From Candidatus Methylomirabilota bacterium (GTDB lineage: Bacteria; Methylomirabilota; Methylomirabilia; Methylomirabilales; CSP1-5): DNA of 64,000 bases. Under the pieces are notes generated by a model. The model worked only from the letters and a program-made list of their open reading frames with translations. It was not told the origin of the DNA and did not search any database. The DNA lies in assembly GCA_019456075.1 (NCBI GenBank), contig VRUN01000003.1:1794-65793 (forward strand). The letters run 5' to 3'. A program made the position numbers and the translations under genes. Shown here piece after piece: positions 1-64,000 of this stretch. Positions within the stretch are counted from its first letter, which is position 1; every line of letters begins with the position of its first letter.

Positions 1-1
1 G

Positions 2-1717
2 TTCGTCAAAACGATGCTGGCCGGCGTGGGGGGGATTGATCTCGTCATCCTGGTCATCGCGGCCGATGAAGGAGTGATGCCCCAGACCCGGGAGCATCTC
101 CACATCTGTGAGCTTCTGGGCGTTCGGCGGGGGCTCGTCGCACTCACCAAAAAGGACCTGGTGGACCCGGAGTGGCTCGATCTCGTTCAAGAGGAGGTCC
201 GCACCTTTCTCGGTGGCACGTTTCTTCAGGAGGCGCCGATCCTCCCCGTCTCTGCCCTGAGCGGCGAGGGACTCTCTGAACTCCGAGACGTGCTCGCCAG
301 CCTCAGTGCCGAGCCCCATCCGAGGCGAGGGGACGGGATCGTCCGCCTTCCCATCGACCGGGTCTTCACCATTCGGGGTTTCGGCACCGTCGTGACCGGA
401 ACTCTCTGGACAGGCTCCCTCACCGTCGGCGACGAGGTGGCGGTCCTGCCGAAGGACCTCCACTCCCGGGTTCGGAGGCTCCAGGTCCATAACGAGAACG
501 TGGAACAGGCCTTGGCAGGCCAGCGAGCGGCGGTCAACCTTCCCGGCCTCGAAACCGAACAGATCGACCGTGGGGATCTTCTCTGCTTCCCCGATACCCT
601 CCGGGTGAGCACCTCTGTAGAGGCCACCCTTGCACTGCTGCCGGACGCCCCGAAGTCCCTGGCCAACCGGACGCGAGTCCGTTTCCACCTCGGGACGGCC
701 GAGATCCTGGCCCGGGTCATTCTCCTGGATCGCGAAAAGATCACCCCAGGGGAAGGGGCATATGTCCACCTCCGGCTCGAGCAACCCACCGCCGCCATGC
801 TCCACGATCGGTATGTCCTCCGGTCTTACTCCCCTGCCACCACGATAGGAGGTGGAATCATCCTGGACCCCTGTCCTCCTCCGAAGCGACGCAGGCGCCC
901 GGAAGTTGTGGCCCACCTCAAGATCCTGGAGCAAGGGTCCTCTCGGGACCGGCTCCTGGAGCTGTTGAAAAGTAGTAGTACCTCTCCCCTTCGTCTCTCC
1001 ACCCTCCGGTCCCTGGCCAGCCTGGACGCCGAGAGCCTCGAGGAGCAAATCCAAGAACTCCTGGCAGCAGGAAAAGTTATCACGCTCAAGGGGCGGGAAG
1101 GAGAGACCTATCTCCATCGAGAGATCTACGAAGATCTGCGGGGGACAATCCGGAACCTGCTCAAGCAGCTCCACGCCCAGCAGCCCCTGCGAGAAGGGAT
1201 CTCGAAGGAAGAGCTTCGGAGTCGCCTGGCCATGGGGGTCTCCCCACCCCTTTTCGCCCACCTGTTGAGCGACCTCACGGAGTCGAGAGAGGTGACCCAA
1301 GATCGAGACCGAGTCCGCCTCACGGCCCATCGATCCCAACTATCGCCTGCAGAGGCCGCACTCACGGAACGCCTTGAAACCATCTTCCGAACTGCTGCAC
1401 TCCAGCCACCGACCACGGAGGCGGCTTTCAGGCAAGCGGGCACCGACCGGAAGGGCGCCCAGGCAGTGTTCTTCCGTCTCGTCGAGCAGGGTACCCTCAT
1501 CAAGATCAAGGATGACCTTTACGTCCATCGCGAGGCCTACGAGCAGGTGAAAGCTCGCGTCCTCGCCCACCTGGCGCAGCACTCCTCTCTCTCGGTTCCC
1601 ACCTTCAAGGATCTGCTCGGGATTACCCGCAAGCACGCTATTCCCTACCTAGAGCATTTCGACCAAATCAAGCTCACCAGGCGAGCAGGGGATGAACGGG
1701 TGCCCTACGGCAAGTAG
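2..1717 (+). CDS. selB: Selenocysteine-specific elongation factor SelB (5' end cut by window edge)
   Basis: The ORF stays open to base 2 (FVKTMLAG...). It has an EF-Tu-like GTPase core (DLVILVIAADEGVMPQTREHL, TKKDL G4 motif), beta-barrel domains and the long C-terminal winged-helix extension typical of SelB. tRNA-Sec lies 5.6 kb downstream. Confidence 0.92.
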   Translation, partial: FVKTMLAGVGGIDLVILVIAADEGVMPQTREHLHICELLGVRRGLVALTKKDLVDPEWLDLVQEEVRTFLGGTFLQEAPILPVSALSGEGLSELRDVLASLSAEPHPRRGDGIVRLPIDRVFTIRGFGTVVTGTLWTGSLTVGDEVAVLPKDLHSRVRRLQVHNENVEQALAGQRAAVNLPGLETEQIDRGDLLCFPDTLRVSTSVEATLALLPDAPKSLANRTRVRFHLGTAEILARVILLDREKITPGEGAYVHLRLEQPTAAMLHDRYVLRSYSPATTIGGGIILDPCPPPKRRRRPEVVAHLKILEQGSSRDRLLELLKSSSTSPLRLSTLRSLASLDAESLEEQIQELLAAGKVITLKGREGETYLHREIYEDLRGTIRNLLKQLHAQQPLREGISKEELRSRLAMGVSPPLFAHLLSDLTESREVTQDRDRVRLTAHRSQLSPAEAALTERLETIFRTAALQPPTTEAAFRQAGTDRKGAQAVFFRLVEQGTLIKIKDDLYVHREAYEQVKARVLAHLAQHSSLSVPTFKDLLGITRKHAIPYLEHFDQIKLTRRAGDERVPYGK

Positions 1718-1890
1718 GAAAACTACCGATCGTGGCTTTCAGGGTAAGCTGGAAGAGCGCCTCCCGCAACGGGAATCGCTGGTTCTCGTGGCATTTACCG
1801 AGTTTTCAGTTGACAGGAAGGGGGGGATATACGATGCTTAAACCCGGGTGGACAAAAGGCGTTGGCTAAAGCCTGACGGTAGGAGGAGCA

Positions 1891-2097
1891 ATGTTCGGAC
1901 TGGGCGTTCCAGAGCTTTTGGTCATTCTCTTCATCATCTTGATCGTCTTCGGGGCGAACCGCCTCCCCGAGATCGGCAGTGGCCTCGGGAAGGCCATTCG
2001 GGGGTTCAAAGACGCCACGACGGGGAAGGAGGCCATCGACGTCACCCCGAAGGAGAGTAAGGCGGCCGAGGAGAAGGCTGAGGAGCAGAAGACGTAG
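1891..2097 (+). CDS. tatA: Twin-arginine translocase subunit TatA/E
   Basis: 68 aa: [40 protein letters not shown], i.e. a TM helix, an amphipathic helix and an acidic tail. RBS taggaggag lies just upstream. Confidence 0.9.
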
Positions 2098-2223
2098 AGC
2101 CGCTGATCCCCCTTGTCATCCCCCCCCGCAACCCGACAAGTCCCCAGGATTCGTGACACCCTTTGCGACCGACGCCCACCCCCCATCACGGGGAAGAACC
2201 CTGGTCTTCGTGCACGCGAGGGA

Positions 2224-3186
2224 TCAGCGGTGTAAGTCTCGGTAGGCGGGGACGCCCCCAAGACTAGTCGCCGTCTCGATGGCCCGCAGGACGGCGGCGG
2301 CCACCATTTCAGCGCCCGCTTGCCCCACCAGATTGACGTCCCCTTCCACGCGTCCCGTAGATAAAGCGAAGATGACATCCCCGTCAAAGGTGGTGTGCAC
2401 GGGGGAGATCGTTCGGACGAGTCCCCCCTGCCCCATGCGGGCGACCAAGATCGCCTCCCCCTTGGTCAGGCGAGCATTCGTCGCTATCACCGCCAATGTG
2501 GTGCTCTGGATGTAGAAGGCCCGCCGCAGCCGTCCCTGTTTCATTTGGAGGAAGGTATCCGCGGGCCTTCCCGTCTCTGGATCCCTCGCCCCCGCGACAA
2601 TAGCCCCGGTCGAAGGATCCCGAACATCGCCGAAGGCGTTCACCGCGGCCAACGCCCACACCCTGAGGCCACCGGAAAGTTGCACACTCGCGGTCCCCAC
2701 GCCACCCTTCATGGCGTGCGGCACGCCGAAAAGCTTCCCCACCGTCGCCCCCGTCCCGACGCCGACACTCCCCTCCTCTACCCCTGCCCGCACGGCCGCC
2801 TCACACGCCCTGTATCCCATGGCCGCATCGGGACGCCTGCGGAAATCCCCAATCCCGAGGTCAAACAGGATAGCACCGGGGACAATGGGAACCTTCGTCA
2901 CCCCCACATCAAAGCCGATGTCTCGCTCTTCCAAGTACCGCATGACGCCGGTGGCCGCCTCGAGTCCAAAGGCGGACCCCCCCGCCAAGAGCACGCCGTG
3001 GATCTGATCCACCAGATGATGGGGCGTCAGGGCGTCGAGCTCCCGGGTCCCCGAGGCCAAGCCTCTGACATCCACCCCCCCCACGGCCCCCTCCTCGCAC
3101 AGGATAACCGTGCAGCCGGTGCACGCATCAAAATCGCTGGCATGCCCCACTCGGATCCCCTCGACGACCGCACCGTCCTGTTCCAT
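2224..3186 (-). CDS. Peptidase S58 / DmpA-BapA (P1) family aminopeptidase
   Basis: 320 aa. The pattern is typical of DmpA-type Ntn hydrolases (GVRVGHASD..TGCTVIL, GGSAFGL, STTLAVIATNA). Confidence 0.78.
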   Translation of the reverse strand: MEQDGAVVEGIRVGHASDFDACTGCTVILCEEGAVGGVDVRGLASGTRELDALTPHHLVDQIHGVLLAGGSAFGLEAATGVMRYLEERDIGFDVGVTKVPIVPGAILFDLGIGDFRRRPDAAMGYRACEAAVRAGVEEGSVGVGTGATVGKLFGVPHAMKGGVGTASVQLSGGLRVWALAAVNAFGDVRDPSTGAIVAGARDPETGRPADTFLQMKQGRLRRAFYIQSTTLAVIATNARLTKGEAILVARMGQGGLVRTISPVHTTFDGDVIFALSTGRVEGDVNLVGQAGAEMVAAAVLRAIETATSLGGVPAYRDLHR

Positions 3187-3381
3187 TCGGACCCCCTGAG
3201 CCCAGGCCTCCGCCTATTCTACCTTCCTCCTCCCCCGGCCACAAGGCAGCGGACTCGGTTGCTCCCGCGCTCGCCTTTTGCTATGCTAGAAAGGAGATCG
3301 GCGACAATCCATGGGAGAAATTTCTATGGGTCTCACCATGGTCTAAAATGCCCGCGTGTGGATGAGGCGCGAGAAAGATCT

Positions 3382-3825
3382 ATGGGATACTCGAGAGAAG
3401 ACAGAGAGGGAGAGTTCGAGCACCTCCGCTCCTCCATGGTCGAGTTGGTGAAGGCCCTCGTCCACCGAGGACGCCCCGCCCTTGTCCGGGGCTCCCGCTT
3501 CGAGCCGCCGATGGATGTGTACGAGACGAGCTCGGCGGTCGTCGTCGTCATGGAAATTGCGGGGACAGAACGGAAGGATATCGAGATCCACCTCGACGGG
3601 AGCCGCCTTCGGATTACCGGGGGGCGGCACGTCACTGCCCCTCTCGATGCACTACGATGCCACCAGATGGAGATTGAATTCGGGTCCTTTGAGCGATGGG
3701 TCACCCTCGATTTTTTCCCACCCCGTGACGCCATCGAGGCCGCCTATGAAGGCGGGCTCCTGCGCATCACGATTCCCAAGCGGGGGGATCCCAGCACGAC
3801 GACCGTCCAGATCCTGGCCGAGTAA
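3382..3825 (+). CDS. Hsp20/alpha-crystallin small heat-shock protein
   Basis: Only the C-terminal 147 codons of the long ORF 2395..3825 look real. They carry an alpha-crystallin domain (PPMDVYETSSAVVVVMEIAGTERKDIEIHLDGSRLRITG ... GLLRITIPK). The upstream part is antisense to the S58 peptidase gene. Confidence 0.85.
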   Translation: MGYSREDREGEFEHLRSSMVELVKALVHRGRPALVRGSRFEPPMDVYETSSAVVVVMEIAGTERKDIEIHLDGSRLRITGGRHVTAPLDALRCHQMEIEFGSFERWVTLDFFPPRDAIEAAYEGGLLRITIPKRGDPSTTTVQILAE

Positions 3826-3848
3826 TCAGCGACTCCGGGAGGCAGTCC

Positions 3849-6233
3849 ATGGCAGCGCAGGAAGCAGCACAGAGTCGGCTCACGAGCACCGGTGCCCAGA
3901 TTCCATCCGAACTCCCCGTCCTGCCTCTCCGTGGAAGTGTGCTTTTTCCCCACGTGATTCTTCCCATCCTGGTCGGGCAAGATAAATCGATTCACCTCGT
4001 GGATGAGGCCGTGATCGGCAATCGGATTATCGCGATCGTGGCCCTCAAGGAGAGGGGGGTGGAGGATCCTCGGCCGGAGGATTTCTTTCCGGTGGGGACA
4101 GCGGCGGTCATCGCCAAGTTGATCAAGCTTCCCGACGGGACCATCAGCATCATGGCCCAGGGCCTCGAGAGGATCCGCCTGACTCAGATCACCCACACGG
4201 ACCCCTACTTCCGCGCAACGGTTGAGCCGCAGCCTGATGAGGGGGAACGAGACAAGGAGGTGGAGGCGTTGGTGGTCAATCTGCGCCGCCTCTTCCAGCA
4301 GGTCGTCGAGCTCTCCCCCCACCTTCCCGCCGAGCTCGCCATCCTGGCGCTCAACATTGAAGAGGGCGGGATGCTGGCGGATATGATCGCCTCGAACATG
4401 AACCTCTCGGTTGAGGAGAAGCAGGAGATCCTCGAAATTATCGAGATCAAGCCCCGCCTGAGGCGAGTGACGGAACTCATGACGCACCAGCTGGAGTCAC
4501 TCGAGCTCGGTCAACAGATCCAAACCCAGGTCAAGGCGGGGATGGATAAGTCCCAGCGAGAGTATTACCTGAGAGAGCAACTCAAGGCCATCCAGCAGGA
4601 GCTCGGAGAGGGGGATGAGCGGACGCAGGAGGCGGAGGAACTCCGTCAACGAATCGATGAGACCCCGATGCCCGACGAGGTTCGCGAAGTGACGCTCAGG
4701 GAACTCGGTCGGTTCTCCCGAATGCCCCCCGCCGCGGCAGAGTACAGCGTGGTCCGGACGTATCTCGACTGGCTCCTCGAGCTTCCCTGGCTTAAGGGGA
4801 CCGAGGATCGCCTGGACATCCCTGCTGCCGAGCAGATTCTGAACGAGGACCACTACAACCTCGAGAAGGTGAAAAAGCGGATGTTGGAGTACCTGGCGGT
4901 TCGAAAGCTGAAGAAGGATATGAAGGGGCCCATTCTCTGTTTTGTCGGTCCCCCAGGGGTCGGAAAAACCTCCCTGGGGCATTCCATCGCGGCAGCGCTC
5001 GGCCGGAAGTTCATCCGGATGTCCCTCGGCGGGATCCGGGATGAGGCCGAGATCCGGGGCCATCGTCGGACCTACGTCGGCGCCCTCCCAGGCCGGATCA
5101 TTCAGGGGATCCGGAAGGCTGGGAGCAATAACCCCGTCTTCATGCTGGACGAGGTGGACAAAATCGGGGCCGATTTCCGGGGCGACCCTTCCTCCGCCTT
5201 GCTGGAAGTACTGGACCCGGAACAGAACATGAGTTTTTCGGACCACTACCTGGAGATTCCCTTCGACCTGTCCCGGGTCATGTTCATCGCAACGGCGAAC
5301 ATCCTGGATCCGATCCCTCCGGCCCTGCGGGACCGAATGGAGGTCTTGGAGCTTCCGGGGTACACGGAATCGGAGAAACTCCAGATCGCCAAGCGCTATC
5401 TGATTTCGAAGCAGCTCGATGCCCATGGCCTCACGGCGGCACAGCTCACCATTTTGGACGACGCCCTCCGAAATATCATCACCTCTTACACGCGTGAGGC
5501 AGGGGTGCGAAACCTGGAGAGGGAGATTGCCACGATCTGTCGCGCAGTGGCCAGGGAGGTATCGGAGGGGCGGACCGATCCGGCCACGGTCACGGCGGAG
5601 GGCCTACACCCCCTTCTCGGCCCCGTCAAGTTCTTCTCGGAGGTGGCCGAACGCACCTCTCAACCGGGGGTGGCCATCGGACTTGCCTGGACACCCACCG
5701 GGGGTGACATCATCTTTGTGGAGGCCACGAAGATGCCCGGCAAGGGGAACCTCATCCTGACCGGCCATCTGGGTGAGGTGATGAAGGAGTCAGCCGAGGC
5801 GGCCTTGAGCGCCGTCCGGAGCCGGTCCAAGGAGCTGGGCCTCCCCGAGGATTTCTTCCTCAAACAGGATATCCACGTGCATGTCCCCGCAGGAGCCATT
5901 CCCAAAGACGGGCCATCCGCGGGGATTACAATGTACACCGCTCTTCTCTCACTCGTGAAGGGACGGCCTGTTCAGAGCGGAGTCGGGATGACTGGGGAGA
6001 TCACTCTGCGGGGGCGGGTCCTACAGGTAGGCGGCATCAAAGAGAAAGCGCTGGCGGCCAAGCGCGCTGGCCTGAAGATCGTTCTTCTTCCCGAGCGGAA
6101 CGCCAAGGACCTGGAGGATGTTCCAGATGAAGTCCGGCAAGACTTCGAGTTCAAGTTCATCGCTAGCGTAGACGACATACCGGAGAATGCCCTCGTCCCG
6201 GAAGAGGCCCCGCTACCTCACGACGGTCGCTGA
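3849..6233 (+). CDS. lon: ATP-dependent protease Lon
   Basis: 794 aa with a LON N-domain, AAA+ Walker A (GPPGVGKTS) and a protease domain carrying catalytic Ser in PKDGPSAGITM. Confidence 0.97.
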   Translation: MAAQEAAQSRLTSTGAQIPSELPVLPLRGSVLFPHVILPILVGQDKSIHLVDEAVIGNRIIAIVALKERGVEDPRPEDFFPVGTAAVIAKLIKLPDGTISIMAQGLERIRLTQITHTDPYFRATVEPQPDEGERDKEVEALVVNLRRLFQQVVELSPHLPAELAILALNIEEGGMLADMIASNMNLSVEEKQEILEIIEIKPRLRRVTELMTHQLESLELGQQIQTQVKAGMDKSQREYYLREQLKAIQQELGEGDERTQEAEELRQRIDETPMPDEVREVTLRELGRFSRMPPAAAEYSVVRTYLDWLLELPWLKGTEDRLDIPAAEQILNEDHYNLEKVKKRMLEYLAVRKLKKDMKGPILCFVGPPGVGKTSLGHSIAAALGRKFIRMSLGGIRDEAEIRGHRRTYVGALPGRIIQGIRKAGSNNPVFMLDEVDKIGADFRGDPSSALLEVLDPEQNMSFSDHYLEIPFDLSRVMFIATANILDPIPPALRDRMEVLELPGYTESEKLQIAKRYLISKQLDAHGLTAAQLTILDDALRNIITSYTREAGVRNLEREIATICRAVAREVSEGRTDPATVTAEGLHPLLGPVKFFSEVAERTSQPGVAIGLAWTPTGGDIIFVEATKMPGKGNLILTGHLGEVMKESAEAALSAVRSRSKELGLPEDFFLKQDIHVHVPAGAIPKDGPSAGITMYTALLSLVKGRPVQSGVGMTGEITLRGRVLQVGGIKEKALAAKRAGLKIVLLPERNAKDLEDVPDEVRQDFEFKFIASVDDIPENALVPEEAPLPHDGR

Positions 6234-7220
6234 CCCAGCCCGCAAAGATCCCCCATCGCCGGTGAGCAGAGCGATAAATTCGTCCAGCACCTTCGGGTCG
6301 TACCACCCCCTGCTGGCTTCATCCTGAAGGACCTGTGCGGCCTCGGCTGTCGAGAGGCCGCCCCTATACGGGCGATCCGTGACCAGGGCATCGAACACGT
6401 CCACCACCTGGAGGATTCTGGCGGTGAGGGGAATCTCCCTTCCCGCAAGACCGTCAGGATAGCCAGTGCCATCCCACCGCTCGTGATGGTGACGAATGAT
6501 GGGGAGGACGAGCTGCATCGATCGCAGGGGCTGGCAGATCCGCTCGCCGACCGTCGGGTGCACAGACATGATTTCCCGCTCCGCCGAGGTGAGGGCCGCA
6601 GGCTTAAGGAGGATCGACTCGGGGATCGCGATTTTGCCGAGATCATGCAGATACCCTGCCCGACGGAGGGCAGTCAGATGCTCGGAGGGGAGCCCAAGCC
6701 GTTGCCCTAGCTGGACGGCATAACTGGCCAAACGCTCGCAGTGCCCGTGGGTCAAAGGGTCCTTGGCCTCGACGGCCAGGGCGAGACTGATCAGGACCGT
6801 CTCTGAATTCTCGAGCTCATCGGTGAACTGCTTGAGCCTCAGGAGGGAGCGAACCCGGGCATCCAGTTCCACCCGATGAAGTGGTTTCGCCAGGAAATCA
6901 TCGGCCCCGGCCTCGATCCCCCGCACCCGGCTCTCCAGTTCTCCAGAGGCGGTCACGATGATGATCGGGATCAGGCGGGTCTCCTCGTTCTGTTTGAGCT
7001 GCTTGCAGACCTGAAAGCCGTCCGGCGGCGGCATGTGGGTATCGAGGAGGATCAGATCGGGGGGCTTCTGTGCCACCTGGGTCAGGGCCTCCTGACCATC
7101 CCTGGCCCGAATGACGTGGTAGTCGTGGATGCTCAGAAAGGCCTCCAAGAGGTCCAAATTCTCCTCTTGATCATCCACCACTAGGATGCGTAGCTGTCGT
7201 TCCTCGGGTAGACCCGTCAC
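6213..7220 (-). CDS. Response regulator with HD-GYP domain (c-di-GMP phosphodiesterase type)
   Basis: REC domain (LRILVVDDQ..DLILLDTHMPPPDG..AKP) followed by HD-GYP (YLHDLGKIAIP, HHERWDGTGYPDGL). GTG start with GGAGGAG RBS. The 3' end overlaps lon convergently by 21 bp. Confidence 0.9.
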   Translation of the reverse strand: MTGLPEERQLRILVVDDQEENLDLLEAFLSIHDYHVIRARDGQEALTQVAQKPPDLILLDTHMPPPDGFQVCKQLKQNEETRLIPIIIVTASGELESRVRGIEAGADDFLAKPLHRVELDARVRSLLRLKQFTDELENSETVLISLALAVEAKDPLTHGHCERLASYAVQLGQRLGLPSEHLTALRRAGYLHDLGKIAIPESILLKPAALTSAEREIMSVHPTVGERICQPLRSMQLVLPIIRHHHERWDGTGYPDGLAGREIPLTARILQVVDVFDALVTDRPYRGGLSTAEAAQVLQDEASRGWYDPKVLDEFIALLTGDGGSLRAGSATVVR

Positions 7221-7246
7221 TGGCTCACTCCTCCAGCGTGGGATAG

Positions 7247-7262
7247 TGCAAATGCCGTTCCA
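7247..7262 (-). promoter_or_regulatory. sigma54-type -24/-12 promoter candidate for the HD-GYP regulator
   Basis: The minus strand reads TGGAACGGCATTTGCA, with GG and GC in consensus register (TGGCACG-N4-TTGCW). It ends 26 nt upstream of the GTG start. Confidence 0.55.
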
Positions 7263-7292
7263 GACACAGGCGCTCTCCCGGTCCCGACAGGC

Positions 7293-7321
7293 TTGCGAAA
7301 GGAGGGGGTCACTGTTACACT
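7293..7321 (+). promoter_or_regulatory. sigma70-like promoter candidate for tRNA-Sec
   Basis: TTGCGA, a 17-nt spacer, then TACACT, ending 15 nt before the mature tRNA 5' end. Confidence 0.35.
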
Positions 7322-7336
7322 TCTTTCGTACGGTAC

Positions 7337-7431
7337 GGAGGCGGATTGGGTCTGGTGGCTCTCCCGGTCTTCAAAACCGGTGGGCCTGCCAAAAGCGGGC
7401 CGGTGGGTTCGATTCCCACACGCCTCCGCCA
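7337..7431 (+). tRNA. selC: tRNA-Sec (anticodon UCA)
   Basis: 95 nt starting GGAGGCGG and ending ACGCCTCC-G-CCA. Anticodon arm is CCGGT/CTTCAAA/ACCGG with TCA at 7371-7373. The long variable arm is GGCCTGC-CAAAA-GCGGGCC and the T arm is GTGGG-TTCGATT-CCCAC. Length and long extra arm are typical of bacterial selC. Confidence 0.9.
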
Positions 7432-7443
7432 GCCACCCTGAGG

Positions 7444-7487
7444 CCCCTTGTATAACGCGGAAGGGTCGCGTGAGCAAGGGGGTTTTT
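7444..7487 (+). terminator. Rho-independent terminator after tRNA-Sec
   Basis: CCCCTTG (7444-7450) pairs with CAAGGGG (7475-7481). There is an inner CGCG/CGCG stem, followed by GTTTTTG. Confidence 0.55.
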
Positions 7488-7640
7488 GCTGACCCCATTT
7501 TCGCTGGAAAACGATCGATCCCGGCCTCCCGCGCACACGAGCCGACGCGGCGGGGGGCCCCTGGCATGGGGAGGGACTGTTCATCGTACATCTACAGAGG
7601 AGGCGTTAGAGGCTTGCTGGACCCCCTATGTGGCGCGAGC

Positions 7641-8522
7641 TCAGCTTTTGTTCCCATCCTCGATCACCGACTGGATGTAATCGATAATCATCTTTCGCGT
7701 TTCGTCAGAACGGTCGAGGAATTCCAACCCGGTACGGTAAATCAACTGGCGATCCCCATCCGGCTGCACCTCTGACCGGTGCACCACCGAACGGGCTACG
7801 CGACACTTGAGGCTCATTCTCTTCCCGAGCAGATCGAGGTCCAAAGAGGAGAGGGTCCCTGGTCGAACAACATCGGCATGCTCAATCAGGGAGCCTCCCG
7901 GACTAATGTCCAGGATGCGCGCGTCGTAGATGGCAGTCACCCGCCCCTTGGTCCTCCCTCCCACGACGAATCGAGCGTGTTGCCGCCGGTCCGCAGCTTT
8001 CCGGTCTCCAGGTTTCCGCTCCGCAGCTTCTGGCCCAACAGCTCCCTCGACAGCAGCCTCCAGCTCCCCAGCGACCTCGTCCGGAGCCTCCGAGGCTGCA
8101 CCTTCCGCGACCGCGGCTTCCGGATCCGCAGGTTCTGGCTCCACGACCTTCAGGGTCGCTGCTTCCAAGCCCTCAGCTTCCCCCGCCGCGGCGTCTCGCT
8201 CCGTAGCTTTCCCATCGGAAGCCTCTGGCGCCACAGCGTTTTCGTCCGCAGGTTCCAGCTCACCGACTTCCCGGTTCGCCGCTTCCCCGTTCGCAGCTCC
8301 GCCGTCGAGGACAGGCGCTTCATTCTCGACGGTTAGCTGCGCTTTGGCCCCCTCGAGGGGAACAGATTCGGGGTTTGACCGGTTCTTTCGCCGCTTCTTT
8401 CTCTTTCTCTTCAACGCAATTCCTCGGTCAATTTCCATGAGTATATGGGGATCTAGAAGCCAGAGACCCGGAGAATATCCTCCAGAAGGATATCCCTGTG
8501 TAAAGGGAGCGGCACAAAACAT
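7641..8522 (-). CDS. PilZ domain protein with basic patch and acidic repeat region
   Basis: C-terminal PilZ (RRQHAR..., DISPGGSLIEH, CRVARSVVHRSE, YRTGLEFL). The N-terminal part has KRKRKKRRK followed by two ~40-aa E/A/P-rich repeats. The start codon is uncertain (8522 or 8438). Confidence 0.8.
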   Translation of the reverse strand: MFCAAPFTQGYPSGGYSPGLWLLDPHILMEIDRGIALKRKRKKRRKNRSNPESVPLEGAKAQLTVENEAPVLDGGAANGEAANREVGELEPADENAVAPEASDGKATERDAAAGEAEGLEAATLKVVEPEPADPEAAVAEGAASEAPDEVAGELEAAVEGAVGPEAAERKPGDRKAADRRQHARFVVGGRTKGRVTAIYDARILDISPGGSLIEHADVVRPGTLSSLDLDLLGKRMSLKCRVARSVVHRSEVQPDGDRQLIYRTGLEFLDRSDETRKMIIDYIQSVIEDGNKS

Positions 8523-8629
8523 CCATGGGCATCACCAATCAAAAGAGCCCGCAATCCCGGCCCAGGGCTCACACCAATAGAGGCAAATATGACCTGAAAT
8601 CAAGATCATGAGACGGCCAGTCCACGAAT

Positions 8630-8645
8630 AGCAGGAACCATGCCA
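8630..8645 (-). promoter_or_regulatory. sigma54-type -24/-12 promoter candidate
   Basis: The minus strand reads TGGCATGGTTCCTGCT, about 100 nt upstream of the PilZ ORF start at 8522. Confidence 0.6.
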
Positions 8646-8674
8646 AAGTGCCAAATACATGGGCAACGACCTCC

Positions 8675-9166
8675 TCAACCCTCGGCGGCCCCGTAGGAGC
8701 GAATGAACGCCCCGAGCGACTGCTGCGCCCCGCGGGACAAGTCGAGGAATTCCAAGCCCGTTTGATAATAGAGAGCTCCGTCTGCCCCGCTGTGACTGAC
8801 CCGGCTGTGCACCACCCGACACTGGATGGTCAACCGCTCCCCATTGGCCATCAGTTGGAGGAAGCAGGGGCTCGCGAGCTGAAGCACGTCTTGGTGTTCC
8901 ACGAGCGCTCCCGACAGGCTCAGATCCAGCACCTCAGCCTCCTGGAGGGTTGTGATGGCCGATGTGATCCCGGAAGTGCGGAATCGCGGAGGCTTCCGCT
9001 TTTGAAGGTCCCTGCGCGTAACTCGTCTGTGGTGTGCCTTTGTCATAGCGTGAACACGCATCAGCGGTTTAGGTCTTCCTGGACGGAAAGCCGGCTCGTC
9101 CCCACCCTGTTTTCGCGATCTTGTCCACCCCAACACCTGCCTGCGAAGCACGTGTTTTCTATGCAA
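8675..9166 (-). CDS. PilZ domain protein
   Basis: 163 aa with RKPPR (RxxxR) and DLSLSGALVEH (DxSxxG), plus ...CRVVHSRVSHS...YYQTGLEFL. It is a paralog of 7641..8522 and 25644..26084. Confidence 0.8.
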   Translation of the reverse strand: MHRKHVLRRQVLGWTRSRKQGGDEPAFRPGRPKPLMRVHAMTKAHHRRVTRRDLQKRKPPRFRTSGITSAITTLQEAEVLDLSLSGALVEHQDVLQLASPCFLQLMANGERLTIQCRVVHSRVSHSGADGALYYQTGLEFLDLSRGAQQSLGAFIRSYGAAEG

Positions 9167-9196
9167 ATATGCGGCCAGGCGTGAGCTTTTTCCCGC

Positions 9197-9979
9197 TCAG
9201 CCCCCCTCGCCCCTGTCGCGCTCGTCTATCTCCACGGCGACGTTGAGGAGCAGGGTTTCCAGATCCTTATCAATGGTCTTGGGAAGATGTGACGCATCTC
9301 GGGACTCAAGGGGAATAAAGGAAAAGTTCCCACTCCGCTCCCGATAGGAAGCCACCACGAGCGCGTTGAATGCCCCTTCTCCCGTCTGTTTTCTGAACTC
9401 CGCGTGCACGACCCGGCCAGACTCAAAGACCATGGCCCCCTCGTCGGCCGACAGGGACAGGACGAGCCGCCCTGATTTCCGGCCAATGGAGACCGCTTGG
9501 GCCACCTCCGTCAAGTCCATAACTGCCAACGAACCCTGAAGGGTGGCTGATGGTGCCTCCTTTGAGGCCATTGGCGTCTTTGCGGCTCGGGCGGAGGGTG
9601 GCGGGGTCGAGACGCCGCGGAGTTTGAGCTGCGTGTCCACGCGGGTCACAAGAGTGGAAGGGGGGGAGTTTTCTGGAAAGACCGTGTCCGCCTCAGTCTG
9701 GGTCGCCACCAGTGCCATCTGTGTCGACCGATCGACCAGGAGGACAAACATAATTTCTTTGGTCGTGGGGTCGGCCCGGACCATTGAGCATAGCTCGGAG
9801 CCGTACATGTCCTCGAACATGGACCGACTGACGATCAGGTCCGGCCGGCGCTGCTTTACACTTGCCAGGGCAGAAGACCCGCTGGTGGCCATCGAGACCT
9901 CGTAGCCCGCCGCTTCGAAGGCCTTTTGAAGCCGAAGGCTGCCGTCTGAATCGGCGTCAACCAGAAGCACCATTGCCAT
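9197..9979 (-). CDS. Receiver-like domain + DUF4388-type domain protein
   Basis: N-terminal CheY-like fold (MAMVLLVDADSDG...PDLIVSRSMFEDMYG), with Arg apparently at the phospho-acceptor Asp position. The C-terminal region matches my memory of DUF4388 (LQGSLAVMDLTEVAQAVSIGRKSGRLVL...GAMVFESGRVVHA...GEGAFNALV). The ORF could also start at GTG 10012. Confidence 0.75.
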   Translation of the reverse strand: MAMVLLVDADSDGSLRLQKAFEAAGYEVSMATSGSSALASVKQRRPDLIVSRSMFEDMYGSELCSMVRADPTTKEIMFVLLVDRSTQMALVATQTEADTVFPENSPPSTLVTRVDTQLKLRGVSTPPPSARAAKTPMASKEAPSATLQGSLAVMDLTEVAQAVSIGRKSGRLVLSLSADEGAMVFESGRVVHAEFRKQTGEGAFNALVVASYRERSGNFSFIPLESRDASHLPKTIDKDLETLLLNVAVEIDERDRGEGG

Positions 9980-10135
9980 GCGAATCCCCCCCAAAGACCA
10001 GCGCGGAAGCACACGGAACCCCGGCGAAACCGGACGGGCCGAGTGCCGTGGCCCAGGGTAACAATCGGCTGCCCCGAGGCTCCCCTGGCCTCCACCCGGT
10101 CAAACCGTGCACCGATCACGATCACGTCTCCGGTC

Positions 10136-10151
10136 TGCAGGGAATGTGCCA
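10136..10151 (-). promoter_or_regulatory. sigma54-type -24/-12 promoter candidate
   Basis: The minus strand reads TGGCACATTCCCTGCA, about 155 nt upstream of ATG 9979. Confidence 0.6.
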
Positions 10152-10296
10152 GGGGCCGTACATGACCGGATGAGTGGCTAAATCCGGCTGCGGAGGTAGG
10201 CGCTGAGATAATCGACCAGAGTCACGATGAGGTAGAGGGCAACGAGGAGGGTGAGAAGCTGGTTTTCGAGAAAGAGGCTGAGCGCAAGGGGGAGCG

Positions 10297-11211
10297 CTAG
10301 GACCCCACGGAAGGGGTGGGACCTACCGCTTGGACGAGGAAGGTGATAAAGGTCTCACAGAGGGGAGATCTGGAGCGGTTCTTGTGATAGACGAGATAGA
10401 AGTCCCGGATGAGCCTGGTTCCCTCGAGGGGAACAGTACAGAGCGTCCCTCGCTCCAAGTCTTCCTGAATCGCCCGGAGTGAGATGACCGAGATCCCTGC
10501 TCCACCCTTTACCGCCTGGCGGACTGCCTCGGTGCTTCCCAGCTCTGCCACGACTTTCAGGGCACCGGAGTCCGCGCCAGCGAGGCGGAGTGCGTCCTCA
10601 AGTACTTTTCTCGATCCGGATCCAACCTCCCGCAAGAGAATCGGCTGTTCGGAAAGCTCTGCCAGGGCAACAGCCGTCTTGGTCGCCCATTCGTGGTCGG
10701 CCGGCAGCGCAAGCACCAGCTCGTCTTCCAAGAACTTCAGGAAGACTAACTGCCCATCGTCGAACTTGGCTCCGACCGCTCCGAGCTCATACGCTCCCTC
10801 CAAGACCCCCCGGGCGATCTCCCGCGAGTCAGCGATCTTCAGCGTCATGGAAACGTCCGGGTACCGGGCCTTGAACCGGGCCAACAGCGCGGGCAGGACG
10901 TAATCCCCGGGAATGTTACTCCCCCCAATGATCAGATGTCCTTTCAGGGAGCCTTTGTACTCCTCCAAGGCTTGAATGGCCTGATTCCTCACGGCAAGCA
11001 CCTGCTTGGCGTATCCATACAGCAGTTCCCCTGCCTTGGTCGGGACCACCTCCCGACCGAGCCGGTCCAGGAGCTTCAGCCCCACGAACTCTTCGAGCCC
11101 TTTGATGTGGCCGCTCAGGGTCGGCTGGGTCAGATAGACCGCCTCAGCCGCCCTCGAGAAGCTTTTCAGCTCTACGATCTTGCAAAAGACCTCTAAGGCG
11201 CGAATATCCAT
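10297..11211 (-). CDS. LysR-family transcriptional regulator
   Basis: N-terminal wHTH (MDIRALEVFCKIVELKSFSRAAEAVYLTQPTLSGHIKGLEE) and a LysR substrate-binding domain. Confidence 0.9.
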   Translation of the reverse strand: MDIRALEVFCKIVELKSFSRAAEAVYLTQPTLSGHIKGLEEFVGLKLLDRLGREVVPTKAGELLYGYAKQVLAVRNQAIQALEEYKGSLKGHLIIGGSNIPGDYVLPALLARFKARYPDVSMTLKIADSREIARGVLEGAYELGAVGAKFDDGQLVFLKFLEDELVLALPADHEWATKTAVALAELSEQPILLREVGSGSRKVLEDALRLAGADSGALKVVAELGSTEAVRQAVKGGAGISVISLRAIQEDLERGTLCTVPLEGTRLIRDFYLVYHKNRSRSPLCETFITFLVQAVGPTPSVGS

Positions 11212-11215
11212 GGGA

Positions 11216-12250
11216 TCATCTCGACTTGACCAGGTCGTGATAGAACCGCTCGTAGGCGTCGATTTCCCCCTCCAGGGAGAACTCCTTTTCGATCTTTGCC
11301 TTCGCCTGCCTACCCAGGCGACGGCGGAGATCGGGATCGCGGATCAGGCGCTCTACTTTCTGTTCACACTCCTCTTCGGATGTGAAGAGGAGACCGTCCA
11401 CCTCGTCGACAATGATGGACCGGTTCCCCTCGATATCCGAGGCGAGGACCGCCACTCCCCGACTCATCGCTTCGAGGAGGGCATTGGACATCCCTCCCTC
11501 CGAGAGGGAGGAGTTCACGACGACGTCCACCTCCCGGAGCATACTACAGATCTCTTCGTGGGGAACCGCTCCCAGATAGCGGGCCCACCGATTTCCCGCC
11601 AGGAGGCTGAGAAGCCGCTCTCCCTCCTCTTCCTCCACAATGGGACCGGCATAGAGGGCGCGAAGATCCGGGTGCCGGGCCTGAAGCCGGGAGAGGGGGG
11701 GAATGCAAAAGGTGAGATTCTTCACCCTGCGGATCCCTGCCGGAAAGAAGAAAACGATATGCTGGGGACCGAGTCCCCACCGTGCCCTATAATCGTCGGG
11801 TTTCTCGTTACAGGCGACCGTTTGGTGGATTACCCGGATCTTTCCGTCAAGCTCCGGGAGCTCCCTCAGAAGCTTTTTCTGGATGCTCTCATGAAAGACG
11901 CCGATCCCCTGCGCGCGCCCCAGGGCCTCGACTACCCGGCCACGCCGTTCGGGATGAAACAAATCAACGTTGACATCTGTGCCGGTGATGGTGATCACGG
12001 CTCGGACATCCAGCCGCCTTGCCTCCTCCACCACGAGGTTACCGGTCATGAAGGCGTGGAACCCGTGAATGAGATTGGGATCAAACGCCCGAATGGCCGA
12101 GGGGATATCCCGCCGATTCTCAAACACCTCCAGCGAGTAAGCCTCTACCAAATGCCCACGGTCTCGGAGTCCTGACGCGATCCGCTCCACCGTGATCGCA
12201 TTGCCGCGAACAGAAGGGGAGTAGTATGGGGTGATCAACGCGATCCGCAT
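11216..12250 (-). CDS. Glycosyltransferase, GT4 (GT-B) family
   Basis: 344 aa starting MRIALITPYYSPSVRGNA, with a C-terminal E-x7-E region (SEGGMSNALLEAMSRGVAVLASD). Confidence 0.85.
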   Translation of the reverse strand: MRIALITPYYSPSVRGNAITVERIASGLRDRGHLVEAYSLEVFENRRDIPSAIRAFDPNLIHGFHAFMTGNLVVEEARRLDVRAVITITGTDVNVDLFHPERRGRVVEALGRAQGIGVFHESIQKKLLRELPELDGKIRVIHQTVACNEKPDDYRARWGLGPQHIVFFFPAGIRRVKNLTFCIPPLSRLQARHPDLRALYAGPIVEEEEGERLLSLLAGNRWARYLGAVPHEEICSMLREVDVVVNSSLSEGGMSNALLEAMSRGVAVLASDIEGNRSIIVDEVDGLLFTSEEECEQKVERLIRDPDLRRRLGRQAKAKIEKEFSLEGEIDAYERFYHDLVKSR

Positions 12251-12278
12251 GTTGAATTCCTCAGTGGATGGTGGCCCC

Positions 12279-13733
12279 TTACCTCCCGGCGAGCTTTTCC
12301 CGGAGCAGATCGTTGATCAGTTGTGGATTGGCCTTCCCTTTGGTCACGCGCATTACCGCCCCGACCAATGCGGTGAGGGCTTTTTCCTTTCCCCCCTTGA
12401 AGTCGGACACGGGGCCAGGGTTTTGCTCTATCACCTGGTCCACGATCTGACTGAGCTCGTCTCGGTCACTGATCTGAACAAGTCCCTTCTCCTCGACGAT
12501 CGTCTCAGGGCTCTTCCTTGTCTGAATCATCTCCTCAAAGACCCCCTTCGCGATCTTCCCGCTGATGACCCCTCCCCGGATCAGGTTCAAGAGGGCGGCC
12601 AATTGGGCTGGGGTGACAGGGTTTTCGGAGATGTCTTTTCCTTCCCGATTGAGGTATCCCAAGAGCTCGGACATGATCCAGTTGCTCACCAGCTTCGCAT
12701 CCCGGTGGAGCTGAGCACATTCTTCAAAATAGTTCGCCAGTGCCTTGCTCCCGGTGAGCACTGCAGCATCATATTCCGGCAGCCCATACGCCTGCACGAA
12801 CCGCCGCCGCCGCTCTGCGGGGAGCTCCGGCAGGCTCGCCGCGATCTCCTCAATCCACGCAGGAGAAACCTCCACCGGGACCAGATCCGGTTCTGGGAAG
12901 TAGCGGTAGTCGTGGGCCTCCTCTTTGCCGCGCATGGGTAGGGTTACCTCTTCGTCAGCATCCCAGAGGCGCGTTTCCTGGATGACGGGTCGACCGGCCC
13001 TCAGGAGCGTCATCTGGCGCTGAATCTCATACTCCAATGCCCGCTGGACGTTTCTGAAGGAGTTCATGTTTTTGACCTCGGTCTTGACTCCGAAGTCCGC
13101 GGACCCCGACGGACGCACCGAGACATTCGCATCGCAGCGAAGATTCCCCTCCTCCATGTTCCCCTGGGACACGCCCAGATATTGCAGGATGGCCCGAAAC
13201 TGTTTCAGAAACTCCGCCGCCTCTTCCGGCGTGCGGAGATCGGGTTCCGTCACCATCTCAATCAACGGTACGCCGCATCGATTGAAATCCACCAGGCTGT
13301 AATCTGCCTGGTCCATCGCCCCGGCGTGGAGAAGTTTCCCTGCATCCTCCTCCAGATGAATCCGCCGAATCCTCACCCGTCTGGCCGTCCCATGGTCACT
13401 CATCTCCACAAAGCCGCCGACGGCCAGGGGAAGTTCGTACTGAGAGATTTGATAGTCCTTGGGCAGATCGGGGTAAAAATAGTTCTTTCGGGCGAAGCGG
13501 CAGTGCGGGGCGACCGTGCCATGGACCGCGAGCGCCGTTCGAATGGCGAATTCCACCGCTTTTTTATTGAGGACCGGCAAGACTCCTGGCATGCCCAGAC
13601 AGACAGGGCACGTCTGTGAGTTGGGGTCTTCTCCAAACCGGGTGCTGCAGCCGCAGAAGATCTTTGATTCGGTGAGGAGCTGGACATGCACCTCGAGTCC
13701 AATCACCGCCTCGTATGTCAGTTCAGCGTTCAT
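12279..13733 (-). CDS. gatB: Asp/Glu-tRNA amidotransferase subunit B
   Basis: 484 aa with full-length GatB pattern (VIGLEVHVQL, CPVCLGMPG, C-terminal YqeY-like tail). Confidence 0.96.
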   Translation of the reverse strand: MNAELTYEAVIGLEVHVQLLTESKIFCGCSTRFGEDPNSQTCPVCLGMPGVLPVLNKKAVEFAIRTALAVHGTVAPHCRFARKNYFYPDLPKDYQISQYELPLAVGGFVEMSDHGTARRVRIRRIHLEEDAGKLLHAGAMDQADYSLVDFNRCGVPLIEMVTEPDLRTPEEAAEFLKQFRAILQYLGVSQGNMEEGNLRCDANVSVRPSGSADFGVKTEVKNMNSFRNVQRALEYEIQRQMTLLRAGRPVIQETRLWDADEEVTLPMRGKEEAHDYRYFPEPDLVPVEVSPAWIEEIAASLPELPAERRRRFVQAYGLPEYDAAVLTGSKALANYFEECAQLHRDAKLVSNWIMSELLGYLNREGKDISENPVTPAQLAALLNLIRGGVISGKIAKGVFEEMIQTRKSPETIVEEKGLVQISDRDELSQIVDQVIEQNPGPVSDFKGGKEKALTALVGAVMRVTKGKANPQLINDLLREKLAGR

Positions 13734-13804
13734 AGTTCAGAGTTCAGTGTTGAAAGTTTATGGTTCAGAGTTCACGGTTCACAGTCCAACGTCCGATGTC
13801 GACC
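13721..13804. repeat. Heptanucleotide tandem array (12 units, GTTCANN family)
   Basis: gttcagc gttcata gttcaga gttcagt gttgaaa gtttatg gttcaga gttcacg gttcaca gtccaac gtccgat gtcgacc, all in one 7-nt register. The first two units overlap the first gatB codons. Confidence 0.9.
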
Positions 13805-14057
13805 AAGAGCGAGGAGGGGGTTCCTTCCGAGGCAGGCGACATCTGGCTTGCGTCTCCGCAAGAGTCCGGAGTCCTTCGGACTGGCCGGGGTCCCGCCGCC
13901 GAAGCGTAGCGCAGGTGGGGGTGGCCCGGATCGGCAAATTACAACGCCTAAGCATGCGTACCGTTGCCTCTGCACATCAAGTCCCCGGAGAATTGTGGCG
14001 CCGCCGAGGAAGGTCCCTCCGAGCTCTTCGCGATGGTCGGGCGTCGGTCGTCGAGAT

Positions 14058-14501
14058 TCAGCCGGACGTCTTGATCGCCTCGAGCCGCATGACATATTCA
14101 TCGGAAAGACCGTGTTCTTCGGCCCCTTGGATCAAGAGGCGCATATACCGTTTCGACGGCGGTCGGTAGCCCTCTGGTTGAGCCACGATATAGGCGTGGG
14201 CCTGCTGCGCTTTCCCATCCTTGGTCTCCACGGTCACCGTCTTCCGGATATAGTCCTTGGGGACCCCCTCGTACTGGTCCAAGACTTTCAGATCCGGCTC
14301 GCCGATCTCCCAGAGGACTCCTTCCATGACCCCTCCCGGCGCGGGCCTAAGATCAGCGGTTCCGCCACCCCACATCGTGGAGCCGCGGACAAAAGTAATA
14401 TCGTAGTCGCGAAGCGTAGCTGCCGAGACGAACTTGGCTCCCGTGCAGCGCTTCTTGAACCAAAACCTTTCCATATTTGAGCCATACGCAAAGTACAACA
14501 T
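14058..14501 (-). CDS. Gamma-glutamylcyclotransferase-like (AIG2/GGACT family) protein
   Basis: N-terminal YFAYGSNM motif, later EGVLWEI...LDQYEG. About 147 aa. It sits between gatA and gatB. Confidence 0.8.
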   Translation of the reverse strand: MLYFAYGSNMERFWFKKRCTGAKFVSAATLRDYDITFVRGSTMWGGGTADLRPAPGGVMEGVLWEIGEPDLKVLDQYEGVPKDYIRKTVTVETKDGKAQQAHAYIVAQPEGYRPPSKRYMRLLIQGAEEHGLSDEYVMRLEAIKTSG

Positions 14502-14511
14502 CACCTTACTC

Positions 14512-14609
14512 GTTCAGGGTTCGTGGTTCAGGGTTCATGGTGGGAAGATCACCGTTCATTGTCCCCGTCCCGGTATTTCCTCTGAACCCTCAACTCTCAA
14601 CCCTGAACT
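14512..14609. repeat. Heptanucleotide array with inverted halves (14 units)
   Basis: The left half is gttcagg gttcgtg gttcagg gttcatg and the right half is ctgaacc ctcaact ctcaacc ctgaact, its reverse-complement family. All units share one 7-nt register. The array fills the gatA-GGCT spacer. Confidence 0.9.
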
Positions 14610-14610
14610 A

Positions 14611-16071
14611 TTACAGGGGTGGTTTACGTCTATGCCACTCCGTGGCCTGTTCGTAGGCAAAGCCCACCTGAAGCAGCGTTGCCTCATCAAAGGGCTTCCC
14701 GAGAAGCTGCAAACCGATGGGAAGCCCGGCTTGGGTAAAGCCACAGGGGAGAGAGATCCCCGGGATCCCTGCAAGGTTGGCTGAGATGGTAAAGATGTCT
14801 GAGAGATACATGGTCAGGGGGTCATCAGTCTTTTCACCGAGACCGAAGGCCGCCGTGGGGGCCGTCGGGGTCACGATCACGTCGCAACGCTTGAAGGCCT
14901 CCTCGAAGTCTTTCCGGATCAGGGTCCGTACCTTGAGAGCCTTCAGATAGTACGCATCGTAGTATCCGGCGCTCAGGCCGTAGGTTCCCAGCATGATCCG
15001 CCGCTTCACCTCGGCACCAAATCCATTCTGCCGGCTCTTCATGTACATTTCGAGAAGATTCCTCGCTTTTCCAGTCCGAACCCCGTACTTCACTCCGTCA
15101 TAGCGAGCCAGATTCGAGCTCGCCTCAGCCGTGGCCACCAGATAGTAGGTCGCCACGGCATACTCGGTGTGCGGGAGAGAGATCCGCTCTGCCTTGGCCC
15201 CCAGGGACTCTAAAACGCTGATTGCCCCCCGGACGGCGGTCTCTACCTCTGCGTCCATTCCCTCGATGAAGTATTCGTCCGGGATACCGATCCTCAGCCC
15301 AGTGATTTCCCTGCCCAACTGGGCTGTGTAGTCTGGGACAGGCATATCCACCGACGTCGAGTCGCAGGGATCATGCCCAGCGAAGACGCGTAAAAGGATC
15401 GCCGCATCTCGAACATCCTTGGTCATGGGCCCGATCTGATCCAAGGATGACGCGAAGGCGATGAGCCCGTATCGGGAGACGCGACCGTACGTGGGCTTCA
15501 GCCCCACGATCCCACAGAAGGCTGCCGGCTGTCGGATGGAGCCCCCCGTGTCTGAGCCGAGGGCCCCGGCACAGAGGTCCGCCGCGACTGCCGCCCCCGA
15601 CCCCCCGCTGGACCCTCCTGGAACCCGGCTGACGTCCCAGGGATTTCGGGTGATCTTGTAGCCCGAATTCTCGGTAGACGAACCCATCGCAAATTCGTCC
15701 ATATTGGTCTTCCCGAGAAGAACCATACCCGCCTGGTCCAAGCGCCTCATCACCGTCGCATCATAGGGCGGAATAAATCCCTCTAAGATCTTGGAGGAGC
15801 AAGTAGTCGGGACACCTTGGGTACAGATCACATCCTTGATGGCGAGTGGAACACCCGCCAATGGACTAACCTGCTCCCCTTTATCCAGACGCCGATCCAG
15901 ACGAGCCGCCCTCGTGAGCGCCTCCCGGCCCGTCACGGCCATGTAAGCCTGGACCTTTCCCTCTTCTTGCGCGATGCGCTTGAGAAAGGCTCTCAGCACC
16001 TGGCCAGCCGTCACCTCCCGGCGCTGGAGCAGTCCCTGCAGATCATGAATGGTGAGAGCCGTTAGTTCCAT
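14611..16071 (-). CDS. gatA: Glu-tRNA(Gln)/Asp-tRNA(Asn) amidotransferase subunit A
   Basis: 486 aa with the amidase signature ([28 protein letters not shown]). Confidence 0.96.
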
Positions 16072-16075
16072 ACTA

Positions 16076-16183
16076 GTTCACAGTTCACAGTTTGTCGTTC
16101 ATGGTTCATGGATAAGACCGACCACCTCGACACACGCCTTCCTATTTCAGTAAGCCCTGAACCCTGAACCATCCACCATGAAC
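16076..16183. repeat. Heptanucleotide array with inverted halves
   Basis: The left half is gttcaca gttcaca gtttgtc gttcatg gttcatg. The right half is cctgaac cctgaac catccac catgaac. The array fills the gatC-gatA spacer. Confidence 0.88.
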
Positions 16184-16474
16184 CTACTCCTCAAGGATGC
16201 GGGGAACGCGGAAGAAAACCTCCTGGCGATCAGGGGCATTAGCCAGGGCCTCTTCTTGAGAAAGGCACGACGAGACCGCATCCTCGCGAAAGACATTGGT
16301 CATGGGGATGACGTGAGAAGTCGGTTCGATCTCACTGGTATTCAGCTGGTTGAGCTTATCAATGTAAGTCAGGATCGCATTCAGCTGGGCCTGCATCTTT
16401 TCCCTCTCCTCGCCGGAAAGGCCCAACCGGGCGAGCCTCGCCACATGTTCCACCTCTTGGCGCGTAATCTTCAT
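16184..16474 (-). CDS. gatC: Asp/Glu-tRNA amidotransferase subunit C
   Basis: MKITRQEVEHVARLARLGLSGEE... is the typical GatC N-terminus. ATG at 16474 has a GGAGGAGG RBS. The ORF track's TTG at 16489 is less likely. Confidence 0.93.
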   Translation of the reverse strand: MKITRQEVEHVARLARLGLSGEEREKMQAQLNAILTYIDKLNQLNTSEIEPTSHVIPMTNVFREDAVSSCLSQEEALANAPDRQEVFFRVPRILEE

Positions 16475-16494
16475 CGCCTCCTCCGCCAAAGGAA

Positions 16495-16503
16495 ATTATA
16501 GCA
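16495..16503 (-). promoter_or_regulatory. Extended -10 promoter candidate for gatC
   Basis: The minus strand reads TGCTATAAT, ending about 20 nt upstream of the gatC ATG. Confidence 0.4.
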
Positions 16504-16590
16504 TGATAGCATTTCACGATGGGTCCGCAAAGATTTTCCGATGAGAGGTTCTCTTCCTAACAGCCCAGCATCTGCACCTCCCTCGCCCTC

Positions 16591-16632
16591 CCGAAGAGAC
16601 CCGATTCTCCTCGGGATTTTTATTTTCTTCTT
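16591..16632 (+). terminator. Orphan plus-strand intrinsic terminator-like hairpin
   Basis: CCGAAGAG-acccgatt-CTCCTCGG (7 of 8 bp) followed by GATTTTTATTTTCTTCTT. The T-run is present on the plus strand only, and no plus-strand gene lies upstream. Confidence 0.35.
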
Positions 16633-16861
16633 AGGCAGCACGTGGAGGCCCCGAGCGACATGCCCGGAGCGGCGGGGCCCCTCGGCAGGCGACGGCCTGG
16701 GAAACCGAGGCGCGATCCGTGCCTGTTTTCCTCCTGCATGGATCGTGAACACGGAGGGACCCAGGCCGTAAGCCGCCGCTCAGGGTCGCCGCGGGAGGCC
16801 CGGAGCGAGGGGCCGAAGGTGTTGTTTTCGAGGAAGGATGTTGTCCCGAGCTGTTCTCGTT

Positions 16862-19060
16862 TCAGGCTCGGGTGAGCTGGGCGTGTTTCACCTTGAGTTT
16901 TTTCGTTCCGATCCCGGGAAAGGCCACGACGACGTTCATGTCGTCTCCATTGCCAATCCGCTCTCGGATCCTGCCCACCCCCCATTCAGGATGTCTGACC
17001 CTGATTCCCGGCTGGTAAAAGTCCACAAAAGGTACCTGATCCGTCTCCACGTCATATCGCAAGGCAGAAGGATCAAAACTGTCATGCGGCGTCGAATAGG
17101 GTGTGGCATAGGAAGGGGTCCGGGGCTCGATCCGTTGAAGGAGGTGAGCCGTGATCTCTTCCAAAAACCGGGAGGGAAGATTAAAGCTCTCCCCGCCGTA
17201 CAGTCGTCGCTGCACGGCCGCGGTGAGCAAAAGGCGCTTTTTGGCCCGCGTCATTCCCACGTAGCAAAGACGCCGCTCCTCTTCAAGCTCTTCCGGATCG
17301 GTGTAGGACCGACCGTGCGGGAAGACACCCTCCTCCATCCCGGCGATGATCACCACGGGAAACTCTAATCCCTTGGCCATGTGCAGTGTCATCAGGGTCA
17401 CCTTTCCGCGGACATCTTTCATCCCCTCGTCCACATCGGTGAGAAGCGCAACCATATCTAAGAATGCTTGCAGGGACGTGTCTTCGCTTCGCTGGACAAA
17501 GTCTTGAGCAGCCGAGATGAGCTCTTGGAGGTTCTCGATCCGAGCCAAAGCCTCTGGGGTCCCCTCCTGCTCCAACTGCGTCACATACCCGGTCTCGTGC
17601 AGGAGGGCCGAGACCAGGTCTGGCACCGAGAACTCGGAAACGCGAGTGACAAAGCGCTCAATAAGGGTTTGAAATTTCTGGAGAGCTTTCAGAGGTCGCG
17701 GCGACAGAAGTCCTTCCTTCTCGATTGACCCACACGCGTCCCACAGAGAAAGCCCCCTGCGCGCGGCAACTTCGGAGAGGCGATCCAAGCTCGCCCGGCC
17801 GATCCCTCGCGCCGGAACGTTCACGGCACGGAGAAAACTCACCGAGTCGGCCGGGTTCGCAATCAACCGAAGATACCCCAAGAGGTCTCGAATCTCCTTG
17901 CGCTCGTAGAACCGGAGGCCCCCCACAATGGCGTAAGGAACGACCGCCCGTCTCAAGGCATCCTCGAGAACTCGGGACTGGGCATTTACACGATAGAAGA
18001 CGGCACAGTCGTCAAGGCTGTAATCCTCGGTTACCACGAGATGTCTGATGGCCTCTACGATGAAGGTCGCTTCATCCCACTCATCCCTCGCGTGGTAGAA
18101 ACCGACCGGTTCTCCCACTTCATTCTCCGTCCACAGCGCCTTTACCTTGCGTCCGCGGTTTCGGACAATGACGGAGGAGGCTGCTTCCAAGACGCACTGG
18201 GTCGACCGATAGTTTTGTTCAAGCCGGATTACTTTGCAGAGTGGGTAGTCCCGTTCAAAATCCAAGATGTTTGCCAGGTCGGCCCCGCGCCACCGATAAA
18301 TTGACTGATCGTCATCCCCAACCACCGCCAGGTTCTGGTGTCGGTCGGCCAGCAGCCGGATCAACCGGTACTGGGCATGATTCGTATCCTGATACTCATC
18401 GACCATGATATAGCGCCACAGCTCATGATAGGCGTTGAGGATCAGCGGCCGCTCCATGAAGAGGCGGACGGTCTCCATCAAGAGGTCGTCAAAATCCAAG
18501 GCCCCGCTTCTCTGCAGTGCCGCCTGATAGCGGTAATAGATCTTCGCCACCCGCTCTTCCAGATAATCCGCCGCCTGGGCGGCAAACTCCGCCGGGGTGA
18601 GGAGATCATTCTTGGCGCGACTGATCCTGGCCCGGACCACCCCCGGGTGGATCACCCGTTCACCCAGATCCAACTCTTTGAGGCACTCTCGGAGGAGGGA
18701 GAGTTGATCGCCCTCGTCATAGATGACAAAAGAAGAACGAAGACCCAAGTGTTGTCCGTTTTTCCTCAGGATCTTGACGCAGGTGGCGTGGAAGGTCCCG
18801 ACCCAGACGTTCAGTCCCTCGGCCCCCAGGAGCTTGGCCACCCGCTCTCGCATTTCGCCGGCCGCCTTGTTGGTGAAGGTCACCGCGAGGACATTCCAGG
18901 GACGAACCTTATGTTCGCCGATCAGGTAGGCGATGCGGTGGGTAATGACGCGTGTCTTCCCCGATCCGGCCCCGGCCAGGATGAGAAGGGGTCCTTCGGT
19001 ATGGAGGACCGCCTCCCGCTGCGGCGGGTTCAGCTCGATCAGATAAGTTGCAGAGTCCAC
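16862..19060 (-). CDS. pcrA: ATP-dependent DNA helicase PcrA/UvrD (SF1A)
   Basis: 732 aa with Walker A AGAGSGKTRVITHRIAYL, DEYQDTN and the full set of UvrD helicase motifs. Confidence 0.94.
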   Translation of the reverse strand: MDSATYLIELNPPQREAVLHTEGPLLILAGAGSGKTRVITHRIAYLIGEHKVRPWNVLAVTFTNKAAGEMRERVAKLLGAEGLNVWVGTFHATCVKILRKNGQHLGLRSSFVIYDEGDQLSLLRECLKELDLGERVIHPGVVRARISRAKNDLLTPAEFAAQAADYLEERVAKIYYRYQAALQRSGALDFDDLLMETVRLFMERPLILNAYHELWRYIMVDEYQDTNHAQYRLIRLLADRHQNLAVVGDDDQSIYRWRGADLANILDFERDYPLCKVIRLEQNYRSTQCVLEAASSVIVRNRGRKVKALWTENEVGEPVGFYHARDEWDEATFIVEAIRHLVVTEDYSLDDCAVFYRVNAQSRVLEDALRRAVVPYAIVGGLRFYERKEIRDLLGYLRLIANPADSVSFLRAVNVPARGIGRASLDRLSEVAARRGLSLWDACGSIEKEGLLSPRPLKALQKFQTLIERFVTRVSEFSVPDLVSALLHETGYVTQLEQEGTPEALARIENLQELISAAQDFVQRSEDTSLQAFLDMVALLTDVDEGMKDVRGKVTLMTLHMAKGLEFPVVIIAGMEEGVFPHGRSYTDPEELEEERRLCYVGMTRAKKRLLLTAAVQRRLYGGESFNLPSRFLEEITAHLLQRIEPRTPSYATPYSTPHDSFDPSALRYDVETDQVPFVDFYQPGIRVRHPEWGVGRIRERIGNGDDMNVVVAFPGIGTKKLKVKHAQLTRA

Positions 19061-19077
19061 TGATCCTCTCGGGGAGG

Positions 19078-20844
19078 TTAGAGCAGATGTTTGTCGACCA
19101 GGGCCCGATTATAGGCTCGGATAATGTGGGCCCGCGAGATGATGCCCAATAACTTCTTGGGGTCGTTCGGATCCACCACCGGCAAGTGCCCCAGGTCTCG
19201 CACGTGGAAGCGGACCAGGACATCATGCAGGCTGTTGTCCGGAGTGACCGTAACCAAATCCTTGGTGGCGAGTTCCCCCACCTTGGCCTGCAGGTCTCCA
19301 TCCCCCAGGGCCCTTTGGACATCCTGGGCCGTGACCACCCCAGTGAGCTCCCCAGAGTGGTTCAACACCGGGAACCACTCATGCTGCTCCTCGGCGGACC
19401 TCTGGAGGAATCCCTCGACGGTCATCTCCTCAGGCACCCAGAGGAGTCGATGGGTCATGCCCTCGCGCACCGGGGTCGCAGCCATGATGTCCACGTCCCG
19501 CCCCGCCCGGAATCTGATACCCCGCTTTACGAGCTTGAGGGTGTAAATCGTCTCCTTGTTCAGCACGTTATAGATGAGGACACTGATCACCGTGCTGGTC
19601 ATGATCGGCAGGATGATACGGTAGTCGCCGGTCATCTCAAAGATGATGATGATGGCGGTGATGGGCGCCTGGGCCGCCCCACCGAAGACCGCCCCCATCC
19701 CGACCAGGGCATAAGCCCCCGGACCTGCAGTGAAGCTAGGAAAGATGCCATGGACAATGTGGCCGTAGGCCCCGCCCAGCATGGCCCCCACAAACAGGGC
19801 GGGAGCAAAGACCCCCCCGGATCCTCCCGAGCCAAGGGTCAGTGGGGTAGCCACCATCTTGGCGAAGATGAGGATCACCAGGAGGAAGAACGAAGTTCTC
19901 CCGTTCAAGGCCTCCTCAATGGCCGGGAAACCGGTTCCGAAAATCTGAGGAAGGAAGACCCCCATCACCCCCACGAGGACACCGCCCACGGCAGGTTTCC
20001 AGTAGGGGGGAAACCGCCAGTCATCGAAGCGGTCCTCAAACCAGTAGAGCACGCGCACGAAGGCTACCGCGGCCAGGCCGGCGAGGATTCCGAGCAACAC
20101 ATAAAGGGGCATCTCATTTGCGCTCAGCAGGCCGTAGGCTGGAACTGTGAAGGAAGGAAAATCGCCCAGCACGGCGCGGGAGACGATGGCCGAGGCCACG
20201 GAGGAGAGGACCACCAGACTGAAGTCGAGATTGACCCGCCCCATGAAGATCTCGAGGGCGAACATCGCGCCCGCAATAGGGGCGTTGAAGGTGGCGGCGA
20301 TTCCCCCGGCAGCCCCGCACGCCACGAGCGTCTTGATCCGATCATCGGACATCCTGAGGAATTGTCCCACGGTAGAGCCGATCCCGGCCCCAATCTGGAT
20401 CATGGGCCCTTCTCGACCCGCAGAGCCGCCCGAGCCGATGGTGAAGGCGGAGGCCAGGATCTTGATGAAGGCCACCCGCTTCCGAATCCGTCCCCCCATG
20501 ACCGCGATCGCTGTCATGACCTCAGGGACCCCATGGCCTTTAGCTTCCTGGGCGAAGCGATGGATGAGGGGACCGACGATGAGGCCCCCGATCGCCGGCA
20601 GGAGGATGACATAATACCTCCCCAAGAGGCTAAGTGCCCCGCGGCCGGTCTCGAAGAAAATGTAGGTGGTATACTCGAGGAGCTTAATGAAGGTTACGGA
20701 CCCAACACCGGTGGCGAGCCCCACAAGGATAGAGACGACAGTGAGATAGGCCCCTTCCGGGATACGGGGGTGATAGGCGAGACGGAGAAGCGTGCGCCGG
20801 AGATAACCAGGGGATGCTCTTTGCTCTTCCTTTTCCTCGGCCAT
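19078..20844 (-). CDS. ClC-family chloride channel/antiporter with C-terminal CBS pair
   Basis: 588 aa with GSGGSAGREGP and GGVFAPALFVG selectivity motifs. CBS domains lie in the last ~140 aa. Confidence 0.92.
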   Translation of the reverse strand: MAEEKEEQRASPGYLRRTLLRLAYHPRIPEGAYLTVVSILVGLATGVGSVTFIKLLEYTTYIFFETGRGALSLLGRYYVILLPAIGGLIVGPLIHRFAQEAKGHGVPEVMTAIAVMGGRIRKRVAFIKILASAFTIGSGGSAGREGPMIQIGAGIGSTVGQFLRMSDDRIKTLVACGAAGGIAATFNAPIAGAMFALEIFMGRVNLDFSLVVLSSVASAIVSRAVLGDFPSFTVPAYGLLSANEMPLYVLLGILAGLAAVAFVRVLYWFEDRFDDWRFPPYWKPAVGGVLVGVMGVFLPQIFGTGFPAIEEALNGRTSFFLLVILIFAKMVATPLTLGSGGSGGVFAPALFVGAMLGGAYGHIVHGIFPSFTAGPGAYALVGMGAVFGGAAQAPITAIIIIFEMTGDYRIILPIMTSTVISVLIYNVLNKETIYTLKLVKRGIRFRAGRDVDIMAATPVREGMTHRLLWVPEEMTVEGFLQRSAEEQHEWFPVLNHSGELTGVVTAQDVQRALGDGDLQAKVGELATKDLVTVTPDNSLHDVLVRFHVRDLGHLPVVDPNDPKKLLGIISRAHIIRAYNRALVDKHLL

Positions 20845-20924
20845 GCGTTACATCGGCCTCCCTGCCTCTGGAACCTCCCGGCAGATTCCGCGCAACCGCA
20901 AAACCCGTCCTCTTTTCGTCCCAC

Positions 20925-22754
20925 CTACTCTACGGTAACACTCTTAGCAAGATTCCGCGGTTGATCGACATCACAGCCTTTGTGCACGGCGATATGGTAG
21001 GCGAGCAGCTGCAGAGGAATCACCAACAGGATCGGGGCCAGGTGCGGATTGATGGCCGGGATGGCTACATGGTGATCGACTCGAGAGAAGAGATCCGTAT
21101 CCCCCTGGGTCCCCATGGCGATCACGACCCCCCCCCTAGCCTTGACCTCCTGGATGTTCGCGAGAATCTTCGCATGGGTCCGATCCTGCGGGGCTAGGAC
21201 GACCACCGGCATCTGCGCATCGATCAAGGCGATCGGACCATGCTTCATTTCCCCAGCCGGATAGCCCTCAGCATGGATATACGAGATCTCCTTGAGCTTT
21301 AAGGCCCCCTCCAGGGCAATGGGGTAATTAATCCCGCGGCCCAGGAAGAGGAAGTCGGAACGCTGATAGAAGAGATGGCTCAGCCGCTCGACTACATCAT
21401 CGCACTGCAGCGTCTCTTCAGCCAACTGGGGCAGACGCAAGAGCGCGGCCAACAGCTCTTGGACCCGGGCGGTGTCCAGGCATCCTTTGCGGCGCCCGAG
21501 GTACAGGGCAAACAGATACAAGGCGGTGAGCTGCGCGGTGAAAGCCTTTGTTGAGGCTACACCGATCTCCGGTCCGGCATAGGTATAGATCACCCCATCA
21601 CTCTCTCGGGCGATGGAGCTCCCCACCACATTGACGATGGAGACCACCCGGCACCCGTGCGTCTTCGCCTCTCGGAGCGCAACGAGGGTGTCCAGGGTCT
21701 CTCCGGACTGACTGATGGCAAGCACCAATGTTTCTGGATTGAGGATGGGATCCCGATAGCGGAACTCCGAGCTGTAGTCAACCTCCACCGGAACCCGGCA
21801 GAGAGACTCCAGGAGAAACTTCGCCACTAACGTTGCATGCCAGGATGTACCACAGGCCACGAGGACCAGCCGCTGGACGAACGGGAGTAATTCCTCTACT
21901 GCCTCCATCCCGTCGAGATAGATCTCACCGGCCTCCAGGGAGTAACGACCCAGGATCGTATCGCGAATGGCCCGGGGCTGTTCATAGATCTCCTTCAGCA
22001 TGAAATGCTTGTAGCCCCCCTTCTCTACCAGGATGGGGCTCCAGGGGATTTGCTCCACCGTGCGATGGACCGGGTCTCCTTCTAACGTGGTAACCTCGAC
22101 CCCTTCCCGGCTGATCACAGCGATCTCATGATCCTCGAGAAAAAGGACATTGCGCGTGTGACCGATCAGCGCAGGGATGTCGGAGGCAACAAGGAACTCG
22201 CCTTCCCCAAACCCTACCACCAATGGGCTGGAGCATTTGGCCCCCACAATCCGGTCTGGGTCTCCTTTCCACATCGCCGCGATGGCATACGCCCCCGAGA
22301 CCTCCCGAAGGGCGCGCCGCACCGCCTCCTCCAGGTCGCCCTCGAGGTACTTCTCAATGAGATGGACGATCACCTCGGTGTCAGTATCCGACGTGAACCG
22401 GTGCCCCTCGCCGGTCAGTTTCTCTTTCAGAGGCACGTAGTTCTCAATGATCCCGTTGTGAACCAGCACGATCTCGCCGGCGCAGTCGACATGGGGATGG
22501 GCGTTTTCCTCGGAGGGGCGACCGTGAGTGGCCCAGCGGGTATGGCCAATGCCGATGTCACCACCCAGATCTCTGCCCCACAGGGTATTTTCGAGCTCCT
22601 TGATCTTTCCGACACTCCGGGAGATCTGCAGCTCCCCTTGGTGGAGGAAGGCGATTCCCGCGGAATCGTAGCCCCGGTACTCGAGCCGCTTCAACCCATC
22701 TAGGAGAACCGGAATCACGTTCTTGGGGCCTACGTATCCGATAATCCCACACAT
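20925..22754 (-). CDS. glmS: Glutamine--fructose-6-phosphate aminotransferase
   Basis: 609 aa with N-terminal MCGIIGYVG (Cys nucleophile), two SIS domains and a C-terminal ...AKSVTVE. Confidence 0.97.
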   Translation of the reverse strand: MCGIIGYVGPKNVIPVLLDGLKRLEYRGYDSAGIAFLHQGELQISRSVGKIKELENTLWGRDLGGDIGIGHTRWATHGRPSEENAHPHVDCAGEIVLVHNGIIENYVPLKEKLTGEGHRFTSDTDTEVIVHLIEKYLEGDLEEAVRRALREVSGAYAIAAMWKGDPDRIVGAKCSSPLVVGFGEGEFLVASDIPALIGHTRNVLFLEDHEIAVISREGVEVTTLEGDPVHRTVEQIPWSPILVEKGGYKHFMLKEIYEQPRAIRDTILGRYSLEAGEIYLDGMEAVEELLPFVQRLVLVACGTSWHATLVAKFLLESLCRVPVEVDYSSEFRYRDPILNPETLVLAISQSGETLDTLVALREAKTHGCRVVSIVNVVGSSIARESDGVIYTYAGPEIGVASTKAFTAQLTALYLFALYLGRRKGCLDTARVQELLAALLRLPQLAEETLQCDDVVERLSHLFYQRSDFLFLGRGINYPIALEGALKLKEISYIHAEGYPAGEMKHGPIALIDAQMPVVVLAPQDRTHAKILANIQEVKARGGVVIAMGTQGDTDLFSRVDHHVAIPAINPHLAPILLVIPLQLLAYHIAVHKGCDVDQPRNLAKSVTVE

Positions 22755-22787
22755 GCAGTCCGACCTCTCGCGATCAGTCCCCAGCCA

Positions 22788-24200
22788 TTAATCATCGTCA
22801 GCCTTTGGCGGCGCCATGGCCTGCCGCTTCTTGCGGGTCTCCGCTGCCCGCCCCTCCTTGGTCACCTGCGCGGCCCGGCCAAAGGCCACCGCGTCCGGCG
22901 GCACCGTCTCCGTGATCGTCGAGCCCGCCGCAATAATGGCCCCCCGCCCCACTCTGATCGGTGCCACCAGGTTTGTGTTGCTCCCCACAAAGACTTCGTC
23001 CTCGATCACCGTCTCGTGCTTCGCAAAGCCATCGTAATTGCACGTGATCGTCCCCGCCCCAATGTTGACCTTCGCCCCCAGCGTCGCGTCCCCGATATAC
23101 GCCAGGTGCGGGACCTTGGCCCCTGCCCCCAGCACCGCTTTCTTCACCTCGCAGAAATTGCCCACCTTCGCCTTCGCCTTCAGCTGACTCTGGGGCCGGA
23201 GATGTGCATACGGCCCGATCACACACCCCTCGGCAATCTCACTCTGGACGATCACGGAGCCGTCCAGGACCGTCACCCCCTCGTCCAGGTGAGCATCCTG
23301 AATCCGGCAGTGGGGATAGAGCACGCACCCCGCCCCGATGGTGGTCGCTCCCTGAAGGACGACCCCGGGGTAGACGACAGTATCGGGGCCGATCGTGACG
23401 GTATCGTCGATATAGGTGGCCGCGGGGTCGAGCAGGGTGACGCCGGCGGCCATCAGGCGCTCGTGCACCCGGTGCCGCAGGAGTGACGCGGCCTGGGCCA
23501 ATTCCGCCCGGGTGTTGATCCCCAGTACCTCGGTGGGATCAGGCGCGAGCAGCGTGTGTACCTTCCGCCTTTGGGACACGTAGACCCGAACCACCTCCGG
23601 GAGGAAAAACTCCCCCTTCACCGGCGAGCGCTTCACCGCCTTCAGCGCCGGGAAGAGGAACGGGCCAGCGAAACAGTAAAGGCTCGTATTGATCTCGCTC
23701 AGACGCTTCTCTTTCGCGGTGGCCTCAACCTCTTCGACAATGCGACGGAGGCGTCCCTGACGGTCACGCAGGATCCGCCCGTAGCCCGTCGGGTCCGCTA
23801 CGCGGGCGGTGAGGAGGGTCGCTACGGCTCTTGCTGCGCGGTGGGTATCAAGGAGCTGTCGCACCGTTTCGTCGGTGAGGAGCGGGGAATCGCCCGCCAG
23901 GACCAGGACGGCCCCGGCAAAGCCCTGGAGCGCCGCCTCAGTCTGCAACACCGCGTGGGCCGTCCCCTGAGGCTCGGCCTGGGAGACAAACTCGACCGGA
24001 CGCCCGGCCAGGGCCTTCCTGACCGCCTCCGCCTGGGCGCCCACCACGACCAGCACCCTTTTCACCCCGAGCCGGAGGCAGAGATCCACCGAATGGTGCA
24101 CCAGAGGCCGGCCTAAGAGGGGGTGGAGGACCTTGACGGTCCCGGATCGCATCCGCGTCCCCTCACCGGCGGCTAAGATCACGGCAGAGACATCGTGCAT
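22788..24200 (-). CDS. glmU: Bifunctional UDP-GlcNAc pyrophosphorylase / GlcN-1-P acetyltransferase
   Basis: 470 aa with N-terminal ILAAGEGTRMRS and C-terminal left-handed beta-helix hexapeptide repeats. Confidence 0.95.
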   Translation of the reverse strand: MHDVSAVILAAGEGTRMRSGTVKVLHPLLGRPLVHHSVDLCLRLGVKRVLVVVGAQAEAVRKALAGRPVEFVSQAEPQGTAHAVLQTEAALQGFAGAVLVLAGDSPLLTDETVRQLLDTHRAARAVATLLTARVADPTGYGRILRDRQGRLRRIVEEVEATAKEKRLSEINTSLYCFAGPFLFPALKAVKRSPVKGEFFLPEVVRVYVSQRRKVHTLLAPDPTEVLGINTRAELAQAASLLRHRVHERLMAAGVTLLDPAATYIDDTVTIGPDTVVYPGVVLQGATTIGAGCVLYPHCRIQDAHLDEGVTVLDGSVIVQSEIAEGCVIGPYAHLRPQSQLKAKAKVGNFCEVKKAVLGAGAKVPHLAYIGDATLGAKVNIGAGTITCNYDGFAKHETVIEDEVFVGSNTNLVAPIRVGRGAIIAAGSTITETVPPDAVAFGRAAQVTKEGRAAETRKKRQAMAPPKADDD

Positions 24201-24507
24201 TTCCGCCTCCTTGGCCCGCCGATCCCGAGTGGGTCAACCTGTCGTCCCGCGGATCATTCGGCGGCCCATATGCTAGCACAGGGCCTTACATGGCGAAAGT
24301 AAAAGCTTGAGGCTCGATGTCCCCATTGCCCGAATTTGGACCACCCGATCCGCTCTGTTTGTCCCAGATCGAAGGCAACAGGGAGATGCGGTCGAAAGAA
24401 TTCGACATCCTCCTCGATGTCGAGCGGTACAGTCCGATATGACGAAGAGGGTGCAAAATCAATGCCCAACCGTCCAGCCTTTTCGCAAATGAGGAGACAG
24501 ACCCGGG

Positions 24508-25431
24508 TCATCCGTGTAAATAGCCGAAGCGGCGGAGGGCCTCCGCATCCTTCCGCCACGCCTTGCGGACCTTGACCCACAGGCCCAGATAGACGCGGGT
24601 GCCGAAGATCCGCTCGATTTCGTTGCGGGCTTGCTGGCCGATCTTCTTGAGCATCTGGCCCCCGGCCCCAATCAGGATCCCCTTCTGGGAATCCTTCTCG
24701 ACATAGATGGTGGCCTGGATGTCCATGATCCGCTCCTCCTGCCGCTCTCCCATCTCGTCGACCTGAACGGCCACGGCGTAAGGGACCTCCTGGTGCATCA
24801 GTTGGAAGACCTTTTCCCGGATAATTTCAGCCACCAAAAGATATTGGGGCTGATCCGTCGCCTGCTCAGGTGGAAAGAAACGAGGGGCCTCTGGAAGATA
24901 CGTGATCAGGATGTGCTCTAACCGGTCCATGTTGACCCCCTCCGTGACTGAGATGGGTATCACCTCAGCTGATGGCATCAGTTTCTGACACGCATCGATC
25001 ATGGGAAGGAGTTCCGGCTTCGCCCTGACCAGGTCCACTTTATTCAGGGCAACGACAATCGGGGTTTGGACCTCCCTCAGATGTCCCTGAATCTGCCGAT
25101 CCTCATCGGAAAGGGGACCGGAGGCATCGATCATCCAGAGAATGAGATCCACATCGTCTAAGGTCTTGAGGGCGAGCCGGACCATCTCCCGATTAAAAAG
25201 GGTCTCGGCGTGGTGGATGCCAGGGGTATCCCAGAAGATCATCTGGTACATCTCGGTCGTCTTCACGCCAGCAATCCGATTGCGGGTGGTTTGGGGCTTC
25301 GGTGAAACAGCAGTCACCTTCTGACCCACAAAGCAGTTCATCAGCGTGGACTTGCCGACATTGGGCCGACCAATGATGGCAATAAAACCTGCCTTATGAT
25401 CCGCGGGAACTTTGGTCATATTGGCGCCCAT
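24508..25431 (-). CDS. era: GTPase Era
   Basis: GRPNVGKSTL P-loop, DTPG, NKVD and a C-terminal KH domain. Confidence 0.95.
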   Translation of the reverse strand: MGANMTKVPADHKAGFIAIIGRPNVGKSTLMNCFVGQKVTAVSPKPQTTRNRIAGVKTTEMYQMIFWDTPGIHHAETLFNREMVRLALKTLDDVDLILWMIDASGPLSDEDRQIQGHLREVQTPIVVALNKVDLVRAKPELLPMIDACQKLMPSAEVIPISVTEGVNMDRLEHILITYLPEAPRFFPPEQATDQPQYLLVAEIIREKVFQLMHQEVPYAVAVQVDEMGERQEERIMDIQATIYVEKDSQKGILIGAGGQMLKKIGQQARNEIERIFGTRVYLGLWVKVRKAWRKDAEALRRFGYLHG

Positions 25432-25643
25432 GCGGGAACGATAGCAAGGTTTGGGCGATCCGGCAATCGCCGACTCTCTCGACGGAGTTCTCGGCCACGG
25501 GGCAGCAAGGACGCTGGAAGGGTCGGTCCCGAGGCCAGATGCTGGCCCAGTGGAATCGGGGCGGTTATCTTAACGGCCGGGACGATGCAGGGGGGTATGA
25601 GCAACGCGGAAAGGCAGGTGAGGAGCTGGGAGGATTGATGAGT

Positions 25644-26084
25644 TCAACTATTCACTGACCGGATCGGTTCAAGAGTGCCAAGAAATTCTAGCCCGCTTCG
25701 ATAAATCACATCGCGCTCCCCGTTAGACCCGAGCTCAGATCGGTGGGCCACCGAGCAGACCACCCGACACCTCAGCCCCATCTTTTTCTCGGGAAACAAG
25801 AGGCGCAGGAACAAGGCCGTCCCAGGCTGGACCGGGTTTAAGTGCTCCACCAGGGCCCCCCCCTGGCTGATATTGATAAGAGTGACCTCGTGGATAGGGG
25901 TAATCCGCGCCACGAACAGGTCTCCTACTTCTCCCACGACCCATCGGGGATAGTGCCGCCGGTTTTCCTTCACCCGCCTCACTCGCACGACTCGACCTCG
26001 TCGCAACCTTTCGCCTTGGAGAGCCACAACGACCCTCCCGGGCCGTACCGGACCCGAGAAGGCAGCGCCTGACGATGGACTCAC
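25644..26084 (-). CDS. PilZ domain protein
   Basis: RRHYPR..., NISQGGALVEH, CRVVCSVAHRSE, YRSGLEFL. The GTG start overlaps the upstream stop (GTGA). Confidence 0.8.
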   Translation of the reverse strand: MSPSSGAAFSGPVRPGRVVVALQGERLRRGRVVRVRRVKENRRHYPRWVVGEVGDLFVARITPIHEVTLINISQGGALVEHLNPVQPGTALFLRLLFPEKKMGLRCRVVCSVAHRSELGSNGERDVIYRSGLEFLGTLEPIRSVNS

Positions 26085-26824
26085 GGTTCGGTCAGCGGCT
26101 GCTCCCCTTCTCCTTCCGGCGTTGCCTCATCCGAGTCGACGAGCTGTCGAAGGAGGGCGCCGATAAGGAAGAGCTCCTTCCCGATGTCGTCCGAGCAGAA
26201 CCGCAGGCCGTGGAGCACGCTCTCTAGGGTGGGAGCACTGCGATTCCACACCACTTCCATCTCCGCCTCCACCGCGGGAAGGGTAAACCACGGGGGAATC
26301 TCAACGGTCAGCAGCGTGCGAGGAGAGAGCCCCTGGCCGACGGCGAGCTGCAGGCCGCCCTCGCTGATATTCTCGGCTTGACCTGTCACGCGCATATCTG
26401 GGGGAATCCTGCAGGCGACTTCCAGGGCGATCGGCAGGCGGACAGAGGCCCGGGGGGTCGGGCCCGCCTGGAGGACCAAGAGCCGTTCCCAGGTGGCAAG
26501 GTCGCCCCCCGTCAGTGCGGTGAATTTGAGACCCATCCGGGACGGGGGATCTTCGGCTTTCCAGACCACCACTGCTTCAGCCCGAGCGTTACGGTCCCCC
26601 GTGAGCAAGAGGAGGTTTATTGACGTACCCGCGGCCAGCGGCTGTGGGACCTCGAGCAGGAGCCCGTCCCGGCTCACGTTTTGCGTGAGACCGACGGTCC
26701 GGTAGACGGAGACCGCCGGGCTCTCACAAAAGACAGGCATCCGAAGCGGAAGCCGGGGATGCTGGCGGGTCGCGGCATGGTCCATGCGCTCTTCCACGGT
26801 CGCTCTAGGTCGCTTTGTATTCAT
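26081..26824 (-). CDS. Tandem (di-)PilZ domain protein
   Basis: There are two PilZ-like modules. The first is RQHPRLPL...QNVSRDGLLLE and the second is RASVRLPI...ENISEGGLQL. Confidence 0.78.
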   Translation of the reverse strand: MNTKRPRATVEERMDHAATRQHPRLPLRMPVFCESPAVSVYRTVGLTQNVSRDGLLLEVPQPLAAGTSINLLLLTGDRNARAEAVVVWKAEDPPSRMGLKFTALTGGDLATWERLLVLQAGPTPRASVRLPIALEVACRIPPDMRVTGQAENISEGGLQLAVGQGLSPRTLLTVEIPPWFTLPAVEAEMEVVWNRSAPTLESVLHGLRFCSDDIGKELFLIGALLRQLVDSDEATPEGEGEQPLTEP

Positions 26825-26908
26825 CCTCTATGTGGGTCGGTAGCCAATTGAGAATTAGGAGAGTCCTAGGATTATACCCCGGGGCATCTCCGTCGCACGC
26901 GATTTTGA

Positions 26909-27400
26909 TTACACGCTGAGCGCGCTTACAATCCCCTTCAGCCGAGCGGGACTAATGGGCTTCTCGAGAAACTCCAATACCTTCAGCTCCTCTGCCTGAG
27001 TCTTGACATGCTTACTCTCTTCAGCGCCAACCACAACGATGGCAATCGCTGGATTGAAGGCCCGGAAGATGCGCACGAGATCCCAACCGCTCAGGGCGAC
27101 GCCATGAACTGGAGGAAGGTCGAGGTCAATAATAGCGACCTCGAAAGGATAATCCTTTATCTTCTTGATGGCCTGCCAGCTATCTGCAGCGGTCTCGACG
27201 GCATACCCGGCTCTGAGGAGCGACACCCGTAATCCCTCTCGGCTATGGAGTTCATTATCCACGACAAGAATCTTCTTTTGTTCCGGTGCTGGCACACTAG
27301 GCTGCTCAACGCGGACCGGCGTTTCACCGCTTTCCGGCCTGCGCAGCAGGGCTCGTTTAGCCACACCACGCTTTTGAGGGGCAATTCGTCTTTTCCCCAT
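26909..27400 (-). CDS. Single-domain CheY-like response regulator
   Basis: KKILVVDNE...VAIIDLDLPP...LEKP receiver domain preceded by ~50 basic residues. Start chosen at ATG 27400. The longer ORF to 27583 has non-protein-like sequence and would cover the promoter. Confidence 0.78.
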   Translation of the reverse strand: MGKRRIAPQKRGVAKRALLRRPESGETPVRVEQPSVPAPEQKKILVVDNELHSREGLRVSLLRAGYAVETAADSWQAIKKIKDYPFEVAIIDLDLPPVHGVALSGWDLVRIFRAFNPAIAIVVVGAEESKHVKTQAEELKVLEFLEKPISPARLKGIVSALSV

Positions 27401-27550
27401 TTCGCTCTTTGGGAGGATGCCTTCAGGCGACCGTACGGACAAGAAGGAACGCTCGCCGTAAGTGCATCGAGCACTAGTGCTAGGGTCTGCCGTTATAAAG
27501 CACGCTGGTATGAAGGGCACTTCCAGAAAAAATCCTCTTGATGCGCATAA

Positions 27551-27566
27551 GGCAGGCTCCATGCCA
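27551..27566 (-). promoter_or_regulatory. sigma54-type -24/-12 promoter candidate for the REC-diPilZ-PilZ operon
   Basis: The minus strand reads TGGCATGGAGCCTGCC, about 150 nt upstream of ATG 27400. Confidence 0.6.
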
Positions 27567-27676
27567 AACCGGGCAAGATTCACTCAAGGAGCCAGGAACC
27601 CTCGATTTTCGGGGCATTGTTCCGCATCCCCAGCGTAAGAAATCTGGAGAGCGAGGCTTTTCCCAACTGCGATGCG

Positions 27677-27720
27677 TGTAAGATTTACACGGGGCCGATG
27701 TAAGGATTACACGCGGCCGA
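27677..27720. promoter_or_regulatory. Tandem 22-bp repeat with internal palindromes (candidate enhancer/UAS)
   Basis: tgtaagatttacacggggccga and tgtaaggattacacgcggccga are 19/22 identical. Each contains TGTAA-N3-TTACA. Their centres lie about 118 and 140 bp upstream of the -24 element. Confidence 0.5.
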
Positions 27721-27797
27721 GGGAGCGAAATTGCAGCCAGGGTAACGCGAGAGGACAGCGTGTTCCAAAGCGATGAAAGATGCCAAAGGCTATCGTT

Positions 27798-28241
27798 TCA
27801 TCTTACCGCGCCTACCAGTTCTTCTGCTAGGATGAGCGCCTTGTCTGCGAGATTATAAGCCCTGGAGAAATCCTTGACCGAAAGAGCCTCTCTGGCCTTG
27901 GACAGGAAGCTCTGAATGGTCGACACGAACTCCTGTTGGTCCTTGGCTAGCGTTTTCTGGTCAATGCGTTTAAACGTCTCCTCCGCTCCGTCGATTTTCG
28001 CCTCGGCCTGCTGCCTCAGCTGGGCCTCTTCCTCACGGCCCACTTGGGGAGCAAGCTTGCGAGGGGGAGCGGATGGCTCCTCTGTGACGGGCCCCGGTTT
28101 TGGCGGGGCCTCCCCAGGTTTCGATTTGGCACAGCCCGCAATGATGACTGCGAGGAGAATGAGGGAGCAGAGTGGTCTCGTTACTGCCGCTCCTTTCGAT
28201 TCTCTCGCCTCACTGCAAGGCATCTCTCTCTGCCAGCTCAA
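27798..28241 (-). CDS. Putative lipoprotein, function unknown
   Basis: Signal peptide with lipobox LAVIIAGC, a Pro-rich linker and a helical C-terminus. It immediately follows the histidine kinase gene. Confidence 0.65.
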   Translation of the reverse strand: MSWQREMPCSEARESKGAAVTRPLCSLILLAVIIAGCAKSKPGEAPPKPGPVTEEPSAPPRKLAPQVGREEEAQLRQQAEAKIDGAEETFKRIDQKTLAKDQQEFVSTIQSFLSKAREALSVKDFSRAYNLADKALILAEELVGAVR

Positions 28242-28249
28242 GATTGGGA

Positions 28250-30052
28250 CTATCCTACTGGAAGTCGCACGATCATGGTCGTCCCCCGCCCCACCTCCGA
28301 CAAGACCTCGATGAGGCCGTCATGCATCTGCACGACCCGGTAGACCAAGGAGAGGCCGATACCGCTTCCACCGGATTTTGTCGTGTAATAGAGCTGAAAG
28401 ATCTTGTCGGTGTCTTCAGGCGGGATCCCAACGCCGGTGTCGGCGATGCACACCTTGACAAACTCCCACCCCTCCCGTTCCGTCAGAATGTTGACGGTTC
28501 CTCCGGTCGGCATCGCCTGACAGGCGTTTAGCAGGATGTTCAAGAAGGCCTGCCTGAGCAGCTCTTCGTCGGCAGCCATGAGAGGAAGACTGCGATCAAA
28601 ATGGAAGGTGAATTGGATATCCTCTTTCTGCCATTCAGTCCCCAGGAGGGCCACCACATCTTTGAGTAGCGCGTTTAGGTCCAGCAGCTTCAAGCTCAGC
28701 TCCTCAGGGCGGATAAACTTCAAAAACCCCTGGACGACCCGATCCAAGCGCCGAATCTCGCTCCCGATGACCTCGAGGCTCTGGTGAACCTCTTCAGAGG
28801 GAGCGTCGAGCCTTTCCCTCAAGAGTTCGAGATGGATCATCATGGCGTTGAGAGGGTTTTTGACTTCGTGGGCCACGCCTGAAGTGAGCCTCCCAAGTGC
28901 CGTCAGTTTCGCCGAGTAGCTGATCAAGGACTGGACGGTCTTGATCGATTCCAGATCTTTCAGAGCTACCATGGCCCCCATCGCCCGCTGGGCATCCGTC
29001 ACGAAGAAAACCGACACCAGAAATTCCTTGTGGCCTCCGTCCCGGGGCACCGCGATGGCGGCATTGCGAAAGCCGGTTTGCTGCTCAAAGGCGTGCTCCA
29101 GCAAAGGGCGGAGGGGATGGGATAGCTCCAGCATCTCCTCCCACGGCCATCCGACGACTTGCTCGAGTGGCCTGGCCACAACGACCTCAGCGGCTTTGTT
29201 GAAGAAGAGGATCCGGCGGTCCTGGGTGAAGAGGATGATTCCATCCTCTAAGTGATCGACGACTTGCTGGAGTTGAGCCTTCTCGCTCAGCATCTTGAGG
29301 CGGTCTGCCTGCAGTTGCTGGCCCATGAGCTGGAGCTGGGAGGTCAGTTCACCAATCTCGTCCCCCCGACCGTGGGCGCCTCTCACCTCGAAGTCACCCC
29401 GCCCGATGCGGTCCACGTCCCGGGTGAGCTTCCGGATAGGCTTCAAAATCAGGGTGCCTAAACCCATCGCGACGAGCCAGGCCACGGGCAGGGCGAGGCC
29501 GGCGAGGGCAAGGCTTTTTCGCACCGAAGCGTTCAGCTCTCTTTTCAACAGGCTGGTGGCGATCCCGAGCCGGATGCTCCCGAAGGGCTTGTCGTTGAGG
29601 CTGAGGGGCAACTTGGCCTCGTAGATTTTTCCTGTCTCGTACAGGGCGAGGAAGCGGCCGATGGGATGGAGGGAGAGGAGCTCTTCTAGGCTTGGTCTCT
29701 CGGGGGCGTCTGCGCCCTCCTTTTCCCGTTCGCTGTGGAAGATCATCTTCCCTTTTTGGTCGGCGATCAGCGCGTACAGGAGGTGAGGCGAGTAACCGAT
29801 ACTCGCGTCAAGGAGACTTCTCAACTCCCCATCGCTCCTCAATGTCTCCGAGGGATCTTCGCCTCGCGCCCGAGAGAGGGAGCGGCTGCTTTGGGCGTAC
29901 ACTTGTCTGGCGATGAGCTCAGCCTGCCGCAACGCCTCTTGGACGACGACCCGAGTCAACTGGGAAAGGTGGATGAAGGTGGTGGTGGCCACCACCAGAA
30001 AGGTCAAGAGGGTAATGACCACCGCCTCTTTTCCTTTGACGCCAAACCGCAT
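28250..30052 (-). CDS. Sensor histidine kinase (TM-HAMP-PAS-HisKA-HATPase)
   Basis: 600 aa with H-box SGVAHEVKNPLN, an N/G boxes region (LLNACQAM, DTGVGI, GGSGIGLSLV) and a HAMP-like segment after the second TM. Confidence 0.9.
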   Translation of the reverse strand: MRFGVKGKEAVVITLLTFLVVATTTFIHLSQLTRVVVQEALRQAELIARQVYAQSSRSLSRARGEDPSETLRSDGELRSLLDASIGYSPHLLYALIADQKGKMIFHSEREKEGADAPERPSLEELLSLHPIGRFLALYETGKIYEAKLPLSLNDKPFGSIRLGIATSLLKRELNASVRKSLALAGLALPVAWLVAMGLGTLILKPIRKLTRDVDRIGRGDFEVRGAHGRGDEIGELTSQLQLMGQQLQADRLKMLSEKAQLQQVVDHLEDGIILFTQDRRILFFNKAAEVVVARPLEQVVGWPWEEMLELSHPLRPLLEHAFEQQTGFRNAAIAVPRDGGHKEFLVSVFFVTDAQRAMGAMVALKDLESIKTVQSLISYSAKLTALGRLTSGVAHEVKNPLNAMMIHLELLRERLDAPSEEVHQSLEVIGSEIRRLDRVVQGFLKFIRPEELSLKLLDLNALLKDVVALLGTEWQKEDIQFTFHFDRSLPLMAADEELLRQAFLNILLNACQAMPTGGTVNILTEREGWEFVKVCIADTGVGIPPEDTDKIFQLYYTTKSGGSGIGLSLVYRVVQMHDGLIEVLSEVGRGTTMIVRLPVG

Positions 30053-30053
30053 C

Positions 30054-31406
30054 TTACACCCCGTAGCGACGCAGCTTGTTGTGGAGAGTCTTCAGGCTCA
30101 CCCCTAAGATCTCGGCAGTTTTTGTCTTGTTATTGTTTACCGAGGCGAGCGTCCTCAGGATGAGGTCCTTCTCCGCTTTCTCGAGGCTGATCCCGACCGG
30201 GATGTTGACAAAGTCAGGACTCTCGTCCCTCGCCTTGCCCGCGAGGTTTGAGGGGAGGTGTTTTGGGGAAATGAGTTCAGTCTGGCAGGCGATAACAGCC
30301 CGCTCGATCGTATTCCGTAACTCTCGCACGTTTCCCGGCCATGGATACCGAGAGAAGAGTCGCAGCGTGGCTTCATCGACCGATTTGATCTGCTTCTCGT
30401 ATTTGGTGTTCAACTCCTCAATGAAGGCCTGAACGAGTAAAGGGATGTCCTCCCTCCGCTCCCTGAGAGGGGGGAGGGAAAGGTTAAAGACGTTCAAGCG
30501 GTAGTAAAGATCCTCCCTTAAGGATCCCTCATCAATCGCCTTCAGGGGATCCTTATTGGTCGCAGCCAGGACCCGCACATCCACCTTGATCTCTGCCTTC
30601 CCCCCGAGCCGCCTCACCGTACCGTCTTCAAGGATCCGCAGGAACTTGGCTTGGGTCGAAGGACTCATCTCGGCGATCTCGTCGAGGAAGATCGTTCCTC
30701 CATGAGCCATCTCGAAACACCCAATTCGCCGCTCCATCGCGCCGGTGAACGCCCCCCGCTCATGTCCGAAGATTTCGCTCTCCAACAGCGTCTCCGGGAT
30801 GGCCGAGCAGTTCACGGCGACGAAGGGCCGCTGGTTCCGGGGCGAAAGCTCATGGAGGATATGCGCCACCAGCTCCTTGCCAGTCCCACTCTCTCCGTAG
30901 ACCAGCACGGGGGCAGAGGTCGGGGCCGCGAGATCAATCAACCGGTAAAGGTCCTGCATGGTCCGGGCCGTGCCGACTATCTTCCCATACCCCCACACCT
31001 CCTTCAGCCGCCGCCGAAGGAGAGTCACCTCCCGAAGTGCTTCCCCTTTCTCCAGGGCCCGTTGGACCAGAGTTCTCAGTCTTGGAACGTCTACCGGCTT
31101 TGTCAGGAAGTCGTAGGCCCCCTCCTTCATGGCGGCGACCGCCGTCTCGATCGTGCCATGGCCGGTGAGGATGATGACCGTGGCGAAAGGCAACTCCTCC
31201 TGAATGGCCTTCAAGAGTCCTAGCCCATCGAGTTTAGGCATGACGAGATCGGCGATGACGACGGCTGGGAGGAAGGCCACGCCCTTCTGTAAAGCATCCT
31301 CCCCGTCAGACGCTTCCTCGACCTCGTACCCCCAGTTGGATAGGAGCGCCTTCAGCCCCTTTCGGGAAGCCCCTTCATCGTCGGTAACTAAGATTCGATG
31401 CCCCAT
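30054..31406 (-). CDS. sigma54-dependent response regulator (NtrC family bEBP)
   Basis: REC (ILVTDDEG...VIADLVMPKLDG), AAA+ with GESGTGKELVA and GAFTGA, and a C-terminal Fis-type HTH (KTKTAEILGVSLKTLHNKLRRYG). ATG 31406 has a GGAGGGAGG RBS. Confidence 0.93.
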   Translation of the reverse strand: MGHRILVTDDEGASRKGLKALLSNWGYEVEEASDGEDALQKGVAFLPAVVIADLVMPKLDGLGLLKAIQEELPFATVIILTGHGTIETAVAAMKEGAYDFLTKPVDVPRLRTLVQRALEKGEALREVTLLRRRLKEVWGYGKIVGTARTMQDLYRLIDLAAPTSAPVLVYGESGTGKELVAHILHELSPRNQRPFVAVNCSAIPETLLESEIFGHERGAFTGAMERRIGCFEMAHGGTIFLDEIAEMSPSTQAKFLRILEDGTVRRLGGKAEIKVDVRVLAATNKDPLKAIDEGSLREDLYYRLNVFNLSLPPLRERREDIPLLVQAFIEELNTKYEKQIKSVDEATLRLFSRYPWPGNVRELRNTIERAVIACQTELISPKHLPSNLAGKARDESPDFVNIPVGISLEKAEKDLILRTLASVNNNKTKTAEILGVSLKTLHNKLRRYGV

Positions 31407-31746
31407 CCTCCCTCCAATGCTGTGCAAAACACCAAGGAGTGCGCGAGATCTAGGCGAGGGCCATGCCTTACCCTGGCACCATCATGGATTTCTCCGTCGA
31501 GGGCCGGAGTATCACCCAAGCTGCGATCCCTGTCAAGAGCCTGGTGCATAACACGCCAGGGTGAATCGGAGGAGGCGATCTGCCGGACCACCCAGACGGT
31601 CCTCGTGGATGGCGGCTTCCCGTGAGACCTAAGCGACCACCCGATTCTGCAAGCGAGCCGCTTCCCCAGGAGGGCCTGAGTCGAGAGGTCCTTGATCAAC
31701 CCTGAAGGGAATTGAGATCAGATGTGCAAGATTCTTTCATGCTGAC

Positions 31747-32187
31747 TCACGATTGCTCTTTGTACGCAATCGCAAGAAGTCGGGCCTGTTTGGCCCACAT
31801 GCGGCGACGGGCCGCGGGGGTCGTATCGTCGTAGCCCAAGAGGTGGAGGATGCCATGGACTAAAAGGAGAGCAAGCTCCTGATCAAGGGAATAGCCGTGT
31901 TCTTTGGCCTGGCGAGCGGCGGTCTCGACCGAGATGACCACATCGCCTAGGAGATGGGGCTGCGGTGATGGGGAACCCTTTTGCTGCGGAAAAGCCAGGA
32001 CGTCGGTGGAACGATCATGGTTCAAATACGTCTGATTGAGCCGCCGAATAGCCCGATCACCGACGAGAAGTACCGAGACCTCATTCCTCGGTCTGCCCAA
32101 GACGTATAATGTCTTCTCCCCCACCCTTTTTAGCCGTGACAGCCCGACCCGCCGCCTCTTTTGCCGATTTCGGATCTCTATCCTCAT
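31747..32187 (-). CDS. ybeY: rRNA maturation endoribonuclease YbeY
   Basis: HGILHLLGYDD zinc motif. Start taken at MRIEIRNRQ (ATG 32187), which overlaps the upstream gene by ~107 nt. Confidence 0.88.
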   Translation of the reverse strand: MRIEIRNRQKRRRVGLSRLKRVGEKTLYVLGRPRNEVSVLLVGDRAIRRLNQTYLNHDRSTDVLAFPQQKGSPSPQPHLLGDVVISVETAARQAKEHGYSLDQELALLLVHGILHLLGYDDTTPAARRRMWAKQARLLAIAYKEQS

Positions 32188-33757
32188 CCCCTTTCCTCTC
32201 ACCCTCCTTCTTCTTGACCTCTTCGAACTTGTACCCGGGATAGTCCACCCGGTGGTGGTGGATGGCTGTGAGGACGCGGACAAAGGCCTTGGCAATCCGG
32301 TGCAGGTCCTTCAGGGTGAGATCACATTCGGACAGTTCCCCCTCGATAAAGATCGTGTTCACGATCCGATTGACCAGTCCTTGCACCCGGGCCGGCGTGG
32401 GGTCGGTCAGTGTCCTCCCCGCCGCTTCGACCGCATCGGCCAGCATTAGAATCGCCGCCTCCCTCGTCTGGGGCCTGGGGCCCGGGTAGCGGTAATCCTC
32501 TTCCTTCACCTCGCCGAGATCAGGATCCTGGGACTCTTTGGCCCTCTCGTAAAAATAGGTGACGAGGCGAGTGCCGTGGTGCTGCGGAATCATGTCTACA
32601 ATGGCAGGCGGCAGCCGGTGTTCCAGGGCCATCTCGATCCCATCCTTGACGTGGGAAATGAGGATGAGACTACTCAGACTCGGAGACAGCTTATCGTGCC
32701 TGTTCATAGCGTCCATCTGGTTCTCAATAAAGTAGGCTGGTTTCTTCACTTTGCCGATGTCGTGATAGTACGCGCCGACCCGACAGAGGAGAGTATTGGC
32801 GTCGATAGCGTCGGAAGCCGCCTCCGACAGCTCCCCCATCATCAAGCTATGGTGGTACGTCCCGGGAGCCGTCTTCATGAGTTGCTTGAGCAGGGGCTGG
32901 TTCAGGTTGGAGAGTTCGAGGAGTTTCAGATCGGTGGTGGTCCCGAAGAGATACTCCAGGATGGGGAGAAGCGTTGAGGCGAAGAGGGCAACCACCACCC
33001 CGTTCACGATGCAGGCCACCAGATCATACGCCAACGCTGGGGCTGACCAGCCGTAGATCGGGATGAAGACAACAATGGAGCCGACATTGGCCAAGGCGAC
33101 CCAGCATCCCGCCTTGAAGAAGGCGGTTCGGTCCTGGGACCGCCGGATGCTAAACGCCCCGACGATAGCCCCGATCAGTCCAAACAGGAGGAAAGTCACC
33201 TCATCCGTCACCATGACCGTGGTCAGTATGCCGAGGGCAATAGCCCCCCCAAAGGCCGTTCGGGCATTAAAGAGGACGGAGAGCAGCACACTGCCCAGGG
33301 CCACGGGGATCGTGTAGTAGAAAGACTGAAGAGAAATGAAGGAAAAACTGTGGTTTAAGGACTGGAGGACGACCAGGAGAAAGCGGTTGATCAGGATGGC
33401 CAGGAGGACCACCGTCCCAAGGAGGTACAGGTGCTTGGGGGACACTACCGGCCGGACCTCGAGGAACCGAACATAAAAGTAGAGGGCCCCGAGCACGAAA
33501 AGGGCGAGACAGCTGATCGCCACGACCGAAACAGGCCCTAGGGGTAAGGGACGATAGGAGGCAACCACCAGGCCTACGGTCACGACCAGCAGGATCCCCA
33601 GGACCAGGGGAATTACGGGTCGCTCCTCCGAGGTCCGAAAGAGTCTCCCCATCGGGGAGAGGCGGTAGCGATAGGCAGGCAGGGTCGTCGGCTTGCTGGC
33701 CATCTTGCTGTCGTTACCCTTCTTCGCCCCTGACGCAACCCACTGCGAGATCTTCAT
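32081..33757 (-). CDS. 7TM-HD (HDIG) membrane phosphohydrolase, PgpH/YqfF-like
   Basis: Multi-TM N-terminal region and an HD domain (YHHSLMMGELS, YYHDIGKVKKP). Confidence 0.88.
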   Translation of the reverse strand: MKISQWVASGAKKGNDSKMASKPTTLPAYRYRLSPMGRLFRTSEERPVIPLVLGILLVVTVGLVVASYRPLPLGPVSVVAISCLALFVLGALYFYVRFLEVRPVVSPKHLYLLGTVVLLAILINRFLLVVLQSLNHSFSFISLQSFYYTIPVALGSVLLSVLFNARTAFGGAIALGILTTVMVTDEVTFLLFGLIGAIVGAFSIRRSQDRTAFFKAGCWVALANVGSIVVFIPIYGWSAPALAYDLVACIVNGVVVALFASTLLPILEYLFGTTTDLKLLELSNLNQPLLKQLMKTAPGTYHHSLMMGELSEAASDAIDANTLLCRVGAYYHDIGKVKKPAYFIENQMDAMNRHDKLSPSLSSLILISHVKDGIEMALEHRLPPAIVDMIPQHHGTRLVTYFYERAKESQDPDLGEVKEEDYRYPGPRPQTREAAILMLADAVEAAGRTLTDPTPARVQGLVNRIVNTIFIEGELSECDLTLKDLHRIAKAFVRVLTAIHHHRVDYPGYKFEEVKKKEGERKGDEDRDPKSAKEAAGRAVTAKKGGGEDIIRLGQTEE

Positions 33758-33848
33758 CGTCCCCTCAACGCAAACGAATCCCCCCAGGGCTCACGGCGAT
33801 GATTACCTATCGGATGGAAGGTCACGGGTTGGACTCGCAGCTGACTCC

Positions 33849-34880
33849 TCAGTCTCCCTGTGCCGTTTCCGTGTCCTCCCCGTGCCGCTTGAGGTCTTCG
33901 GAGGAGAGGGATCGGGTCTGGCGTTCCTCATAGGCACGAATGATCTGCTGGACGAGCTCGTGGCGAACGACGTCCTCCTGGCCAAGGTAGACGAATTCAA
34001 TCCCCTTGACATCCTGGAGGACCGAACGAACCTCGATAAGTCCTGAGGTTTTTCCGGGAGGAAGGTCTACCTGAGTGATGTCGCCAGTGATCACCACCTT
34101 CGAACTGAATCCGAGCCGGGTGAGGAACATCTTCATCTGCTCAGAGGTGGTGTTCTGAGCCTCGTCGAGGATGATGAAGGCATCATTTAAGGTACGCCCC
34201 CTCATGAATGCTAGAGGGGCAATTTCGATGACACCCATCTCGATCAAGCGGTTCACTCGCTCCGTCTCGAGCATGTCGTACAGCGCATCGTACAGGGGAC
34301 GTAGGTACGGGTGGATTTTCTCGTACAGGGTCCCGGGGAGAAACCCGAGTCGCTCTCCCGCCTCCACTGCTGGGCGGGTGAGGATGATCCGACTCATCTG
34401 TCGCTTCAAATGGGCCGAGACGGCCATCGCCATCGCCAGGTAGGTCTTGCCGGTCCCGGCGGGGCCAATGCCAAAGACGATGTCGTGTCTCCGGATGGCG
34501 TCAATATAATACTGCTGTCCGAGGCTCTTGGGTCGGACCGGGCGCTTCTTAGGAGAGACTTCAATCACGTCATCCTGGATCATCCGGAAAGTCTCATCCT
34601 CCTCCCGAGCTATGTGCCGGAGGGCCAGCTTCACATCGTGGCTTCCGATGTCCCTTCCCCCTTCCAGGAGCCTGGTGAGTTCGCCGATTACCTTTTCGGC
34701 GATGCCGACCTGCTGCTCAGGCCCGCTAATGATTAGCCGCCCATCCCGGGCCACCAACCGCACGTGGAGACAATCCTCCACCATTCGTATGTGTTCATCG
34801 TTCCGGCCGAACAGCGCCTGAATCTTCGGTCCGGAAGGCAGAGAGACCTGCCTCCGAACGGCTGCATGCTCATCTGTCAT
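33849..34880 (-). CDS. phoH: PhoH-family ATPase (YbeZ-like)
   Basis: Walker A GPAGTGKTYLAMA, ILDEAQN, and an N-terminal KH-like extension. Confidence 0.92.
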   Translation of the reverse strand: MTDEHAAVRRQVSLPSGPKIQALFGRNDEHIRMVEDCLHVRLVARDGRLIISGPEQQVGIAEKVIGELTRLLEGGRDIGSHDVKLALRHIAREEDETFRMIQDDVIEVSPKKRPVRPKSLGQQYYIDAIRRHDIVFGIGPAGTGKTYLAMAMAVSAHLKRQMSRIILTRPAVEAGERLGFLPGTLYEKIHPYLRPLYDALYDMLETERVNRLIEMGVIEIAPLAFMRGRTLNDAFIILDEAQNTTSEQMKMFLTRLGFSSKVVITGDITQVDLPPGKTSGLIEVRSVLQDVKGIEFVYLGQEDVVRHELVQQIIRAYEERQTRSLSSEDLKRHGEDTETAQGD

Positions 34881-34950
34881 TAGCTGTGGGGCGCTTTCCC
34901 TCCCGAGAGGAATCAGGGGACGGCTGCCACCGTCCCCTAGTCTGCGTAAA

Positions 34951-34980
34951 ATGCTACCCCTCCTCTCCTCTCAGTGTCAA
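34951..34980 (-). promoter_or_regulatory. sigma70-like promoter candidate for phoH operon
   Basis: The minus strand reads TTGACA, an 18-nt spacer, then TAGCAT. It lies between the aspS stop and the phoH start. Confidence 0.3.
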
Positions 34981-35018
34981 CTGAAAAAGCACTATTTTTT
35001 CAGGGGGATTGCGGGAAG

Positions 35019-36773
35019 TTAGCTGACATCCGGTTTGAGGCGGAGCTCCTTGAGCTGGCGCGGGTCCACTGCCGCAGGGGCACCGGTCATGAGGCACTGG
35101 GCTCGCTGGGTCTTGGGAAAGGCAATCACATCGCGGATGGACTCGGCCCCCGTGAGCAGCATGATCAGGCGGTCGAACCCAAAGGCGATTCCACCGTGGG
35201 GCGGGGCGCCGAACTCAAGCGCGTCGAGCAGGAACCCGAACTGCTCCCGTGCCTCCTCCGGGGTGAATCCGAGGACATCGAACATTTTCTGCTGGTCCTG
35301 GAGGTTGTGGTTCCGAATGCTGCCCCCTCCCACCTCCTGGCCGTTGATCACGAGGTCATACGCGTTGGCCCGCATCTCCCCAGGGGGCTTCCCACGGTCC
35401 TCTTCCTGCGGGGCGGTAAAGGGGTGGTGGACTGCCACGTATCGCTTCTCCTCCTCGCTGTATTCCACGAGTGGAAAATCGGTGATCCATACCGGCCGGA
35501 TCAGGGTTTCCTCCACCAGGCCCAGCTCGTGGCCCAACTTCACGCGAAGGCGACCAAGGGTCTCCGCCACCCCCCTCGGGCTGTCGCCAATCGCAAGAAC
35601 CAGATCCCCTTCCTCGAGTTCGAATCGACGAATGACCCCCTGCAAAGCGCCAGGATCGAAAAACTTAGCCACCGGAGACTCAAGCCCCTTCCTCGTCATC
35701 CGGAAGGGGGTCAGCCCCTTGGCCCCAAAGCCCTTGACAAATTCGATGAGCTCATCGATCACCTTGCGGGAGAATGCCTCGGCCTTCCCCTTTACCTTGA
35801 TTCCCTTGACCTGCCCCCCCCCGGCGAGGGCGTCAGCAAAGGGACGAAAGGTGGTCCCCTGGCAGACGTCACTGATGTCGACGAGGAACATGTCAAACCG
35901 GATATCGGGATGGTCGAGACCGTACCTCGCCACCGCCTCGTGGTAGGGAAGCCGGGGGAAAGGTCGGTCCAGCGTGACCCCCTTTACCTCGCGGAAGAGG
36001 AGGGCGATGAGCTCCTCCATGAGGGCCAAGACATCCTCCCGGTCCACAAAAGACATCTCGACGTCGATCTGGGTGAACTCCGGTTGCCGGTCCGCCCGGA
36101 GGTCTTCGTCGCGGAAGCACTTGACGACCTGGAAATAGCGGTCAAGGCCGGCCACCATCAAGAGCTGCTTAAAGAGCTGGGGAGATTGGGGAAGCGCGAA
36201 GAAATGACCGGGATAGATCCGGGCCGGGACGAGGTAGTCCCGGGCACCCTCCGGGGTGGCCCGGGTGAGCACTGGTGTCTCCACCTCAATGAAGCCATGC
36301 CGATCGAAGAAGGCCCGGACCACTTGGTACGTCCGATGTCGGATCCGCAGGTTTCCTTGGAGGAGGGGGCGGCGAAGGTCGAGATACCGGTATGTGAGGC
36401 GCAGCTCCTCGCTCACCGGCCGCTCCTCGTCCAATGGGAAAACCGGGGTTCGGGCTTCATTATAAATTACCGCGTGCGTGACCGGAACCTCCACCTCGCC
36501 GGTCTTCAGATGGACATTCTCGGTCCCAGGCGGCCGGCGGCGGACCTGGCCCGTGACAGCGACCACATACTCGGGTCGCACCCGTTTGGCGTTTTCATAG
36601 GCATCGGCCCCGTGCTCCGGGCCAAAGAGAACCTGGACAATGCCTTCTCGGTCTCGGAGGTCCACGAAGATGAGACCCCCATGATCCCTCCTCCGGTGGA
36701 CCCAGCCCATCAACGTGACGGTCTCCCCCACCTTGGCCGCCGTCACCTCTCCGCAATAGTAGCTTCGCTTCAT
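35019..36773 (-). CDS. aspS: Aspartate--tRNA ligase
   Basis: 584 aa with a class IIb OB-fold N-domain and catalytic motifs (FRDEDLRADRQPEFTQ, GGGSIR). Confidence 0.96.
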   Translation of the reverse strand: MKRSYYCGEVTAAKVGETVTLMGWVHRRRDHGGLIFVDLRDREGIVQVLFGPEHGADAYENAKRVRPEYVVAVTGQVRRRPPGTENVHLKTGEVEVPVTHAVIYNEARTPVFPLDEERPVSEELRLTYRYLDLRRPLLQGNLRIRHRTYQVVRAFFDRHGFIEVETPVLTRATPEGARDYLVPARIYPGHFFALPQSPQLFKQLLMVAGLDRYFQVVKCFRDEDLRADRQPEFTQIDVEMSFVDREDVLALMEELIALLFREVKGVTLDRPFPRLPYHEAVARYGLDHPDIRFDMFLVDISDVCQGTTFRPFADALAGGGQVKGIKVKGKAEAFSRKVIDELIEFVKGFGAKGLTPFRMTRKGLESPVAKFFDPGALQGVIRRFELEEGDLVLAIGDSPRGVAETLGRLRVKLGHELGLVEETLIRPVWITDFPLVEYSEEEKRYVAVHHPFTAPQEEDRGKPPGEMRANAYDLVINGQEVGGGSIRNHNLQDQQKMFDVLGFTPEEAREQFGFLLDALEFGAPPHGGIAFGFDRLIMLLTGAESIRDVIAFPKTQRAQCLMTGAPAAVDPRQLKELRLKPDVS

Positions 36774-36840
36774 GCTCCCCCATTACCGTAAGCGGAAGGC
36801 CTGCAGCCCGACCCGCTCTCGTACCACCGGATGGTCTTTA

Positions 36841-38136
36841 TCAGTCACGGCCGGCCTGCGCCTTCCCTCGAGACTCATGACGCACGAGGCGGTGCACCAC
36901 CTCTTGGAGGGGAACCCGTTCTTGTACCCCTTGGGCCATGTCTTTCATCGTGGCTACGCCGGCCTTCAGTTCCTCGTCACCCAGAATAAGTGTGTATCGG
37001 TACCGCTCCTTGTGGGCGAGCCGCATCTGGCTTTTGAGAGAGCGGCCCTCCATATCCAATGTGGCACGCAGCCCCTGCCGGCGAAGATCTTGGACGATCC
37101 GAAGGCCCAGCTCAAACGCCTCCTTCCCTAAGGTCGCCGCGAAGACGCCCACCCACTCCTCGCTTGGACCCTCCCGCGGGAGGGAAAGCAGAAGGCGCTC
37201 CACACCGATGGCAAAGCCGATCCCGGGCGTCGGCGGTCCTCCCATCTCGCCCACCAGCAGGTCATACCTCCCCCCGCCGGCGATAGCATTCTGGGCCCCC
37301 AGGCCCGGGTTCACAAACTCAAAGGTGGTCCGGGTGTAATAGTCGAGGCCTCGGACCAACCGCTCGTTGACGCTGTAGTCGATCTTCAGCAGTTGCAAGA
37401 GTTCCTGCAGCCGCCGGAAGTGCACCTCACAATCCTCACACAGCGACTCGAGGGGGCTGGGGGCTCGCGCAACAATCCTCCGGCACCCTTCCACCTTGCA
37501 GTCCAGGATCCGAAGCGGGTTACGCTTGAGACGGACACGGCAATCCGGACACAGCCTCTCAACCTTGCCCGCCATGTAGCGGGTGAATCGGTCGAGGAAG
37601 ACCGGGCGACACGCGTCATCCCCAATACTGTTCAGATGCAGTTGCCACCCGTCGACCCCCAAGGTGGCGAACAGATGTGAGAGTAAATCGAGCATCTCGG
37701 CGTCGACCGCAGGGTCCCCCACGCCTAACGCCTCAGCCCCGATCTGGTGGAATTGCCGGAATCGGCCCGCCTGCGGACGTTCGTGGCGGAACATGGGGCC
37801 AATATAGTAGACCTTGCAGAGGTCCCCCTTGGTGAAGAGCCGATGCTCAAGGTAGGCCCGGATCACAGGAGCAGTTCCCTCCGGGCGCAGAGTGAGACTC
37901 TCGTGCCCCCTGTCCTCGAAGCTATACATCTGTTTCTCGACAATGTCGGTCCCCCCCCCAATCCCGCGGACAAAAAGCTCGGTCCGCTCAAAGACGGGTG
38001 TCCGAATCTCCTGGTAGCCGTAGTTCTTCAAGATCCGCCGGGTCTCCACCTCCACCCGCTGCCAGCGACCGACTTGGGCAGGGAGAATGTCCGGGGCACC
38101 CCGAACCCCCCTGATCACGGGTCGGACCTTTCGCAT
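36841..38136 (-). CDS. hisS: Histidine--tRNA ligase
   Basis: Class IIa motifs (RGxxD, YYIGPMFRHERPQAGRFRQFHQ, GGGRYD). ATG 38136 has an AAGGAG RBS. Confidence 0.95.
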   Translation of the reverse strand: MRKVRPVIRGVRGAPDILPAQVGRWQRVEVETRRILKNYGYQEIRTPVFERTELFVRGIGGGTDIVEKQMYSFEDRGHESLTLRPEGTAPVIRAYLEHRLFTKGDLCKVYYIGPMFRHERPQAGRFRQFHQIGAEALGVGDPAVDAEMLDLLSHLFATLGVDGWQLHLNSIGDDACRPVFLDRFTRYMAGKVERLCPDCRVRLKRNPLRILDCKVEGCRRIVARAPSPLESLCEDCEVHFRRLQELLQLLKIDYSVNERLVRGLDYYTRTTFEFVNPGLGAQNAIAGGGRYDLLVGEMGGPPTPGIGFAIGVERLLLSLPREGPSEEWVGVFAATLGKEAFELGLRIVQDLRRQGLRATLDMEGRSLKSQMRLAHKERYRYTLILGDEELKAGVATMKDMAQGVQERVPLQEVVHRLVRHESRGKAQAGRD

Positions 38137-38422
38137 CGAATCTCCTTGGGTCGTCCGCAAGTTCCCCGTATCCCACAACGCGGGAACGCAAAGATATCCG
38201 TAACGCTCCTATACCGAGGGAAGCGGGGGATGTGTAGCCCCGATCCGAAATTCGAACCGGGGGCTTGGTCCTCCGAAGGCTCCTGAGAAGCCCACATGGC
38301 CACACTCCGAGCAGCCCCAGGGGGCCACTATAGGGGCGTATGGGTGTGACCCTCTGATCCGGTAGGAGCAAGACCGAACCACAATTCCTGCGATTCTGGC
38401 GTCGATCTTTTTCGGATCGGGG

Positions 38423-39379
38423 TTAGTAGATGGGATTACGATCAAAACGGTGGATAGCCTCAATGAAGCGGACCGTTCCTGACTTGGAGCGCATCACCAG
38501 CGAATGGGTCTTTGCTCCACCGCCGAAAAACCGGACCCCCTTCAGGAAATCGCCATCGGTGACCCCGGTGGTGGTGAACGTGACCTCGCCACCCTTGGCG
38601 AGATCAGTGATGGTGAGGACTTGTTCGATCTCCTTGAGACCGGTCCGGCGGACACGCTCGACGTCCTCCTCGCTCGACGGTGTAAATTGGGCCTGCATGT
38701 CCCCTCCCAGGCATCTCAAGGCTGCCGCTGCGAGCACCCCTTCGGGTGCCCTGCCGATCCCCATGAGAACATCCACGCCGGAATCCTCTAAAGCAGTCGC
38801 GATGGCGGCAGAGAGGTCGCCACCCTGGATCAGCTTGATTCGAGCACCCATCTCCCGGACCGCTTTGATGAGGTCGACGTGACGCGGTCGGTCGAGCATG
38901 ACCACGGTGAGATCTTCGACATAGCACTTCATCGTCTCAGCGATGGATCGGAGATTCGCTTCTGGACCCGCGGTGATATCAATGGCCCCCAGCGCCTTGG
39001 GCCCGACCGCGATCTTCTCCATGTAGACATCCGGAGCGGGAAAAAGGCAACCCTTTTCCGCAAGTGCCACCGCCGCCAGGGCGTTCGCCCGGCCCTCGGC
39101 AACCATGGACGGCCCTTCGACCGGCTCCGCCGCCACATCCAGCTCAGGCCCGGCCCCAGAACCGACCTGCTCGCCGACGTACAGGGTGGGGGTCTCCCCT
39201 TTTTCGCCCCGCCCGATCACAACGGTTCCGGCGAAGTTGACCCCATCAAAGGCCCGGCGCATGGCATCCAGAGCGGTCTGCTCCGCCAGCTGCTCATTGC
39301 CCCGGCCCATCCATCGCGCACACGAGATCGCGGCGGCCTCAGCGACCCGCACTACCTCCAGGGCCAGATTTCGCTCCAT
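38423..39379 (-). CDS. glpX: Class II fructose-1,6-bisphosphatase (GlpX type)
   Basis: MERNLALEVVRVAEAAAISCARWMGRG... is the typical GlpX N-terminus and the pattern holds full length. ATG 39379 has a GGGAGG RBS. Confidence 0.92.
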   Translation of the reverse strand: MERNLALEVVRVAEAAAISCARWMGRGNEQLAEQTALDAMRRAFDGVNFAGTVVIGRGEKGETPTLYVGEQVGSGAGPELDVAAEPVEGPSMVAEGRANALAAVALAEKGCLFPAPDVYMEKIAVGPKALGAIDITAGPEANLRSIAETMKCYVEDLTVVMLDRPRHVDLIKAVREMGARIKLIQGGDLSAAIATALEDSGVDVLMGIGRAPEGVLAAAALRCLGGDMQAQFTPSSEEDVERVRRTGLKEIEQVLTITDLAKGGEVTFTTTGVTDGDFLKGVRFFGGGAKTHSLVMRSKSGTVRFIEAIHRFDRNPIY

Positions 39380-39605
39380 CCACAACCTCCCCAGAGAGCC
39401 GTAAAAGCGTGATTCCATCGATACTTAGAACGGAGGCAAAGTATAGAAGAGGCCCCCGCATATGTCAAGTGATGATTGAGCGAAGGTGTAAGCAAAAAGA
39501 GATATTTAAGCCTCCCAGAAGAGGCACGACGCTGAATGGGTGGAGCGTGAGCGGGACGAGGGAGTCATCTCGATCGAAGAGTTCACCCAGGGAACCCTCC
39601 AGCGA

Positions 39606-40568
39606 TTAGAGGGGCCCGCCGAAGTTCTCCGTGAGGTTCAGGGGGGCGGTGAGCTCCCCTCCTCGTTCCAAGAGCCTGGCCTTCTCAATGACGACAGCGG
39701 CGTGCATAGCGATGGCCTCGAGCAGCCGTAGATCCGCCTCGGCAAACGGGCGCCCGTCGGTGTGATTGAGAAGCTCCACGACGCCGATGATCCCCTGACT
39801 CGTCTTCAAGGGGGCGGACAGGATCGAACGGGTGACAAAGCCGCTTTCCTGGTCCATCTCGGCAGAGAAGCGGTGATCAGTGCTGGTGTCGGAAACCAGG
39901 ACGCCCTCGCCGTTCTGGACAACCCACCCGGCGATGCCCTGGCCGGCCGCCAGTCGGCGCCCGCGGAGCTGTTCCGCAACGCGCCCCAGGGCGACGGCGA
40001 AAACCAATTCCCCTGTGGTCTCATCCCGCAAGAGCAGGGACCCCGCCTTGGCGTGCAGGGCGGCACCGATCCGCTCGATGGCCAGTTCGAGTACTGTCTG
40101 GAGGTCATGGGCGGAATTGAGGATGGTCGCCACCTGGTTAAGGGCCTCAAGCTCTTCGATCCGCCGCCTGAGCACCATGATGTCCTCGAGAAAGGTCACT
40201 TCCTGGCCCTTCGGGGCGCCATCCAGAAGCTCCCGGAAAAAGCAGTCGACCAGCTCCTTATGCTCATCGGGATTGGTGATCATAACCCGGCGCGCCTTCC
40301 GCTCCGACACAAGGGGAAGGCGGGTGATCTCCGTGGTACACTCCACCATTTGGGAGACCAGGCCAGCTTTTTCGAAGATCGGCTTCAAAGAGATGGTACC
40401 GATCTTAACCTCCGCCGAGGCGTAGTCGTACCATCGGTTGACATATCCCAACCCGTTGTCCCAAACGAAGGGATGCTGCCCCGGCGGGTCGGAATGGCCC
40501 ACATCCAGTGCTTCGGCCCGCTTCTGGGCCTGGTTGCGTTCGTCCGAGGTGATGTAAAACTTGATCAT
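39606..40568 (-). CDS. GAF-domain protein with uncharacterised N-terminal domain
   Basis: C-terminal GAF (LQTVLELAIERIGAALHAKAGSLLLRDETTGELVF...GIAGWVV...IGVVELLN). I do not recognise the N-terminal ~170 aa. ATG 40568 is preferred over TTG 40670. Confidence 0.8.
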   Translation of the reverse strand: MIKFYITSDERNQAQKRAEALDVGHSDPPGQHPFVWDNGLGYVNRWYDYASAEVKIGTISLKPIFEKAGLVSQMVECTTEITRLPLVSERKARRVMITNPDEHKELVDCFFRELLDGAPKGQEVTFLEDIMVLRRRIEELEALNQVATILNSAHDLQTVLELAIERIGAALHAKAGSLLLRDETTGELVFAVALGRVAEQLRGRRLAAGQGIAGWVVQNGEGVLVSDTSTDHRFSAEMDQESGFVTRSILSAPLKTSQGIIGVVELLNHTDGRPFAEADLRLLEAIAMHAAVVIEKARLLERGGELTAPLNLTENFGGPL

Positions 40569-40786
40569 AGCGTCCTTGTTCTTGGGGTTAGGGGGGATTT
40601 TTTGCAATATCAATGCTAAGAATTTCGATCGGATAGCCTCCAGCCGCTGCTGCTGGCAGGGGTGAGACAATGCTCATCCCCCCCCCTGAAGAACGAGAAG
40701 TGAAATGAGGGGGGGAAGGGATCACCCTCAGGGGCTGTTTTGGGGCAGTCCTAGTTGTCCAGGCAGTGGCTCCAGCCGGTCAGTGC

Positions 40787-40802
40787 TGGCATGGTTCTTG
40801 CT
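40787..40802 (+). promoter_or_regulatory. sigma54-type -24/-12 promoter candidate for di-PilZ gene
   Basis: TGGCATGGTTCTTGCT, ending 37 nt upstream of ATG 40840. Confidence 0.65.
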
Positions 40803-40839
40803 CAGTCCAAGACAGGTCGACCCGTGCGGGAGGCAAGGG

Positions 40840-41529
40840 ATGCCTACGAATTCAAAGACACTGATGCGCCGCCACCTCCGCTTTACCCGCTATCTGCCCG
40901 TTCAGTGCACGGTCCTAAGCCCCGATGAAATCGAGCCGCGACCGCTCGCCGGGATAACCCAGAACGTGAACGCCGGTGGACTCGAAATCCTGCTGCCAGA
41001 ACCCCTCCCAGTCAAGACGCTGGTGTCGGTCCGCGTCACTCATGGTGATCCCGTGCCCGGACATATCGTTTCAGTGGGCGACGGTATACCGACCCTACTC
41101 GGGAAGAGATTCCCCCACGGCGTGGCCTTCGAGGAGCCGGTCGAGCCATCCCTCGTTCGGCAGTGGGTGTCCCACCCCCCCAAACGGGCCCATCCCCGGG
41201 TGCAGGTCCAATTCGACGTCGCGTACGCACAGGCAGGGACGACCGGTCACGGAACGTGCCTCAACTTGTGCCAGGGAGGATTGTTCATCGCAACCGACCG
41301 CCCGGCCGAGCCGGACACAGAGGTCATGCTTCACTTCAAGCTGCCGAGCTCATCTCAACCTCTTTCGGTCCGTGGGCGCGTCGCGTGGATTTCCGGGGCG
41401 GAAAAGGACCCGGTTGCCATCACTGGAATGGGTGTGCAGTTTCTCGATCTCGGCCCATCAGATACTACTGCGATCGGCACCTTCGTCGATCGCCTCTGCG
41501 CAGAGGGATCGCCACCGGACTTCTCCTAG
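40840..41529 (+). CDS. Tandem (di-)PilZ domain protein
   Basis: There are two modules. The first is RRHLRFTR...QNVNAGGLEIL and the second is RAHPRVQV...LNLCQGGLFIA...GMGVQFL. ATG 40840 follows a GGGAGG-like RBS. Confidence 0.8.
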   Translation: MPTNSKTLMRRHLRFTRYLPVQCTVLSPDEIEPRPLAGITQNVNAGGLEILLPEPLPVKTLVSVRVTHGDPVPGHIVSVGDGIPTLLGKRFPHGVAFEEPVEPSLVRQWVSHPPKRAHPRVQVQFDVAYAQAGTTGHGTCLNLCQGGLFIATDRPAEPDTEVMLHFKLPSSSQPLSVRGRVAWISGAEKDPVAITGMGVQFLDLGPSDTTAIGTFVDRLCAEGSPPDFS

Positions 41530-41692
41530 CCCCGCCGCGTCTCAGTAGTGCTCGTTGTCGCTCCCGGTTTTTTCGACCATGATCCATTTCATCCCCATCC
41601 GCCACCACACCCCGCCCTGTCAGCCGCCTAGAATATGTACTTGAGGCATCGCTCACCGCGAGGATTGCAGAGACGCGGAAAGCCTTTTTTTC

Positions 41693-41721
41693 TTTACTTG
41701 AGAAACATTTCAGGCTAGAAT
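41693..41721 (+). promoter_or_regulatory. sigma70-like promoter candidate for FBP aldolase/phosphatase
   Basis: TTTACT, a 17-nt spacer, then TAGAAT, about 105 nt upstream of ATG 41828. Confidence 0.4.
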
Positions 41722-41827
41722 AATTACCTTCCGGTGAAAGGCAAGAGCCCACCTCGCAGGTTCTCATCGCCTCTGCGAATGATGTGGTGCAGGTCGATGC
41801 GTGTCTCTGGAAAGGAGGGATGCAATT

Positions 41828-42937
41828 ATGTCCAGCCAGAAGGTCACACTCAGCGTCATCAAGGCCGACGTGGGGAGCTACACGGGCCACAACCGGGTCC
41901 ATCCGGAGCTCCTCCAGAAGGCCGGCGAGTCGCTTCAGGCGGCCAAGGATAAGAAGACGATCATCGATTATCATGTAGCTCGATGCGGAGATGACATTGA
42001 CCTCATTATCACCCACCGCCACGGGATCGACGCCGAGGTCATCCATGCGTTGTCGTGGGATACTTTCATGGCCTGCACGGCCGTGGCCAAGAGGCTTCAT
42101 CTATACGGGGCCGGCCAAGATCTCCTCTCTGATGCCTTCTCGGGCAATGTCAAGGGCCTGGGCCCGGGAGTGGCAGAGATGGAGTTCGTGGAGCGGACCA
42201 GTGAGCCCGTCGTAGTCTTCGCGGGGGACAAATGCTCGCCAGGAGCCTGGAACTTCCCTCTGTACCGGATGTTCGCCGACCCCTTCACAGCCGCCGGGCT
42301 CGTCATTGATCCCAAGATGCACGAGGGATTTCAGTTTACGGTCCTGGACGCCAAGAAGGATGCCACCATCCAATTAAACTGCCCCGATGAGTTGTACGAC
42401 CTCCTCATCTTCCTGGGGGCCTCCAATCAGTACATGGTTACCGAGGTGCGACGCCGGACCGATGGGGAGATTGCCGCGGCAGCGTCTACCCAAAAGCTCA
42501 GCCTCATCGCCGGCAAATACGTCGGCAAGGATGATCCGGTGATGGTGGCCCGGTGTCAGGCCGGACTCCCTGCCGTAGGCGAGGTTCTCGAGGCCTTTAC
42601 GTTTCCGCACCTCGTCGACGGCTGGATGCGCGGATCCCACTGCGGGCCGCTGATGCCCTGTGCCTTCGACCAGGCAAACCCAACCCGCTTCGATGGGCCG
42701 CCGCGCGTGATCGCGGCTGGCTTTCAGCTGGCCGACGGGCACCTGATCGGGCCGGTGGACCTCTTCGACGATCCCTCTTTCGATGAGACCCGCCGAAAGG
42801 CGAGCGAGGTGGCGGAGTACATGCGGCGGCACGGGCCGTTTCAACCCCACCGCCTGCCCCTGGAAGAGATGGAGTACACGACTTTACCCCAGGTGATGGG
42901 CCGGCTCAAAGACCGGTTCAAAGCGGGACCGCGATAA
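41828..42937 (+). CDS. fbp: Bifunctional fructose-1,6-bisphosphate aldolase/phosphatase (class V, archaeal type)
   Basis: Near-colinear with the remembered archaeal FBPA/P pattern (SVIKADVGS..GH, GQDLLSDAFSGNVKGLGPGVAEME, GKYVGKDDPVM, GWMRGSH.GPLMP, RFDGPPR, MRRHGPF.PHRL). AGGAGGG RBS. Confidence 0.93.
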   Translation: MSSQKVTLSVIKADVGSYTGHNRVHPELLQKAGESLQAAKDKKTIIDYHVARCGDDIDLIITHRHGIDAEVIHALSWDTFMACTAVAKRLHLYGAGQDLLSDAFSGNVKGLGPGVAEMEFVERTSEPVVVFAGDKCSPGAWNFPLYRMFADPFTAAGLVIDPKMHEGFQFTVLDAKKDATIQLNCPDELYDLLIFLGASNQYMVTEVRRRTDGEIAAAASTQKLSLIAGKYVGKDDPVMVARCQAGLPAVGEVLEAFTFPHLVDGWMRGSHCGPLMPCAFDQANPTRFDGPPRVIAAGFQLADGHLIGPVDLFDDPSFDETRRKASEVAEYMRRHGPFQPHRLPLEEMEYTTLPQVMGRLKDRFKAGPR

Positions 42938-42953
42938 CTCTCCCCTGAAAACC

Positions 42954-43013
42954 AACGGCCGCGGGGTGATCCGAGCGCCAATAGGCTCGCCACCGCGGCC
43001 GTTCAATTTTTAT
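42954..43013. terminator. Strong hairpin terminator between convergent fbp and dnaE
   Basis: AACGGCCGCGG (42954-42964) pairs with CCGCGGCCGTT (42993-43003), 11 bp perfect. CAATTTTTAT follows on the plus strand. A short T-run on the other strand suggests bidirectional use. Confidence 0.7.
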
Positions 43014-43031
43014 ACCCCGGTCCCTAGAGTG

Positions 43032-46000
43032 CTACGAGGTCACGCCCACCGATCCGGGGCCGAGGATTTTCTCCACTTGAGAGATAAACTCCGGCACTGG
43101 GCTCACGGTGAGCCCCTCGCCAGCCTCAATCACTACGGCTGACCCTCCATCAAGATGCAACCGGAGACGGAGGGGGACGGGTCCTCTGAAGTTGGCGGCG
43201 GCCATGCGAATCTGTCGAAGGACTTCATCCGAGAGGACCTCCGCCCGGAGGGCGATCTCGAGCCCGCCCTCACCCTTTCCCTGGAGATCCCCCAGAGGCT
43301 GGACATCTGCGAGGAGGAGCTTGACCACCTCTTCGCCGATGTCGACCTGCCCTCGCACAAGGACCGGATTATCCTTGACCAAATGGAGCATCTTGCTCCT
43401 GTAAAGATCGGGGAAGACAATTAATTCCACGGAGCCCCGCAGGTCCTCGAGGGTAACAAAAGCCATGCGGTCGCCGCTCTTGGTGGAGATCTCCTTTACG
43501 GCGGTGATGATGCCACAGAGACTGACCGTCTCCTTGTCTCGCAGGTTCGAGAGCTCATCACTGGCGGCGGTGGCATACCGCTTCAGGAGGGCCTCGTATT
43601 CGCTCAAGGGGTGGCCGGTAATGTAGAAGCCGAGGATCTCTCGCTCAGCGGTGAGGCGCTGGGCGTGAGACCACTCTGGAATGTCGTGCAGGTGAGGTGG
43701 CTTTATCTGAGAGGCCACGCCTCCCAACATCTCCAAGAGGGAGACCTGGCCTTTCGCGCGGTCCCGGTGCACCGCCGAAGCCGCCTCCATTGCTTGATCC
43801 ACGCTCGCCATGAGCTGGGATCGATGATAGCCTAAGGAATCGAAGGCCCCACACTTGATCAGGCTTTCGATCACCCGTTTATTGACCAATCGCAGATCGA
43901 CCCGCTCGCAGAAGTCATGGAGGCTGGTAAGCTTTCCGCCGGTGAGACGGGCGTTCAGGATCGACTGGATCGCCGTCTCGCCCAAATTCTTCACCGCCAC
44001 GAGTCCAAACCGCAGCTGGCCCTCCACGACCCGGAAGGTACTCCCTGATTCGTTCACGTCCGGCGGGAGAATGTCGATTGCCATCTGCCGGCATTCTTCA
44101 ATATATTTTACCGTTTTGTCCGTATCCCCCATTTCCGAGGTGAGGAGGGCCGCCATAAACTCAAGCGGATAGTTCGCCTTGAGGTAGGCGGTCTGATAGG
44201 CCACCACCGCATAGGCCGCCGCGTGGGATTTATTGAAGCCGTATCCGGCAAATTGAGCCATGAGATCAAAGATCTTCTCGGCCTTCGCCTTCGGGACATG
44301 TCGCGCGGCCGCCCCCGCCACGAACTTCTCCCGCTGCCTTCCCATGAGATCGAGGTCCTTCTTTCCCATGGCCCGGCGGAGGATGTCTGCCTCTCCCATG
44401 GTAAAGCCGGCCATCTCGCTGGCAATCTGCATCACCTGTTCCTGGTAGACCATGACCCCGTAGGTTTCCTTTAAATATTTCTCCATCAGGGGGTGGTTGT
44501 ACTCAATCTCCACCCGGCCATGGCGCCGGTTGATGAAGTCCGGGATCATCTCCATGGGGCCCGGGCGGTACAGCGCCACGAGGGCAATCACATCCTCCAA
44601 GCGCTCCGGTCTCAGGCGTCGCAATAGATCCCGCATCCCCGCAGACTCTAACTGGAAGACCCCCAAGGTCTTCGCCTCGGAGAGGAGCTGGAAGGTCCTC
44701 GGATCGTCGAAGGGGATTTGGTCTGCCACAACCTCAACCCCCCGGGTCTCTTTGAGGAGCTTCAGGGTATTGGCGATCACCGTCAGCGTCCGGAGACCAA
44801 GGAAGTCCATCTTGATGAGACCGATTTTCTCGATGGCCCCCATGGCATACTGGGTGGTGATTTCCCCCTTCGTCCCTCGATAGAGAGGGAGATGTTCGAT
44901 GAGGGGCTCTCCCGAAATCACCACCCCGGCGGCGTGGGTCGACGCATGGCGGGTCAGCCCCTCCAGCACTCTGGCAATCTGCCAGAGCTCATTGATCTCC
45001 GGGACAGAATGCACCGCCTGCCTGAGGGGCGGGCTCTGAGCGACGGCGTCGTCCAAAGTGACGTTGAGGATACTGGGGACCATCTTCGCGATCTTGTCCA
45101 CCTCGCCATAGGGCATCCCCAGGGCACGGCCCACATCCCGGATCACCGCTTTGGCTCCCAAGGTTCCAAAAGTTATGACCTGGGCCACGTTATCCTTTCC
45201 GTATTTCTGGGCGACATACTCGATCACCTCGTCCCGGCGATCGTCGGCAAAGTCGATATCCATATCGGGGGGCGAGATGCGCTCAGGGTTCAGGAATCGC
45301 TCGAAGAGGAGACCGTAGCGCAATGGCTCAATGTTGGTGATCCCGAGGGCATAGGCCACGAGACTCCCGGCAACCGACCCCCGACCTGGGCCGACCGAAA
45401 TCCCTCGCTTTTTGGCGAACCGGATGAAGTCCCACACGATCAAGAAGTATCCGGAAAAGCCAATCTTTTCAATAGCGTGGAGCTCCATGGCAAGGCGGCC
45501 CTTCGCCTCCTCGGTGAGCTCTCCGTACCGCTCCGTGAGGCCACGCCAACTGATCTCGCCCAAATAGCTGTCCACGGTGTGCCCCGGAGGAATCTCATAG
45601 CGCGGCAAGTGAATCTTGTCGAACTCTAGCTGAAGGTTGCACCGCTCCGCGATCGCCAACGTATTGACTATCGCCTCGGGATTTTCCGAAAAGAGGCTTT
45701 GCATCTCCTGCGGGCTTTTGAAGTAAAACTGATCCGCGGTGAAGCGCATCCGATCCTTCTCGGCGACCGCTTTGCCGGTCTGAATGCAGAGGAGGGTGTC
45801 ATGGGCCTTGTGATCTCCGGCATTCAGATAGTGGACATCGTTGGTGGCGACCACGGATAGCCCCAGCTCTTTGGCCAATCGGAGCAGACTCTGATTGACC
45901 GCTCGCTGGGGCTCGATCCCATGAAACTGGAGCTCCAAAAAGTAATTGTCCCGACCAAACAGATCCCGGTACCAGGCCGCCACCTCCAGGGCCTTTCCCT

Positions 46001-46466
46001 CTTCTCCTTGCGCCAGGAGGCGGCACACCTCACTATTCAGACAGCCAGAGAGGGCCAAGAGGCCCTTGTGGTGTTGGGATAAAAGTTCCTTATCAATCCG
46101 GGGCTTGTAATAAAAGCCTTCCAGATATCCCGCCGTCACCAGCTTGATCAGATTTTTGTAGCCGATCCGGTCCCTCACGAGGAGCGTCAGGTGGTTCGCC
46201 CCTTCATAGTGCCCATCCTGCGGATAACGCTCCAGACGGGACTCGGGAGCCACATACACCTCACAACCGATGATCGGCTTGATCCCCTCCTTCTGGGCCA
46301 GGCGGTAAAAATCGATTGCCCCAAAGAGGTTGCCGTGATCCGTGACGGCGAGAGCGGGCATCTTGAATTCCTTTGCCTTCCGCACCAACTTCTCGAGATG
46401 GCATGCCCCATCCAGCAAACTATACTGGCTATGGACGTGCAGATGCACAAAGCCCGCGTGCGGCAT
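43032..46466 (-). CDS. dnaE: DNA polymerase III alpha subunit
   Basis: PHP domain start FVHLHVHSQYSLLDG. About 1144 aa with the pol III alpha core and an OB fold. Confidence 0.97.
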   Translation of the reverse strand: MPHAGFVHLHVHSQYSLLDGACHLEKLVRKAKEFKMPALAVTDHGNLFGAIDFYRLAQKEGIKPIIGCEVYVAPESRLERYPQDGHYEGANHLTLLVRDRIGYKNLIKLVTAGYLEGFYYKPRIDKELLSQHHKGLLALSGCLNSEVCRLLAQGEEGKALEVAAWYRDLFGRDNYFLELQFHGIEPQRAVNQSLLRLAKELGLSVVATNDVHYLNAGDHKAHDTLLCIQTGKAVAEKDRMRFTADQFYFKSPQEMQSLFSENPEAIVNTLAIAERCNLQLEFDKIHLPRYEIPPGHTVDSYLGEISWRGLTERYGELTEEAKGRLAMELHAIEKIGFSGYFLIVWDFIRFAKKRGISVGPGRGSVAGSLVAYALGITNIEPLRYGLLFERFLNPERISPPDMDIDFADDRRDEVIEYVAQKYGKDNVAQVITFGTLGAKAVIRDVGRALGMPYGEVDKIAKMVPSILNVTLDDAVAQSPPLRQAVHSVPEINELWQIARVLEGLTRHASTHAAGVVISGEPLIEHLPLYRGTKGEITTQYAMGAIEKIGLIKMDFLGLRTLTVIANTLKLLKETRGVEVVADQIPFDDPRTFQLLSEAKTLGVFQLESAGMRDLLRRLRPERLEDVIALVALYRPGPMEMIPDFINRRHGRVEIEYNHPLMEKYLKETYGVMVYQEQVMQIASEMAGFTMGEADILRRAMGKKDLDLMGRQREKFVAGAAARHVPKAKAEKIFDLMAQFAGYGFNKSHAAAYAVVAYQTAYLKANYPLEFMAALLTSEMGDTDKTVKYIEECRQMAIDILPPDVNESGSTFRVVEGQLRFGLVAVKNLGETAIQSILNARLTGGKLTSLHDFCERVDLRLVNKRVIESLIKCGAFDSLGYHRSQLMASVDQAMEAASAVHRDRAKGQVSLLEMLGGVASQIKPPHLHDIPEWSHAQRLTAEREILGFYITGHPLSEYEALLKRYATAASDELSNLRDKETVSLCGIITAVKEISTKSGDRMAFVTLEDLRGSVELIVFPDLYRSKMLHLVKDNPVLVRGQVDIGEEVVKLLLADVQPLGDLQGKGEGGLEIALRAEVLSDEVLRQIRMAAANFRGPVPLRLRLHLDGGSAVVIEAGEGLTVSPVPEFISQVEKILGPGSVGVTS

Positions 46467-46483
46467 CACAAATCCTTTCGCAC

Positions 46484-48019
46484 CTACTCCCACTCGATGG
46501 TGCTTGGGGGTTTCGAGGAGACGTCGTATACGACCCGGTTGACCCCCTTCACCTCGTTGATGATCCGATTCGAGATGAGGCCCACCACCTCGTAGGGGAG
46601 CCTGGCCCAGTCGGCGGTCATGCCGTCCTCGGAGGTGACAGCCCGGAGGCCAACGACGTTCTCGTAAGTCCGGGCATCACCCATGACCCCGACACTCCTC
46701 ACCGGGAGAAGGACGGCGAAGCCCTGCCAGAGGCCCTCATACAATCCGGCGCGCTTGATCTCTTCCTCTACGATAGCGTCCGCCGCCCGGAGGATATCCA
46801 ACCGCTCTTCCGTCACCTCCCCGATGACACGGACCGCGAGGCCCGGACCCGGGAAAGGCTGCCGCCAGACGATCGTATCTGGAAGACCGAGGTCTCTTCC
46901 AACTTCCCGTACCTCATCCTTGAATAGGTCCCGGAGGGGCTCGATGAGACGAAACTCCATGGTGCTGGGGAGACCGCCAACATTGTGGTGGGTCTTGATG
47001 GTGGCAGAAGGCCCTCGGACTTGCTGGCTTTCGATCACATCCGGGTAGAGGGTTCCCTGCGCCAGAAACTCGATATGGCCCAGCTTCCTCGCCTCTTCTT
47101 CAAAGACCGCGATAAACTCAGCACCAATAATCTTCCGCTTCTCCTCGGGATCGGTCACCCCTTTCAGGGCGGGAACGAAGCGATCCGAGGCGTTCACGGC
47201 GATGACCTTGAGTGTGAGATATTTCTGAAACGTGAGGAGCACAGATTCCGCCTCCCCTTTACGGAGGAGGCCGTTATCGACAAAGACACAGACGAGGCGA
47301 TCCCCTATGGCCCTGTGGACCACCAGGGCAGTGACGGAGGAGTCCACCCCCCCGCTCAACGCGCAGAGGACTCGCTCGTCTCCCACCCGCTCCCGGATTT
47401 GCTCGACGGATTTCTCGATAAAAGACTGTATGGTCCACGTCGGCGAACAGCCGCAAACCCTGAAGAGAAAGTTATTGAGGATCTGTCGACCCTTCGGCGT
47501 ATGAATCACCTCTGGGTGAAATTGAACGGCATACAGGGGGCGGTCTGCGTGCCGCATAGCGGCAAAAGGTGCGTTCTCCGTATGAGCGATGGGAATCCAT
47601 TCGGACGGGAGATCAAGCACCTTGTCTCCGTGGCTCATCCAGGCAATCGTCTCCGTCCCGAGCCCCGCGAGGAGGTCCGAAGGGTCGTCAATTCGGAGGT
47701 CTGCCTTGCCGTACTCCCTCTCGTGCGCCGGAGCGACCTTCCCACCTAGGAGGTGGGTCAATACCTGCATCCCATAGCAAATCCCCAAAACCGGCCGGTT
47801 GAGGGCCAGGACCTCAGGATCGAGGAGTGGTGAATCCCGATCGTAGACACTGGCGGGCCCCCCAGACAGGATAATCCCCCTCGGATTGAACTGTCGGACG
47901 GTGTGGATCGGCGTGTGACACGGAAGGATCTCGCAGTAGACTCGGCACTCCCGCACGCGCCGGGCGATGAGCTGGGTGGTCTGCGAGCCAAAGTCGAGGA
48001 TAAGGATCTTATCCGTCAT
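46484..48019 (-). CDS. guaA: GMP synthase (glutamine-hydrolysing)
   Basis: GATase domain ([15 protein letters not shown]), an ATP-PPase SGGVDSS motif and C-terminal ...PPSTIEWE. Confidence 0.96.
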
Positions 48020-48127
48020 TGGCGTAAAGGGGCGGCCGATAGGGTAAAGAAAGCCTAACCTTCGTCGAATGCGGAAGAGCAACGTGCATAATGAGGCCGC
48101 AGGACAATCACTCCACGTTCGCCGCGT

Positions 48128-48235
48128 CTAGTGCCGTCCCAACTTGATAATCCGAATTTGAGTGGCGTGCCTTGTTGCAATGATCAAGAGCGAGTGCAGC
48201 GAGAAAGTTGGCACAGATGGTTGGGACGGCACTAG
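48128..48235. repeat. 108-bp element bounded by 16-bp perfect inverted repeats
   Basis: CTAGTGCCGTCCCAAC (48128-48143) and GTTGGGACGGCACTAG (48220-48235). The right arm overlaps the guaB stop codon. The element lies in the guaB-guaA spacer. Confidence 0.85.
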
Positions 48236-49719
48236 CTTTCCATACGGTAGTTGGGCGCTTCCCTCGTGATGATGACGTCGTGAACGTGTGACTCTCGGAG
48301 GCCGGCATTGGTAATCTTGATGAAGCGACCATTCTGCCGAAGCTCCTCCACGCTGCGGCAACCACAGTACCCCATCCCGGCCCTGAGTCCTCCCACCATT
48401 TGGAAGACATTCGCGGCGAGCGTTCCGCGGTAGGGAACTCGCCCCTCGATTCCCTCGGGGACCAACTTCCCCTCCTCGCTTTCCCTCTCCTGAAGGTAGC
48501 GGTCTCGTCCTCCGCGTTGCATGGCCCCCAACGACCCCATCCCGCGATACACCTTGTAGCTCCGGCCTTGATAGATCACGGTCTCACCCGGGCCCTCTTC
48601 CGTCCCGGCGAAGAGCCCGCCGATCATCACGGCATGGGCCCCGGCGGCGATGGCCTTCGTGACGTCTCCCGAATGTTTCACTCCCCCATCCGCAATGATG
48701 GGAATCTCATGCCGATTCGTGACGGCAGCGCACGTTGCAATGGCGGTGACTTGAGGCACTCCCGCGCCCGCCACCACCCGCGTGGTACAGATCGACCCTG
48801 GACCGATCCCAACCTTGATCCCATCAACTCCAGCCTGGATTAGATCCTCTGCCCCTTGGGCGGTGGCCACGTTGCCGGCAATTACCTCGGCCTGCGGGTG
48901 AGTCTGCTTGATCCAGCGGACCGTCTCGATGACGGACTGCGAGTGTCCATGGGCCGTGTCCACCACGACCACGTCGACGCCAGCCTTCAGGAGGAGGGGG
49001 ACCCGCACTTCGGCATCCTCCTCGACCCCCACCGCTGTCCCGACGCGAAGTCGCCCCAGGGAGTCTTTACAGGCATGGGGATACTTTCGGCGCTTTTCGA
49101 TATCCTTGATGGTGATAAGTCCCTTGAGAATGAACTGCTCGTCCACCACCGGAAGCTTCTCAATCCGATGCTGGTGAAGAACCTCCTTCGCCTCCTCCAG
49201 AGAGGTCCCGACAGGCGCAGTGATGAGGCGGTCCCTGGTCATCACTGCCGAGATGGGAAGGTCGAGCTTGGTCTCAAACCTGAGATCCCTGTTGGTCAGG
49301 ATTCCCTCCAGCCTTCCCACCTCATCAGTCACCGGCACCCCGGAGATCCGGTACCGCTCCATGATCTCGAGCGCCTCGTAGATCTTCTGTGTGGGGCGGA
49401 CGGTGATCGGGTCCACGATCATTCCACTCTCGGACTTCTTGACCTTATCTACCTCCGCCGCCTGCCGTTCCGCCGAGAAGGCCCGATGGATGATCCCGAT
49501 CCCCCCCTCCCGGGCCAGCGCAATGGCGAATCGCGCCTCGGTCACCGTGTCCATGGCCGCGGAGACCAGGGGGATATTGATCCGGATGCGCCTGGTCAGC
49601 CCTGTAGAGACGTCAACCTCACGTGGGTGGACCTCGGATTTGGCCGGAAGCAGCAGGACATCGTCGAAGGTGAGCCCCTCTTCTAACGGCCCATCTAGCA
49701 TTGCACCTCTCCCCTCCAT
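48232..49719 (-). CDS. guaB: IMP dehydrogenase
   Basis: 495 aa with a TIM barrel, a CBS pair insert and a catalytic loop [11 protein letters not shown]. Confidence 0.97.
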
Positions 49720-49807
49720 TACAAGACGTTGATGATTAAAGCCAATCTACCCCAATATGTAGCGTCCGTCAAGGCCCAGGAATTACGCGCCGCGGCAGCT
49801 TGCGGAG

Positions 49808-50794
49808 TCAGATCCCCATCGCCTCCTTGGCCACCAACAGGGTCTGCCGGGCCACCTTCCGGGCACCCTCTGTCCCCGCCGCAAGAATCTCCTCCACCAG
49901 TCCCGCCTGCCCGGCGAGCTTTACTCGCCGCTCATAGATGGGGGAGAGGACCGGAAGCATATGCTTGAGCAGCACGCCCTTGCAGTCGAGACAGCCGATA
50001 GCTGCGGTCCGACACCCCGGTACCACATAGCTTTCCCGTTCGTCCTTGGGTGTAAAGATCTTATGCAGGTCATAGACCGGGCAGACGTCTGGGTTGCCCG
50101 GATCGGTCCGACGGATCCGAGCCGGGTCAGTGATCATCGGTTTCACCTTGTGCTCAACCGCCTCCGGGGAATCCGACAGATAGATGCAGTTATTGTAGCT
50201 CTTGGACATTTTGCGACCGTCGGTCCCCGGGATCTTCGGAAACTCGGTCAACATCGACTCCGGAATGGTGAAGACCGGCTTGTAGAGGTGATTGAAGCGA
50301 CGGGCAATCTCGCGGGTGAGTTCAATGTGGGGAAGCTGATCGACCCCCACCGGCACATAGTTGGCCTGATAGATCAGGATATCCGCTGCCTGCAATACCG
50401 GGTAGCCCAGGAAACCAAACGTGCTGAGGTCCTTGTTCGTCACCTCCTGAAGCTGCTCCTTGTACGTGGGGTTCCGCTCCAACCACGGGAGGGGAGTGAT
50501 CATGGAGAGTAGGAGGTGGAGCTCCGCGTGTTCCGGGAGGCGGGACTGAATAAAGAGGACCGCCTTCTCGGGATCGATTCCGGCACTCAGCCAGTCGAGG
50601 ACGACCTCCCGGGTGTGTTCCTGGAGGCGGCTGGGATCGGCATAATCGGAGGTCAGGGCGTGCCAGTCGGCGACAAAGAAGTAGCTCTCGTACTCGTCTT
50701 GCAGCTGCCTCCAGTTTTCTAACGCCCCGAAGAGGTGGCCCAAATGCAGCCGACCCGTAGGCCGCATGCCACTCAGGACCCGTCCCTGTCGCAT
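49808..50794 (-). CDS. trpS: Tryptophan--tRNA ligase
   Basis: HIGH-type TGRLHLGH, KMSKS (RKMSKSYNN), 328 aa. Confidence 0.95.
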   Translation of the reverse strand: MRQGRVLSGMRPTGRLHLGHLFGALENWRQLQDEYESYFFVADWHALTSDYADPSRLQEHTREVVLDWLSAGIDPEKAVLFIQSRLPEHAELHLLLSMITPLPWLERNPTYKEQLQEVTNKDLSTFGFLGYPVLQAADILIYQANYVPVGVDQLPHIELTREIARRFNHLYKPVFTIPESMLTEFPKIPGTDGRKMSKSYNNCIYLSDSPEAVEHKVKPMITDPARIRRTDPGNPDVCPVYDLHKIFTPKDERESYVVPGCRTAAIGCLDCKGVLLKHMLPVLSPIYERRVKLAGQAGLVEEILAAGTEGARKVARQTLLVAKEAMGI

Positions 50795-51022
50795 CCGTCT
50801 CCTCCGAAGCGACGCGCGTTACAGCAGCAATGCCTCCACCATGGAGTTCATTGGCCAGGTCACCTGTCCCCCTGCCATTGCAAAGACCAGACCCAGCACT
50901 AAGGCGACCTCAGGTAGCTCAATCTGCCGACAGGTCAGTCTCTGTGTAGGCCCAAAAAGACCGGACAAGACCTGGCTCCCGTCGAGAGGCAGGATGGTGT
51001 GGTGAGAATATGATTATAGCGC

Positions 51023-51051
51023 AAGCTACCAAAGGCACCCCCCTTTGTCAA
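51023..51051 (-). promoter_or_regulatory. sigma70-like promoter candidate heading a ~220-nt trpS leader
   Basis: The minus strand reads TTGACA, a 17-nt spacer, then TAGCTT. A perfect TATAAT hexamer lies 4 nt further downstream. Confidence 0.4.
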
Positions 51052-51109
51052 TTTGTCGCAGAATCGCCACTATCGCGACATCCGGGGAGGCCGAAGGTGT
51101 CTACGGGGC

Positions 51110-52414
51110 TCACCGCGGGCGGCCGAAGTGACGACGAAGGAAAGCCACCTCGTCTTCGCGGCTCTTGAGGCGTCCCTCCATTCGCCCCTCCAGCAAACGA
51201 TCCAGGATCCGACGGTAGGTGGGTCCCGGAGGGAAGCCGAACTTTTTGAGATCCTGCCCGGTGAGGGCGGGCCTCACGGAGGCCAGACGGGTGAGATAGC
51301 GCTCGACGCTGTGTCTTACGCGTCGCGCCCCTGAGGCCCACAGAAGGATGCGCAGATCCGCGGACGCGCGATCAAGGAGATATCGAAGACGGCTGGCCCG
51401 AAGGGACCCTTCCTCGAGCTGTTCCTGAAGGAACGCAAAATCTCTGAGCTCCGTCATCAACGCGTCGAGAGGGGGCCCCTTGAGCCCGAGATGCTCCCCG
51501 ACCCGGCGGCGAACCCTGGCAGGAACCGATCGGAGCAGAACCAGAAGATAGACTCGCCACAGGGGAGGCGTCGAAGAGATCCCCCGGCGGTTGTATCGCT
51601 GCCAGGCCCGGCGGACACTCCTCATCTGTGCGAACGCGCCCTGGTCTACGACCAGGGCAGGATCGAGGGCCTTGAGGACTCCTCGATCCTGAAGGATTCT
51701 CAGGGCCGCCTCAGGCGTGGCTTCGTCAAACACCCGCTTCACCTCGCGGAACAGCCGTTCTCTCGAGAGCCGTTGCAACACCTTTTCCGCCAGCACGTTT
51801 CGGATCAGCCGTCGGTCCCGTGGGCTGAAGCGGAGGCGATATCGGGCAGCATACCGGGATCCTCGGAAGATCCGGGTCGGGTCATCCCGGTAGCTCTCAT
51901 CGTGGAGGACCCGTAGAAATCCTCTCTTGAGGTCCGTGAGCCCGCCGAAGAGATCGAGGAGTTCTTCCCCCTTAGGGGCAACCCGGACCGCCATGGCGTT
52001 TATGGTAAAGTCCCGGCGAAACAGATCATCTCGAATCGTTCCCGGGAAGACCTGTGGCAGCGCAGCAGGATGCACATAGCGTTCGCGCCGGGCGGTGGCC
52101 ACATCGAGCCGCAAGCCGTCCCGCAGGATAAGGGCAGCCGTCCCAAACCGGGGATGGATCGTCGCCCTTGTGCCCGGCTCGGCCGCTAAGGCTTTCGCAT
52201 ACGCGATGCCATCCCCGACCACCGTCAGGTCGAGATCGGCGCTGGCGCGCCTCAGGATGAGGTCGCGCACCGGCCCCCCGACGAGGTAGACCGACACTCT
52301 CCGCCGATTGCCGAGAACTCTCGCGGCCCCGATCAGTTCTTGCTGCCGGTGCGGCAGACGCCCCAGAAGTTTTTGAACCAGAACTTGACGTCTCTTTCGG
52401 GTGGGATGTCTCAC
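51110..52414 (-). CDS. cca: tRNA nucleotidyltransferase / poly(A) polymerase family (CCA-adding type)
   Basis: Head domain GGPVRDLILRR..DLDL and RDFTINA. Confidence 0.85.
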   Translation of the reverse strand: MRHPTRKRRQVLVQKLLGRLPHRQQELIGAARVLGNRRRVSVYLVGGPVRDLILRRASADLDLTVVGDGIAYAKALAAEPGTRATIHPRFGTAALILRDGLRLDVATARRERYVHPAALPQVFPGTIRDDLFRRDFTINAMAVRVAPKGEELLDLFGGLTDLKRGFLRVLHDESYRDDPTRIFRGSRYAARYRLRFSPRDRRLIRNVLAEKVLQRLSRERLFREVKRVFDEATPEAALRILQDRGVLKALDPALVVDQGAFAQMRSVRRAWQRYNRRGISSTPPLWRVYLLVLLRSVPARVRRRVGEHLGLKGPPLDALMTELRDFAFLQEQLEEGSLRASRLRYLLDRASADLRILLWASGARRVRHSVERYLTRLASVRPALTGQDLKKFGFPPGPTYRRILDRLLEGRMEGRLKSREDEVAFLRRHFGRPR

Positions 52415-53142
52415 TTGAGAAAGGCAAGCGGGTCTTTGGCCTTGCCCCCTCGTCGGATCTCGAAGTGGACGTATGGGGTCTCGGCGACCCCGGTCATCCC
52501 TACCTCGGCGATGACCTCCCCCTTTTTCACCTTTTCCCCCCTTCTCACCAGGTTCACCCGATTGTGGGCGTACACCGTGGCAAAGCCCCCTTGATGGTCG
52601 ATGATGATCAGATTGCCGTAATCCCGAAGCTCTGACCCGCTATATATGATCTTTCCCTTTTCTGACGCTCGGATCAGGGTTCCATGCTTTGCCGCGATAG
52701 CCAATCCATTATTCTTGAACCCGTCCTCGATCCCGAATTGAGCAATGATCTTCCCCTTGACCGGCCACGTAAAGCGGAGATTGGTGACTCCGGTACTGCT
52801 GGCGGGAAGTTTTCGTTCGAGAACCGCGGTCTCCTCCGGCCGGTAGACTGGAACGTACAGGACCTTCCGGGCGCCGGGAATGAAGATACGATCCCCGGCC
52901 CGAATCTTGGCAGGATCGGAGATCCGGTTGACCCGCTTGAGCTTCTTCATATTCACCCTGTAGGTCTTGGCGATCCGATACAAGCTCTGGCCCGGACGGA
53001 CCGGATGATACACCCCTCTACGGCGCGTTCTGTGCCCGCCGCAGGCCGCGAGGAGAAGCAAGAGCAGGCAAAGGACAACGAGGTACCGATGCCTCACGGT
53101 CCCCTCTCCGCGAACTCCCGGCGCAAACAGTCCGGAAGGCAA
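52411..53142 (-). CDS. LysM + M23 peptidase (NlpD-like murein endopeptidase)
   Basis: Signal/lipobox-like LLLLAAC, LysM (HPVRPGQSLYRIAKTY) and M23 (HQGGFATVYAHN...GMTG..T.PYVHFEIR). Confidence 0.88.
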   Translation of the reverse strand: MPSGLFAPGVRGEGTVRHRYLVVLCLLLLLLAACGGHRTRRRGVYHPVRPGQSLYRIAKTYRVNMKKLKRVNRISDPAKIRAGDRIFIPGARKVLYVPVYRPEETAVLERKLPASSTGVTNLRFTWPVKGKIIAQFGIEDGFKNNGLAIAAKHGTLIRASEKGKIIYSGSELRDYGNLIIIDHQGGFATVYAHNRVNLVRRGEKVKKGEVIAEVGMTGVAETPYVHFEIRRGGKAKDPLAFLK

Positions 53143-55271
53143 CTATGTCGCTCCCGGAGCCGGGCATTTCTCACGGCGATCGCGACGGCCTGCCTGGTGC
53201 CGACCATAACGACGAGGCGCCTTCCTCGGCTCAGGGCCGTGTACAGGAGATTTCGCTGAAGCATGACGTAGTGCGACGTGTGCAGCGGACAGACGACAGC
53301 CGGATACTCACTCCCCTGGCTCTTATGGACCGAGATGGCGTAGGCCAGGTTGAGCTCATCGAGTTCGCTCCATGCGTAGACGACCTCCCCCTGTTCGAAT
53401 CGGACCCAGAGCTGATGTTCTTCCCGGTCGATCCGAACGATCCGGCCCAGGTCGCCGTTATAGACCTCTTTGTCATAGTTATTCCGGACCTGCATCACCC
53501 GGTCTCCCACCCGGAGATGCCGTCCGCCCCCAACGATCGCCTCGCCGTCCGGGTTGAGGGCCGCCTGAAGATCCTGATTCAGCGTGGCGACCCCGAGGGA
53601 GCCCCGGTTCATCGGGGTGATGACCTGGATATCCTGGAGCGGATCGAGGCCGTAGCGCCGCGGGATCTCTGTGGTCACGAGCGTTCTCACCCGATCCCGA
53701 ACAGCCTCGGGGTCATTATGTTCAATGAAGGCGAAGTCCGCCGTCCCGAACTCAGGGAGATGTGGCATCTCCCCTCGGTTGACCCGATGGGCATTCACCA
53801 CGATGTGACTCTCTTTGGCCTGACGAAAAATCTCCGTGAGCCGCATCACCGGAACGGACGTCGAAGCAATCAGATCGTGAAGTAGTGATCCCGGCCCCAC
53901 CGGGGGGAGCTGGTCGGCATCCCCCACGAGAAGTAGGGCTGCCATCGGCGGGAGCGCCTTGAGAAGGTGGTTCATCAAAATCAGGTCGATCATCGAAGCT
54001 TCGTCCACCACTAACAGATCCGTCTTAAGGGGGCGGACGTCGTTTCTTTTGAACTTTCCTTCCTTCGGACTGAACTCCAATAATCGGTGAAGCGTCATGG
54101 CCTCCCGACCCGTGGCCTCGGCCATCCGCTTGGCCGCTCGGCCGGTGGGAGCCGCCAGGAGGAGACGGACCCCTTTCCGTTGAAGGATTTCGATGAGCGC
54201 TCGCAGGAGGGTCGTCTTTCCCGTCCCCGGGCCGCCGGTAATGATCAGGATCTTCGCTTGAAGGGCCTTTTGGAGGGCCTCCCGTTGCCCGGAGGTGAAC
54301 CGAATGTCGCTCCTCGCCTCCGCCCACTGGATGGCCCGGGGGAGGTCAATCGGGGGGCCGAGGCGGGGTGCTTTGGCCAGGAGAGCCAACCGACGGCTGA
54401 CCCCCTCCTCAGCCTGATACAGCAGAGGGAGATAAACGGCGGTATCCCCGGGCAGGGGAGTACAGACCACCGCCTTTTCTTCCTGAAGGTGCGCGAGGGT
54501 CTGCTGAAGAAGAGCCACATCCCTGATCCCCAAGAGCTCAGCGGTTTCGTGACAGAGGCGGGAGGATGGATAGTACACATGCCCGGCTTCGGTGGCCTCC
54601 TCCAAGAGATAGAGGAGGCTGGCGGCAACCCGCCTGGGGGAATCCTTGGCTATCCCGATGGACGCGCCGATCCGGTCGGCGGTCTTGAAGCCGATGCCCG
54701 CAATCTCACGGGCCAACCGGTAGGGATCCTCCCGAATCGTGAGGGGGGCTGAAGGACCATAGGCTTTGAAGATCCTGAGGGCAAAGGTCGGGGAGATCCG
54801 GTGCTCCTGCAGAAAGAGCATGAGCCCTCTGAGGTGCCGCTGTTCGGTCCAGGCATCCCGGATCCGAGCAAGACGGGCCTCCCCAATCCCGTCTACAATC
54901 AGCAGGCGCTCCGGCTCTTCCTCGATGACCCGGAGTGTCTCGGAACCGAAGGTATCCACCACACGCCTCGCGTAGGCAGGGCCAATCCCCCTGATGAGTC
55001 CCGAGGCGAGGTAGCGCTCGATCGCAGCCACCGAGGCCGGAAGAACGCTCTCATACGCTTCGACCTTGAACTGGTCCCCATACCGCGCGTGGCGGATCCA
55101 CTGTCCTGTGAGGCGGATCGTCTCTCCGGGGGTGGCTCCCCAGAGATTCCCCACCACCGTCACGGGATCCCGGTGATCAGGGACCTCCAGACGGGCGACA
55201 ACATATCCGGTCTCCTCATTACAATAATTCACCCGGATGAGGGTTCCCTCGAGAGACCGGGGGCCAATCAC
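53094..55271 (-). CDS. recD2: RecD2-like SF1B DNA helicase
   Basis: 725 aa with GGPGTGKTT Walker A, VDEASM, SVHKSQGSEYPAVV and an N-terminal HhH region. The GTG start overlaps the dinB stop (GTGA). Confidence 0.9.
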   Translation of the reverse strand: MIGPRSLEGTLIRVNYCNEETGYVVARLEVPDHRDPVTVVGNLWGATPGETIRLTGQWIRHARYGDQFKVEAYESVLPASVAAIERYLASGLIRGIGPAYARRVVDTFGSETLRVIEEEPERLLIVDGIGEARLARIRDAWTEQRHLRGLMLFLQEHRISPTFALRIFKAYGPSAPLTIREDPYRLAREIAGIGFKTADRIGASIGIAKDSPRRVAASLLYLLEEATEAGHVYYPSSRLCHETAELLGIRDVALLQQTLAHLQEEKAVVCTPLPGDTAVYLPLLYQAEEGVSRRLALLAKAPRLGPPIDLPRAIQWAEARSDIRFTSGQREALQKALQAKILIITGGPGTGKTTLLRALIEILQRKGVRLLLAAPTGRAAKRMAEATGREAMTLHRLLEFSPKEGKFKRNDVRPLKTDLLVVDEASMIDLILMNHLLKALPPMAALLLVGDADQLPPVGPGSLLHDLIASTSVPVMRLTEIFRQAKESHIVVNAHRVNRGEMPHLPEFGTADFAFIEHNDPEAVRDRVRTLVTTEIPRRYGLDPLQDIQVITPMNRGSLGVATLNQDLQAALNPDGEAIVGGGRHLRVGDRVMQVRNNYDKEVYNGDLGRIVRIDREEHQLWVRFEQGEVVYAWSELDELNLAYAISVHKSQGSEYPAVVCPLHTSHYVMLQRNLLYTALSRGRRLVVMVGTRQAVAIAVRNARLRERHSCLPDCLRREFAERGP

Positions 55272-56458
55272 CGGTTCCTCTCCCCTGACTCCGAGGACAG
55301 GAGGCTGGCCCGGACGATCCCGGCCTCCCCGAACCGGCGCCGAATCTCATCCACCGCCTCAGCAGCCTTCTCTTTTCGCGGATCCGCTGGAAAGAGTGGG
55401 ATCTGACCGGGAGAAGTCTTGGATGTGAGTTTAGAGAGGGCGATTCCGAGGAGGCGTACTCGACGTCCATGCAAGGGGATCTTCTGGAAAAGGGCCAGGG
55501 CCTTCGCATGGATCTCTTCGGTGAGGGCGATAGGCTCTGCTACGGTCAAAGAACGGGTCAAGGTCGTGAAGTCGGCAAAGCGGAGCTTCAGGGTGATCGT
55601 AGAACCCGCCGTGTCCTCCCGCCGGAGGCGAGCCGATACGCGCTCCGCCAACCGGAGAAGGGTCTGCCGGATTTGGCGGAGATCATCGAGATCGATGGAA
55701 AAGGTCGTCTCGGCCCCTATCGATTTGGCCATCGCCTCCGGGATCACGGGGCGGTCATCGACTCCACGGCTGAGAAGGCAAAGGTGCCCTCCGACCATGC
55801 CCAGGCGCCTTGAGACCGCTTCTTCCGGCCAGCGGGCCAGCTCGCCGAGGGTCTTGATGCCCAGCGCCCGTAGGGTCGCTGCGGTTTTCTTACCGACCCC
55901 CCACAGATGTTCGACGGAAAGGTCCTGGAGAAACGTCTTGACCTCCTCCGACCGCACAATGACGAATCCATCCGGTTTCTTGAAATCGGAAGCGATTTTC
56001 GCGATAAATTTATTCGGGGCCACGCCCACCGAGGCGGTGAGCCGCTCTTCCCGCCAGATCTCCGCCTTGATTTGTCTGCCAATCTCTGTCGGTTCCCCAA
56101 AAAGGCGGGCACTCCCGGTGACATCCAGAAACGCCTCATCGATGGACAGCGGCTCTACGCGATCGGTGTAGCGACGTAAGATCCCAAAGATCCCCTCAGA
56201 CACTTCTTCGTACCGGTTCATTCGTACCGGCAGGAAGATGGCGTGAGCGCACAGACGATAGGCTCGGGAGATGGGCATGGCGGAGTGGACCCCAAAGGCC
56301 CGGGCCTCATAAGAGCAGGCCGCCACGACCCCTCTTCCCTTTCCCTTCTTGGGATCCGCCCCGACGATCACCGGCCGTCCCTCGTAGGCCGGATGATCCC
56401 GCTGCTCCACCGCGGCGTAGAAAGCATCCATGTCCACGTGAATGATCGCGCGCGTCAT
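55268..56458 (-). CDS. dinB: DNA polymerase IV (Y family)
   Basis: IIHVDMDAFYAAVEQRD, SIDEAFLDVT and the little-finger domain. Confidence 0.94.
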   Translation of the reverse strand: MTRAIIHVDMDAFYAAVEQRDHPAYEGRPVIVGADPKKGKGRGVVAACSYEARAFGVHSAMPISRAYRLCAHAIFLPVRMNRYEEVSEGIFGILRRYTDRVEPLSIDEAFLDVTGSARLFGEPTEIGRQIKAEIWREERLTASVGVAPNKFIAKIASDFKKPDGFVIVRSEEVKTFLQDLSVEHLWGVGKKTAATLRALGIKTLGELARWPEEAVSRRLGMVGGHLCLLSRGVDDRPVIPEAMAKSIGAETTFSIDLDDLRQIRQTLLRLAERVSARLRREDTAGSTITLKLRFADFTTLTRSLTVAEPIALTEEIHAKALALFQKIPLHGRRVRLLGIALSKLTSKTSPGQIPLFPADPRKEKAAEAVDEIRRRFGEAGIVRASLLSSESGERNR

Positions 56459-56531
56459 CGCCCCACCCTTCCAGGCTTCCCGTACTTATCCGAGGGAGCC
56501 CCAGAACACCGACACCCCCATCCGGGGTTCC

Positions 56532-57050
56532 CTAACTTAGAAGCGTCCCCCACATGCGTTGCAGCCTTGGATTTCGCAAACGCTTCAAGTCGGCTCGAAC
56601 ATATCCCAGGCCAAAGACGCACAGCCCGAAATCTTCGGAGAGCTTCCGGAACAGGGGGACCTCTCCCGCGTGACCCCCATATGAGAATTCCGATGCGATC
56701 CGGTAGGAGCGTTTCCCGGTCTCGACGTAATCCAGCAGAGCATCGGGGCTCGCCAAGACGCGCTGCCGCTTGATCCGCCGGACACACTCCGGGAAGAGCC
56801 CAGTCATGAAAAGGGTGTAGTCGCCAATGTGTTTGTGCACTTGTCGCTGTCGCTCCAGCGAGGGGGTGCGAGACACAAGATCCCCCTCCATAAGCATCTC
56901 AACGACATCCTCGACCCGCCGACCCTGGGCGTTGCGGATTTTGTACACGTGATCGATGTGGGTGAAGTCGATGAGAAGCTCGCCCAGGTAACGGATCACC
57001 GCGCGACCTGGCCACCCAATCCCCTCGAGAAAGCACCGCTCCGTCACCAC
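56532..57050 (-). CDS. Hypothetical protein
   Basis: 172-aa ORF with protein-like composition and no motif I recognise. GTG start without an obvious RBS. Confidence 0.5.
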   Translation of the reverse strand: MVTERCFLEGIGWPGRAVIRYLGELLIDFTHIDHVYKIRNAQGRRVEDVVEMLMEGDLVSRTPSLERQRQVHKHIGDYTLFMTGLFPECVRRIKRQRVLASPDALLDYVETGKRSYRIASEFSYGGHAGEVPLFRKLSEDFGLCVFGLGYVRADLKRLRNPRLQRMWGTLLS

Positions 57051-57138
57051 GGCAAAGAGGGTGACGAAGGGGATGCTGCGCCGGCATTGTTCTTCGCATA
57101 TCCTCTCCTGCTAACCGGATGACCTCGAGGACAGCCAG

Positions 57139-57147
57139 ATTATAGCA
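57139..57147 (-). promoter_or_regulatory. Extended -10 promoter candidate
   Basis: The minus strand reads TGCTATAAT, about 90 nt upstream of the hypothetical gene and just after the HEAT-repeat gene stop. Confidence 0.3.
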
Positions 57148-57175
57148 AAGCCGAGCCGGATGTGGCCACGGCCGC

Positions 57176-58552
57176 TCACCCCTGGACCCCGGTGCGCTGT
57201 CGCAGGAGTTGGTTGAGGGCCCACACGGCGTGGATCCGGACTGCGCGTTCCCGATCCCCGAGCGCGGATCGCAGGACAGGAGAGGCCTCCATGTCTCCAA
57301 TTTCCCCCAGGGTCCAGGCAGCCCGAAGGCGGATGTACGGATCGGCATCCTGAAGGAGTCCCCCGATATGGCGGATACCTGAGGGATCGTCTAATCTGCC
57401 CAAGATCCACGCGGCATAGAGCCGGACCTCTTTTGCCATCGTTGGATCCGCCACGACCTGGTGGAGGAACGGACGGGGGGTCGCGTCCCCGAGATTGGCG
57501 AGCGCCTCAGCGGCGAAAAGGCGGAGCGACAGGGACGGGTGTTCGAGGGCCCGGCGCAAAACCGTCTGCCCCGCTGTTTCCCCTAATTGGACGAGGGCTT
57601 GTGCGGCATACAGCCGAACATAATTATCGGAATCGCTGAGAGCCGCCAGGAGGGCCGGAGCGGCCTCCCGCATTTCCAGATTTCCTAGCACCTCAGCCGC
57701 CTGCATGCGCATCGAGGCCTGCTGAGACCTGAGAGCCTCCAGCAGGACAGGGGTGGCCCGTGGGTCTCCTAATCTGGCCAAACCCTCGGCGGCCGCTACC
57801 CGGACCATCTCCTGATCGTCCTCGAGAAGGGGGTGGAGACTGGCTCTTGCGACATCGCCTCCGAGTCGACCTAATCCCCTGGCCGCCTCAGCGCGGATAT
57901 AGGGATCCGAATCTTCGATAAGCGCGGTGAAAAGGGGGAGGGTCGGGCCCACATCGAGTCGGCTCAGGGCGTGGACAGCTATGCTCCGCCCCGCCGGATC
58001 GCCCGTCAAGGCCAGCTCAAATAGAAGAGGAAAGACGGCAGGATTTCCAACGTGAGCCACTAACGGAGCGGCCCGAAGACGGTAGGCCCCTCCCGATTCA
58101 ACCTCTTCCTGAAGGTACGCGTTCAGGATATGGCCCAAGAGTTCGGGATGGGGATTGTCGTCGATCTTCCACAGCGCTTGATATTCCCGGAGGGCTTCGT
58201 CCACCTCCCCAGCTTGGACGAGAAGAATCCCTTTGAGGAGTCGAGCGGCACTATCTTGTGGAGCGTAGTTCAGATGCTGCTCTAGGAGAGCCAAGCCTGA
58301 CTCAGAGGCTCTTTCCTGGATCCACTCCGCCACCCGAGACGTGGAGTCTTTTGGCTCCCAGGAGCACCCCCCCACCAGCAAGAGGGCAAGCACCAACGGC
58401 AGTCGGCAAACTTCGGCGAACTCCCTTCGGGTCTGAGCCTCCCCTCGATCTTCCTCGGGGTGGTGAGCCTGTCGAACCACAGGGTCGAAGACAGTCGAGC
58501 CGTCAGTAATCAACCTCCGGCACCGAAATCCCATGCCCCACCCTCGCACCAT
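57176..58552 (-). CDS. HEAT/PBS-lyase-like repeat protein, probably lipoprotein
   Basis: Multiple repeats of the type D..VR..AA.ALG.LGD..A...L. Lipobox-like LLLVGGC near residue 60. The start is uncertain. Confidence 0.75.
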   Translation of the reverse strand: MVRGWGMGFRCRRLITDGSTVFDPVVRQAHHPEEDRGEAQTRREFAEVCRLPLVLALLLVGGCSWEPKDSTSRVAEWIQERASESGLALLEQHLNYAPQDSAARLLKGILLVQAGEVDEALREYQALWKIDDNPHPELLGHILNAYLQEEVESGGAYRLRAAPLVAHVGNPAVFPLLFELALTGDPAGRSIAVHALSRLDVGPTLPLFTALIEDSDPYIRAEAARGLGRLGGDVARASLHPLLEDDQEMVRVAAAEGLARLGDPRATPVLLEALRSQQASMRMQAAEVLGNLEMREAAPALLAALSDSDNYVRLYAAQALVQLGETAGQTVLRRALEHPSLSLRLFAAEALANLGDATPRPFLHQVVADPTMAKEVRLYAAWILGRLDDPSGIRHIGGLLQDADPYIRLRAAWTLGEIGDMEASPVLRSALGDRERAVRIHAVWALNQLLRQRTGVQG

Positions 58553-58568
58553 CAGCAGCCACCGGCGC

Positions 58569-58687
58569 GAGACATGAGACCGGAGACGGGAGATCGGAGA
58601 CGGGGACCACAGACCCTAGACTCCAGCCTCTAGTCTCCTGTCTCCAGTCTAGTTGCGGACAGCAGACAGCTGATTGCTGATCAGCCG
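58569..58687. repeat. Heptanucleotide tandem array (17 units, GAGACNN / AGTCTCC / CAGCTGA families)
   Basis: gagacat gagaccg gagacgg gagatcg gagacgg ggaccac agaccct agactcc agcctct agtctcc tgtctcc agtctag ttgcgga cagcaga cagctga ttgctga tcagccg, all in one register. The array ends at the mazG-like stop codon. Confidence 0.88.
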
Positions 58688-59098
58688 CTAAAGGTCCCAG
58701 TACTTCCGCGCGCTTCCGCGGGCCCGTGCCACCGGATACTTGCGGTCATTCTCCTCAAGCTTCTCTCGCGCGGCCTTGATCAGGTCCACCCCGAGGATGT
58801 CGGCAAGGGAGATGAGCAGAATGAGGATATCCGCCATCTCCCAGCTGACTTGACGGTGTCCCTGAGGGTCCGTCACGAGCGCCGCTACCTCCTCGGGGTT
58901 CTTCCACTGAAAGAACTCCAAGAGTTCGGCCGCCTCGAGGCTGATGGAAATGGACAAATCTTTCGGGTTGTGAAACTGCCGCCAGTCCCGCCGGTCCCGA
59001 AAGGCAAGGATCTGAAGGACCAGCTCGTCGAAGAGAGAGGATTTCGAGCGGCGGGTTCCTTTAGATGTTGGTCGAGACGAAGTCCTCCCCGGCGACAT
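58688..59098 (-). CDS. MazG-like nucleoside triphosphate pyrophosphohydrolase (small, DCTPP1-like)
   Basis: 136 aa with SLEAAELLEFFQW...EMADILILLISLADILGVDL (EExxE/ExxD metal motifs). The ATG overlaps the upstream gene by 38 nt. Confidence 0.8.
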   Translation of the reverse strand: MSPGRTSSRPTSKGTRRSKSSLFDELVLQILAFRDRRDWRQFHNPKDLSISISLEAAELLEFFQWKNPEEVAALVTDPQGHRQVSWEMADILILLISLADILGVDLIKAAREKLEENDRKYPVARARGSARKYWDL

Positions 59099-60494
59099 TC
59101 AACGCCCTCTCCGTGGCAACCGAGAGCTGCCGGTCGTAGGCATGACTCAAAGCGAAGACCCGGCAGTGGGCCACCTTGGGGGGAATGTTTTTAAACAGGT
59201 CACGCAAAGGGGAAGGAGACACCTCCCCCGTGGAGGGGTTGAAGATGTGAATCCGCTTACTCCCCTCCGCCAAGGGGTTCTCCGGCCTGGTATCCTGCGC
59301 AGCGAGATCGACTCGGAACGGAATATGTCGGAGACGCTCGGGGAGATACTTCCGGATGTCCCGTTCGAGCTCTTTCGCGTTCTGAAAGCGAAGGCCCTTT
59401 TCATACTCCTCTATGGTTACAACCCAGTCATATGCCATCTTCCACTTGACCTGTCGGTTGAGAATTTTCCGCCACTCGCGACCGAGCTTCTTTTTTTTCG
59501 CGTCTTTTAAGCGGGGCCACTTCATCACCTCTTGCAAGAGGGCCCAATCGGTCATCTCCAAATATCGGTCCAGTTCCTCCAGGGGATTCCAGGGGAAGAG
59601 CAGCTGCATCGTCTCCTCAAATATTTCCTTCATATGGAGATCGACGGCGCGATTGGTCCGATGGTAGTAGACATCGGAGTACATAGAGACCCGGGCATTA
59701 ATGAAGCGGACCAGGTTGGAGGAGCCTGCTCGATGCAGCGTCAGTCCCTTGTCGGTAAAGAAGGTGTAGAACAAGAGGCGGTCTACGTCAACCATATCCA
59801 AGGAGAACCCGGTCATATAAGCGTCCCGCTGTATGTAGTCCATGTTGTCGGCACTGTAAATTCCCGAGAAGACCGGTTGGAGGAACGTCAGCCACTCGGG
59901 TGCCCGGGTGGCCTCCCGGGGGTCCGGCTTGCGAATGAGGAAGGCAACATGGTGCGGGTCTAATGTCTCCCCCTTCTCAAAGGGTCCGGCCGGGCTTCGC
60001 CGAATTCCACGGATAATCTTACCCAGCTTCTTTTCGATGATGACCTGACCAACTCGTTCGTGATCGAGATCGTACCTGGTGAGAAAGTTCTCGTCGAAGA
60101 AGTGGCCAAACGGGCCGTGGCCGATGTCATGGAGAAGCCCGGTCACGCGGAGGAGCTCCCGGACGTACTCCCGCGAGGGACAGGCCTGCTGGCAGACTGT
60201 CTTGAGACTCGGGTAGAGTTGCTCGGCAAACCTGCCGGCCAGGTGCATAACCCCCAGGGCATGTTGAAACCGGCTGTGCTCCGCCGCCGGATAGACCCAC
60301 CAGGACCCCTGCAGCTGATGAATCATGCGGAGGCGCTGCATCCAAGGGCTATCGATCAGATCTTTCTCCGTCTGTTCTCCCTCTTTCCCCCTCCCCGGCA
60401 CGGTGAACTGGATGTAGCGGTAGAGGGGATCGGCGAGGAGGGCCACCCCCTCGTACGGATTAGCAGTGGTATGATCGTGGGGCTGAGACTTCAT
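59061..60494 (-). CDS. HD-domain dNTP triphosphohydrolase-like protein (SAMHD1/dGTPase superfamily)
   Basis: 477 aa with RFQHALGVMHLA and GLLHDIGHGPFGHFFD. The ATG overlaps the fxsA stop (ATGA). Confidence 0.8.
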   Translation of the reverse strand: MKSQPHDHTTANPYEGVALLADPLYRYIQFTVPGRGKEGEQTEKDLIDSPWMQRLRMIHQLQGSWWVYPAAEHSRFQHALGVMHLAGRFAEQLYPSLKTVCQQACPSREYVRELLRVTGLLHDIGHGPFGHFFDENFLTRYDLDHERVGQVIIEKKLGKIIRGIRRSPAGPFEKGETLDPHHVAFLIRKPDPREATRAPEWLTFLQPVFSGIYSADNMDYIQRDAYMTGFSLDMVDVDRLLFYTFFTDKGLTLHRAGSSNLVRFINARVSMYSDVYYHRTNRAVDLHMKEIFEETMQLLFPWNPLEELDRYLEMTDWALLQEVMKWPRLKDAKKKKLGREWRKILNRQVKWKMAYDWVVTIEEYEKGLRFQNAKELERDIRKYLPERLRHIPFRVDLAAQDTRPENPLAEGSKRIHIFNPSTGEVSPSPLRDLFKNIPPKVAHCRVFALSHAYDRQLSVATERALNVAGEDFVSTNI

Positions 60495-60895
60495 TCATCT
60501 CCCTCCCAGGCCACCACGTCGATACTCCCCTCTTGGATCTTCCGCTGAATGAACCCCTTGACCCACTCCACCACCCGAGAGCGGACGAATGGGAGGAGGA
60601 GAGCTAACCCGACCGCATCGGTCAGGAGTCCCGGGGTCACCAGCAGAAGCCCCCCGGCCACGACGAGCCCGCCACTCAACAGTTCATCGGCAGGCAGCTG
60701 CCCTCCCCTCAGGCGTTCTCGGATCTGGAGGACCACCCGGAATCCTTGCATGCGAGCGAGGAGTGCCCCGACGCCCCCGGTCAGGGCGATGAGAATCACC
60801 GTGGTCCCCGCGCCAAGCCGGCTGCCCACTTCGATCAAAAGGTAAAGCTCGACCAGGGGAACGACGATGAAAAGGAGGAGGAGCCGTCCGAGCAT
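60491..60895 (-). CDS. fxsA: FxsA-family membrane protein
   Basis: MLGRLLLLFIVVPLVELYLLIEVGSRLG...GLLLVTPGLLTDAVGLALLLP is the typical FxsA pattern. The ORF track's upstream extension is unlikely. Confidence 0.85.
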   Translation of the reverse strand: MLGRLLLLFIVVPLVELYLLIEVGSRLGAGTTVILIALTGGVGALLARMQGFRVVLQIRERLRGGQLPADELLSGGLVVAGGLLLVTPGLLTDAVGLALLLPFVRSRVVEWVKGFIQRKIQEGSIDVVAWEGDE

Positions 60896-61170
60896 GGATT
60901 CACCCCCAAAATGCGAAGGCATCACCGCCTCGACGGACGGTGATGCCTTGACTAGGACCAGACCCCACCATGATCCTCCCGGGACCCCCTCACGCTGGGG
61001 GCCGGTGACGGAGGGCCTCACATAGGACAATCGTCCCCATGTTTCCGCAACTATAGCACTCGAAGTCCAACAGGCCTTTCGAGGGGATGGATTGGGCACC
61101 GCATCGCGGTCTCCTTTACGTTAATCTCGTGCTTCTTATAGCACGCCCCTCGAGAGAGGTCAAGGTAGGG

Positions 61171-62076
61171 TCACGAGCGGGGGTGGAACCGTTCATGAAT
61201 CTCCCTGAGGCGGGCCCGACCGACGTGCGTGTAGATCTGCGTGGTGGAGATGTCGGCATGCCCCAGCATGAGCTGCACGGAACGAAGATCTGCCCCGTGT
61301 TCTAACAGGTGAGTCGCAAAGCAGTGACGGAGGGTGTGGGGGGTGATTCGTTTCGAGATCCCGGCCTTTCCCGCATACGATCGGACGCTCTTCCAGAACG
61401 CCTGGCGCGTCAGGCGCCGGCCTCCTCGTCCGAGAAAGAGGAAGGTGGTACTTCTGTCAGCCGTCAGGGATGGCCGGCCTCGGGTGAGATACTCCTTCAG
61501 CCACGTCAGGGCCGAAGACCCTACGGGAACCACTCGCTCCTTGTCCCCCTTTCCCAGACAACGGACGAATCCGACCGTGGGATCCAGGGCGGTCAGGGGA
61601 AGGGAGAGGAGTTCGGAGACCCGAAGGCCAGTCGCGTACAGCAGCTCGAGCATCGCTTTATCTCTGAGCCCGCGTAGCTGGGAGACATCGGGAGCCCCTA
61701 GCAAACGCTCCACCTCGTCGCCGGACAGGACGTTCGGCAATGATCGGGGAACGCGGGGAGTCCGAAGAAGGGAGGTGGGATCACTTTGGACGTAGCCCTG
61801 ACCGGCCAGGAACCGATGGAAGGTCCTGAGGGCCGAGATCGTCCTGGCGGCGGAGCGAGGGCCGAGACCAGATTCCCGGAGTCTCACGAGGAACGCCTGG
61901 AGATGCGAAAGAGATACCTTCTCTGGGGACGAAAGCCCTTGCTCTTCCAAGAAAGCGAGATACCTTCGGAGATCGCGCGAATACGCCGCCAGTGTATTAT
62001 CTGCAACTCCCCGCTCCACTGTCAGCACACTCAAGAACTCATCGAGGAGTGCGGGAAAAGGCTTCACCCTTCTCAC
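61171..62076 (-). CDS. xerD: Tyrosine site-specific recombinase XerD/XerC
   Basis: N-terminal SAM-like domain (RGVADNTLAAYSRDLRRYLAFL). C-terminal catalytic R..HxxR..Y (HTLRHCFATHLLEHGADLRSVQLMLGHADISTTQIYTHV). Confidence 0.88.
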   Translation of the reverse strand: MRRVKPFPALLDEFLSVLTVERGVADNTLAAYSRDLRRYLAFLEEQGLSSPEKVSLSHLQAFLVRLRESGLGPRSAARTISALRTFHRFLAGQGYVQSDPTSLLRTPRVPRSLPNVLSGDEVERLLGAPDVSQLRGLRDKAMLELLYATGLRVSELLSLPLTALDPTVGFVRCLGKGDKERVVPVGSSALTWLKEYLTRGRPSLTADRSTTFLFLGRGGRRLTRQAFWKSVRSYAGKAGISKRITPHTLRHCFATHLLEHGADLRSVQLMLGHADISTTQIYTHVGRARLREIHERFHPRS

Positions 62077-62513
62077 CCACGATCTACAATGAGGGTCACC
62101 GGACCATCATTTTCCAATTGGACCAGCATTCGCGCCCCAAAAATCCCCGACTGGACGGGGACCCCACGTCCGCGAAGGCCCTGGACAAACCGATCGTAAA
62201 GCGGTTCTGCCTCCGCTGATCCTGCCGCCGCCGTGAAATCGGGACGCCTCCCCTTTTCGACATCGCCGTACAGGGTAAACTGGGATACCACTAACGCCTC
62301 TTTGCCAGTCTCTAGCAAAGACCGATCCATTCGTCCCTCGCCATCCTCGAGCACCCGAAGATGGGCAATCTTCTCTGCCATCCAGTCTACATCCTCCTCT
62401 CGATCCCCCCTGGCCACCCCCAGGAAGATGATCAGGCCAGGGCCGATCTGCCCCACGGTCCGCTCCTCTACGATGACGGCAGCCCGGCGCACCCGTTGAA
62501 TGACCGCGCGCAT
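62073..62513 (-). CDS. dtd: D-aminoacyl-tRNA deacylase
   Basis: MRAVIQRV...VSQFTLYGD...GRRP...FGA.M, 146 aa. Confidence 0.93.
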   Translation of the reverse strand: MRAVIQRVRRAAVIVEERTVGQIGPGLIIFLGVARGDREEDVDWMAEKIAHLRVLEDGEGRMDRSLLETGKEALVVSQFTLYGDVEKGRRPDFTAAAGSAEAEPLYDRFVQGLRGRGVPVQSGIFGARMLVQLENDGPVTLIVDRG

Positions 62514-62528
62514 CTCCCCTTCAATGCT

Positions 62529-62675
62529 GCTATCAGCTATCAGCAGTCGGCCGTCCCCAGTCGCAAAAACGGTTCAGGGTTCAGAGTTCACGGTTCACAG
62601 GTAAGACAAATTCGAAATTCGAATTTCGACATACCGCTCGGTCATCGGTCGCCGGTCATCGGTTATCGGCCGTCA
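62529..62675. repeat. Heptanucleotide tandem array (21 units, four unit families in one register)
   Basis: gctatca x2, gcagtcg gccgtcc ccagtcg caaaaac, ggttcag x2, agttcac ggttcac, aggtaag acaaatt, cgaaatt cgaattt cgacata ccgctcg, gtcatcg gtcgccg gtcatcg gttatcg gccgtca. The array spans the whole pilD-dtd spacer. Confidence 0.9.
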
Positions 62676-63512
62676 GAGACCCCAGCGGACCAGGCGAAGG
62701 TAGCCGGCGATAAGCTCTTCCCCCCAAAAGAGGGCCAGGACCGCCCCCAGAGCGAGGAAGGGTCCGAAAGGCATCGGATCCTTCCGGCTCTTCTTTCCCG
62801 AGGCGAGGAGGACGAGGGCGATGACAGATCCCGAGAGGGTCCCGAGAAAGATGGTGAGGAGGGCGGCTCGCCACCCGAGGAGCGCACCGACCATTGCGGT
62901 AAGCTTGATGTCCCCGCCCCCCATCCCTCCCCGACTGAAAACTGCCACGAGATACAGGATTCCGCCCCCCACGAGCATCCCCAGGAGCGCGTCCAGCGGC
63001 GTGGGGGGAGAGAACGAGAGAGGGGCCCCATGATCGTTGGTCAGGAGCAACGCCGCGAGGACGCTCCACGTGAGGCCGACGGCAATCCCGGGAAGGGTAA
63101 TGACGTCAGGGACGATCTGATGCTCCAGGTCGATAAAGGTCACGATCACCAACGCCGCAACAAAGGCCCACAGGATGCCGGTGTGCCACGAGAGGCCAAA
63201 CCGAAAGATGGTCAGGGCAAAGAGAGATCCCGTGAGGAGCTCTACGACGGGGTACTGCCAGGAGATCCGGTGCCCGCAGCTCCGGCACTGCCTCCTGAGG
63301 AGGAGGAAACTGAGTACGGGGATGTTGTCGTGGGCCTTAATGCTCGTCCGGCAATTGGGACACCGGGAGCGGGGAATGACGATGCTCTCCCCTTGAGGGA
63401 GTCGATGGATGCACACGTTGCAAAAGCTGCCCACAACGAGTCCCAGCAGGAAACTGGAGGTGACCAGAAACGGATTACTCACCGACCTTGACCCCCAGCT
63501 TCTTGAGCTCAT
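62673..63512 (-). CDS. pilD: Prepilin peptidase (A24 family)
   Basis: GLVVGSFCNVCIHRLP, a Cys-rich zinc motif (CPNC...CRSC), and GGGDIKL / the second Asp region. The start may instead be GTG 63482. Confidence 0.88.
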   Translation of the reverse strand: MSSRSWGSRSVSNPFLVTSSFLLGLVVGSFCNVCIHRLPQGESIVIPRSRCPNCRTSIKAHDNIPVLSFLLLRRQCRSCGHRISWQYPVVELLTGSLFALTIFRFGLSWHTGILWAFVAALVIVTFIDLEHQIVPDVITLPGIAVGLTWSVLAALLLTNDHGAPLSFSPPTPLDALLGMLVGGGILYLVAVFSRGGMGGGDIKLTAMVGALLGWRAALLTIFLGTLSGSVIALVLLASGKKSRKDPMPFGPFLALGAVLALFWGEELIAGYLRLVRWGL

Positions 63513-63999
63513 CCCGGATCACGCCCCGGAACCACTCACTGTCCGTTGCCTCGAACAGCTCAATCCAGATTTGGATGGCCATCTCTCTCTTCCCCGTCTT
63601 GGCGTAAAGGCGAGGGACGAAGCGGGGGATGTAGCGCGGGTGTCCCGGAATATCGAGGGTAATCTTCCACCAGTAGAGGGCCTTCTCGTAGTCCTTCAGG
63701 TCGAGAAAATAGAGGCGTCCGAGATCATGGGGCATCTCCCACCGGTCGGGATTGGCGGCGTAGCCCTTCTCGTAGAGGGCGATGGCGTCATCATACCTCT
63801 TGACTACCGTGAGCAAGAGCCCACCCCACCGATAGGCGCCGATGAACTGGGGATCGAGAGAGACAGTCAGATCGAGGAGGGGATAAAGGAACTGGTATCT
63901 AGCCTCCGTTTCCCTGAATGTCCCGGCCTTCCTGGCCGCCACCCGCCTATCGAGTTCTGCCCCGAAATATTGCGTCGCCCGGATCCACATGAGATCCGC
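63475..63999 (-). CDS. TPR-repeat protein (5' end beyond window)
   Basis: The reading frame stays open to the window edge. TPR-like repeats are present (DDAIALYEKGYAANPDRWE, DYEKALYWWKITLDIPGHP). Confidence 0.6.
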   Translation of the reverse strand, partial: ADLMWIRATQYFGAELDRRVAARKAGTFRETEARYQFLYPLLDLTVSLDPQFIGAYRWGGLLLTVVKRYDDAIALYEKGYAANPDRWEMPHDLGRLYFLDLKDYEKALYWWKITLDIPGHPRYIPRFVPRLYAKTGKREMAIQIWIELFEATDSEWFRGVIRDELKKLGVKVGE

Positions 64000-64000
64000 C

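Follow-up and report, generated by a model that had tools for sequence, protein, structure and literature searches.

Heptanucleotide repeat arrays between pilD and dtd in a 64-kb bacterial window, and the meaning of their common 7-nt grid

Introduction

In the 64,000-nt stretch of DNA analysed here (the window), the gap between pilD and dtd is packed with tandem heptamers that can be written as 21 consecutive 7-nt units. The locus raises the question of whether this common grid reflects a mechanism that keeps unrelated repeats in phase or merely the way in which the sequence is cut into units. A sequence-only reading had favoured the former: it described four unit families in a single unbroken register, took that register as an argument for a dedicated mechanism or a reader with 7-nt periodicity rather than for independent microsatellites, and called for a periodicity scan, for in-phase arrays elsewhere and for unit-number polymorphism between strains.

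The pilD–dtd gap and its heptamer arrays

Both pilD and dtd lie on the minus strand, and the gap runs from the pilD stop codon to the dtd start at 62513 (Table 1). This location is set by the positions of the ORFs and of their stop and start codons, as the sequence-only reading had it. Genes identical to pilD and dtd in a public contig carry the Pfam families Peptidase_A24 and Tyr_Deacylase, respectively, and the end of dtd shares 4 nt with the start of xerD. The nearest Dtd homologues (84% identity) are annotated as Candidatus Methylomirabilales or candidate division NC10, and the best Dtd match in the scanned collection of genome contigs has 79% identity; by these homologue annotations, the host is an NC10/Methylomirabilales bacterium. 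An assembly artefact can be rejected, since seven other contigs from separate assemblies have the same gap.

Table 1. Features of the window, and the gap between pilD and dtd in related loci (L numbers)
Feature	Position or length	Strand	Content or basis
GTTCA-family direct array abutting and overlapping the gatB start codon	13720..13792		Holds the 23-nt block of array B
gatA–GGACT-like gap	14505..14610	-	GTTCA-family array and inverted copy; long imperfect hairpin
gatC–gatA gap	16072..16183	-	GTTCA-family array and inverted copy; hairpin
MazG-like–HEAT-repeat gap	58553..58687	-	GAGACCG arrays grading into inverse AGTCTCC arrays (hairpin)
dtd, D-aminoacyl-tRNA deacylase, 146 aa	62073..62513	-	ORF; Pfam PF02580
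pilD–dtd intercistronic gap, 159 nt	62514..62672	-	ORF boundaries; houses the heptamer arrays
Array A	62529..62563		GCTATCA x2, GCAGTCG, GCCGTCC, CCAGTCG
Array B	62571..62598		GGTTCAG GGTTCAG AGTTCAC GGTTCAC
Array C	62606..62629		AAATTCG-type x3; TRF
Array D	62634..62675		CCGCTCG GTCATCG GTCGCCG GTCATCG GTTATCG GCCGTCA
pilD stop TGA	62675-62673	-	Last 3 nt of unit 21 in the sequence-only parse
pilD, prepilin peptidase, 279-aa ORF	62673..63512	-	ORF; Pfam PF06750 and PF01478 on the identical gene in L081
pilD–dtd gap, L090 and L095	26-27 nt		No array
pilD–dtd gap, L089	102 nt		CGATGAC-type directly after the pilD stop (like D), then GAGACC/GGTCTC inverted arrays
pilD–dtd gap, L088	265 nt		AATCAGC x4; GCTGATA/GCTGACT ahead of dtd (like A)
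pilD–dtd gap, L094	194 nt		Hairpin, 60-nt arms
Orthologous gap, L001	about 80 nt		GAGACCG/GTCTCC
Gap, L092 and L093	Split by inserted gene		PF05635 gene between inverted arrays

The period-7 signal in the gap is real. Within 62529-62675, lags 7, 14 and 21 give self-identities of 0.607, 0.466 and 0.349, respectively, and every other lag gives 0.15-0.28; the lag-7 mean across the window is 0.255. TRF detects four period-7 arrays of 2.3-4.6 copies each within 62529-62669: GCTATCA x2.3 (62529-62544), GGTTCAG x3.9 (62571-62597), AAATTCG x3.1 (62608-62629) and TCGGTCA x4.6 (62638-62669). The gap therefore contains at least two head-to-tail tandem copies of a 7-nt unit, and it is non-coding and intergenic, as are the other period-7 clusters of the window.

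We refer to the arrays as A to D. Array D begins at the pilD stop codon and reads CGATAAC CGATGAC CGGCGAC CGATGAC on the sense strand, where B reads GTGAACC GTGAACT CTGAACC CTGAACC and A reads CGACTGG GGACGGC CGACTGC TGATAGC TGATAGC; the dtd ATG lies 15 nt beyond the end of A. Array C is the purest of the arrays and the sole one that varies in copy number, as described below. The coordinates and the 21-unit parse of the sequence-only reading were reproduced exactly. Its four families come down to three, because A (GCTATCA-type) and D (GTCATCG-type) form one family, G[CT]N[AG]TC[AG], and are 55% identical at offset 0. Six units of the 21 fit no family: CAAAAAC, AGGTAAG, ACAAATT, CGACATA, CCGCTCG and, in part, CCAGTCG.

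A single register across the arrays

The parse is also less continuous than had been claimed: at three junctions adjacent units agree at just 1-3 of 7 positions, a background level, and here the periodicity is truly interrupted. We lengthened each of the three junctions by 0-6 random bases and rescored the 7-nt parse for all 343 combinations. The real sequence contains 10 adjacent unit pairs with at least 5/7 identity, and the altered sequences contain 10-12; all 343 offset combinations score at least as high as the real sequence, so that a register thought to be informative is equalled or slightly surpassed by every alternative. Since different unit families have no defined phase origin, any run of period-7 arrays fits one grid, in which rotated units merely acquire other names. 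The shared 7-nt grid is a parsing artefact with zero information content.

Among between-array lags (>28 nt), residue 0 mod 7 is not enriched: it gives 0.259, within the range of the other residues (0.21-0.30). When arrays are placed by similarity, A-B and B-D peak at offset 6, A-C at offsets 1-2, B-C at offset 3 and C-D at offset 5, and the TCAG core common to A and B (62533 and 62574) is 6 mod 7 apart. A cross-family register by similarity was rejected, as offset 0 is obtained for A-D alone. For this pair offset 0 is best, the runner-up being offset 4 with 47%, and the two arrays are in phase across 70 nt (10 units), for which the chance is 1/7. A tie of the phase to the flanking codons was rejected as well, since neither the 15 nt from A to the dtd ATG nor the full 159 nt is a multiple of 7.

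Arrays of four GTTCA-type units are common in metagenomes, where we collected at least 120 such stretches and surveyed the phase in 80 readable loci (L097-L176). Among the metagenomic loci listed, adjacent arrays of the same family are in phase in 13 of 34 pairs and out of phase in 21. The in-phase share is above the chance level of 14%, yet phase is mostly lost. Slippage by whole units and subsequent indels of other kinds would be expected to give this pattern.

Structure and function in the gap

The RNA fold of the gap is no better than that of shuffled sequences (z +1.04 sense, +0.37 antisense), and its longest inverted repeat, at 11 nt, is at chance level; RNA or DNA structure of the gap was rejected on these grounds. 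Stem-loops of the REP/BIME type or of the STRR-hairpin type are lacking in this gap and present in three other gaps of the window. A search of Rfam 15 gave no match in the gap at E<=1, the sole match in the window being a tRNA-Sec. Neither a promoter (including the sigma-70 type) nor a terminator is predicted within the gap, and three terminator-like matches all lie inside pilD. With respect to phase variation, the copy number is polymorphic, and the SSR lies outside any ORF and without a sigma-70-type promoter predicted in the gap. The gap contains no sense-strand ORF of at least 20 aa; a 376-aa plus-strand ORF across it is regarded as spurious, being antisense to the Pfam-supported pilD and dtd. 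A consistent orientation of sense-strand stop codons in the units was also rejected, because it differs across loci.

Variation among contigs with identical Dtd

We compared the window with seven public contigs (L081-L087) that encode an identical Dtd. Array C has three copies in the window, L081, L083, L084 and L086 and two copies in L082, L085 and L087, which have one AATTTCG unit fewer (a 7-nt indel in 3 of 7 contigs). A whole-unit change in copy number between strains is thus found for array C, the other arrays of the gap being constant, and the indel leaves the A–D phase intact. In array B, L081 lacks one nucleotide and has a C>T change, and L082 has an A>T change. The unit-number polymorphism that had been sought is therefore present as one absent 7-nt unit, and it is accompanied by a deletion that does not conform to the period. 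Copy number in the impure arrays is unchanged across 3-11 contigs.

An 18-nt palindrome in array C, TCGAAATTCGAATTTCGA, is found in the window only, where it arises through a T>A change at 62624 that no other contig shares; the other contigs with three array-C units read TCGAATTTCGAATTTCGAATTT instead. The palindrome was therefore rejected as a conserved operator or hairpin. The gap differs at 14 of 1056 aligned positions (1.3%), compared with 17 of 3318 in pilD (0.5%) and 13 of 5878 in xerD (0.2%), which suggests that it is under relaxed constraint relative to the flanking genes.

Period-7 arrays elsewhere in the window and in relatives

A lag-p scan of the window and seven related loci shows a strong bias towards period 7, which supports part of the sequence-only interpretation: 30 arrays have a period of 7, and 0, 4, 0, 1, 1 and 0 arrays have periods of 5, 6, 8, 9, 10 and 11, respectively. 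Five gaps of the 64-kb window bear arrays (13734-13830 and the four window gaps of Table 1). All separate co-directional genes, with 0-24 nt between their end and the following start codon.

The GTTCA family occurs at four loci in the window, and the earlier observation that the gat operon shares the GGTTCAG family proved correct (13720-13792, 14512-14541 and 16075-16111). Positions 62578-62600 of array B are identical to 13762-13784 over 23 nt, including the order of the unit variants, and over 29 nt array B and the array upstream of gatB agree at 93%. No match to this 23-nt identity arose in 100 shuffles, which points to blocks of several units having been copied over a distance of 49 kb and not to local slippage alone. 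The AATTTCG family of array C is absent from all other loci fetched.

Three window gaps form hairpins (z -2.5 to -4.4) in which a forward array is paired with an inverted copy. The hairpin of the gatA–GGACT-like gap has a sense-strand energy of -42.6 kcal/mol (z -4.4) and that of the gatC–gatA gap one of -35.1 kcal/mol (z -2.6; antisense -20.2, z -0.8), and the MazG-like–HEAT-repeat gap gives z values of -2.5 and -3.3, with a GCTGAT-type segment alongside. The sense strand is more stable in 5 of 6 hairpins tested, implying G-U pairs. For the direct array upstream of gatB, the fold does not surpass that of shuffled sequences (z about +0.9). This array is invariant in 11 contigs, the gatC–gatA gap is identical in 11 and the MazG-like–HEAT-repeat gap is identical in 3. 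A 27-nt indel between strains in the GGACT–gatB gap was rejected as a heptamer-array change because it is located outside the array.

The unit repertoire is non-random. Of 30 distinct units, 12 contain an AGAC/GTCT core and 9 a CTGA/TCAG core, where about 2 would be expected for CTGA, and the observed maximum is reached by no within-unit shuffle; these tallies are given per distinct unit, as raw counts are doubled by counting both strands. The CGATGAC family recurs in L001 (9481-9501, a non-orthologous site) and in L089, and GCTGAYN units recur in L088, L090, L094 and L095. Unit families are thus dispersed over several loci of the genome and lineage, and the repertoire is common to different species at non-orthologous sites.

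The orthologous gap differs widely among relatives (Table 1). GCTGAYA-type units immediately upstream of dtd are also found in L088 and L094, and L089 has a D-family array at the equivalent position; A- and D-type arrays thus occupy matching gap ends in relatives with 81-84% Dtd identity. The arms of the L094 hairpin are 75% complementary; its 5' side bears GCAGTCA-type arrays and its 3' side GCTGAYA-type arrays. From this distribution, the end arrays A and D look older and the middle arrays B and C recent, and the content of the gap looks dispensable as a whole. The matching positions of A and D could stem from selection rather than inheritance. The earlier argument against independent microsatellites is not sustained, as only the purest array varies and relatives have different arrays or none.

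Comparison with known heptamer-repeat systems

Heptamers are reported to be the most abundant class of long SSRs in many bacteria and to be mostly intergenic, with polymerase slippage proposed as their cause (Mrazek 2007, as summarised in PMC4679880 and PMC4692102). Mixed heptamer assemblages are described in Microcystis and Elizabethkingia (PMC4679880), and heptamer repeats have been proposed to affect translation (PMC4679880, PMC2670836). Cyanobacterial STRRs are 7-bp repeats of unknown function that sometimes form hairpins between operon genes (PMC2670836); the roles proposed for them are transcript stability or translational coupling (PMC2670836, PMC4692102).

The arrays described here resemble the STRRs of Calothrix, Anabaena and Nostoc in being short tandem 7-nt arrays with several unit families per genome, in being dispersed over many non-coding sites, often between genes of operons, and in that some form hairpins (in STRRs, hupS-hupL), although the pilD–dtd gap is of the direct, non-hairpin type. 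The host belongs, however, to phylum NC10 and not to the heterocystous cyanobacteria, and the units (GGTTCAG, CGATGAC, GCTGATA and AATTTCG) are unlike the three Calothrix heptanucleotides. In lineage and units the arrays are therefore distinct from STRRs in the strict sense (STRR1-3).

The intergenic heptameric SSRs of Xanthomonas (GGGAATC) and Nostoc (GGGGAYT) likewise represent heptamers over-represented among long SSRs (PMC4692102). They mostly comprise about four heterogeneous units, sometimes in inverted pairs, and at a given gene pair their length and sequence differ widely from one close relative to another (PMC4692102), as do those of the arrays here. In contrast, our units are not G-rich and are incapable of forming G-quadruplexes, and one gap combines several unrelated families.

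TAACTGA repeats of marine Beggiatoaceae, cyanobacteria and Bacteroidetes are intergenic direct heptamers too, present in 2-6 copies and often immediately before start codons (PMC4679880). They have the CTGA core in common with many NC10 units, but TAACTGA itself is absent from the gap and from all the arrays listed, and BOGUAY has essentially one dominant heptamer whereas the NC10 lineage has many. Elements of Geobacter metallireducens (4x GGACCGG; 5x MTYCTGA) consist of 4-5 tandem heptamers at dozens of sites, have units resembling NC10 families (GACCGG, CTGA) and are considered regulatory by their authors, without a test (PMC2700814). These are stereotyped copies of one element, found inside genes too, whereas the NC10 arrays are heterogeneous and lie exclusively between genes within the sequence examined. 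The gap is of the general heptamer-SSR kind and departs in sequence and host from each named set. Our searches of the literature on this lineage and on heptamer SSRs yielded no earlier description of such repeats in Methylomirabilis.

Discussion

The gap is probably a slippage-generated, fast-turnover cluster of heptanucleotide SSRs, of the same kind as STRRs and other intergenic heptamer SSRs. Slipped-strand mispairing at replication would gain or lose whole 7-nt units, the unit change itself being seen in array C, and point mutations, together with an occasional indel of some other length, then degrade the arrays, as is seen from the single-base deletion in L081 and the elevated density of SNPs. 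The unit families would be drawn from a lineage-wide repertoire, and multi-unit blocks such as the identical 23 nt may be copied between loci by ectopic recombination or gene conversion. Register would be kept within an array, and between A and D as one ancestral array, because most indels are whole units; the common 7-nt grid would then be a by-product, the register between unrelated families being undefined. The gap most likely serves as tolerated filler: it bears no sign of sequence-specific function, and relatives manage with 26 nt. Slippage alone does not explain the near-exclusive period of 7, and the restricted unit repertoire is likewise beyond it.

We regard it as rather unlikely that the arrays are functional intercistronic mRNA elements, whether as an unstructured region before dtd, as sites for an OB-fold or cold-shock-type protein with one protein per heptamer, or in tuning mRNA stability or translational coupling. 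Such a role would suit the position of all five window array gaps between co-directional genes and close to the downstream start, the arrays abutting the gatA and gatB starts (no Shine-Dalgarno motif was seen on reading the sequence), the A- and D-type arrays at the same gap ends in relatives and the non-random repertoire. It would also suit a sense strand that is unfolded (z +1.04) and whose units contain stop codons, the antisense strand being open, and others have suggested such roles for the STRRs of cyanobacteria and the TAACTGA repeats of Beggiatoaceae (PMC4679880, PMC2670836). However, dtd needs no array, as the short gaps of L090 and L095 demonstrate, and the families of relatives are completely different. 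The copy number is polymorphic and the SNP density of the gap exceeds that of the flanking genes. Most gene pairs of the window are co-directional anyway, so that the location bias is uninformative within it, and the orientation of stop-containing units is inconsistent, with the sense AATCAGC of L088 carrying no stop.

There is a slim chance that the gap is the decayed remnant of a gap-spanning hairpin of nested forward and inverted heptamer arrays, originally an mRNA stem-loop with a stabilising role or with that of an RNase III-type processing site, whose 5' arm has been replaced. Precedents are the long-armed hairpin of L094, the NNTCAGC arrays at the 5' end and GCTGAYN arrays at the 3' end of the L088 gap, the GAGACC/CAGACC arrays paired with their inverses in L001, L089 and L092, and the three other window gaps that are such hairpins, as well as the greater sense-strand stability in 5 of the 6 tested; GCTGATA x2 would be what is retained at the 3' end here. 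Yet A and D are direct and not inverted repeats (55% direct versus at most 38% inverted identity), and the gap folds at shuffle level on both strands. A decayed hairpin would moreover concern history and not present function, and is compatible with slippage-driven turnover.

That register-specific slippage or a 7-nt reader holds all arrays of the gap in phase, as the sequence-only reading proposed, is scarcely credible. It could draw on the A–D phase across 70 nt and its preservation by the array-C indel, on same-family arrays elsewhere in the window that hold register through degenerate units, and on the in-phase metagenomic pairs (13 of 34 among the matches listed, against 14% expected). This enrichment is equally predicted by whole-unit slippage by descent, however, and 21 of the 34 same-family neighbours among the matches listed are out of phase. 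Phase is undefined between unrelated families, and the parse is indifferent to junction offsets; between-array lags lack a 0 mod 7 excess, the A/B TCAG core sits at offset 6, a single base is deleted in L081, and the corresponding gap of L090 and L095 has no array. The junction test and the metagenomic phase survey have already largely refuted phase-keeping, and slippage with decay suffices.

The gap itself is ordinary; with it, NC10/Methylomirabilales joins the bacteria that have heptanucleotide repeats established in their intergenic DNA. The main value of the analysis is methodological, in that a 7-nt grid across different families is no evidence for a phase-keeping mechanism. The wider heptamer phenomenon has posed questions since the SSR surveys of 2007. 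With its high density of arrays (five array-bearing gaps in 64 kb), the lineage would, if the public Methylomirabilis transcriptomes are usable, suit tests of the period-7 bias, of a unit repertoire that is restricted and shared between phyla, and of block copying.

The restricted unit repertoire, with its AGAC/GTCT, CTGA and GACCGG cores, overlaps with that of heptamer elements in Geobacter, Beggiatoaceae and cyanobacteria. We give little credence to the broader idea that the Methylomirabilales arrays are a lineage-wide intercistronic system, spread by copying in direct and nested-hairpin forms, whose repertoire overlap implies a conserved 7-nt generator or reader. If it were true, candidates would be a polymerase footprint, a single-strand-binding protein covering one heptamer, or RNase III-type processing of the hairpins.

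As a separate observation, the PF05635 gene that the inverted arrays bracket in the L092 gap is of the 23S-rRNA-intervening-sequence type, an arrangement that fits the RNase III-type idea.

Unit repertoire and a shared block

The heptamer unit repertoire of this lineage is restricted. The window and the related-lineage loci L001 and L088–L095 contain 41 arrays built from 30 distinct units; AGAC or GTCT is present in 12 of these units and CTGA or TCAG in 9, with about two expected for CTGA. The CTGA core is shared with the TAACTGA repeats of Beggiatoaceae and the MTYCTGA elements of Geobacter, and the GACCGG core likewise recurs in the Geobacter GGACCGG heptamer elements.

An exact 23-nt match, CTGTGAACCGTGAACTCTGAACC, connects the pilD–dtd gap (62578–62600) with the array upstream of gatB (13762–13784). 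The two loci lie 49 kb apart and carry the unit variants in the same order, and the occurrence of CTGTGAACCGTGAACTCTGAACC at both sites suggests that blocks of several units are copied from locus to locus.

Hairpins in intercistronic gaps

In many intercistronic gaps of this lineage, an array is followed by its inverted copy, and the two together form a long imperfect hairpin. Folding of such gaps from the window and L001 against shuffled sequences gives z values of −2.4 to −4.9 (negative values being more stable). The mRNA-sense strand has the more stable fold in five of six hairpins, implying G-U pairs; the strand difference is clearest in the gatC–gatA gap (−35.1 kcal/mol for the sense strand versus −20.2 kcal/mol). 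At L001 9481–9600, the arrangement is nested, with an outer CGATGAC array and inner GTGGTTA/CCACCAG arrays.

Inverted-array hairpin gaps and the tRNA match
Feature	Location	Source
Inverted-array hairpin gap	window 14505–14610	
Inverted-array hairpin gap (gatC–gatA)	window 16072–16183	
Inverted-array hairpin gap	window 58553–58687	
Inverted-array hairpin gap	L001 5915–5995	
Inverted-array hairpin gap	L001 7385–7470	
Inverted-array hairpin gap	L001 9500–9595	
tRNA-Sec, anticodon TCA	window 7337–7431	Rfam / ARAGORN

Between 58576 and 58650, successive units lead step by step from the forward family GAGACCG to the reverse complement of that family, AGTCTCC, with intermediates GAGACGG, GGACCAC, AGACCCT, AGACTCC and AGCCTCT. 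The 7-nt period is kept throughout because GG-AGA-CC and GG-TCT-CC agree at 4 of 7 positions in register.

The pilD–dtd gap of L092 (9419–10000), from a relative with 77% Dtd identity, is interrupted by a 120-aa PF05635 gene (23S rRNA intervening-sequence protein/bAvd family), as is that of L093. In L092, the gene is flanked by CAGACNN ×7 and the inverse NGTCTGN ×6, whose 40-nt arms are 75% complementary and resemble the stems flanking 23S rRNA intervening sequences, which RNase III cuts.

The gat operon

A heptamer array reaches the gatB start (13720–13733), where units CTGAACT ATGAACG CTGAACT supply the ATG and first four codons (MNAEL); at gatA, an array lies 4 nt from the ATG. Reading the sequence by eye, we saw no Shine–Dalgarno motif upstream of either start.

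A 27-nt indel, AGTCCGAAGGACTCCGGACTCTTGCGG, which contains GGACT/AGTCC inverted motifs, is situated in the non-repeat part of the GGACT–gatB gap (13947–13973, minus-strand sense; columns 189–215 of alignment A3) and divides the strains 5 (including the window) versus 6.

Other features of the window

The tRNA-Sec is the only Rfam or ARAGORN match in the whole window, and Rfam gave none within 26800–32200. At 27677–27720, two copies of a 22-nt unit (GTGTAAGATTTACAC and TGTAAGGATTACAC), each with the palindrome TGTAA-N3-TTACA, lie about 100 nt upstream of a minus-strand gene starting at 27583 and look like a tandem operator.

On the plus strand, a 376-aa ORF (62361–63491) lies antisense to pilD and spans the entire pilD–dtd gap, where it stays open because the antisense of the heptamer units lacks stop codons. 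We regard this ORF as spurious; a simple longest-ORF gene call chose it over pilD and dtd.
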